Positions 1-34,610 of a stretch of DNA of 34,610 nt are shown here, piece after piece (position 1 is the first letter of the stretch; every line of letters starts with the position of its first letter). This stretch comes from Acidimicrobiaceae bacterium (GTDB taxonomy: Bacteria; Actinomycetota; Acidimicrobiia; Acidimicrobiales; JACDCH01). The stretch is from positions 1 to 34,610 of the forward strand of contig JBEEGD010000242.1 in assembly GCA_041166685.1 (NCBI GenBank). The letters run 5' to 3'. The position numbers and the translations under genes were made by a program. The notes under the pieces are model-generated. The model was not told the origin of the DNA. It saw only the letters and a list, made by a program, of their open reading frames with translations, and made no database searches.

Positions 1-363
1 CCGCATGCCGACGAGCATGGGAAAGCCGATGGATGCCGCTCCTCCGGCCGAGAGGATCGACCAGCCGATCACTGTTTTGCCGATCGCCTGCTTTCGGTTC
101 CAACGGTCGGCGAGGTAGCCGGCAGGAACGGTGATGAGTCCGTTGAACAGCAGGGCCAACGACAACAGGACGCCGATCGCGAGGTCGCCGACGTGGAAGT
201 CGGCTTTCAACTGCGGAATCATGCCCCGGACGATGTTCTTGTCGACCTCGTCCATGAGCAGGACGAGACCGAGCACCCACATCGGCTCGGTGAGGAATCG
301 CGGCAGTCGCGAACGTTGAACGAGCGCCGGCTCACCGGTCGGCTCCTGGTCCTCACCTCCCAT
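1..363 (-). CDS. MFS transporter, N-terminal part (runs off the window start)
   Basis: Not in the ORF track. My translation from ATG at 363 gives MGGEDQEPTGEPALVQRSRLPRFLTEPMWVLGLVLLMDEVDKNIVRGMIPQLKADFHVGDLAIGVLLSLALLFNGLITVPAGYLADRWNRKQAIG..., with hydrophobic helices and MFS motif A (GYLADRWNRK). The frame is open to base 1. Confidence 0.85.
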   Translation of the reverse strand, partial: MGGEDQEPTGEPALVQRSRLPRFLTEPMWVLGLVLLMDEVDKNIVRGMIPQLKADFHVGDLAIGVLLSLALLFNGLITVPAGYLADRWNRKQAIGKTVIGWSILSAGGAASIGFPMLVGMR

Positions 364-435
364 GGGGGAGGGATTCTTCCCTATGGAGGACGGTTCCTCC
401 CAGGCCGGACGTGCTGCCAGACTCGGGTGGTGGCC

Positions 436-864
436 GTGCAAGCGCTCATCGCCCTGGTCGTGGCGGTGATCGCGGGCGTGATCGCGGCCGTGATCACGCG
501 GCGGACGCGGGTCGACGCGCCTACGCAGCCGGACAGCTACCTCGTTCCGGCCCAACTCGATCGGGCGGACTTCGATCGGCCTCGAGCACCTTGGCTGGTC
601 GCCGTGTTCTCGTCGTCGACGTGCTTGTCGTGTCAGGACGCGTGGGACAAGGCGCGCCACCTCGACAGCGCGGAGGTGGTGGTCCAAGAGATCGAGGCGA
701 CCGACCGCAAAGACCTGCACGAACGGTATGCAATCGACGCCGTGCCGATGATCGTCGTCGCCGACGAAGAGGGGGTCACCAGGGCGTCATTCATCGGTGT
801 GCCCTCCGCGGCCGACCTGTGGGCCGCGCTCGCCGAGCTCCGAGACGCGAACTCGACGAAATAG
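436..864 (+). CDS. Membrane-anchored thioredoxin-fold protein
   Basis: 3' part of ORF 193..864: N-terminal hydrophobic helix (VQALIALVVAVIAGVIAAVI), CxxC (CLSC) after a beta-strand, cis-Pro-like AVP motif. GTG start at 436 is inferred. Confidence 0.75.
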   Translation: MQALIALVVAVIAGVIAAVITRRTRVDAPTQPDSYLVPAQLDRADFDRPRAPWLVAVFSSSTCLSCQDAWDKARHLDSAEVVVQEIEATDRKDLHERYAIDAVPMIVVADEEGVTRASFIGVPSAADLWAALAELRDANSTK

Positions 865-894
865 GCATCGGTTTCCGATGCCTATTTCGTCGAG
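852..894. repeat. Perfect 20-bp palindrome between convergent genes (bidirectional terminator or REP-like)
   Basis: CTCGACGAAATAGGCATCGG-TTT-CCGATGCCTATTTCGTCGAG; contains the TAG stop of the thioredoxin-like gene. Confidence 0.85.
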
Positions 895-901
895 AACGAA
901 A

Positions 902-2938
902 TTAGTTCGGAGGTGTGCGGCTGATCGGGCGGGCGCGGGCCGGGGCCGGGGCGGGCGCCGCGGGCTCTGGTGTGTCGTTGCCACCGTTGCCGATGTACGG
1001 CGCGGGCTGACTGAATCGTGAGGTGTCGACGCCGCGCGTGATCACGGTGTCGGGAGGTGCGCCGGTGCTTCCGAGGTCGATGAGCCGTTGCACCTCCTCG
1101 CCGTCGATGGTTTCGTGTTCGAGCAGCGCACGAGCGACGAGGTCGAGCCCGTTCCGGTTGGCGGTGAGCGTGACCCGGCAGCGGTCCTCTTGGTCGCGGA
1201 GGATCTTCTCGACTTCCTCGTCGATCACGCGCGCGGTCTCGTCGGAGTAGTCGCGGGTGTGCATCAGGTCCTCGCCGAGGAACACCGCGCCCTGCGAGCC
1301 CCACGCCATCGGCCCGATCCGGGTCGACATGCCCCACTCGCGAACCATCTTGCGTGCGAGCTCGGTGGACGTCACGAGGTCGTTGTTGGCGCCGGTGGAG
1401 ATGACGCCGAACACCAGCTCTTCCGCGATCCGGCCGCCCATCGCGACGACGAGGCGATCTTCGATGTAGTCCTGACGGTAGATGTGGCGCTCTTCCACCG
1501 GGAGCTGCTGTGTGACGCCAAGGGCCAAGCCGGTGGGCAGGATCGTGACCTTGTGCACGGGGTCGGCGTGCGGGAGCACGGCGGCGCACACGGCGTGGCC
1601 GGCCTCGTGGTAGGCGACCGACTCCTTCTCTTGGTCCGACAGTGCCATCGACTCGCGTCGCTGGCCCATCAGCACACGGTCGCGTGCCATCTCGAAATGG
1701 CGCATGTGGATCGCGTCGTCACCGGCGCGCACTGCGAACAGCGCCGCTTCGTTCACCAGGTTGGACAAGTCGGCGCCGGACATGCCGGGAGTGCCGCGTG
1801 CGACGACTTGCAGGTCGACGTCTTCGTGGATCCGCTTGTGCTTGCAGTGCACCAGCAGGATGGCGCGCCGCTCTTCGAGCTCGGGCAATGGCACGACGAC
1901 CTGGCGGTCGAAGCGTCCAGGGCGCAGCAGCGCGGGGTCGAGGATGTCGGGTCGGTTGGTGGCCGCCATCATCACGATGCCTTCGGTGGCTTCGAAGCCG
2001 TCCATCTCCGAGAGCATCTGGTTGAGCGTCTGCTCGCGCTCATCGTGACCACCGCCGAGGCCGGCGCCTCGTTTGCGGCCGATGGAGTCGATCTCGTCGA
2101 CGAAGATGATCGCCCGGCCGAGCTTGCGCGCCGTCTGGAACAGATCGCGCACTCGCGATGCGCCGACGCCGACAAACATCTCCATGAAGTCGGAACCGGA
2201 CACGGAAAGGAACGGCACTCCGGCTTCACCGGCGACGGCTCGTGCGATCAGCGTCTTGCCGGTGCCCGGGGGACCGACGAGGAGCACGCCCTTCGGGATG
2301 CGAGCGCCGATCTCGCCGAACTTGTCAGGGAACTTGAGGAAGTCGACGACCTCGCGGATCTCTTGCTTCACGCCCTCGTAACCGGCGACGTCGACGAACG
2401 TCGTGCCGGGGCGCTCGGTGGTGTAGGTGCGGGCCCGCGAGCGACCGATGGACATGATGCCGCCCATCTGGCTCTGGGTTCGCCGCTGCATCCACACGAA
2501 GAAGCCGATGAGCAAGCCGATGGGAAGCAGGACTGGCAGCCACGCCGCCCAGAAACTGGTCTCCGGGGTCTTGAACTTCACGTCGACGTGGTGGTCGGAC
2601 AGGATCTTGCGGTCGCTCTCGGAGGGCCCCGGAGGCGACGGCACGCCCGTGGTCGAGAACTTGCCTCCATCGGCGAACTCGCCGCTGATGTGGCCGTTGT
2701 TGTTGTTCCACTCGATGCTCTTGACGTTGTCGGCTTGCACCTGGCTCAAGAACTGCGAGTACTGCAAGTCTTTGCCTTCCGAGGTGCTGAAGAACGTCGG
2801 AAGCAGGAAGGCGGCGGCGGCGACGCCGAGCAACACCCAGATCGTCCACCGCGGCAAGCTCGACATGCCCATCCGGCCGCCCGGCCCGCGCGAATCGCGC
2901 GGCGGAGGAGGCGGAGGAGGAGGGGTCTGCGGACTCAT
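902..2938 (-). CDS. ftsH: ATP-dependent zinc metalloprotease FtsH
   Basis: Two N-terminal TM helices, Walker A GPPGTGKT, Walker [36 protein letters not shown] zinc motif. Start placed at ATG 2938, just downstream of a TAGCAT -10-like hexamer. Confidence 0.97.
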
Positions 2939-3023
2939 TGGACCACATGCTAGGGGGCGTTGGGCGCTGAGCAGCCCCGCCATCCGCCACGGACCGCCCC
3001 GTAGTCACTACCGTCAACGGTTC

Positions 3024-3257
3024 ATGAGCCGCCACTGCGCCCGGCCCGGATGCAACGCCTTGGCCCGAGCCACGCTGACCTTCGACTACGGCAACCGCGC
3101 TGCTTGGGTGGACCGCCTCGCCGAGGAAGCGCATCCGATGAATCACGATCTCTGTGAGCGCCATGCCAACGGGATGTCGGTGCCCCGCGGTTGGCGTCTC
3201 GAAGACCGGCGGATCGTCGAGCCTCTCTTCCGGGAACGCAACTACCTCGCGTCGTAG
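3024..3257 (+). CDS. DUF3499-family small actinobacterial protein
   Basis: MSRHCARPGCNALARATLTFDY...HDLCERHANGMSVPRGW matches the C-x4-C...ATLT.DY...DLC..HA...P.GW pattern of this family. It is the tail of track ORF 2427..3257. Confidence 0.85.
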   Translation: MSRHCARPGCNALARATLTFDYGNRAAWVDRLAEEAHPMNHDLCERHANGMSVPRGWRLEDRRIVEPLFRERNYLAS

Positions 3258-3311
3258 CGATCCGCACTAGGCGGCCCAGTTCCAGCCCGTTCACCTTCTA
3301 GCGTGAGCGGG

Positions 3312-4022
3312 ATGGCCGCCGAGGTGGAGCAGCACCCGGTTCGGTGGGGGCTCGGCGACGCCGCTCTTGGCTTCGTACTCGCGTACGTCCTCACGATCGT
3401 GTTCGCGCCCGTCGTGTACAAGCTCACCGGGCAGTCACTCGACACGCCCAGCGACCAGCTGCCGCTCAGAACGATCGCACTCCAGCAAGTGCCGTTCTAC
3501 GGCGGCATGCTCGCGGTGCCGCTCTTCGCGAGCCGGCGCAAGGGGAGCGGACCGGTCGCCGACTTCGGGCTGCGCATGCAATGGGCGGACGCGCCAAAGG
3601 GTCTTCTCATAGGCATCGTCGCCCAGTTCGCCGCGAACGCGCTGTACTTGCCGGTTCTCTGGTGGACGTCGATCAGCACCGACGACATCTCCAAGCCGGC
3701 CCGGCAACTGACCGACAAGGCTCACGGCGCGGGTGTCGTCCTGCTGATCCTCGTGGTTGTGGTCGCGGCCCCGATCGTGGAAGAGATCTTTTTCCGTGGG
3801 CTCGTACTGCGATCGATCGAGCGTCGGATGGGCACGCGCTGGGCGATCGTGACCTCCAGCGCGCTCTTCGGCGCGGCGCATTTCGAGGCCCTCCAGTTTC
3901 CCGCGTTGTTCCTGTTCGGGCTGGTCGCGGCCACCCTTGCGACGCGGACGAGCCGTCTCGGGCCGGGCATCTGGGCCCATGTTGCCTTCAACCTCGTCGC
4001 CGTCAGCGCACTGTTGCAGTAG
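3312..4022 (+). CDS. CPBP (Abi/CAAX type II) intramembrane metalloprotease
   Basis: Motifs EEIFFRG, FGAAH and HVAFN in a multi-TM protein. Start ATG 3312 lies 7 nt after TAGCGT. Confidence 0.9.
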   Translation: MAAEVEQHPVRWGLGDAALGFVLAYVLTIVFAPVVYKLTGQSLDTPSDQLPLRTIALQQVPFYGGMLAVPLFASRRKGSGPVADFGLRMQWADAPKGLLIGIVAQFAANALYLPVLWWTSISTDDISKPARQLTDKAHGAGVVLLILVVVVAAPIVEEIFFRGLVLRSIERRMGTRWAIVTSSALFGAAHFEALQFPALFLFGLVAATLATRTSRLGPGIWAHVAFNLVAVSALLQ

Positions 4023-4024
4023 GT

Positions 4025-4054
4025 CTCAAGTGAGGTGCGGGAACGCGCCGATGA
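4025..4054 (+). promoter_or_regulatory. Putative sigma-28/WhiG-type promoter
   Basis: CTCAAG-N16-GCCGATGA, ending 7 nt before GTG 4062. Confidence 0.55.
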
Positions 4055-4061
4055 TCCCTAC

Positions 4062-4247
4062 GTGCCCCTGTCGTGCCCATTGTGTCGAGGCCATCTCGTC
4101 TCGATTTCGCTGCGCCTAGAGGGCCACGAGATGGAGATGAGGTCCTGCTCGCGTTGCGATACACGGTTCTGGCAACAGGCCGGTGAAGACGTGGAACTGC
4201 CTGATGTGTTGGGCCGTGAACCGGCTCGTCAACCTGCGCTGAGGTAG
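4062..4247 (+). CDS. Small zinc-ribbon protein (CxxC...CxxC)
   Basis: MPLSCPLCRGHLVSISLRLEGHEMEMRSCSRCDTRFW...; fills the gap between two co-oriented genes. Confidence 0.7.
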   Translation: MPLSCPLCRGHLVSISLRLEGHEMEMRSCSRCDTRFWQQAGEDVELPDVLGREPARQPALR

Positions 4248-4294
4248 TCCTGTGAGGCGGATCGGCATGCCCGGTCTGCCAGGATGGTCATCCG

Positions 4295-6991
4295 ATGGAG
4301 ACCCTTCACGAGCCGGTGGACGAGGCCCGCCTCGAGCCGGATTCGTCATCGCCTGAGCCCTACGGTCTCGACCTTTCGTGGTTCACCCGCGACCGCGTGA
4401 TGCGGATCGTGGACATCGCGGTCGTCGTCCTGGTGACCGGCTTCGTGCTCGGCCAGCTCGGGCTGGGCAACATCCTGAGCAACACGACGCCTGCAGGCGG
4501 CGACATGGGTGCGCACGTCTGGGGTCCGGCGTTTCTCCGCGATCACCTGCTGCCGCACGGACAGCTGAGCGGGTGGACGCCGGATTGGTACGACGGCTTC
4601 CCCGCGTACCAGTTCTACATGGTCCTCCCCGCGCTCATGATCGTCATCCTGAACGCCGGACTGCACGGTTGGGCGGCGCTACTTCCGCTGGCCGTCGCAA
4701 TGGGCGTAGTGGCCAAGGCTCGTCAGTACCCGGCTCGATCCACGCGGCGACGCGCACTCATCACAGCGGCCATCGTCGTCGCGGTGCTCCTCGTGGGCTT
4801 CCCCTACGGCGTGGCCTTCAAGATCGTCACGATCCTGGGTCTGCTGAGCCTGCCGGTCGCGGCCTATGCGCTCGGGCGACTGGCTGATCTGCCGTTCCCC
4901 ACGCCGGCACTCTTCTCGGTGGCCTCGTTGGTCTTCCTCTTCAACCGTGAGCCGATCGCCAACGGCACCGGCAACATCATCGGCGGCAACATGACGTCGA
5001 CGCTCGCCGGTGAGTTCAGCTTCTCGCTGAGCCTCACGTTCGGCGTGCTCTTCCTCGGCCTATTGATCGCGGGATTCCGAACCGGCCGCCATCGGTGGTT
5101 GGCCGCGGTCCTGCTGGCGCTCACAGCCCTTTGCCACGTCATCGTCGCCATCTTCGTCATCATCGCCGCGGCTGCCGCCTTGGTCGTATGGCCCGGTTGG
5201 GCCCGCGCCAAGTGGCTGGCCGCGGCGCTACCGGTGGGTGGACTGCTCAGCGCCTTCTGGACGTTCCCGTTCGTGGCCCGCAGCGAATACGTCAACGACA
5301 TGGGCTGGGAGAAGCTCCCCGCCGGGTCGGGCTCCCACAGCTGGAACTACCTGCTCGGTCAACTCGTCACCGACAGCAGCTTCCGTGACGACATCATGCG
5401 CGACTACCTCGCGCCGAAGAGTCTGCAGTGGATCCTCGCGCTGGCGATCGTCGGTGTCGTCGTGTCGATCGTGCTTCGCGTTCGGGTGGGGATTTGGCTC
5501 GGCATCGTCACCGTCGTGATGGCGGTCGCGTTCGTGGTCGCCCCGGAATCGCGTCTGTGGAACGCCCGCCTCTTGCCCTTCTACTACTTGCTCTTGTGTC
5601 TGTTGGCCGCCGTCGGAATTGCCGAGCTCGGTCGAGCGATTGCGCTCTTGGCCGCCCGCGACCCCGATCGGCCGGTGCTCTCGATCAACATCGGCACGAG
5701 CGCGATTGCGCTCGTTGGCGTCGTGATCGTCGTGGGACTGCCGCTGAAGGCGTTGCCGGGCCAGACGAGTGATGCGGACGGATTCCACTGGAGTTTCCTG
5801 AGTACGGCGTCACCGGCAAACCCCGCGCCCGACTGGGCGCGCTGGAACTACACGGGCTACGAAAACAAGCCCGCGTATCCCGAGTACTACGACCTTGTCG
5901 TCACGATGCAGCACGTCGGCAGCCAGCAAGGGTGCGGCCGGGCGATGTGGGAGTACGACGACCCCCGACTCGAGCGGTACGGCACGCCGATGGCGCCGAT
6001 GCTCCTGTCGCTGTTCACCGATGGTTGCATCGGTTCGATGGAAGGCTTGTACTTCGAGTCCTCGACTACGACCCCGTACCACTTCATCAATCAGGGCGAG
6101 CTGTCCGCGAGTTGCTCGTGCGCGCAGCGCAACCTCCCATACAGAGGCTTCGACATGTCACTCGGCGTGAAGCACCTGCAACTGCTCGGTGTGCGCTACT
6201 ACATGGCCTCGACCAACAAGGCCGTGACCGCCGCAGCCGCGCAACCCGAACTGCGCGAGATCGCGTCGAGTGGGGCATGGCACATCTACGAGATCGCCGA
6301 CAGTGCGCTCGTGGTGCCGTTGGCCAACGAGCCCGCGGTCGTCACCACCCACAACTCCGGGCTCGATTGGATCTACGGCACCAGCGATGCGCACACGGCG
6401 CCAAAGGACTCACAAGGAAAGAACATCCAGGCGAACGGACCCTCGATCTCGTGGTATCTGGATCCGACGCGGTGGAACGTGTTCCTCGCGGCCGACGGTC
6501 CGTCGAACTGGACGAGGGTGAAAGACGGCGAGACACCCCCGGCTCGACCGGTCGAACTCGCGACCGTCAGCGACATCAAATCCGGCACGAACACCATCGA
6601 CTTCTCTGTCGATCGCGTTGGCACACCGGTCCTGGTCAAGACCTCGTACTTCCCGAACTGGAAGGTCGACGGCGCACTCGGCCCGTACCGCGTGACGCCG
6701 AACTTGATGGTGGTCATCCCGATCGCATCCCATGTGCACCTGCACTACGGCAACACCGGCGTCGAGTACTTCGCGTACTTCCTGACATTGCTCGGCATCG
6801 CGCTCGCGATCTTCCTTGCCCGCCGCCCGCCGGTACCAATGCCTGATCCCGTTCCGCTGAGAGGTGGCATGTTCAGCCGTCTCGTCGACCCTCGGCCCGA
6901 TGAACCGGACGCCGGGTCGAGCGAGCGGTGGGACGACTCGGCCTGGCACGACGAGCCACCGGCCGACGAGGAGGAAACGTCGTTCGCCTGA
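4295..6991 (+). CDS. Large polytopic membrane protein, PTPS-related/YfhO-like (probable GT-C glycosyltransferase)
   Basis: GGDMGAH...GWTPDWYDGFPAYQFY after the first TM, many TM helices, a large extracytoplasmic domain, C-terminal SYFPNW motif and TM. Lies directly upstream of a GT2. Confidence 0.7.
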   Translation: METLHEPVDEARLEPDSSSPEPYGLDLSWFTRDRVMRIVDIAVVVLVTGFVLGQLGLGNILSNTTPAGGDMGAHVWGPAFLRDHLLPHGQLSGWTPDWYDGFPAYQFYMVLPALMIVILNAGLHGWAALLPLAVAMGVVAKARQYPARSTRRRALITAAIVVAVLLVGFPYGVAFKIVTILGLLSLPVAAYALGRLADLPFPTPALFSVASLVFLFNREPIANGTGNIIGGNMTSTLAGEFSFSLSLTFGVLFLGLLIAGFRTGRHRWLAAVLLALTALCHVIVAIFVIIAAAAALVVWPGWARAKWLAAALPVGGLLSAFWTFPFVARSEYVNDMGWEKLPAGSGSHSWNYLLGQLVTDSSFRDDIMRDYLAPKSLQWILALAIVGVVVSIVLRVRVGIWLGIVTVVMAVAFVVAPESRLWNARLLPFYYLLLCLLAAVGIAELGRAIALLAARDPDRPVLSINIGTSAIALVGVVIVVGLPLKALPGQTSDADGFHWSFLSTASPANPAPDWARWNYTGYENKPAYPEYYDLVVTMQHVGSQQGCGRAMWEYDDPRLERYGTPMAPMLLSLFTDGCIGSMEGLYFESSTTTPYHFINQGELSASCSCAQRNLPYRGFDMSLGVKHLQLLGVRYYMASTNKAVTAAAAQPELREIASSGAWHIYEIADSALVVPLANEPAVVTTHNSGLDWIYGTSDAHTAPKDSQGKNIQANGPSISWYLDPTRWNVFLAADGPSNWTRVKDGETPPARPVELATVSDIKSGTNTIDFSVDRVGTPVLVKTSYFPNWKVDGALGPYRVTPNLMVVIPIASHVHLHYGNTGVEYFAYFLTLLGIALAIFLARRPPVPMPDPVPLRGGMFSRLVDPRPDEPDAGSSERWDDSAWHDEPPADEEETSFA

Positions 6992-7689
6992 GCGTCGTCG
7001 TCCCGGCGTACGAGGAGCAGGATCGGATCGCTTCTGCCATCGCCGAGGTGCGGACTGCGCTGGCTCACGTCGAAGGAGGAGTCGAGCTCATCGTCGTGGA
7101 CGATGGATCGACGGACGGCACTGCGCAAACGGCGCGGACCGCAGGGGCCGACCGCGTTCTCGTGCATCCCTTCAACCGCGGCAAGGGTGCGGCCGTGCGG
7201 ACGGGCGTGTTGGCCGCAACCGGCCGCACGATCGCGTTCACTGACGCCGACCTGTCGTACGCCCCAAGCCAACTGGAAGGTCTGCTCGAGATGGTGGAGT
7301 CGGGCGTCGACATGGTGGTCGGTAGCCGCAAGCACGACATGACCCGAACGCTCGTGAAGGCCGGCCGACTTCGGGAGATCGGCGGGCGAGTGATCAACTG
7401 GCTCACGCACGCCGTGCTGCTCGGCAACTACCGCGACACGCAATGCGGGCTGAAGGCGTTCCGGGCGGAGGCCGGCCGGCTCATCTTCCAGCGCTCCAAG
7501 ATCGATGGCTTCGCCTTCGATGTCGAGCTCTTCGTGATCGCCGAGCGCAACGACCTCACGCTGGCGGAGGTACCTGTCACGGTTGTCAACACGACGCGGT
7601 CAACGGTGAGGGTCGTTCGCGATGCGCTGCGGCTGGTGCGGGACCTGTTCCGCATCCGTCGCTGGTCGCGAGCGGGCGTATACGAATAG
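6928..7689 (+). CDS. GT2 polyprenyl/dolichyl-phosphate glycosyltransferase
   Basis: LSVVVPAYEE, VVDDGSTDGT, NRGKGAAV, FTDADL, DTQCGLK, FAFDVE. Start uncertain (overlaps the upstream gene). Confidence 0.88.
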   Translation: MGRLGLARRATGRRGGNVVRLSVVVPAYEEQDRIASAIAEVRTALAHVEGGVELIVVDDGSTDGTAQTARTAGADRVLVHPFNRGKGAAVRTGVLAATGRTIAFTDADLSYAPSQLEGLLEMVESGVDMVVGSRKHDMTRTLVKAGRLREIGGRVINWLTHAVLLGNYRDTQCGLKAFRAEAGRLIFQRSKIDGFAFDVELFVIAERNDLTLAEVPVTVVNTTRSTVRVVRDALRLVRDLFRIRRWSRAGVYE

Positions 7690-7702
7690 GTTCGGGCGCG
7701 TC

Positions 7703-9064
7703 ATGGGTGACTTCGATGCCGTGTTCAAGGCGTATGACATCCGGGGCACCGTGCCCGACCAGCTCGACGCGCCGATGTGCCGCAGCATCGGCGCCGCCTT
7801 CGCCCGCTTCGGCAAGGCGCCGCGCGTATTGATCGCGCGTGACATGCGACCGTCCGGCGTCGACCTGTCGGCCGCGTTTGCGGAAGGTGCGCGCAGCCAG
7901 GGCGTCGACGTCGTCGATCTCGGCCTCGCGTCGACCGATCTCATCTACTACGCCGCGGGCCGGCTCGATTCGCCGGGAGCGATGTTCACTGCGTCGCACA
8001 ACCCCGCCCAATACAACGGCATCAAGCTCTGCTTGGCCGGGGCCAAGCCGGTGGGCGAAGACTCTGGCCTCGCGGAGATCAAGGCGATGGCGAAGGCCGG
8101 ACTCGAGCCTGCCGACCAGGAAGGCAAGCTCACGCACGAAGACCTGCTGGCGGACTTCGCGGCCCACGTTCGCTCGTTCGTCGATGTCCACTCACTGCGA
8201 CCGCTCAAGGTGATCGCCGACACTGCCAATGGCATGGGCGGCCTCGTGGTGCCCGTCGTGTTCGAGTCGTTGCCGTTCGATCTCGAGCTGATGTACGGCG
8301 AGCTCGATGGCACGTTTCCCAACCATCCCGCGGATCCGATCCAGCCGGAGAACCTTCGCGATCTGGTGACGCGCGTCACGCAAACGGGTGCAGACATCGG
8401 GCTGGCGTTTGACGGCGACGCCGATCGCGTGTTCCTCGTGGACGACAAGGGCGTGCCGGTGTCTGGATCAACGACGACGGCAATTGTTGCGAGTGCGGTG
8501 CTGACCAAGGAACCCGGCGCCACCATCCTCTACAACTGCATCTGCTCGAAAGCGGTACCGGAGATCATCCGCGAGAACGGCGGTATACCGATCCGCACGC
8601 GAGTCGGCCACAGCTTCATCAAGGCCGTGATGGCCGAAACGGGCGCCGCGTTCGGCGGCGAACACTCCGCGCATTACTACTTCCGCGACAACTACCGCGC
8701 CGACTCAGGCTCGATCGCGGCGCTGGTGGTGCTCGAGCAGTTGTGTCTGGCGGGCACTCCGCTGTCAGAACTGCGAAAGCCGTTCGAGCGCTACGCCCAG
8801 TCAGGAGAGATCAACACGCGTGTCGACGACCCTCAGGCCGTCATCGAGCGGGTGGCGGCGGCGTACAACGACGCGAACCAAGATCGACTCGATGGCTTGA
8901 CCGTCGACCTCGGCGACTGGTGGTTCAACCTGCGCCCGTCCAACACCGAACCCCTGCTGCGCCTCAACCTCGAAGCGCGGACTGCCGAAGAGGTCGCCCG
9001 GCACGTGGCAGAAGTCCAAGCCCTCATGGGAGAGACCACTCAGCCCCGACCACCCGCCCCTTGA
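7703..9064 (+). CDS. manB: Phosphomannomutase/phosphoglucomutase
   Basis: FKAYDIRG, TASHNP phosphoserine loop, FDGDADR metal loop, GEHSAH, RPSNTEP. Confidence 0.93.
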   Translation: MGDFDAVFKAYDIRGTVPDQLDAPMCRSIGAAFARFGKAPRVLIARDMRPSGVDLSAAFAEGARSQGVDVVDLGLASTDLIYYAAGRLDSPGAMFTASHNPAQYNGIKLCLAGAKPVGEDSGLAEIKAMAKAGLEPADQEGKLTHEDLLADFAAHVRSFVDVHSLRPLKVIADTANGMGGLVVPVVFESLPFDLELMYGELDGTFPNHPADPIQPENLRDLVTRVTQTGADIGLAFDGDADRVFLVDDKGVPVSGSTTTAIVASAVLTKEPGATILYNCICSKAVPEIIRENGGIPIRTRVGHSFIKAVMAETGAAFGGEHSAHYYFRDNYRADSGSIAALVVLEQLCLAGTPLSELRKPFERYAQSGEINTRVDDPQAVIERVAAAYNDANQDRLDGLTVDLGDWWFNLRPSNTEPLLRLNLEARTAEEVARHVAEVQALMGETTQPRPPAP

Positions 9065-9102
9065 GGCCGGTGCCTGGCGGCACCGTCGTATTGTCTTCCA
9101 AC

Positions 9103-9345
9103 ATGGCCCTCGACCCGCAACTGCTCGACATCCTCGCGTGCCCGGAGGACAAGGGCCCGCTCCTGTACTTCGAGACCGAGGACGCGCTCTACAACCCTCG
9201 GCTCAAGCGCCGGTACGCCATCAAGGACGACATTCCCATCATGCTGATCGACGAGGCCGAGAGCGTCGACGACGCAGAGCACGAGCGACTGGTCGCCAAG
9301 GCCGACGCGGAGGGCATCAAGCCCACCTTCGACCCGTCCTCGTGA
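9103..9345 (+). CDS. Trm112-family protein
   Basis: MALDPQLLDILACPEDKGPL...YAIKDDIPIMLIDEA; usual actinobacterial position after pmm. Confidence 0.9.
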   Translation: MALDPQLLDILACPEDKGPLLYFETEDALYNPRLKRRYAIKDDIPIMLIDEAESVDDAEHERLVAKADAEGIKPTFDPSS

Positions 9346-10382
9346 GCGCCCCGGAGGGCGTGCTCGACACAAAGGGGATGTGGGACGCGGCCGCGGCGTT
9401 TCCTGAGCAGGTCGAGGACGCCGCGTCGCAAGCACAATCACTGATCGGGCTGCCGTCACACGACGAGATCGAGAACGTCGTGGTGCTCGGGATGGGCGGC
9501 AGCGGGATCGCCGGCGATCTGATGACGGCGCTGGCCGGTCCGTTCATGCCTGTTCCGATCGTCGTGACGAAGGGCTATGAGCCCCCCAGTTTTGTAGGGC
9601 CGTCCACGTTGTGCTTTGCGCTGTCGTTTTCCGGCGACACGGAGGAGACCATCGAAGCGGCACAGACTGCTGCGCTCTCGGGTGCGCGAATGGTGGTGAT
9701 CGCCAAGGGCGGTCAGTTGGCTCGACTCGCACGATCGTGGGACGCCACGTTGATCGGGTTGCCTGACGGCATCCCGTATCCGCGCGCCGCACTCGGAGCC
9801 ATGAGCATCCCGACGATGCTCGTGCTCGAGCAGACCGGGCTCTTCCCGGGAGCAAGTGGTTGGATCAATCTCGCGGTTCAACAGCTGAAAGTGCGCCGCG
9901 ACGAACTACTGAACGACAACAACCCGGCGCGTGACATGGCGCGGCGTCTTGGACGGACGATGCCGATCATCTATGGCGGCGGGGGACTCGGCGCGACCGC
10001 GGCGCTGCGGTGGAAGAACGAGATGAACGAGAACCCAAAAGTGCCGGCGTTCATCCACACCGTGCCTGAACTGATGCACAACGAGATCTGCGGGTGGGGC
10101 CAGCACGGCGACATCACCCGGCAGGTGTTCTCGCTGGTCCTGCTCCGGCACGATCACGAGCATCCGCAGATCATGCGCCGCTTCGATCTCGTTCGACAGT
10201 GGACCGAGGAGGTCGTCGCTGGCGTGGAGGAGCTTCATGCCGAAGGGGACGGCCCGCTGGCCCAGGCGTTCGACCTCATGTTCTTCGGGACCATGACCAG
10301 CCTCTGGATGGCGGCGGCCGAAGGGGTCGACCCCGGGCCGATCACCGTGCTCGAAGACATCAAGGCCGCAATGGCGCAGTAA
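9342..10382 (+). CDS. Bifunctional phosphoglucose/phosphomannose isomerase (SIS domain)
   Basis: GMGGSGIAG, SFSGDTEET, PRAA, RWKNEMNEN, PELMHNEI. GTGA overlap with the Trm112 stop. Confidence 0.88.
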   Translation: MSAPEGVLDTKGMWDAAAAFPEQVEDAASQAQSLIGLPSHDEIENVVVLGMGGSGIAGDLMTALAGPFMPVPIVVTKGYEPPSFVGPSTLCFALSFSGDTEETIEAAQTAALSGARMVVIAKGGQLARLARSWDATLIGLPDGIPYPRAALGAMSIPTMLVLEQTGLFPGASGWINLAVQQLKVRRDELLNDNNPARDMARRLGRTMPIIYGGGGLGATAALRWKNEMNENPKVPAFIHTVPELMHNEICGWGQHGDITRQVFSLVLLRHDHEHPQIMRRFDLVRQWTEEVVAGVEELHAEGDGPLAQAFDLMFFGTMTSLWMAAAEGVDPGPITVLEDIKAAMAQ

Positions 10383-10401
10383 GGTTCGTGGCGCTTGCGC
10401 T

Positions 10402-10481
10402 GTCATGAGCGGACCAGCGGGTCCCAGCCAAGCCTCCAGTTCCGAGTTCATCGCGTTCCTACGGAGGTAGCCGCTCATGGC
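10402..10481 (+). promoter_or_regulatory. Structured 5' leader of ahcY (candidate riboswitch/translational control)
   Basis: GTCATGAGCGG (10402-12) pairs with CCGCTCATGGC (10471-81, contains the AUG). GCCTCC (10432-37) pairs with the SD GGAGGT (10463-68). Confidence 0.45.
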
Positions 10482-11886
10482 TGATGACTTCAAAGTTGCT
10501 GACCTGTCCCTTGCCGCGTTCGGTCGCAAGGAGATCGAGCTCGCCGAGCACGAGATGCCGGGTCTGATGGCGTTGCGGGCCGAGTTCACCGACGCGCAAC
10601 CGCTCGCCGGTGCACGCATCACGGGCTCGCTGCACATGACCATCCAGACAGCCGTTCTGATCGAGACACTGACCGCGCTGGGCGCCGAGGTTCGGTGGTG
10701 CAGCTGCAACATCTTCTCGACGCAGGACCACGCGGCCGCGGCCATCGCGGAATCGGGGGTGCCCGTCTACGCCTGGAAGGGCGAGACGCTCGAGGAGTAC
10801 TGGTGGTGCACCGAGAAGGTCCTGCGCTGGCCCGACGGGGGAGGACCGAACCTCATCCTCGACGACGGCGGCGATGCCACCCTGCTCGTGCACAAGGGCA
10901 CCGAATACGAGGCCGCCGGGGCCGTACCCGACCCCACCGACGACGACAGCGACGAGTGGACTGTCGTGCTGGGTCTACTGAAGCGAACCCTCGCGGAAGA
11001 GCCGAAGCTCTGGACCGCGATCGGGGAAGGCATCAAGGGTGTGTCCGAAGAGACGACCACCGGAGTGCACCGGCTCTACCAGATGATGGAGGCGGGCACG
11101 CTGCTGTTCCCGGCGATCAACGTGAACGACTCGGTCACGAAGTCGAAGTTCGACAACCTGTACGGCATCCGTCACTCGCTGATCGACGGCATCAACCGCG
11201 CGACGGACGTGATGATCGGCGGCAAGGTCGCAGTGGTCTGTGGCTACGGCGATGTCGGCAAGGGTTGTGCCGAGTCACTCCGAGGCCAAGGCGCGCGCGT
11301 GATCGTCACTGAGGTCGATCCGATCTGCGCGTTGCAGGCAGCGATGGAGGGTTTCGAGGTCACCACGCTCGAGCGCGTGCTCGACAAGGCCGACATCTTC
11401 ATCACGGCCACCGGCAACAAGGACATCATCTCGGCTCAGCACATGGGCAAGATGAAGCACGGCGCGATCGTCGGCAACATCGGCCACTTCGACAATGAGA
11501 TCGACATGGCCGGTCTCGCCCGCATGAGCGACGTGCAGCGCGTCACGATCAAGCCGCAAGTCGACGAGTTCGTGTTTCCCGACGGGCATTCGATCATCGT
11601 GTTGGCCGAGGGTCGCCTCCTGAACCTCGGGTGTGCCACCGGACATCCGAGTTTCGTGATGTCGTGCAGCTTCAGCAACCAAGTGCTCGCGCAGCTGGAC
11701 CTCCACGCGTCGTCTGAGTTCCTCGACAAGAAGGTGTACACGCTGCCCAAGCACCTCGACGAGAAGGTCGCTCGCCTTCATCTCGACGCGCTGGGTGTGA
11801 AGCTCACCGAACTCTCGAAGGACCAAGCCGAGTACATCGGCGTCCCCGTCGACGGCCCCTACAAGCCCGACCACTACCGCTACTAG
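10477..11886 (+). CDS. ahcY: Adenosylhomocysteinase (SAH hydrolase)
   Basis: [54 protein letters not shown]-terminal PYKPDHYRY. Confidence 0.99.
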
Positions 11887-11891
11887 CCCAT

Positions 11892-11935
11892 TCTGGCGTC
11901 CCGTCGTCCGGTATCCCGGATCCCGGGACGCCAGA
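11892..11935. repeat. Imperfect palindrome, TCTGGCGTC family (terminator or REP-like)
   Basis: TCTGGCGTCCCG-tcg-TCCGG-tatc-CCGGA-tcc-CGGGACGCCAGA between convergent genes. Same outer arms as 24382..24428. Confidence 0.75.
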
Positions 11936-11942
11936 TGCCGTG

Positions 11943-12545
11943 TTACTCGGCGCCGATGACGGTTTCGGGTTCGGGGTGCTCCAGTGAGAGACGTTCGAGC
12001 CAGAAGTGCACGTTGGGTCCGATCGTGAAGGCGAACAGGAGCGTGCCGGCACCTAGGCCGCCGCCGAGCGCGAACCCAACGGCGAGCACCGCGACCTCGA
12101 GGATCGTGCGGACCACGCGTACGGAGTAGCCGCGGGCGGCCAGCGCGGTCATGAGACCGTCGCGGGGGCCTGGCCCCATGCCAACGCCGATGTAGAAGCC
12201 GGAGCCGGGTCCGAAGAGGAACGTGCCGACGAGGAGAAAGGCGATCCGAACTCCGATCGGCGGGTGATCCGGTAGTACCGCGAGGAGGACATCGATCGTG
12301 AGACCGATCAGCACGACGTTGAACAGTGTGCCGATGCCGTAACGCTCCTTCAGCGGCAACCACAAGAGAAGAACGACGAAACCGACGATGATCGCAACGG
12401 TGCCGATGCCCAAGCTCGTGTGCTTGGCGATGCCTTGGTGCAGTACGTCCCACGGCGCAAGCCCGAGGTCGGCGTCGATCATCAACGAAACGCCGGAGCC
12501 GCAGAGCAACAGCCCGAAGACCAGACGAGGTAGTCGGCGGGCCAT
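11943..12545 (-). CDS. YczE/YyaS-like membrane protein
   Basis: LGLAPWDVLHQG, GIGT, GPGPRDGLM and GAGTLLFAFTIGP motifs in a hydrophobic protein. Confidence 0.85.
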   Translation of the reverse strand: MARRLPRLVFGLLLCGSGVSLMIDADLGLAPWDVLHQGIAKHTSLGIGTVAIIVGFVVLLLWLPLKERYGIGTLFNVVLIGLTIDVLLAVLPDHPPIGVRIAFLLVGTFLFGPGSGFYIGVGMGPGPRDGLMTALAARGYSVRVVRTILEVAVLAVGFALGGGLGAGTLLFAFTIGPNVHFWLERLSLEHPEPETVIGAE

Positions 12546-12574
12546 GGCGGCCCGAGGTTATCGACGCGTCGCGG

Positions 12575-13798
12575 CTACCAAGCAGCCGAATTGAACCCCG
12601 ATCCGACCTTCACCGGTGCGCTACCCGACCACTTCCACAGGTCATGATTGGTGTCGACCCACAACAGGAATCGGCCCGAATCATCCGCGTCGAGCGACGT
12701 CGGTGTTGCTGCAGGCTTCACCAGCTGTACCACCTTGCCGTTCGCCGGGTTGTACGACGAGATCCGATCGCCGTCGAAGAACGCGATCGTGCCGAATCGT
12801 CCGCGAGGGGTGGGAGCGGAACCCGTTATCTCCGGCGGCAGCCGCGTCGAAGAGATGATCGACGGAGGTGTGGTTGGGCTCATGTCACCGGTCAGGAGGT
12901 TGATCGTGACGAACTCACAGCGTTCGGTCTGCGCAACCGCTTGCGTGGGTTCCTTCGGACCGGCCGCATCGAGCGGGATCACGGTGGCCTTGGTGAACGT
13001 CTGCTCGCCGCTGGCGTCCCCTTCGAACAACACCAACACGAGCGGCTGGTCGGTCGACGGAACCGCGATCTGCTTCGAGAACGGCTGGAGCTCGGTCGAA
13101 CCACCCATGACGAAGTCCTGAACCAACGACGTCGTCGAACCGAACGGCCGTAGCTGCACGCCGACTTGAGCCTCGAACGCGACGCTCTGACCCGACAGCG
13201 TCAATTGTGATGGAAGTGCGTCGTGTGGCTTCGGCGCATCGACCTTGATGTCGTCGGCAGTTGCACCGAGCACGACCCACCCCCGCGGGGGCTGCTGTGC
13301 GACCTGCACCAGCGTCCGTGCGCTCCCGCGGTCGTTCGGAAAGATCTCGACGTCCGCACGAGAGCTGTCGGCGTTGAGGATCACGCCCACGCGGGCGTGA
13401 GTCATGCCGAGATAGTCGACCGCGAAGCTCTTCGCGGCCGCCTCCGGAGTGTCGAACGAGCGGTTCATCGAGTCGAACGGCCAGATCGCGGTGTTCGGGT
13501 TCGCAGGAATCACGCTCGCGGGCGTCGTGTTGGCCGTCGTCGTCGTCGACGACGGCGCGGTCGTGGTCGAAGCCGCAATCCCCACCTTCACCGTGTTGCC
13601 GTTGTCACGACGAAGCAGCGCGACGGCGCCGATGACGAGTGCCAGCGCCGCGGCGACACCGAGTACGGCCAGGCCTGTGCGGCGCGTCACGCCGAGCCGC
13701 CGGTTGATGCGATCGAGGGCATCGTTTTCATCCTTTGGTTCGACCGCGTTGGCGCGGGCGGCCATGGCCTCGGCGAGACGAGACTCGATGTCGTTCAT
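12575..13798 (-). CDS. Single-pass membrane protein with Gmad2-like Ig domain; probable anti-sigma factor
   Basis: Short helical N-terminus (MNDIESRLAEAMAARA), one TM, Thr-rich linker, IKVDAP...LTLSGQSVAFEAQV Gmad2-like segment. ATGA overlap with the ECF sigma gene. Confidence 0.65.
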   Translation of the reverse strand: MNDIESRLAEAMAARANAVEPKDENDALDRINRRLGVTRRTGLAVLGVAAALALVIGAVALLRRDNGNTVKVGIAASTTTAPSSTTTTANTTPASVIPANPNTAIWPFDSMNRSFDTPEAAAKSFAVDYLGMTHARVGVILNADSSRADVEIFPNDRGSARTLVQVAQQPPRGWVVLGATADDIKVDAPKPHDALPSQLTLSGQSVAFEAQVGVQLRPFGSTTSLVQDFVMGGSTELQPFSKQIAVPSTDQPLVLVLFEGDASGEQTFTKATVIPLDAAGPKEPTQAVAQTERCEFVTINLLTGDMSPTTPPSIISSTRLPPEITGSAPTPRGRFGTIAFFDGDRISSYNPANGKVVQLVKPAATPTSLDADDSGRFLLWVDTNHDLWKWSGSAPVKVGSGFNSAAW

Positions 13799-14355
13799 CG
13801 CCGACTCTCCAACTCTCGGGCCAAGGCATCGAGGCCCCGGCGGGTGTGGGTCTTCACGGTGCCGGCGCCGATCCCCAGGGTCTCCGCGATCGCCGACTCC
13901 GGCAGGTCCAGGTAGAAGCGCAGCACCAACACGTCGCGCTGCCGATCGGGCAGCGTTCGCAAGGCGTCGAGCACCGCGCGCTGATCGTCGGCGATGAGCG
14001 CAGTGGTTTCGGCAGAGACGGCGTCACCGCGGCCGACCACCCGTAATCGGTTGCGCACTTGTCGCTTTCGGAGATGCGAACGAGCTCCATTGAGGACGGC
14101 GCTTCGGAGGTAGGCCGGCAGCTTCGTTTCCTCGCGCAGGCGATCGGCCGAACGAAAGACGGCCACAAAGGCGTCCTGGACGACCTCTTCGCAGGTGGCC
14201 GGGTCGTCGACCAAGAGCGATGCCAGCTTCACCAACGACCGGTAGTGCTCGCGGTGCATCTCGGCGAGCGTTGCGGTCGGCCCCACCTCGGACCTCACGG
14301 CCGTCATCATCACCCCTACAGACGCCTCAAGGTGGGGATCGGAGGACACTGTCAT
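13795..14355 (-). CDS. ECF RNA polymerase sigma factor (actinobacterial SigE-like family)
   Basis: EEVVQDAF, AYLRSAVLN, LRTLPDRQRDVLVLRFY, IAETLGIGAGTVKTHTRRG. Start uncertain. Confidence 0.92.
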   Translation of the reverse strand: MTVSSDPHLEASVGVMMTAVRSEVGPTATLAEMHREHYRSLVKLASLLVDDPATCEEVVQDAFVAVFRSADRLREETKLPAYLRSAVLNGARSHLRKRQVRNRLRVVGRGDAVSAETTALIADDQRAVLDALRTLPDRQRDVLVLRFYLDLPESAIAETLGIGAGTVKTHTRRGLDALARELESRR

Positions 14356-14378
14356 AGGGCCGGCGTACAAATTTGTGC

Positions 14379-14996
14379 ATGTTGCTCCCGCGGACGTGCC
14401 CGTTGTGCCACCAAGCGGGCCCGTCTCCGTGTGGTCCGTGCGCGCTTCTACTCGAGCGCGCTCCCGCGTTGCCCGCGCCGCCCGGCGTCGACCGCTGCAT
14501 CGCGGTGCTGGCCTACGAGGACGCCGGACGCGAGCTCGTCGCGCGGTTGAAATACCGCAACGCTCGCAGCACCATTCGCTGGCTCGGCGCCGCCATGGCC
14601 GCGCTCGTCGAGGTCTCCGACGTCGACCTGGTCACCTGGGTGCCAACAACGGTGGATCGGCGGCGTGCGCGCGGGTTCGATCAGGCGGAGCTGTTGGCCC
14701 GAGCCGTCGCACGTCGGATCGGGCAGTCCTGCGGGCCGCTGCTGGTTCGCCGCCGTGGTCCTCCGCAGACCGGGCGAACGCTCGCGGAACGGAGTGTCGG
14801 ACCGGCGCTCGTCGCACGACCGCGATGCCACAGCGTCAGACGCGTGCTGCTGGTGGACGACGTGATCACCACCGGCACGACGATCAGCAGTGCGGCCCAC
14901 GCATTGCGAGCCGGTGGCGTTGGCTACGTCTCCGTTGTCGCGGCCGCGCGAACTCCCCTAAAGCGGAAGTCGGCGGCATCCGACACCTTGGAGTGA
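14379..14996 (+). CDS. comF: ComF-family protein (zinc finger + phosphoribosyltransferase)
   Basis: CPLC..CGPC, LKY, RGFDQAE, LLVDDVITTGTT. Confidence 0.92.
   Translation: MLLPRTCPLCHQAGPSPCGPCALLLERAPALPAPPGVDRCIAVLAYEDAGRELVARLKYRNARSTIRWLGAAMAALVEVSDVDLVTWVPTTVDRRRARGFDQAELLARAVARRIGQSCGPLLVRRRGPPQTGRTLAERSVGPALVARPRCHSVRRVLLVDDVITTGTTISSAAHALRAGGVGYVSVVAAARTPLKRKSAASDTLE
14958..14986 (+). promoter_or_regulatory. Putative sigma-28/WhiG-type promoter inside the comF 3' end
   Basis: CTAAAG-N15-TCCGACAC (TAAA-N16-TCCGAC), ending 6 nt before GTG-ATG at 14993/14996. Confidence 0.55.
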
Positions 14997-15178
14997 TGAG
15001 GCGCAGTTCGATCGACCAGCACGATCTCCACCTTGTCGAAGACTTGCGCGAGTTGTTGGTGATCGACGCGCCCGTCGTGCGCTCCAACGTCGTTCAGGCC
15101 GCCTGCGCGCGGCTGGCGGATGGCGACCACCCCACCGCGCTCGATCTCGCGAGCACGCTCGTCGCCCACTTCGCGTAA
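14996..15178 (+). CDS. 60-aa protein, FlgM-like anti-sigma-28 candidate
   Basis: MRRSSIDQHDLHLVEDLRELLVIDAPVVRSNVVQAACARLADGDHPTALDLASTLVAHFA. TGATG overlap with the comF stop; fills the comF-hpf gap; C-terminal pattern resembles FlgM. Confidence 0.6.
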   Translation: MRRSSIDQHDLHLVEDLRELLVIDAPVVRSNVVQAACARLADGDHPTALDLASTLVAHFA

Positions 15179-15225
15179 CCTCAGGGGGAGCGACCCAACC
15201 CAAACCCCAATCGAAGGGGGCGCGT

Positions 15226-15786
15226 GTGGAGATCACCGTCAGCAGCCGCCACACCGAGGTCTCCGAACTGCTTCGTGAGAGCACGGTCGAAAAGATCGGC
15301 CGACTCGGACGGTTCCTCGAGGGGATGGACCACGCTGAGGTGCACTTCTCCGAAGAGCACGCCCGGCGCAGCGGCGCCGACAAAGAGGTGTGCGAGGTCA
15401 CCCTCGAAGGTCACGGACATCACGTGCGCTGCAAGGTCTCCGCACCCGACGGCTTTGCCGCCGTCGACCTGGCCGTCGAGAAGCTCGAGCATCAGCTCCA
15501 CAAGCTCAAGACGAAGCTCCTCAAGCGCAGCCACACCAACGGCCGGCGGGCCAACGGCAACGGCTCCGCCCCGGTCACGACCCTGGCGGAGGACGATCCG
15601 GCACCCCGACCACGGATAGTGAAGACCAAGGCCTTTCAGATCAAGCCGATGACCCCCGAAGAGGCCATTCTCCAGATGGACCTGATGGGCCACGATTTTT
15701 TCTTCTTCACAAATGCCGATACCGAGCGGGCTGCGGTGGTCTACAAGCGAGATGATGGGGACGTAGGCCTCATCGACCAGGCATAA
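15226..15786 (+). CDS. hpf: Ribosome hibernation promoting factor (long HPF/RaiA)
   Basis: MEITVSSRH..., AAVDLAVEKLEHQL, C-terminal KPMTPEEAILQMDLMGHDFFFF...VVYKRDDG. Confidence 0.95.
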   Translation: MEITVSSRHTEVSELLRESTVEKIGRLGRFLEGMDHAEVHFSEEHARRSGADKEVCEVTLEGHGHHVRCKVSAPDGFAAVDLAVEKLEHQLHKLKTKLLKRSHTNGRRANGNGSAPVTTLAEDDPAPRPRIVKTKAFQIKPMTPEEAILQMDLMGHDFFFFTNADTERAAVVYKRDDGDVGLIDQA

Positions 15787-15832
15787 CTGCCGACTGACTA
15801 GTCTGACTGGTCAGTTCGCAAGGAGCGGTTTC

Positions 15833-16516
15833 ATGCCCGACGACGTCCCCGACGTGATGTCCGACGCAATACGCGTCCTCATCTGCGACGACCACGCCCT
15901 GTTTCGCCGTGGATTGATCATGGTTTTGGAGTCCGAAGAGGGCATTGACGTAGTCGCAGAGGCGGAGGACGGCGAAGAGGCCATCACCAAGGCCGAAGAG
16001 ACCGCTCCCGACGTAGTCCTCATGGACGTGCGCATGCCCCGAATGTCGGGCATCGAGGCCACCCGGGCCATTGCCAACGCCGTCCCCACCGCCAAGATCC
16101 TGATGCTCACCGTGAGCGACGAGGAAGAAGACCTGTACGAGGCGGTAAAGGCTGGTGCCACGGGTTACCTCCTCAAGGAGATCTCCATCGAAGAGGTGGC
16201 GAACGCCATCCGCGCCGTCGTGACGGGTCAGAGTCTGATCTCGCCGTCGATGGCGTCGAAGCTGCTCTCCGAGTTCAACAACCTGGCCAAGCAGGCCCAG
16301 CAGAAGGTCCTCGTACCAAAGCTCACCGATCGCGAGCTCCAAGTGCTCAAACTGGTCGCCCAGGGCATGAGCAACCGCGAGGTGGCCGAAGAGTTGTTCA
16401 TCTCCGAGAACACGGTGAAAAACCACGTGCGCAACATTCTCGAGAAGCTCCACCTGCATTCACGGATGGAAGCGGTCGTCTACGCCGTCCGCGAAAAGCT
16501 TCTCGACATCCACTGA
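15833..16516 (+). CDS. NarL/LuxR-family response regulator (no adjacent kinase)
   Basis: Receiver domain (DDH, LMDVRMP, LLK) plus LTDRELQVL...SENTVKNHVRNILEKL HTH. Confidence 0.95.
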   Translation: MPDDVPDVMSDAIRVLICDDHALFRRGLIMVLESEEGIDVVAEAEDGEEAITKAEETAPDVVLMDVRMPRMSGIEATRAIANAVPTAKILMLTVSDEEEDLYEAVKAGATGYLLKEISIEEVANAIRAVVTGQSLISPSMASKLLSEFNNLAKQAQQKVLVPKLTDRELQVLKLVAQGMSNREVAEELFISENTVKNHVRNILEKLHLHSRMEAVVYAVREKLLDIH

Positions 16517-16585
16517 TACCGCGTTGAATGACTGGCCAGGGCGGCGTGACCCGGCAAAACCGGTCCCGGTAGTCTGGATCGCCTC

Positions 16586-19318
16586 ATGGGTGTCTTCGAC
16601 CGCGTACTTCGATCGGGTGAGGGAAAGAAGGTCAGGGCTCTGGCGAGCCTGGTACCGGACATCAACGCGCTCGAGCCCGAGATGGAACGGCTGTCCGACG
16701 ATGGCCTGCGGGCCAAGACCGTCGAATTTCGTCAGCGCCTCGACCGCGGCGAAGACCTCGACGACCTGCTGATCGAGGCCTTCGCGGTCACCCGAGAGGG
16801 CGCGAAGCGCACGATCGGCCAGCGCCATTTTGATGTGCAGCTCATGGGAGGCGCCGCTCTGCACTTCGGCGGGGTCGCGGAGATGAAGACCGGAGAGGGC
16901 AAGACCCTCGTGTCGACGCTGCCGGCGTATCTCAACGGTGTGGCCGGCCGCGGCATGCACATCATCACCGTGAACGACTACCTGGCTTCCCGCGATGCCG
17001 ACTGGATGGGCCAGATCCACCGCCGGCTGGGGCTCACCATCGGCCTGATCATTCCGGGCGACTACGACAGCGACTACAAGCGAGCGCAGTACGCCTGCGA
17101 CATCACCTACGGCACGAACAACGAGTTCGGCTTCGACTACCTGCGAGACAACATGGCGTTGTCGCTCGATCAGAAGACACAGCGCGGGCACGTCTTCGCG
17201 ATCGTCGACGAGGTCGACTCGATTCTCATCGACGAAGCGCGTACGCCGCTCATCATCAGCGGCCGGGTCTCTGACGCGGCGAAGCTCTATTACAAGTTCG
17301 CATCCGTCGTTCGCGGGTTGCATCGCGACGAGGACTACGAAGTCGACGAAGAGAAACGGATCGTCGCTCCGCTCGAGCCCGGTATCGAGAAGGTCGAGGC
17401 CGCGCTCGGTGTCGAGAACCTCTACGACGGCGTGGCCCAAAACCTCGTGCACCAACTGTCGGCCGCCCTGAAGGCCAAAGAGCTCTACAAGCGGGACAAG
17501 GACTACATCATCCAGCACGGCGAGGTGAAGATCGTCGACGAGTTCACCGGCCGCGTCCTCGAAGGCCGGCGGTGGTCGGAAGGGCTGCATCAGGCGGTCG
17601 AGGCCAAAGAAGGCGTGCAGATCAAGGAGGAGAATCAGACCCTCGCGACGATCACGCTCCAGAACTACTTCCGCATGTACGAAAAGCTCTCGGGCATGAC
17701 CGGCACGGCGCAGACCGAAGCGTCCGAGCTGGCCAACACGTACGACCTCCAGGTCGTGCCGATCCCTACGAACCAGCCGGTTGTCCGTGAGGACTTCGCC
17801 GATCTCATCTACCGCACTGAAGACGCCAAGTATTCGTCGGTCGTCGACGATCTCGTCGAGCACTACGAGACGGGCCAGCCGGTTCTCGTCGGCACGATCT
17901 CGGTCGAGAAGTCCGAGAAGCTCAGCCGCCTCCTCGAAAAGCGCGGCATCAAGCACGAAGTACTGAACGCGAAGCAGCACACGCGTGAAGCGCAGATCGT
18001 GGCGCAAGCGGGCCGGCTGCACTCGATCACCGTGGCGACGAACATGGCCGGCCGAGGCGTCGACATCATCCTCGGCGGCAATCCGGAGGGTCTGGCTCGT
18101 CGCGATGTGATCGCGGAAGGGCTCGAGCCCGACAGCGAAGAGGGCGCGGCTCGCTACGAGAGTCTGCTGCCGAAGTACGAGGCAGAGACCAAGGCTGAGG
18201 GCGACAAGATCCGTGAGCTCGGAGGCCTGTACGTGCTCGGCACCGAGCGTCATGAGAGCCGCCGCATCGACAACCAGCTGCGTGGCCGTTCGGGTCGCCA
18301 AGGTGATCCGGGTTCGAGCCGCTTCTACCTCTCGCTCGAAGACGAGCTCATGCGCATCTTCGCCACTGGCGCCATGAACTGGGTGATGACCAAGGCGATG
18401 GACGACGACATGCCCATCGAGGCGCGCATGGTCACCAAGGCCATCGAGCGGGCGCAGAACACCGTCGAGCAGCGCAACGCGGAGATCCGCAAGAACGTTC
18501 TCAAGTACGACGAAGTGATGAACGAGCAGCGCAAGGTCATCTACCGGCGCCGCGATCAGATCCTCGAAGGTGCCGACCTGCGTGAGGAGGCGATTCAGTA
18601 CCTGGCCGACGCCGTCGAATCGTTGATCTCCGCCTACTGCGTCTCGGACTACGCCGAAGAGTGGGATCTCGCGGGGCTCGTCGCCGAGGTCGCGACCTAC
18701 TGGCCGACGAACATGACGGCCGACCACATGGCGATCGAGTGCAAGACCACTGACGAGCTCTACGAGCAGCTCATGGGTGAAGCCCAGGGCTACTACGAGC
18801 ACCGAGAGGAAGAGATCGGCTCAGAGCTCATGCGCCAGGTCGAGCGCCAGATCATGTTGCAGATCATCGACACCAAGTGGCGTGAGCACCTTTACGAGAT
18901 GGACTACCTGCAAGAGGGCATCCATCTGCGGGCGATGGGCCAGAAGGATCCGCTCGTCGAATGGCAGCGCGAGGGATTCGACATGTTCGGGCAGATGATG
19001 CACGGCATCGCCCAGGACTTCGTGAAGTATGTGATGCACGCGCAGGTCACGGTCGCGCAGGAGCACAGTGTTTCCGCGCCGCAAGTGTCGAACGTGAGCT
19101 ACTCCGCACCGGAGGACCCGTCGACCGCGGGCTCGACGCTCGGCGCCGCAGCCGCGCTCCAGGCGGCGGCGGAGGAGGGTGCTCCCGCGGCACCTCCGGC
19201 GGTCGAGGAGGAAGTGGTGAACGTACCGGTCGTGAAGACCGAGTGGGACAAGACACCCCGCAATGCGCCGTGCCCGTGTGGCAGCGGCAAAAAGTTCAAG
19301 ATGTGCCACGGGCGCTGA
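16586..19318 (+). CDS. secA: Preprotein translocase subunit SecA
   Basis: MKTGEGKT, DEVDSILIDEARTPLIISG, TNMAGRGVDI, HESRRIDNQLRGRSGRQGD, SEC-C motif CPCGSGKKFKMCH. Confidence 0.99.
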   Translation: MGVFDRVLRSGEGKKVRALASLVPDINALEPEMERLSDDGLRAKTVEFRQRLDRGEDLDDLLIEAFAVTREGAKRTIGQRHFDVQLMGGAALHFGGVAEMKTGEGKTLVSTLPAYLNGVAGRGMHIITVNDYLASRDADWMGQIHRRLGLTIGLIIPGDYDSDYKRAQYACDITYGTNNEFGFDYLRDNMALSLDQKTQRGHVFAIVDEVDSILIDEARTPLIISGRVSDAAKLYYKFASVVRGLHRDEDYEVDEEKRIVAPLEPGIEKVEAALGVENLYDGVAQNLVHQLSAALKAKELYKRDKDYIIQHGEVKIVDEFTGRVLEGRRWSEGLHQAVEAKEGVQIKEENQTLATITLQNYFRMYEKLSGMTGTAQTEASELANTYDLQVVPIPTNQPVVREDFADLIYRTEDAKYSSVVDDLVEHYETGQPVLVGTISVEKSEKLSRLLEKRGIKHEVLNAKQHTREAQIVAQAGRLHSITVATNMAGRGVDIILGGNPEGLARRDVIAEGLEPDSEEGAARYESLLPKYEAETKAEGDKIRELGGLYVLGTERHESRRIDNQLRGRSGRQGDPGSSRFYLSLEDELMRIFATGAMNWVMTKAMDDDMPIEARMVTKAIERAQNTVEQRNAEIRKNVLKYDEVMNEQRKVIYRRRDQILEGADLREEAIQYLADAVESLISAYCVSDYAEEWDLAGLVAEVATYWPTNMTADHMAIECKTTDELYEQLMGEAQGYYEHREEEIGSELMRQVERQIMLQIIDTKWREHLYEMDYLQEGIHLRAMGQKDPLVEWQREGFDMFGQMMHGIAQDFVKYVMHAQVTVAQEHSVSAPQVSNVSYSAPEDPSTAGSTLGAAAALQAAAEEGAPAAPPAVEEEVVNVPVVKTEWDKTPRNAPCPCGSGKKFKMCHGR

Positions 19319-19321
19319 AGT

Positions 19322-20437
19322 GTGCGCGACTTCAGCGACGACATAGCTGAACTGCGGCGACGACTCGACGAGGCGGCGCAGTACCTGGGCATCGAGGACC
19401 TTCGCCATCGGCGACCGCAGCTCGAGACGGAAGCGTCGCGTCCTGATCTCTGGGACGACCAGGAGCTCGCCAAGAAGATCACGGGCGAGCTTTCGTCCGC
19501 CATCGCCGACATCGAGCTGCACGAAGGATTGGTGCGGCAACTCGACGACGCCGAGACGCTCGGCGAGATGGCGCGCGAGGAAGGCGACGAGAGCCAAGTC
19601 CCCGAAGTCGAAGCCACGCTGGCCGCGGTTGCGGCGAAACTCGACGAGCTCGAACTGCGCTCGTTGTTCTCCGGTGAGCACGACGAAGTCGACGCGCTCT
19701 GCACGCTGTCGTCGGGGGAGGGGGGCGCCGACGCGCAGGACTGGACCGAGATGCTCTACCGCATGTACGTGCGCTGGGCGCAGCGTCACGGCTTCGTCGT
19801 CGAGGAGGAGGATTCCACGCCCGGGAGCGAAGCCGGGCTGTCATCCGTCGAGTTCGTCGTCAAGGGCCGCTACGCGTATGGATGGTTGAAGGCGGAACGC
19901 GGCGTGCATCGGCTGGTGCGCATGAGCCCGTTCAACGCTCAGGGGAAACGCCAAACCGCGTTCGCGGCTTTGTCGGTGGTTCCCCTGCTGCACGAGGGCG
20001 ACATCAACATCGACATCGACGAGGCCGATGTCGAGATGCAGGTCTTCCGCTCATCGGGCGCCGGAGGCCAGCACGTGAACAAGACCAGCTCAGCGGTCCG
20101 GTTGATCCACAAGCCGACCGGTATCGCGGTGTCGTGTCAGGTCGAGCGCAGCCAGCTTCAGAACCGGGCGAAGGCGATGACGATGCTCAAGGCCCGCCTG
20201 GCGGACCTCGAGCGCCAGAAACGCGAGGAGGAATTGGTCGCGATCCAGGGCGAGCAGCAACGCGTTGGCTTCGGCAGCCAGATTCGCAGCTACGTGCTCC
20301 AGCCGTACCAGCTGGTGAAGGACTTGCGCACTGACCACGAGACGGGCAACTTCGAAGGCGTGCTCGACGGTGATCTCGACCCGTTCATCGAGGCCTACCT
20401 GCGCTGGCAGCGCGCCGCGGGAAGCACGACCAACTAG
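19322..20437 (+). CDS. prfB: Peptide chain release factor 2
   Basis: GVHRLVRMSPF (SPF), GAGGQHVN, QIRSYV; uninterrupted ORF. Confidence 0.97.
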   Translation: MRDFSDDIAELRRRLDEAAQYLGIEDLRHRRPQLETEASRPDLWDDQELAKKITGELSSAIADIELHEGLVRQLDDAETLGEMAREEGDESQVPEVEATLAAVAAKLDELELRSLFSGEHDEVDALCTLSSGEGGADAQDWTEMLYRMYVRWAQRHGFVVEEEDSTPGSEAGLSSVEFVVKGRYAYGWLKAERGVHRLVRMSPFNAQGKRQTAFAALSVVPLLHEGDINIDIDEADVEMQVFRSSGAGGQHVNKTSSAVRLIHKPTGIAVSCQVERSQLQNRAKAMTMLKARLADLERQKREEELVAIQGEQQRVGFGSQIRSYVLQPYQLVKDLRTDHETGNFEGVLDGDLDPFIEAYLRWQRAAGSTTN

Positions 20438-20449
20438 TGACCCTGACCG

Positions 20450-20497
20450 AATTCCCACTCAGACGTACACAGTTCTGTGTATGTCTGAGTGGGATTT
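20450..20497. repeat. 48-nt palindromic repeat, TCCCACTCA family, copy 1
   Basis: AATTCCCACTCAGACGTACACAGTTCTGTGTATGTCTGAGTGGGATTT; 41/48 identical to the reverse complement of 34548..34595 (hand alignment). Confidence 0.85.
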
Positions 20498-20501
20498 GCC
20501 G

Positions 20502-21392
20502 ATGAAGCTCGGAGTGATCGCCGACCCGCACCTGTCGGTCCTGCGCGACGCGGCGGACGGATGGCACAACCCGTACCGGCTCCTGGATGCCCACGAACGG
20601 TTGGACGTGGCGCTGGCCGACCCGCTGCTCGCCGATGTCGACGTCTTCGTGCTGCTCGGAGACCTTGCCCATTTCGGTGATCGCGAGTCGCTCCGGCGGT
20701 GCGTCGACGGTGTGGCCAAGGCCCGACACGATCGCCCGGCCATCCTGCTCAGCGGCAATCACGACGTGATCGAGGCACGCGTGCGCCTCGAGCAGGAGAT
20801 CGCCGAACTCGGCGATCCGGATCTGGTCTCGCCACTTGCGTGGCCGGAGACCTCACGAGCCACAGAGGTGTTCCGCGAGCAAGGCTTCGGGCTGCAGGTG
20901 CATGAGGTGATGGCGTTGTCCGACCGCAGAGTCGAGCCATTCGACGTCAGCGCTCACACCATGAACGCCGACGGGCCTGAAGGTCACGTCGTTCTCACCC
21001 ACTTCCCGGTCCTGTCGTTCGAGCAGCGCGCCCGCGACGCACAGCTGCTGTACTCGGCCCACCTCTCGCAACTGGCCCCATCGGTCGGTCCGCTGCCTGG
21101 CGACGGTCCCGTGGTGGTGCTCAGCGGCCATCTCCACCTGCGGGGCGTGACGCACGAGGATGACGTCCTGCAACTGGCCTTCGCCGCGCTGGTCGAGCCG
21201 CCGTACGAGCTGGCGCGGGTCGAGCTGGAGCCGCGCCACGAGGCCGGCGAGGAGGGCTTGGACGTTGCCTATCAGTGCGTTTCCGCTCGACCGCCTGATG
21301 CGGAGAAACTGCCGATTCTGGATCCGGCGGCCGGCCGTTGGCGCTGGCAGGCCGGTCGGGGGTGGCACCAGCCGCCGCAGGCCCACTGGTAA
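20502..21392 (+). CDS. Calcineurin-like metallophosphoesterase
   Basis: MKLGVIADPH, LGDL, GNHD, THFP, SGHLH motifs. Confidence 0.85.
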   Translation: MKLGVIADPHLSVLRDAADGWHNPYRLLDAHERLDVALADPLLADVDVFVLLGDLAHFGDRESLRRCVDGVAKARHDRPAILLSGNHDVIEARVRLEQEIAELGDPDLVSPLAWPETSRATEVFREQGFGLQVHEVMALSDRRVEPFDVSAHTMNADGPEGHVVLTHFPVLSFEQRARDAQLLYSAHLSQLAPSVGPLPGDGPVVVLSGHLHLRGVTHEDDVLQLAFAALVEPPYELARVELEPRHEAGEEGLDVAYQCVSARPPDAEKLPILDPAAGRWRWQAGRGWHQPPQAHW

Positions 21393-21478
21393 CCTCTCCG
21401 CTCGAAGCGTGTGGATGCGGAGCGTCCCGCTTCGCGCCTCGCGACGTCTAGTCCGAGTCCCTGGATAGCAGCCTCGTC

Positions 21479-22156
21479 ATGATCAAACTCGAGAACGTCA
21501 CCAAGGTCTACAAGGGCGATGTCGTCGCGCTCCGTGACGCCAGCGCGGACATCCAGAAGGGTGAGTTCGTCTTCCTGGTCGGTCCGTCAGGGTCCGGCAA
21601 GTCGACGATGCTGCGCCTGCTGAACAAGGAGGAAGATCCCGAGCGCGGCCGCATCTTCGTCGCCGGCAAGGACATCGGTCAGCTCAGCCACTGGAAGGTG
21701 CCCTACCTGCGCCGCAACATCGGCTCGGTCTTTCAGGACTTCAAGCTCCTCTTGAACAAGAACGTGTACGAGAACGTGGCATTCGCCCTCGAGGTGATCG
21801 GGCGGCCCAAGCATGTGATCAAGACGCAGGTCCCGGCCATCCTCGAGCTCGTCGGCCTGGCCAAGAAGATGGACAACCTGCCCCACGAGCTCTCCGGTGG
21901 TGAGCAGCAGCGGGTGTCGATCGCTCGAGCCTTCGTGAACCGGCCGCTCATCCTGCTGGCCGATGAGCCAACCGGGAACCTCGATCCGACAACGTCGGTG
22001 GGCATCATGCGCCTCCTCGACCGGATCAACCGAACAGGAACCACCGTCGTGATGGCCACGCACGATCGGAGCATCGTCGACACGATGCGCCGCCGGGTCA
22101 TCGAGCTCGACCGCGGAGTGATCGTGCGCGACCAGTCCCGCGGCGTCTACGAGTAA
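21479..22156 (+). CDS. ftsE: Cell division ATP-binding protein FtsE
   Basis: [33 protein letters not shown]; upstream of ftsX. Confidence 0.96.
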
Positions 22157-22162
22157 GGAAAC

Positions 22163-23053
22163 ATGGCACTCAAACTCGATTACGTCGTACGTGAGACGGG
22201 CACCAACCTCCGCCGCAACCTCACGCTCAGCTTCGCAACGATGATCACGATCGCGATCGCGCTCACGCTCGTCGGAGCGGCGCTGCTCATGAAGCAGGGT
22301 GTCGCGAAGTCGAACGTCCGCTTCCACGGTGACATCCAGACGATCGTGTACATGAAAGCGAACGCGTCACAGGACCAAGTCGACGCCGTCGGCCGGTCCC
22401 TCGACCAGAACCCACACGTCCAGTTGACCAGTTACCTCGACCACGACGCGGCTTACAAGGAGTTTCGCGAGCTGTTCTTCGACCAGCCGGCCATCGCCAA
22501 CAGTCTCACGCCGCCTGACACGCCGACGAGCTACAAGGTGAAGCTGAAAGACGCGAACTTCGAAGTGGTGCAGGCGCTGCACGATCAGTTCGTCAAGCTC
22601 CCCGGCGTCTACGAGGTCGTCGCGCCGAGCGACGCGGTGAAGCGACAGGAAGACAGCTTCTCCAAGTTCAGCAACTTCGCATTGGTCGTGGCTGTCGTCG
22701 TTGGGGGCACCTCGCTGGTGCTCATCGTCAACTCGATCCGCATCGCCATGTTCGCCCGCCGTCGGGAGATCGAGGTGATGAAACTCGTGGGCGCCACGAA
22801 CTGGTTCATCCGCATCCCGTTCATGGCCGAAGGCTTGGTGCAGGGCATTCTCGGCAGCGCGGTCGGGATCGGCACCGTGGCCGCCCTGCGATCGTGGATG
22901 CTGCCCACATTGGTGTCAGGTGGGGGCATTTGGACCGGTTTTCACATTGACGTGGCCGACCTTCGGGGCACGTCGTACGTGCTGATCGGCGCTGGCGCGC
23001 TGGTCGGCATCTTCGGATCAGCGGTCGCCGCTACCCGGTTCCTCGACGTGTAG
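22163..23053 (+). CDS. ftsX: Cell division permease FtsX
   Basis: TM1, extracellular domain, then RRREIEVMKLVGATNWFIRIPFMAEG. Confidence 0.95.
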   Translation: MALKLDYVVRETGTNLRRNLTLSFATMITIAIALTLVGAALLMKQGVAKSNVRFHGDIQTIVYMKANASQDQVDAVGRSLDQNPHVQLTSYLDHDAAYKEFRELFFDQPAIANSLTPPDTPTSYKVKLKDANFEVVQALHDQFVKLPGVYEVVAPSDAVKRQEDSFSKFSNFALVVAVVVGGTSLVLIVNSIRIAMFARRREIEVMKLVGATNWFIRIPFMAEGLVQGILGSAVGIGTVAALRSWMLPTLVSGGGIWTGFHIDVADLRGTSYVLIGAGALVGIFGSAVAATRFLDV

Positions 23054-23063
23054 TGCCGAATCC

Positions 23064-23092
23064 CTAAGAATCGCTTCCGGTTCGACCGATAT
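23064..23092 (+). promoter_or_regulatory. Putative sigma-28/WhiG-type promoter
   Basis: CTAAGA-N15-ACCGATAT upstream of the GGAGG SD of the stand-alone receiver gene. Confidence 0.5.
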
Positions 23093-23124
23093 TTCAGCGA
23101 GAAGACCGGAGGAGGCTGGGCGCG

Positions 23125-23499
23125 ATGCCTTCAGCTGTGGTGTGTGATGACGATCTCATGAGCCGCCAAGTCGTGCGCGGTCTGTTGATCGACGCCGGGT
23201 TCGAGGTCATCGGCGAGGTGGACATGGCCGTCGCCGCCCTCGACCTCGTCAGCGTTACCAGGCCGGACCTCCTTGTGCTCGACGTGAACATGCCGGGCCT
23301 CTCGGGCCTCGACATCATCCGCGACGTCAACGAGCGCACCCCCGCAACGCGGATCATCGTGATCTCGGCCTACGACGTCGACCACCTCGACGAGCTCGAG
23401 CTCGGTGTGGCGGCAGTGTTGCCGAAGACTGATCTCGTCCGCTTCGACGAGGTGGTGGCCGCCGTCATGGCCGAGTCGGGGACCACCCCGGCCAGCTGA
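23125..23499 (+). CDS. Single-domain (CheY-like) response regulator
   Basis: VCDDD, PDLLVLDVNMPGLSG, ISA, LPK; no output domain; GGAGG SD. Confidence 0.88.
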   Translation: MPSAVVCDDDLMSRQVVRGLLIDAGFEVIGEVDMAVAALDLVSVTRPDLLVLDVNMPGLSGLDIIRDVNERTPATRIIVISAYDVDHLDELELGVAAVLPKTDLVRFDEVVAAVMAESGTTPAS

Positions 23500-23529
23500 T
23501 CGAGGCGTGGTTCGGGCCATGATGGCCCG

Positions 23530-24374
23530 ATGGAGTACAGCGAGATCACCTATGAGGTCGACAGTCGCGTTCTGACGATCACGCTCGACCGTCCCGACCG
23601 TCTCAACGCATTCACGTACCGGATGCACGAAGAGCTGCTCGACGCCTTCGATCGCGTCGATGCCGACGATGACGTGCGGGTGGTGGTCGTCACCGGTCGG
23701 GGCCGCGGTTTCTGTGCTGGCGTCGATCTCGGCGAAGGCGGCGGGACCTTCGACAGTCAGACACCCCGGCCGGTGAACACCGGGACGAGGGTGGCCTGGT
23801 CGCGCTGCGCATCTTCCAGTGCACGAAGCCCGTGATCGCGGCCGTCAACGGTCCGGCGGTCGGAGTCGGCGTGACGATGACGTTGCCCATGGATATTCGC
23901 CTCGCCTCAGAGAGCGCCCGCTTCGGTTTCGTGTTCGCCCGGCGCGGCATCGTCCCTGAGGCGGCGTCGTCCTGGTTCCTGCCGCGCGTCGTTGGGATCA
24001 ACAGGGCAACCGAATGGACGTTCACCGGTCGCGTCTTCCCCGCCGAAGAAGCGTTGGCTGGCGGTCTCGTGCGTTCAGTACACGCCGCAGACGAGTTGCT
24101 TCCCGCGGCGTATGGCATCGCCCGCGAGATCGTCGACAACACATCAGCCGTCTCGGTCGCGCTGACGCGTCAGATGCTGTGGCGCATGCTGGGCGAGCCG
24201 CATCCGATGTCGGCGCACCGCGTCGACTCTCGGGCGATCAACTACATGGGCGCGTCACCCGACGCCCGCGAAGGCGTGGTGTCGTTCCTCCAGAAGCGCC
24301 CCGCCGAGTTCACGATGCGCCCGAGCGCCGACATGCCCGACTTCTATCCCTGGTGGAACGAACCCGAGTTCTAA
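23530..24374 (+). pseudogene. Enoyl-CoA hydratase/crotonase-family gene with one frameshift (pseudogene or sequence error)
   Basis: Frame 1 gives ITLDRPDRLNA...FCAGVDL...GGTFD. Homology continues in the -1 frame from about 23757-23769: AGEHRDEGGLVALRIFQCTKPVIAAVNGPAVGVG... Confidence 0.85.
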
Positions 24375-24381
24375 CCCTCGG

Positions 24382-24428
24382 TTCTGGCGTCACTCGCCCC
24401 GGCATTCACCGGGCGGATGACGCCAGAA
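24382..24428. repeat. Imperfect palindrome, TCTGGCGTC family
   Basis: TTCTGGCGTCA-ctcgcCCCGG-cattca-CCGGGcgga-TGACGCCAGAA. Confidence 0.75.
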
Positions 24429-24440
24429 TGGAATGGATCC

Positions 24441-25325
24441 ATGCCCGCTGACGACATGCCTGCCGCGGAGGTCGACGTCAGTGCTGCCGTGGTGCGCCGC
24501 TTGTTGGAGCAACAGCTTCCCGACCTCGCCGAGCTCGAGCTCGTCGAGCTTGCGTATGGATGGGACAACGCCATCTTCCGGCTCGGCGACGAGCTCACCG
24601 TTCGACTTCCTCGGCGAGCGCTGGCGGCGGACCTGGTCGAGCACGAGCAACGATGGCTGCCCGAGCTGGCCAAGAGGTTGCCGCTGCCGATCCCGTCACC
24701 GGTGCGAATCGGTCGTCCCACCGATCGTTATCCGTGGTCGTGGAGCGTGTGCCCGTGGTTCCCGGGAGTCGTCGCGACGCGAGCGGCCCCCGACGATCCG
24801 TTCGAGGCCGCCGAGACGCTCGGAGCCTTTCTCGCAGCGCTGCACCACGAGGCGCCGATCGACGCGCCCGCGAACCCCTACCGAGGCGTGCCGTTGCAGG
24901 AACGGGACGATGTCGTCCGCCAGCGAGCCAAGCAGGTCGCCGACCTGATCGACGCGCCGACTGTCGTGAAGCGCTGGTCCGAACTCGCCGCAACTCGACC
25001 GTGGGGCGGACCGCCGTTGTGGCTCCACGGCGACCTTCATCCCGCGAACGTGCTGGTGCATGAAGGCCGGATCTCGGCCGTGATCGATTTCGGGGATATC
25101 ACGGCGGGCGATCCGGCAACCGATCTCGCAGTGGCGTGGATGCTGTTTCCTGCCGAGGCGCGTCCGACGTTTCGCATGGCGGCCGGCGACGTCGACGAGG
25201 ACACTTGGCTTCGAGCCCGTGGCTGGGCGTTGTCGCTCGCACTCGCGTACCTGGCGAGCTCTGCCGACAACCCGATGTTTGCCAGCCTCGGTGAACGCGT
25301 ACTGGAGGCCGTGCTGGCGGACTAG
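24441..25325 (+). CDS. Aminoglycoside phosphotransferase-like (APH/ChoK) kinase
   Basis: GWDNAIFRLG, VRLPRR, HGDLHPANVL, IDFGD, GDPATDLA. Substrate unknown. Confidence 0.9.
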   Translation: MPADDMPAAEVDVSAAVVRRLLEQQLPDLAELELVELAYGWDNAIFRLGDELTVRLPRRALAADLVEHEQRWLPELAKRLPLPIPSPVRIGRPTDRYPWSWSVCPWFPGVVATRAAPDDPFEAAETLGAFLAALHHEAPIDAPANPYRGVPLQERDDVVRQRAKQVADLIDAPTVVKRWSELAATRPWGGPPLWLHGDLHPANVLVHEGRISAVIDFGDITAGDPATDLAVAWMLFPAEARPTFRMAAGDVDEDTWLRARGWALSLALAYLASSADNPMFASLGERVLEAVLAD

Positions 25326-26239
25326 GCCAGTGCAGCCTTCAACCGGGAAATCGCGAGCTCCACGGCCTCGTTCGCCGCCGGGGTGATGGAGCCGAGGCCG
25401 AAGAAGCCGTGGATCTGGCCGTCGAAGCGGCGTGACTCGACATCAACGCCGGCGTCGCGAAGCCGTTCGCCGTAGGCCTCACCCTCGTCGCGCAACGGGT
25501 CGAACTCTGCCGTGAGGAGCAGCGCGGGAGCGACACCGCGTACGTCGTCCGCGTGGAGCGGCGAAACGCGCGGGTCCTTGGCTTCTGCGCCCCCGCTCAG
25601 GTAGTGGCCGATGAACCAATCCATCGAGTCGCGCGTCAAGAAGTAGCCCTCGGCGTTCTCGTCGTAGGAGGACGACGACATCGTGCAGTCGGTCACGGGA
25701 TAGACGAGCAGCTGGTACCGCAACGGGAGTCCCACATCGCGCGCCTGCAGCGCCGCTACTGCTGCCAGATTGCCGCCGGCGCTGTCGCCGCCGACCGCGA
25801 CCCGAGACGGATCGCCACCGAGGGACGCCGCGTTGTCCACGATCCACTGCAACCCGGTGAAGCATTCGTCGGGTCCCGCGGGGAAGGGACGCTCTGGAGC
25901 GAGGGCGTACTCGACCGACACGACGAGGGCGCCGGTGCCCTCGGCGAGCCTGCGGCACGTGCGGTCGGCCGTCTCGAGATCACCGATCACGAAGCCACCA
26001 CCGTGGTACCAGACGAGGATCGGAAGCGTGTCGCTCGTCGACGACGCGTAGATACGCGCCGGGATGCTGCCGGCAAGCGTGATGTCCTCGACCCGCGCGA
26101 CTTCTATCGGGTCGTCGTCGAGCATCGCGACCAACTGCAGCATTTGTCGGCCCTGTTCGACGCCTGCCTCTCGCAACGTCGGGCCTCCGGCCTCGGCCAG
26201 TTGATCGAGCAGTGCCCTCAGCGTTGGATCGAGCGGCAT
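25322..26239 (-). CDS. Alpha/beta hydrolase, HSL-family esterase/lipase
   Basis: HGGGF, GDSAGG, DPLRDEG, HGF. Confidence 0.94.
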   Translation of the reverse strand: MPLDPTLRALLDQLAEAGGPTLREAGVEQGRQMLQLVAMLDDDPIEVARVEDITLAGSIPARIYASSTSDTLPILVWYHGGGFVIGDLETADRTCRRLAEGTGALVVSVEYALAPERPFPAGPDECFTGLQWIVDNAASLGGDPSRVAVGGDSAGGNLAAVAALQARDVGLPLRYQLLVYPVTDCTMSSSSYDENAEGYFLTRDSMDWFIGHYLSGGAEAKDPRVSPLHADDVRGVAPALLLTAEFDPLRDEGEAYGERLRDAGVDVESRRFDGQIHGFFGLGSITPAANEAVELAISRLKAALA

Positions 26240-26251
26240 CGCGAGTTCCTC

Positions 26252-27016
26252 TCAGATGATGTTGATGTTGTCGAGCACGGCACAAGCCAAGTCGGCGTCG
26301 CCATCGATGGTGACGTCGAAGTCGCGCCACGGGCGGCGCGCGGTACCCCAGATCACGAAGTCGTGCGCTGAGGAACGGATCGTGGCCGCGAACGTACCGT
26401 CCCCACCCAGGGTGAGTGAGGCGGCACCGGGGCCCGCGAATTCGAGCCGCACGGGTGCGGTGACGGCTTTTTCGAGCGCGGCCGCGTTCATCTGCGGCAG
26501 GCCGGCGAGCATCCAATCCATCACGGGAGTCAGGCGGAGGTCGTCGCTCGGAGCAGGTGGACGGTCGATGGGTCCGGTGGGTCGCAGGATGTCGACTCGT
26601 AGGTGGCAGTAGTGATCGAATGCGAACGCGTTCGCGAGCAGGTGCATCGGATGCGATCCGAGGTTCTTCAACGCGATCTCGGTCGAAGCCATGGGCTCCT
26701 GCTGCAGACCGGTCAGGGCTTCGATGGTTTGCGCACTGATCGCTTCGTAGTCCTCGAGCACCTGCGCCGGTGTCCAGTCCTTCCTCGGCGCGACGGCGAC
26801 CTCCATGTCTTGTTCGACATCGCCGCTGTCGCTCGCTGGCACCGACGCCGGATCGACGACTTGGCGCATGGCCGTCGTCATGTGAGCAATGACGTCTTGA
26901 ACTCGCCACCCCGCACAATCGCTCGGAGCGGCCCACTCCTCGGGCGACAAGCTCCTCGCGACGGTCAGAAGTTCCTCTCGATCAGCCCGAAGCGCATCGA
27001 TCGCCTGTTGGGTCAT
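26252..27016 (-). CDS. Maleylpyruvate isomerase (MDMPI/DinB)-family protein
   Basis: EEWAAPSDCAGWRVQDVIAH...DHYCH..DI; ATG 27016 preceded by a GGGAGG SD. Confidence 0.85.
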   Translation of the reverse strand: MTQQAIDALRADREELLTVARSLSPEEWAAPSDCAGWRVQDVIAHMTTAMRQVVDPASVPASDSGDVEQDMEVAVAPRKDWTPAQVLEDYEAISAQTIEALTGLQQEPMASTEIALKNLGSHPMHLLANAFAFDHYCHLRVDILRPTGPIDRPPAPSDDLRLTPVMDWMLAGLPQMNAAALEKAVTAPVRLEFAGPGAASLTLGGDGTFAATIRSSAHDFVIWGTARRPWRDFDVTIDGDADLACAVLDNINII

Positions 27017-27104
27017 GACCCACCCCTCCCACAAAAACATGGTCGACCGCTGGCCATCGAGCTTATGGTGTGGTCTCCGGGTCGAGCGAAGGAGGGCAGG
27101 TCCT

Positions 27105-27146
27105 ATGACGGTTGTTACCTGCTCCCGCTGGCCCACGCGCTCCTGA
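27105..27146 (+). promoter_or_regulatory. Putative leader peptide (MTVVTCSRWPTRS) of a translational attenuator
   Basis: AAGGAGG at 27089-95, 9 nt before ATG 27105; stop TGA 27144-46; alternative pairings downstream cover the kinase SD. Confidence 0.55.
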
Positions 27147-27203
27147 CTCAGTAGCGGTCCCGCTGGCGGGTTCCCCGCACACGTTCGGACAAAGGAGCCC
27201 TCG

Positions 27204-27977
27204 TTGGCGCGCGCAATCCCTGAATGGGTCATCACCGAGGATTTCGACGATGTCGACCTCGGGGTGATCGCCACTGGCAAAGAAGGCGAGGTCGGTCTGG
27301 TCGAGCGCACCGCGCACGACGGCATTCGATCGCATCTCATGGCTCGCAAGCGGTACCGACCACGAAAGGTCAAGAAGGGCGAGCTCCAAGCGCTTGGCTT
27401 CGAGCGAGCCCCCACGTTCCGCAACGACATCATGTACCGCGACGGTCGTAACTACGGGCGTCGCAGCCGTGACCGTCGCGCGGTCGAGGCAATGACCGGG
27501 TACGGGAAAGAACTCGTGAAGCAGAAGTGGCTGGGTCACGAGTTCGAGGTGATGCGAGCGGCATGGGAACTAGGAGCGTCGGTTCCATTCCCGATCGGCT
27601 ACGCCGACGATGGGGGACTCCTCCTCGAGTACATCGGCGACGACGTGCAGGCCGCACCGCGCGTGGCGCAGGCCCGTCTCTCGAAACCCGAGTTGGTTGA
27701 TGCCTGGTCGCAACTGTGCGACAACATCCGCCTCGTTGCTGAGGCGGGCTATGCGCACGCCGACCTCTCGGCGTACAACGCGCTGTGGTGGAAGGGGCAG
27801 CTGTGGCTGATCGACTTCCCGCAAGCGGTCGATCTGGTCCAGAGCCCGCACGGCTTCGATCTGCTGCACCGCGACGCGCTGAACGTGGGCACATGGTTCA
27901 CGTCGAAGGGCGTCGACGCCGACGGTGAGGCGTTGTTCGCCGAGCTCGTCGCGGTGGCTACTACCGCCCGCCGGTGA
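27204..27977 (+). CDS. RIO1-family kinase/ATPase
   Basis: GVIATGKEGEV, ARKRY, HADLSAYN, IDFPQAV; TTG start with AAAGGAG SD. Confidence 0.9.
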   Translation: MARAIPEWVITEDFDDVDLGVIATGKEGEVGLVERTAHDGIRSHLMARKRYRPRKVKKGELQALGFERAPTFRNDIMYRDGRNYGRRSRDRRAVEAMTGYGKELVKQKWLGHEFEVMRAAWELGASVPFPIGYADDGGLLLEYIGDDVQAAPRVAQARLSKPELVDAWSQLCDNIRLVAEAGYAHADLSAYNALWWKGQLWLIDFPQAVDLVQSPHGFDLLHRDALNVGTWFTSKGVDADGEALFAELVAVATTARR

Positions 27978-28057
27978 ATCGAGCGAGCACGAAGTGCGAG
28001 CGATTAGAGATACAGCAGCTGCCGCTTGCGGCGGCGTTCAGCGAGCCGGCGTTGCTG
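27977..28057. other. Structured intergenic element between convergent genes
   Basis: AATCG..GCAC-GAA-GTGC..CGATT hairpin, then a CAGCAGC/GTTGCTG stem enclosing GCCG-CTTG-CGGC. Confidence 0.5.
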
Positions 28058-28058
28058 A

Positions 28059-28964
28059 CTACTTTGCGGCAGAAGACCCGCCGGTGAGCTGGATTGCGGA
28101 CTTGATGTAGCCACCGGCGGCCCGCACCTGTGCGCTCCACGGCTCGACAATGCCGAGCAGCTCTTCGACGTCGTCGCCCAGCGCTTCGATTGCGGGTCGC
28201 GTCTGACGATCGGTGGCGCGCTCGACGGCCTCGCGCGCGGCCCGGCCTTCCTCCGTGAACTGGTGGTCCTTCAACAAACCGCGCGCTTCGAGTCGGGCCT
28301 CAGCGGCGTCGAGTTGGGCGTCGCTCCAGGCCCTGCTGCGGATGTACGTCCTCAACGGGATGCCGATGAACAACTCAGTCAGCAAGCCGATCTCGGTCGC
28401 GTCGAATCCGGCTGACGTCCACGCCGCGGTGTGGGCATCGCCGCGGAACTCGCGCAGCTGATCGCCCTGCCGCCAGAAGTTGCCGATCGGGTCGCCGGGC
28501 ATCCCCTGGGCGAGCACTCCTGAGTACAGCGGCCGGCCCTCGGGGCGGAGCGGTTCGACCGCCTTGGCGAAGAGTTCGTTGGCGCGATCGATGCCATCGG
28601 GCTTCTCGCCCAAGATGCGCTCGAGCTGCGCGACTGCACCGCGCGTCCGCGCCTCGCAGATGGTGGGCGCATTCGTCAGCGTCCAACCCTGTTGCACACA
28701 TGGCACGACGATCTCGGGGTTGAACACGGCGAAGGCCGACGCCACCAGCTCGCCGGGAACGTGGCCCAGGAGCGAGCCCCTGCTCGTGAAGTAGGCGGGG
28801 CCGTCAGGCATCGCGACGCCGTCGATCGACGCGGGACTGGCGGCGAAGCCGAGGGCTTCGTATTCCGCATGGCACTCGGGCGAGAAGTACACCTGGCCCA
28901 CAACCGGTTCGATGGCGTTGGCCAGCCGGCGCGCCCTGTCGCTCACTTCTTCGTCTCGCAGCAC
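28059..28964 (-). CDS. SCO6745-like actinobacterial conserved protein
   Basis: ARRLANAIEP...YFSPE, YFTSRGSLLG, FAVFNP, LREFRGDAH, RAWSD. GTG start 6 nt after TACCAT. Confidence 0.82.
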   Translation of the reverse strand: MLRDEEVSDRARRLANAIEPVVGQVYFSPECHAEYEALGFAASPASIDGVAMPDGPAYFTSRGSLLGHVPGELVASAFAVFNPEIVVPCVQQGWTLTNAPTICEARTRGAVAQLERILGEKPDGIDRANELFAKAVEPLRPEGRPLYSGVLAQGMPGDPIGNFWRQGDQLREFRGDAHTAAWTSAGFDATEIGLLTELFIGIPLRTYIRSRAWSDAQLDAAEARLEARGLLKDHQFTEEGRAAREAVERATDRQTRPAIEALGDDVEELLGIVEPWSAQVRAAGGYIKSAIQLTGGSSAAK

Positions 28965-28986
28965 GGCGGGATGGTATGCCGTTTCC

Positions 28987-29877
28987 ATGCGGCGGACCGC
29001 CCCGACCCTCGACGCGGTCCTCCTCGGCATCGCAGTGCTGGCAGTGTCCACGTCGGGTCCGCTGTCCAGGGAGGCTGGTGCACCCACCATGGCGGTCGCG
29101 TTGTGGCGTACCGCGCTCGGCAGCGCGGTCATCGTGCCGTTCGCGCTTCTCCGACGTCGCACCGAGCTTCAGTCGCTGCGCCGAGACCAGGTGCGCACCG
29201 CAGCCATCGGCGGCATCTTCCTCGCGTGCCACTTCGGTACCTGGATCCCGAGCCTCTCGTTCACGTCGGTCGCGTCGTCGGTGGCGCTGACCTGCACGCA
29301 GCCGGTGTGGGCCGCGCTGATGGCGCGGGTGCGCGGCGAGCACATCGCGACCGGCGCGTGGGTTGGCATCGGTGTCGCGCTCGTCGGTGCGCTGATGCTG
29401 ACGGGAATCGACTTCACCCTCTCGGGCCGAGCGTTGTTCGGCGACGGCCTCGCTCTGGCGGGTGGGGTCTTCGGCGCTGCGTACGTGACCGTGGGGGCCG
29501 ATGCGCGACGGTCGATGTCGACCACGGCGTACACGTCCGTGTGCTATCCGGTCGCGGCGATACTGCTGCTCGTGGCGTGCCTCGTCGGGCGCCAGAACCT
29601 CACGAGCTACTCGGCTCACACCTGGTGGATCCTCGTGGCCATCACCGTGGGTCCTCAGCTGCTCGGCCACTCGCTCATCAATCGAGTCCTACGCGCCATC
29701 ACTGCGACCGTGGTGTCAGTGGCCACCCTGTTCGAGATCGTCGGAGCGACGCTCATCGCGTGGTGGTGGTTCGGCGAGACGCCGTCGGGAGGTGCCTATC
29801 CAGCCGCGGTACTCATCGCGATCGGCGTCGTGCTGGTGGTGCGGACAAGTACGGCCCCCGCGCCCGCCGTCGAGTGA
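28987..29877 (+). CDS. DMT/EamA-family transporter
   Basis: About 10 TM helices; HFGTWIPSL, TSVASS, GDGLAL, PQLLGHSLIN. Confidence 0.9.
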   Translation: MRRTAPTLDAVLLGIAVLAVSTSGPLSREAGAPTMAVALWRTALGSAVIVPFALLRRRTELQSLRRDQVRTAAIGGIFLACHFGTWIPSLSFTSVASSVALTCTQPVWAALMARVRGEHIATGAWVGIGVALVGALMLTGIDFTLSGRALFGDGLALAGGVFGAAYVTVGADARRSMSTTAYTSVCYPVAAILLLVACLVGRQNLTSYSAHTWWILVAITVGPQLLGHSLINRVLRAITATVVSVATLFEIVGATLIAWWWFGETPSGGAYPAAVLIAIGVVLVVRTSTAPAPAVE

Positions 29878-29895
29878 CTGCCGTTGGCTCAGGGA

Positions 29896-30259
29896 GTGTG
29901 CGGGGGCCGCAGAACCTTTCGGCTTCGCTCGCGGGCTACGTCTTCGCCGCAAGAACCTGCGGCCCCCGCACACGGGTTTGGCCACCAATGTTTTAGGGGG
30001 TGGTGCCGACCTCGGCGCGTTGAGCGCCGAGCCCGGCCGCCTCATCACACCCCGACGGCGCGAGGCGCGGTTTTCGTTCGACGAAGACGGCTCAGCCCCA
30101 CGCGTTCTTTGACGGCGCGCAGCGGTCGGTTTCGGTGCTCAATGCGCCGGAACCGACATCACACTCAAAAAGAGAATGATCAAACCCGGGGGAGGGTGGC
30201 CGCACGTTCATCGGCGGAGACGAGCTTGCGAGCGCAGCCGAGGGTTGTGCGGTCGCCCT
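29896..30259. repeat. Non-coding element of two diverged, inverted ~140-nt structured arms (29896-30040 and 30122-30259)
   Basis: The arms align as reverse complements and each forms the same three hairpins with compensatory substitutions; see findings. Confidence 0.8.
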
Positions 30260-30288
30260 GGACGGACGTGAGCTCGCCGTTACGGTTG

Positions 30289-30471
30289 TCAGGCGACGGG
30301 GACGGCGATGTCGGTGCGCAGGACCTCGAGCACCTGGACATGGCTTCCGAACCGCTCGCGGCCGGTGTGCAGTGCTGTCCGCTCCGCGGTCAGCGCATCA
30401 GCGGCCTCGACTTCGATGGCGGCAATCCGTCCCGAAGGCAACACATCTACGACGCACAAGTAGGTCTTCAT
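30289..30471 (-). CDS. Small hypothetical protein (60 aa)
   Basis: MKTYLCVVDVLPSGRIAAIEVEAADALTAERTALHTGRERFG...; beta-beta-alpha-beta-like pattern, purine-rich upstream region, own sigma-28-like promoter. Confidence 0.55.
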   Translation of the reverse strand: MKTYLCVVDVLPSGRIAAIEVEAADALTAERTALHTGRERFGSHVQVLEVLRTDIAVPVA

Positions 30472-30489
30472 CGCCCCGTTTCCGTCCCT

Positions 30490-33072
30490 TCAACTCGCTT
30501 CAAGGATCGGCCTTGCCGCCGAAGACCTTGAGGGGGCAATTCGGACTACCGGCTCCGCCGCGGGCTGCCCGAAGAAGAATCCTTGAGCCTGGTCGCAGCC
30601 GAGCTCTCGCAGTCGATCGGCTTGCGCCGGCTGCTCGACGCCCTCGGCGACTGTCGTGACCCGCAGCACCTGGGCGAGGTGCAGGATCGCTTTCACGAAG
30701 CTCTCGCCTTCCAGGTCGACCGCAACGTTGTCGATGAACGACTTGTCGATCTTCAGGACGTCGACGGGGAAGCTCCGCAGGTAGCTCAGCGACGAGTAGC
30801 CGGTGCCGAAGTCGTCCAGAGCAATGCGGACACCCAACGCCCTCAGGGCGTTCAGTTGGCGGACAGCGAGGGCCGTGTCCTCCATGAGGACGCTCTCGGT
30901 GATCTCGAGCGTCAACTGGCGGGCTTCGATGCCGCTATGGCCGACGATGTCGGTCACCACGGCGACGAAGCTCGGATCGAACAGCTGGCGAGCCGAGATG
31001 TTGACGCTCATCTCGATCGGCTTTCCGTCCGGACCGGGCTGCCAGCGTGCGGCGGCCGCGCACGCCTCCTGCAACACCCAAGCGCCGATCGGGATGATGA
31101 GCCCCGTGTCCTCGGCCGTGGGTACGAACTCCATCGGCGCGACAAGTCCACGAGTGGGGTGCTGCCACCGCACGAGCGCCTCAACGCCGGCGACCTGGCC
31201 AGTCCCGAGGGCAACGAGAGGTTGGTAGTGCAGGACCAGCTCGCGTCGATCGATCGCCGTTCGCAGTGCAGCCTCGAGCTCGAGACGAGCGAGGGCGGCG
31301 TCATGCATTCCTCGCTCGAACACCCGCCAGGAGCCGGCGCCACTGGATTTTGCCGCGTACATCGCCGCGTCCGCGTTCCGGATCAACTCGTCGGCCGTCG
31401 TCGAGCCCTCACGATGAACCAGGATGCCGACGCTTGCCCGAATCGCGACATCTCGCCCGGAGAGCCGGAAGGGCGCGCTGAGCTCGTCGATGATCCTGTT
31501 GGCAAGGCCTGTGGCTTCCGAGACACTGGCCACGTCTTCGACGAGGATGACGAATTCGTCGCCCCCGAGCCGCGCTGCAGTGTCGCCCGGTTGCAGGCAG
31601 CGCAAGATGCGCTCGCCTACTGCGACGAGCAGCTCATCACCGGTGCTGTGCCCGAGGCTGTCGTTGATCGTCTTGAAACGATCAAGGTCGAGCAGGAGGA
31701 TGGCGATGCCGCGTCCGCGATGGCGGGGCACGGTGAGCGCGTGCTCGACGCGGTCAGTGAAGAGCGGCCGGTTGGCCAGGCTCGTCAATGGGTCGTGGAA
31801 CGCCTGGTGACGTAGCTGTTCTTCGAGCGCGTTCTGGTCGGTCACGTCGTGGACCGCGACCAGCACGGCGTCGCGACCGGCGAAGGTCAACCGATGGGAG
31901 GTGATGTCGACATCGATGAGCCGTCCGTCCTTCAACTGGTGTCGCCATACACCAGCCATCTCGAGTGCCGGCCGAGCCTCTTCAAGTGCCAACAGGAGTG
32001 ATGGCACGTCCTCGGCCGGCCGGATGTCGGTGATGGTCTTCGACAGGAACTCGTCGCGCGTGTATCCGTAGTGCCTGACCGCGGCGTCGTTGACTTCGAG
32101 GAACTCGAGTGTCGCCAGGTCGTAGACCCACATCGGGCGGGGGTTGGCGGCAAAGAGCATGCGGAAGCTGGATTCGCTGTCGGCCAGCGCGGTGGCCGCT
32201 CGTCGTTGGTCCGTGATGTCGTGGCTGTTGCACACGAACCCATTGACGCTTGGCTCGTGGAGCAGACTGCGGATCGCTGTCGAGCACCAGCGCCAACTGC
32301 CGTCGACACGACGGACGCGAACCTCGAGGCGGACGATCGAATCGGGCTGCTCGCGGAGGTGAGCCATGCCTTCGGCGAGCACGCGACGATCGTCAGGATG
32401 GACGCGATCGGCGGCGTAGGTGCCGACTCGCTCGTCGGGCCGGTAGCCGAGAACGTCGGTGATGGGCGGACTCTCGTACGTGATGACGCCGTCCTCTCGA
32501 ACAACCGTGATCACATCGGCCGCGTGGCCCACCAACGCGCGGAATCGCGCTTCGCTGGAACGGACTTGTTGTTCCGACGCTCGCACTCGGCTGGACACCC
32601 ACGCCACGGTCTCGCCCATCAGCAAGATCGTTGGGACCGCGTACGCCGTCGATTCCAGGCCCGGTGAACCGTGACCCCCGACGATGACGAGAGGAGCGAG
32701 ATAGGTGAGCGTCAGCAGCGGCGCGAACCGGATCGACATTCCGGGGCGGTGACCAAGGCCGAGCCAGATGAAGATGACCATGTAGAAGAGGCCGTAGCGG
32801 AAGCCGTCGGCGTGTGTGGCCACGTTGTGGGCCACCACGCAGACCAGGGCAAGGGGCATCAACCAGAGGGTCGCCGAGCGCTGCCACCGCTGCCATGGGA
32901 GCAGGCCGATGACGACCCCGCATCCGAGCGCCAGGACGCCCACGCCTTCGACAGCGAGCGCACTCGATCCCGGCGAGGGAGGAAGGAACGCGGCCCCGGT
33001 GACTACGAGCGCGCCGCAGAGCAGGAACAACGCACTCGACAGTCGCCCGAGCGCCCTCGGCGAAAGAAACAC
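30490..33072 (-). CDS. Membrane PAS-PAS-GGDEF-EAL diguanylate cyclase/phosphodiesterase
   Basis: N-terminal TMs, two PAS/PAC domains, HDPLTSLANR, RLGGDEF, EALVRW, DDFGTGYSS, AEGVE. GTG 33072 preferred as start (track start is 33129). Confidence 0.95.
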   Translation of the reverse strand: MFLSPRALGRLSSALFLLCGALVVTGAAFLPPSPGSSALAVEGVGVLALGCGVVIGLLPWQRWQRSATLWLMPLALVCVVAHNVATHADGFRYGLFYMVIFIWLGLGHRPGMSIRFAPLLTLTYLAPLVIVGGHGSPGLESTAYAVPTILLMGETVAWVSSRVRASEQQVRSSEARFRALVGHAADVITVVREDGVITYESPPITDVLGYRPDERVGTYAADRVHPDDRRVLAEGMAHLREQPDSIVRLEVRVRRVDGSWRWCSTAIRSLLHEPSVNGFVCNSHDITDQRRAATALADSESSFRMLFAANPRPMWVYDLATLEFLEVNDAAVRHYGYTRDEFLSKTITDIRPAEDVPSLLLALEEARPALEMAGVWRHQLKDGRLIDVDITSHRLTFAGRDAVLVAVHDVTDQNALEEQLRHQAFHDPLTSLANRPLFTDRVEHALTVPRHRGRGIAILLLDLDRFKTINDSLGHSTGDELLVAVGERILRCLQPGDTAARLGGDEFVILVEDVASVSEATGLANRIIDELSAPFRLSGRDVAIRASVGILVHREGSTTADELIRNADAAMYAAKSSGAGSWRVFERGMHDAALARLELEAALRTAIDRRELVLHYQPLVALGTGQVAGVEALVRWQHPTRGLVAPMEFVPTAEDTGLIIPIGAWVLQEACAAAARWQPGPDGKPIEMSVNISARQLFDPSFVAVVTDIVGHSGIEARQLTLEITESVLMEDTALAVRQLNALRALGVRIALDDFGTGYSSLSYLRSFPVDVLKIDKSFIDNVAVDLEGESFVKAILHLAQVLRVTTVAEGVEQPAQADRLRELGCDQAQGFFFGQPAAEPVVRIAPSRSSAARPILEAS
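30504..30532 (-). promoter_or_regulatory. Putative sigma-28/WhiG-type promoter inside the GGDEF-EAL 3' end
   Basis: Minus strand CTCAAG-N15-GCCGATCC, about 30 nt upstream of ATG 30471. Confidence 0.55.
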
Positions 33073-33154
33073 TTCGATCTCTCTACATCGGTCTATCGAC
33101 CAGACGAAATGACCCTGTTCACGCGCCACTTTCGATGATTATCGTCGTCCACCG

Positions 33155-33916
33155 GTGCATGACCGGCTCGAACAGCTCGCGGTGGACCTCGAACGGGACG
33201 GGTACGCGGTCGTACCCGACGTCCTCACCGGCGCGGAGATCGATGCCGTGCGGGCGGGCCTCGCCCCTTCGTTCGCCGAGGGTTTCCGCGGGCGGAATCC
33301 GTTCGAGGGCTACGAGACCCAGCGGGTGTATTGCCTCGTGGCCAAGTCGCGGGCCTTCGACCGGCTGATCCTCGACCCGTTGATGCTGTCGATCGGCGAG
33401 AGGGTGCTCGGGCCGAACTTCCTTTTGACGGCGACGCTGGCCATCAAGCTCGAACCGGGGGAGTCCGCGCAGGACTTCCACTACGACGACATCTTCTACC
33501 GGTTGTCGCGTCCCCGCCCGACGTTCTCGCTGAGCACGCTGTGGGCCATCGACCCATTCACCTCCGACAACGGCGCCACCCTGATCTATCCGGGCAGTCA
33601 TCGCTGGGGCGACGATCGCACGGCCGAGCTACCCGAAGTCGTCACCGCCACGATGTCTCCGGGCTCGGTGCTCGTGTACTACGGCACACTCGTGCATGCG
33701 GGAGGCGCGAACACGTCGACGAGTGACCGGCTTGGCATCTCGATCCAGTACGCCACCGCATGGGCTCGCCAGCAGGAGAACTTCATGATGGCGCTCGGGG
33801 TCGAGGGCGCCCGCGAGTTGCCGCCTCGGCTGCAAGAGCTGATCGGCTACAGCATCCACCCGCCCTTCATGGGAATGATCGACGGACGTCACCCGAGAAA
33901 GCTGTTGATCGATTGA
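33155..33916 (+). CDS. Phytanoyl-CoA dioxygenase (PhyH)-family Fe(II)/2OG enzyme
   Basis: RDGYAVV, HxD (FHYDD), NGAT..PGSH, distal His (LVHAGGAN) and Arg, RQQEN. Confidence 0.9.
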   Translation: MHDRLEQLAVDLERDGYAVVPDVLTGAEIDAVRAGLAPSFAEGFRGRNPFEGYETQRVYCLVAKSRAFDRLILDPLMLSIGERVLGPNFLLTATLAIKLEPGESAQDFHYDDIFYRLSRPRPTFSLSTLWAIDPFTSDNGATLIYPGSHRWGDDRTAELPEVVTATMSPGSVLVYYGTLVHAGGANTSTSDRLGISIQYATAWARQQENFMMALGVEGARELPPRLQELIGYSIHPPFMGMIDGRHPRKLLID

Positions 33917-34548
33917 AGGTCACGCTGACGTTCGACAACGGGCCGTGGCCCGGCGTCACCGAGAAGGTGCTCGACACGCTTGCAGCGCGCCGGGTGCGCT
34001 CCACCTTCTTCGTCGTCGGCGATCAGCTGCGATCGTCACGAGCGTTCGCTGAGCGGGCAGTCGCCGAGGGGCACTGGATCGGCAACCACACGATGACGCA
34101 CAAGGTGCCGCTCGGCGACGGAGCGGATCCGGTGAAGGAGATCGACGCGACGCAAGAGCTCATCGGCAGCCTTGCGCACCCCTCGCGATGGTTCCGCCCG
34201 TTCGGACGCGGTGGCGTCCTCGACGAGCGGTTGTTGAGCAGTGATGCGGTGGCTCACTTGCAGCAAGGCGGTTACAGCTGCGTGCTGTGGAACAGCGTGC
34301 CGCGTGACTGGGAGGATCCCGACGCGTGGATCGACCGCGCACTCGCCGACATCGAGGCGAACGAGTGGACCGTCGTCGTGCTGCACGACCTGCCCACGGG
34401 CGCGATGGACCGGCTGCCCCGCTTGCTCGACGAGCTCGAAGCTCGTGGCGCGGACCTCGTGCAGGACTTCCCCGACGATTGCGTCCCGATCCGCAACGGC
34501 GAAGTCGTCGGCGACCTCACCGGCCTGGTGAAATCCCACACCGCCTGA
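33913..34548 (+). CDS. Polysaccharide deacetylase (CE4/NodB) family
   Basis: TLTFDNGP, TFFVVG, GNHTMTH, FRPFG, DW, VLHD; TTGA overlap with the upstream stop. Confidence 0.88.
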   Translation: MKVTLTFDNGPWPGVTEKVLDTLAARRVRSTFFVVGDQLRSSRAFAERAVAEGHWIGNHTMTHKVPLGDGADPVKEIDATQELIGSLAHPSRWFRPFGRGGVLDERLLSSDAVAHLQQGGYSCVLWNSVPRDWEDPDAWIDRALADIEANEWTVVVLHDLPTGAMDRLPRLLDELEARGADLVQDFPDDCVPIRNGEVVGDLTGLVKSHTA

Positions 34549-34595
34549 AATCCCACTCATCCGTACACAAATCTGTGTACGGATGAGTGGGAATT
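34548..34595. repeat. 48-nt palindromic repeat, TCCCACTCA family, copy 2
   Basis: TCCCACTCATCCGTACACA-aatc-TGTGTACGGATGAGTGGGA, a perfect 19-bp stem right after the deacetylase stop. Confidence 0.85.
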
Positions 34596-34610
34596 GCCTC
34601 AACTCTGGGG

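Follow-up and report, generated by a model that had tools for sequence, protein, structure and literature searches.

Bacterial MITEs and other long palindromic intergenic repeats include the Correia/NEMIS, ERIC, RUP and Nezha elements, and small palindromic repeats have usually been treated as short hairpins recognised by a known transposase. REPINs and head-to-head REP dimers of Proteobacteria, which are mobilised by the Y1 transposase RAYT, consist of two inverted non-coding units with a conserved spacer, as described in the available parts of two reports (PMC3116915, PMC3733652). According to the same parts of these reports, the units fold apart ('clover') or into one long hairpin, they are located near the 3' ends of ORFs that are convergent or co-directional, single units are found as remnants, presence or absence varies between relatives and some REP families lie inside palindromic targets. 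In the accessible text of PMC3733652, no more than 20 bp separate REP dimers from the 3' end of either ORF. Signals made of single-stranded DNA with GNA mini-hairpins are described in the available part of PMC13037366 for the phage G4 origin, ssiA/ssiB of RSF1010 and the hairpin promoters of phage N4.

The window analysed in this work is the whole stretch of 34,610 nt of contig JBEEGD010000242.1, from an Acidimicrobiaceae bacterium (genome G000). It contains at 29880-30288 an element that resembles REPINs in all the respects listed above, and that is interpreted with moderate confidence as one copy of a small non-autonomous foldback mobile element of the MITE/REPIN type, the ends of which would act as folded single strands. 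The family is new and belongs to a familiar kind of small mobile DNA; nothing describing it was found in the literature on palindromic intergenic repeats of Acidimicrobiia, as judged from titles and abstracts.

Extent and fold of the element

Comparison with empty sites in related genomes revealed about 409 nt of inserted non-coding DNA, with boundaries defined to ±5 nt (Table 1). An earlier note, made from the DNA letters alone, had placed an element of about 365 bp at 29896..30259; the location was correct, and the extent is wider. The two arms are diverged copies of one module of about 145 nt in inverted orientation (102 identical columns out of 156 in the pairwise alignment), separated by a centre of about 70-80 nt. 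This module reaches up to 210 nt in relatives, and the units of the family, 140-210 nt long, have three helices. The predicted folding energy of the left arm was -91.7 kcal/mol (shuffle mean -67.1, z -5.64) and that of the right arm was -76.3 kcal/mol (shuffle mean -58.0, z -4.94), and each arm was more stable than all of its 200 dinucleotide shuffles.

The four features of the arms listed in the earlier note were all recovered at its coordinates. The 14-bp hairpins with TCAAY loops (hairpin 1), the second hairpins with A-rich loops (hairpin 2) and the long stems around a conserved core (long rods) were all present and folded as described. The AAACCCG linker, claimed to be invariant, is identical in both arms of the window and loosens to the consensus CRAAMC across the wider family. 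Hairpin 1 is maintained across the family with 13-14 bp and a GCUCAAYGC apex, and the long rod is GC-rich and holds a tandem GGUU/GGUU wobble block and two C-GNA-G motifs. Hairpin 2 varies among family members, and a family-wide alignment of that part was not possible. The centre is partly conserved with respect to that of a unit in genome G002, with CCTCMTCACAC, GAAGAC and GCGCAGCGG in common when the sequences were compared by eye.

The arms are 72% complementary over at least 50 nt, which makes a joint hairpin possible, and the whole-strand fold contains 58-77 long-range pairs. The predicted minimum-energy fold of the whole single strand is one giant inter-arm foldback in which only the two hairpins 1 are local, and the module fold therefore requires the arms to fold separately. 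An ORF that crosses the element (29884-30531) was also considered as coding sequence; it lacks any Pfam match, and the coding explanation was rejected because the arms differ from each other by single-base indels.

Table 1. Features of the element and of its flanks, with positions in the window.
Feature	Positions	Strand	Basis
EamA-family transporter gene (left flank, outside the element), stop TGA 29875-29877	28912..29877	+	Pfam PF00892, E 2.8e-25; orthologues in 5/5 congeners
Whole inserted element (left arm, centre, right arm, tails)	29880..30288	.	Empty-site comparison
Left arm (L type), 5' to 3' outward	29890..30045	-	Covariance-model matches, 181 bits (R1) and 159 bits (R2)
Left-arm long rod, 18 consecutive pairs	29896..29973	-	Inverted-repeat search, fold
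Left rod motifs GGUUC 29957-29953 and AGGUUC 29917-29912 (tandem G-U pairs)	within 29896..29973	-	
Left rod motifs GCGAAG 29947-29942 and GCGAAGC 29929-29923	within 29896..29973	-	
Left-arm linker AAACCCG	29973..29979	-	Sequence, arm alignment
Left-arm hairpin 2, CCACC/GGUGG, A-rich loop	29982..30003	-	Fold
Left-arm hairpin 1, 13-14 bp (30005-30018/30024-30037), loop TCAAC, apex GCUCAACGC	30005..30037	-	Inverted-repeat search, fold
Centre between arms	30046..30116	.	Sequence comparison with G002 unit
Right arm (R type), 5' to 3' outward	30117..30265	+	Covariance-model matches, 164 bits (R1) and 143.6 bits (R2)
Right-arm hairpin 1, 14 pairs including 2 G-U (30125-30138/30144-30157), loop TCAAT, apex GCUCAAUGC	30125..30157	+	Inverted-repeat search, fold
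Right-arm hairpin 2 (AUCA..CUC-AAAAA-GAG..UGAU) and linker AAACCCG at 30182-30188	30158..30188	+	Sequence, fold
Right-arm long rod, 14 consecutive pairs	30193..30259	+	Inverted-repeat search, fold
Right rod motifs GUUC 30206-30209, GGUU 30243-30246, GCGGAG 30214-30219 and GCGCAGC 30232-30238	within 30193..30259	+	
60-aa ORF (right flank, outside the element), no Pfam match, faces the EamA gene	30289..30471	-	DNA of this ORF conserved beside the EamA gene in 5/5 congeners
PAS-GGDEF-EAL gene, beyond the 60-aa ORF	30490..33129	-	Pfam

Insertion site

In the five congeneric genomes the EamA gene and the 60-aa ORF with the GGDEF-EAL gene are adjacent without the element. BLAST matches of the two flanks lie 409 nt apart in the window, whereas their spacing in the congeners is 6 nt (G001, G003 and G005), 15 nt (G002) or 140 nt (G004). 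The orthologous stop codons in G001, G003 and G005 are separated by only 8 nt, the empty site being TGA-CTAGTTAC-TCA, and homology of the empty sites to the window ends at the EamA stop codon and restarts at 30289. For annotation, the gap of 400 nt is an insertion, and it should not be taken for conserved regulatory DNA of the EamA gene or the GGDEF-EAL gene. The element was inserted between two convergent genes, into the 8 nt that part their stop codons in the empty sites. No clear target-site duplication was seen; candidate 5-bp flank repeats were TCAGG (29890-29894 and 30289-30293) and TGATC (G002 C240), both read by eye from single sites, and CGCGT (C112), at sites that are near-palindromic and with ends placed to ±5 nt.

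Contigs of four soil DNA runs were also compared with the window. An X1 contig is identical to it over 29891-30328, and an X4 contig crosses the left junction. Only one X4 contig joins 29843 to 30289, skipping 445 nt, with a likeness of 85%; it may be an empty-site relative and, as one contig, was left uncounted. A spike of depth at 30758-30865 corresponds to a conserved stretch of the EAL domain that recruits sequences from other organisms.

Six loci of the family (that of the window, C240, C112, C347 and C380 of G002, and the metagenome locus L143) are located between facing long ORFs, with the stop codons within a few tens of nucleotides of the element. This position would suit a two-way terminator or insulator selected by the host between convergent genes and retained for that role, with mobility as an incidental property. 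The stop codons of the empty site leave no room for terminators, and both strands of each long rod fold strongly, the antisense strands reaching -55.8 to -94.8 kcal/mol with RNA parameters. However, the five congeners manage without the element at this site, the rods have no U tails, the strand asymmetry favours the strand that is absent from the transcript of each nearby gene, and the elaborate conserved 5' domain (hairpin 1 and linker) would be superfluous in a terminator, all of which makes this explanation improbable.

Copies in related genomes and metagenomes

BLAST and covariance-model searches, which the earlier note had proposed as checks of copy number and empty sites, yielded further copies and further empty sites. 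The family was found only in three of the 18 genomes of one bacterial family, with one locus in G000, six in G002 and one in G011, and the model search did not find it in 151 order-level genomes or in 151 class-level genomes. In G002, a back-to-back pair of arms (C240) is located between an alpha/beta hydrolase gene and a 108-aa ORF, a locus where no synteny was found at the right flank that would define an empty site; the five further loci are C209, C380, C386, C112 and C347. Four copies in G002 start with TCGCCGTCGG and the copies of this genome end in CGGCGA/CGGCCG. The left end of the window element (TGCCGTTGG) resembles that family terminus, and its right terminus is degenerate.

Internally deleted copies that retain both outer ends are also present in G002. 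The C112 mini-copy retains query positions 29-84 (96% identity) and 461-514 (91%), the C386 copy retains positions 34-184 and 467-514, and the breakpoints differ among the deleted copies. The middles may have been deleted where the copies now lie, and these copies are therefore no proof that an element needs only its ends in order to move. At C112 the mini-copy fills an interval of 248 nt, whereas the same flanks are spaced by 47-101 nt in G000, G001, G003 and G005. In G011, which belongs to another genus, a solo arm of 169 nt is found between a gene for a LuxR-type regulator and secA, where G017 has 36 nt and G015 has 57 nt.

The element is also carried by two soil metagenome contigs (L143 and L144). 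An exact-pattern scan of metagenome contigs gave four loci, two of them confirmed by the covariance model. The same scan of genome contigs gave 67 loci, among which the model confirmed only L087 and L107 (three arms); these score exactly like the G002 loci and add no independent copy, and in the remaining 65 CTCGAC/CTCAAC was matched by chance in GC-rich DNA. None of the 17 loci from the scan of viral contigs was confirmed by the model, and BLAST against plasmids and phages gave no match to the element. Marginal model matches (G016 C251, G040 C39, G005 C21, G112 and G274) were discarded as hairpin-only or coding.

With a single locus in G000, the element could be taken for a decayed local inverted duplication without function or relatives, the fallback of the earlier note. 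This explanation is hardly credible and is refuted by the homologous units that two other genomes and two metagenome contigs carry at unrelated loci, by the empty sites in relatives and by the compensatory changes described below. The mobile-element alternative offered in the same note is supported by the absence of the element from this site in the five congeners, by its presence at unrelated loci in G002, G011 and the metagenome contigs, and by the deleted copies that keep their ends.

Covariation and strand asymmetry

In an alignment of six arms, 94.8% of the cells pair, 22 of the 36 pairs are changed on both sides and none of 500 shuffles equalled that, with slid controls pairing at 35-43%; the alignment of eight arms gave 93.9% of cells paired, again 22 of 36 pairs changed on both sides and none of 500 shuffles equal, in both cases from model-fitted alignments in which the arms come from no more than about four independent lineages (G000, the G002/L143/L144 group, G011). 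MAFFT alignments of the trimmed arms misplace the 3' strand of the rod and were excluded from these counts. Within the left-arm hairpin 1 helix, 8 of 13 pairs are changed on both sides in the family, and the solo arm of G011 retains the full fold (33 of 36 pairs).

The wobble pairs are biased to the outward-reading strand, as the earlier note had claimed from the two arms of the window: G-U cells outnumber A-C cells by 24 to 1 in the six arms, and by 13 to 1 after removal of two invariant wobble pairs. The outward (sense) strand is more stable than the antisense strand in all eight arms, with RNA and DNA parameters alike. The fold is thus kept on the strand that runs 5' to 3' toward the outer end, with a 3' end at each terminus. 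Two G-U/U-G pairs of the rod are kept in eight and seven of the eight arms, respectively; instead of forming a wobble helix, the invariant GGTTC pair could be a double-stranded direct repeat bound by a protein.

RNAs are classically recognised by compensatory changes and conserved G-U pairs, and the arms might encode small structured RNAs of a new class, with transcription running outward from the centre or reading through from the facing genes, the insertion merely carrying them; such RNAs could be 3'-end stabilisers, antisense RNAs against the ends of the flanking genes or a guide or scaffold for a protein. The solo arm of G011, with its full fold, is co-directional with both flanking genes and lies directly upstream of secA, and deleted copies lack hairpin 1 and the linker, yet both parts are conserved, so that they may serve something besides movement. 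However, Rfam 15 gave no match at the gathering threshold in the window or in five related loci, nor any at E <= 10; the best sub-threshold match, to a plant miRNA model (30 bits against a threshold of 168), reflects only a GC-rich hairpin. This was the Rfam check proposed in the earlier note, and no family matches the arms. A scan for tRNA and tmRNA was negative, no sigma-70-type promoter or U-tailed terminator was found in 29700-30500, and no conserved TANNNT motif was seen upstream of the arms when the sequences were read by eye. Moreover, in the paired layout each incoming transcript reaches an antisense arm first, and C-GNA-G triloops are better known from single-stranded DNA signals, at least in the accessible part of PMC13037366. 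An RNA class is considered rather unlikely. The GNA triloop motifs and the lack of a promoter signal incline us to single-stranded DNA, and the arms may act in this form rather than as RNA.

Within the preferred interpretation of a mobile element with folded ends, a more specific and tentative reading is that the conserved fold is the working part itself. The module, a structured single-stranded DNA (or RNA) made of the TCAAY-loop hairpin and a rod that contains GNA mini-hairpins and the GGTT wobble block, might signal from the 3' half of each strand the excision, priming or integration of the element. A protein-free element of 400 bp could then spread through a single-stranded intermediate of either strand, borrowing an enzyme of the host or an unlinked one that is neither Y1 nor TnpB. 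The symmetry would leave either released strand with a functional 3' module, by analogy with a miniature telomere or a single-strand origin.

Search for a mobilizing enzyme

A non-autonomous element would be moved in trans by a separate enzyme, which would handle the ends as folded single strands, as in the case of REPINs, IS200/IS605 ends, attC sites, single-strand initiation signals and Streptomyces telomere overhangs. The earlier note had suggested an HUH/Y1 link and ends that had lost their cargo. Movement by an HUH Y1 transposase (RAYT/TnpA) of an element that is REPIN-like or derived from IS200/IS605, with cleavage at the TCAAY loop, close to it or next to the hairpins, would account for the strand-specific fold, for the site between convergent genes, for the lack of an obvious target-site duplication, and for inverted units that fold separately or as one hairpin, as do REPINs and head-to-head REP dimers in the available parts of PMC3116915 and PMC3733652. 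However, Y1_Tnp (PF01797) was detected in none of the 18 genomes of the family, whose completeness is 52-98% and in which repeats are often unassembled, against 6 scoring genomes among 14 controls; a search of five genomes for the TnpB Zn-ribbon family (PF07282) was also negative. The units of several helices, much longer than REPs of 20-40 nt, the one to six loci per genome instead of tens to hundreds, and two ends that are inverted copies, unlike the left and right ends of IS200/IS605, also argue against a Y1 enzyme, which is a poor candidate. The lost cargo was not borne out either, since none of the copies found has a gene between its arms.

No arm adjoins a transposase gene at any locus read, and no parent insertion sequence with matching ends was found among these loci. 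IS110-family genes are present in G000 (three) and G011 (five), and in none of G002, G001 and G005; no covariance-model match lies beside those of G000 or G011. This distribution is too weak a basis for naming IS110 as the mover, and an IS110 bridge RNA was rejected on the two inverted copies with no recombinase alongside. An integron attC site was discarded for lack of RYYYAAC/GTTRRRY ends, and a retron for lack of a reverse transcriptase gene nearby.

Comparison with known systems

The ends of this element are unusually long for a small palindromic repeat, and compensatory changes preserve their fold on one strand only, in genomes where no RAYT or TnpB was found. If the fold is a mobility signal, it would point to a DNA movement through folded single strands that is undescribed in these uncultured soil Actinomycetota; if it is RNA, it would be a new RNA class travelling as its own cargo. 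Either way, the element is a small testable object with natural deletion variants.

Compared with REPINs, the unit of the element is 140-210 nt long with three helices, whereas the REP unit has 20-40 nt and one helix, and it occupies one to six loci per genome, whereas REPs are present in tens to thousands of copies, according to the available parts of the reports on them. It also lacks a GTAG head, the CGTC in the G002 terminus TCGCCGTCGG does not head a REP-like stem, no Y1/RAYT gene was found in the 18 genomes, and the element was found only in one family of soil bacteria. The difference from IS200/IS605 elements, including those of PATE type, is one of layout: the ends of those elements differ and their hairpins lie on the same strand, whereas the ends described here are inverted copies that fold on opposite strands.

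The likeness to single-stranded DNA signals and telomeres is of form only. C-GNA-G/GCGNAGC motifs (GCGAAGC, GCGCAGC, GCGGAGC) in tightly packed hairpins, on one strand only, are common to the element and to the GNA signals of the available part of PMC13037366, and the folded strand has its 3' end at the terminus as in the 3' overhangs of Streptomyces telomeres, as far as these are covered in the accessible part of PMC4513846. BLAST against plasmids and phages found no sequence similarity, and the element lies in the chromosome between two ordinary genes, without a replicon, primase or terminal-protein context.

In size (under 600 bp), non-coding content, intergenic position, inverted ends, internally deleted derivatives and insertion polymorphism, the element is like a MITE. 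Terminal inverted repeats are present in its 409 nt, the G002 copies sharing the ends TCGCCGTCGG... and ...CGGCGA/CGGCCG, and empty sites are available for the G000 copy (five of five congeners), for C112 (four genomes) and for the G011 arm (G015 and G017). Unlike for MITEs, no insertion sequence that shares these ends and could be the parent was found, and within the arms compensatory changes maintain a strand-specific fold. If a DDE transposase recognised the ends as double strands, such a fold would be left unexplained, and in this respect the element differs from MITEs.

The insertion and its surroundings

A 2.5-kb query across the site has revealed that the two genes flanking the element are adjacent in all five congeneric genomes. 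The gap between the matched flank pieces was 6 nt in G001, G003 and G005, 15 nt in G002 and 140 nt in G004, versus 409 nt in the window, so the window element is an insertion, polymorphic among these genomes. The empty site (...GAGTGA-CTAGTTAC-TCAGGCG...) is equivalent to window 29871-29879 followed directly by 30289 onward and, because its stop codons lie 8 nt apart, the inserted DNA is taken as ~29880-30288. An earlier note, made from the sequence alone, had flagged 29896-30259, narrower than the full insertion delimited by the empty sites.

The empty site was seen as a 16-bp near-palindrome, GAGTGACTAGTTACTC (L046 ~2440-2530 in G005; L047 in G003; L042 in G001), with both facing stop codons inside it or right beside it, and the 8 nt between the genes are too little for separate terminators. 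In G002, the copies on contigs C240 and C112 likewise have flanks that are mutual inverted repeats. Palindromic junctions between stop codons may be preferred targets, or merely places where the element survives. Candidate target-site duplications were 5-bp repeats, each a single-site reading, and the targets were near-palindromes formed by facing TGA stop codons.

Six loci (G000, the genome carrying the window; G002 C240, C112, C347 and C380; metagenome contig L143) lie between facing long ORFs, no more than tens of bases from both stop codons, and the arm in G011 lies between co-directional genes. REP dimers are described with the same preference for sites between facing ORFs near stop codons (PMC3733652). 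The convergent-gene setting may come from host tolerance and not from targeting.

An HTH_67-family ORF (28059-29162, minus) diverges from the EamA ORF as listed, with ~250 nt at the 5' ends common to both, and the true EamA start is probably downstream of 28912. On the right, a PAS-GGDEF-EAL gene comes after the 60-aa ORF. Contig depth exceeded 10,000 at window 30758-30865 in four soil metagenome runs; this jump is due to the conserved EAL-domain core, to which contigs from many organisms are drawn, and is no peculiarity of G000.

Features of the window, IS110-family genes of G000 and copies of the element in G002
Feature	Location	Strand	Remarks
EamA-family transporter gene	28912-29877	plus	Pfam PF00892; left flank of element
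Left module	29890-30045	minus	inverted copy of right module, read outward from centre
Right module	30117-30265	plus	inverted copy of left module, read outward from centre
60-aa ORF	30289-30471	minus	right flank of element
IS110-family gene L177	G000 C88:361-807		
IS110-family gene L179	G000 C88:2976-3431		
IS110-family gene L181	G000 C235:1178-1630		
Copy	G002 C240		full pair
Copy	G002 C209		L arm and centre, cut by contig end
Copy	G002 C380		rearranged
Copy	G002 C386		internally deleted
Copy	G002 C112		~165-nt mini-copy, only two outer ends kept (96% and 91% identity)
Copy	G002 C347		solo left end

Architecture, constraint and strand polarity of the arms

The left and right modules are identical in 102 of 156 aligned columns. 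The architecture described in the earlier note was recovered in both arms: hairpin 1 (13-14 bp, five-base loop TCAAY) is followed by a small second hairpin whose loop is A-rich, then by the linker AAACCCG and a long GC-rich rod. The predicted folds reached -91.7 kcal/mol for the left arm (shuffle mean -67.1, z -5.64) and -76.3 kcal/mol for the right arm (shuffle mean -58.0, z -4.94), and none of 200 shuffles was as good in either case. Two features are conserved in the rod. One is GGUUC on the 5' side with AGGUU on the 3' side, whose G-U pairs are formed in 8/8 and 7/8 arms and which as duplex DNA is equally a GGTTC direct repeat; the other is a set of two C-GNA-G motifs, GCGRAG and GCGMAGC. 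For the whole 409-nt strand the predicted optimum is a single giant foldback of both rods, in which only the two copies of hairpin 1 are local. The same alternative, hairpin versus 'clover', is described for REPINs (PMC3116915).

Compensatory evolution was observed in arms aligned to a covariance model, such as the earlier note had proposed building. In six arms 94.8% of cells were standard pairs, with both-side changes in 22/36 pairs, a result matched by 0/500 column shuffles, and in eight arms the values were 93.9% and 22/36; these alignments were fitted to the model and the related arms represent only about four independent lineages. When the partner was slid by 1-3 columns, pairing in the six arms fell to 35-43%. 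The bias of G-T wobbles towards the outward-reading strands, pointed out in the earlier note, was borne out as a strand asymmetry: G-U cells outnumbered A-C cells by 24 to 1 (13 to 1 excluding two invariant wobble pairs), and the outward-reading strand was stabler than its complement in 8/8 arms with RNA and DNA parameters alike. Constraint acts on the fold of one strand.

Other copies and distribution

Model R1, built from both window arms, detected no further copy in G000, in agreement with nhmmer. In relatives, R1 matched two G002 loci, one a second back-to-back pair flanked by an alpha/beta-hydrolase gene and a 108-aa ORF and the other an additional arm at the start of another contig, as well as a single arm in G011, of another genus in the same family; the element has spread to unrelated sites. 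The G011 arm makes up the 169 nt that separate a LuxR-type regulator gene from secA, a gap of 36 nt in G017 and 57 nt in G015. In G016 (C22, L148) this gap is filled by 182 nt of unrelated GC-rich sequence that has palindromes of its own and no R1 or R2 match; the intergenic site upstream of secA seems to collect insertions.

BLAST with the G002 unit as query extended the G002 set to the six loci tabulated, including deletion derivatives that keep the outer ends. Four G002 copies share the start TCGCCGTCGG, and the terminal bases of several are CGGCGA or CGGCCG. The C112 mini-copy is also inserted, with 248 nt between its flanks versus 47-101 nt in G000, G001, G003 and G005. Breakpoints differ among the deleted copies, which may have decayed in place and so are no proof that an element can move with nothing but its ends. 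The C386 (L162, ~1501-1784) and C209 (L040, 1-330) copies have the same flank end, ...TGGAAGGAGGTCAGCGGGC, where an ABC-ATPase-like gene terminates, beside different arms: the C209 one is a full L arm and the C386 one the outer part of an R arm. They may be alleles of two strains, one copy may be inverted, or the site may have been hit twice.

In both G000 and G002 the left arm of the pair starts GAGGCGGCCG, the right arm starts GCGCAGCGGTCG, and the centres have blocks in common; therefore, the two genomes share the entire unit of left arm, centre and right arm. An exact-pattern scan of metagenome contigs yielded two further soil contigs: L144, with one R arm, and L143, with a complete R arm and, at 323-506, an L arm that lacks hairpin 1 together with the greater part of the centre, a natural 5'-truncated variant.

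The distribution of the family is narrow. R1 revealed three real carriers among 61 relatives (3/18 genomes of the family) and, in 151 genomes of the order, no carrier except G000; R2, a broader model from eight arms, found the same three in the family. These searches cover samples and incomplete genomes, and absence means not found in those searched. R2 matches in 151 genomes of the class were rejected as marginal and hairpin-only. A pattern scan of the genome_contigs set gave 67 loci, of which the model confirmed only L087 and L107, whose scores are identical to those of G002 loci and which are not independent copies; the others were rejected as chance matches in GC-rich DNA. None of 17 pattern loci in viral contigs was confirmed, and BLAST against plasmids and phages gave no match.

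Mobile element or RNA

The earlier note had offered a mobile element, linked to HUH/Y1 transposases, or a divergent ncRNA pair. Empty sites and copies at unrelated sites support mobility; the HUH/Y1 link was not supported, with Y1_Tnp (PF01797; IS200/IS605 TnpA and RAYT family) in 0/18 genomes of the family versus 6/14 control genomes, and the TnpB Zn-ribbon family in 0/5 genomes. IS110-family (DEDD) transposase genes number three in G000 and five in G011, with none in G001, G002 and G005; no structured arms lie beside those of G000 or G011, and no transposase gene adjoins the element at any locus read.

The arms may also act as RNA, as outward small RNAs or 3'-UTR modules. At gathering thresholds Rfam 15 gave no match, either for the window or for five related loci, and at E <= 10 only GC-hairpin noise appeared (best, a plant miRNA model, 30 bits vs threshold 168). 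No tRNA or tmRNA was found, nor any sigma-70-type promoter or U-tailed terminator in 29700-30500.

The interpretation with most support is that of a MITE/REPIN-like foldback element that is non-autonomous. Its ends would function in folded single-stranded form, through the strand with its 3' end at each terminus, and the mover would work in trans. No published description of the element was found at the level of titles and abstracts. The kind of element is familiar; it is unusual here in that the conserved ends are large and multi-helix, strand polarity is strict, copies are very few and no Y1/TnpB genes were detected. C-GNA-G triloops occur in single-stranded DNA signals such as the phage G4 origin, RSF1010 ssiA and phage N4 hairpin promoters (PMC13037366), and in Streptomyces telomere 3' overhangs, with GCA loops and closing sheared G:A pairs (PMC4513846). 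The element resembles these signals and telomeres in form only, not as a member of either.
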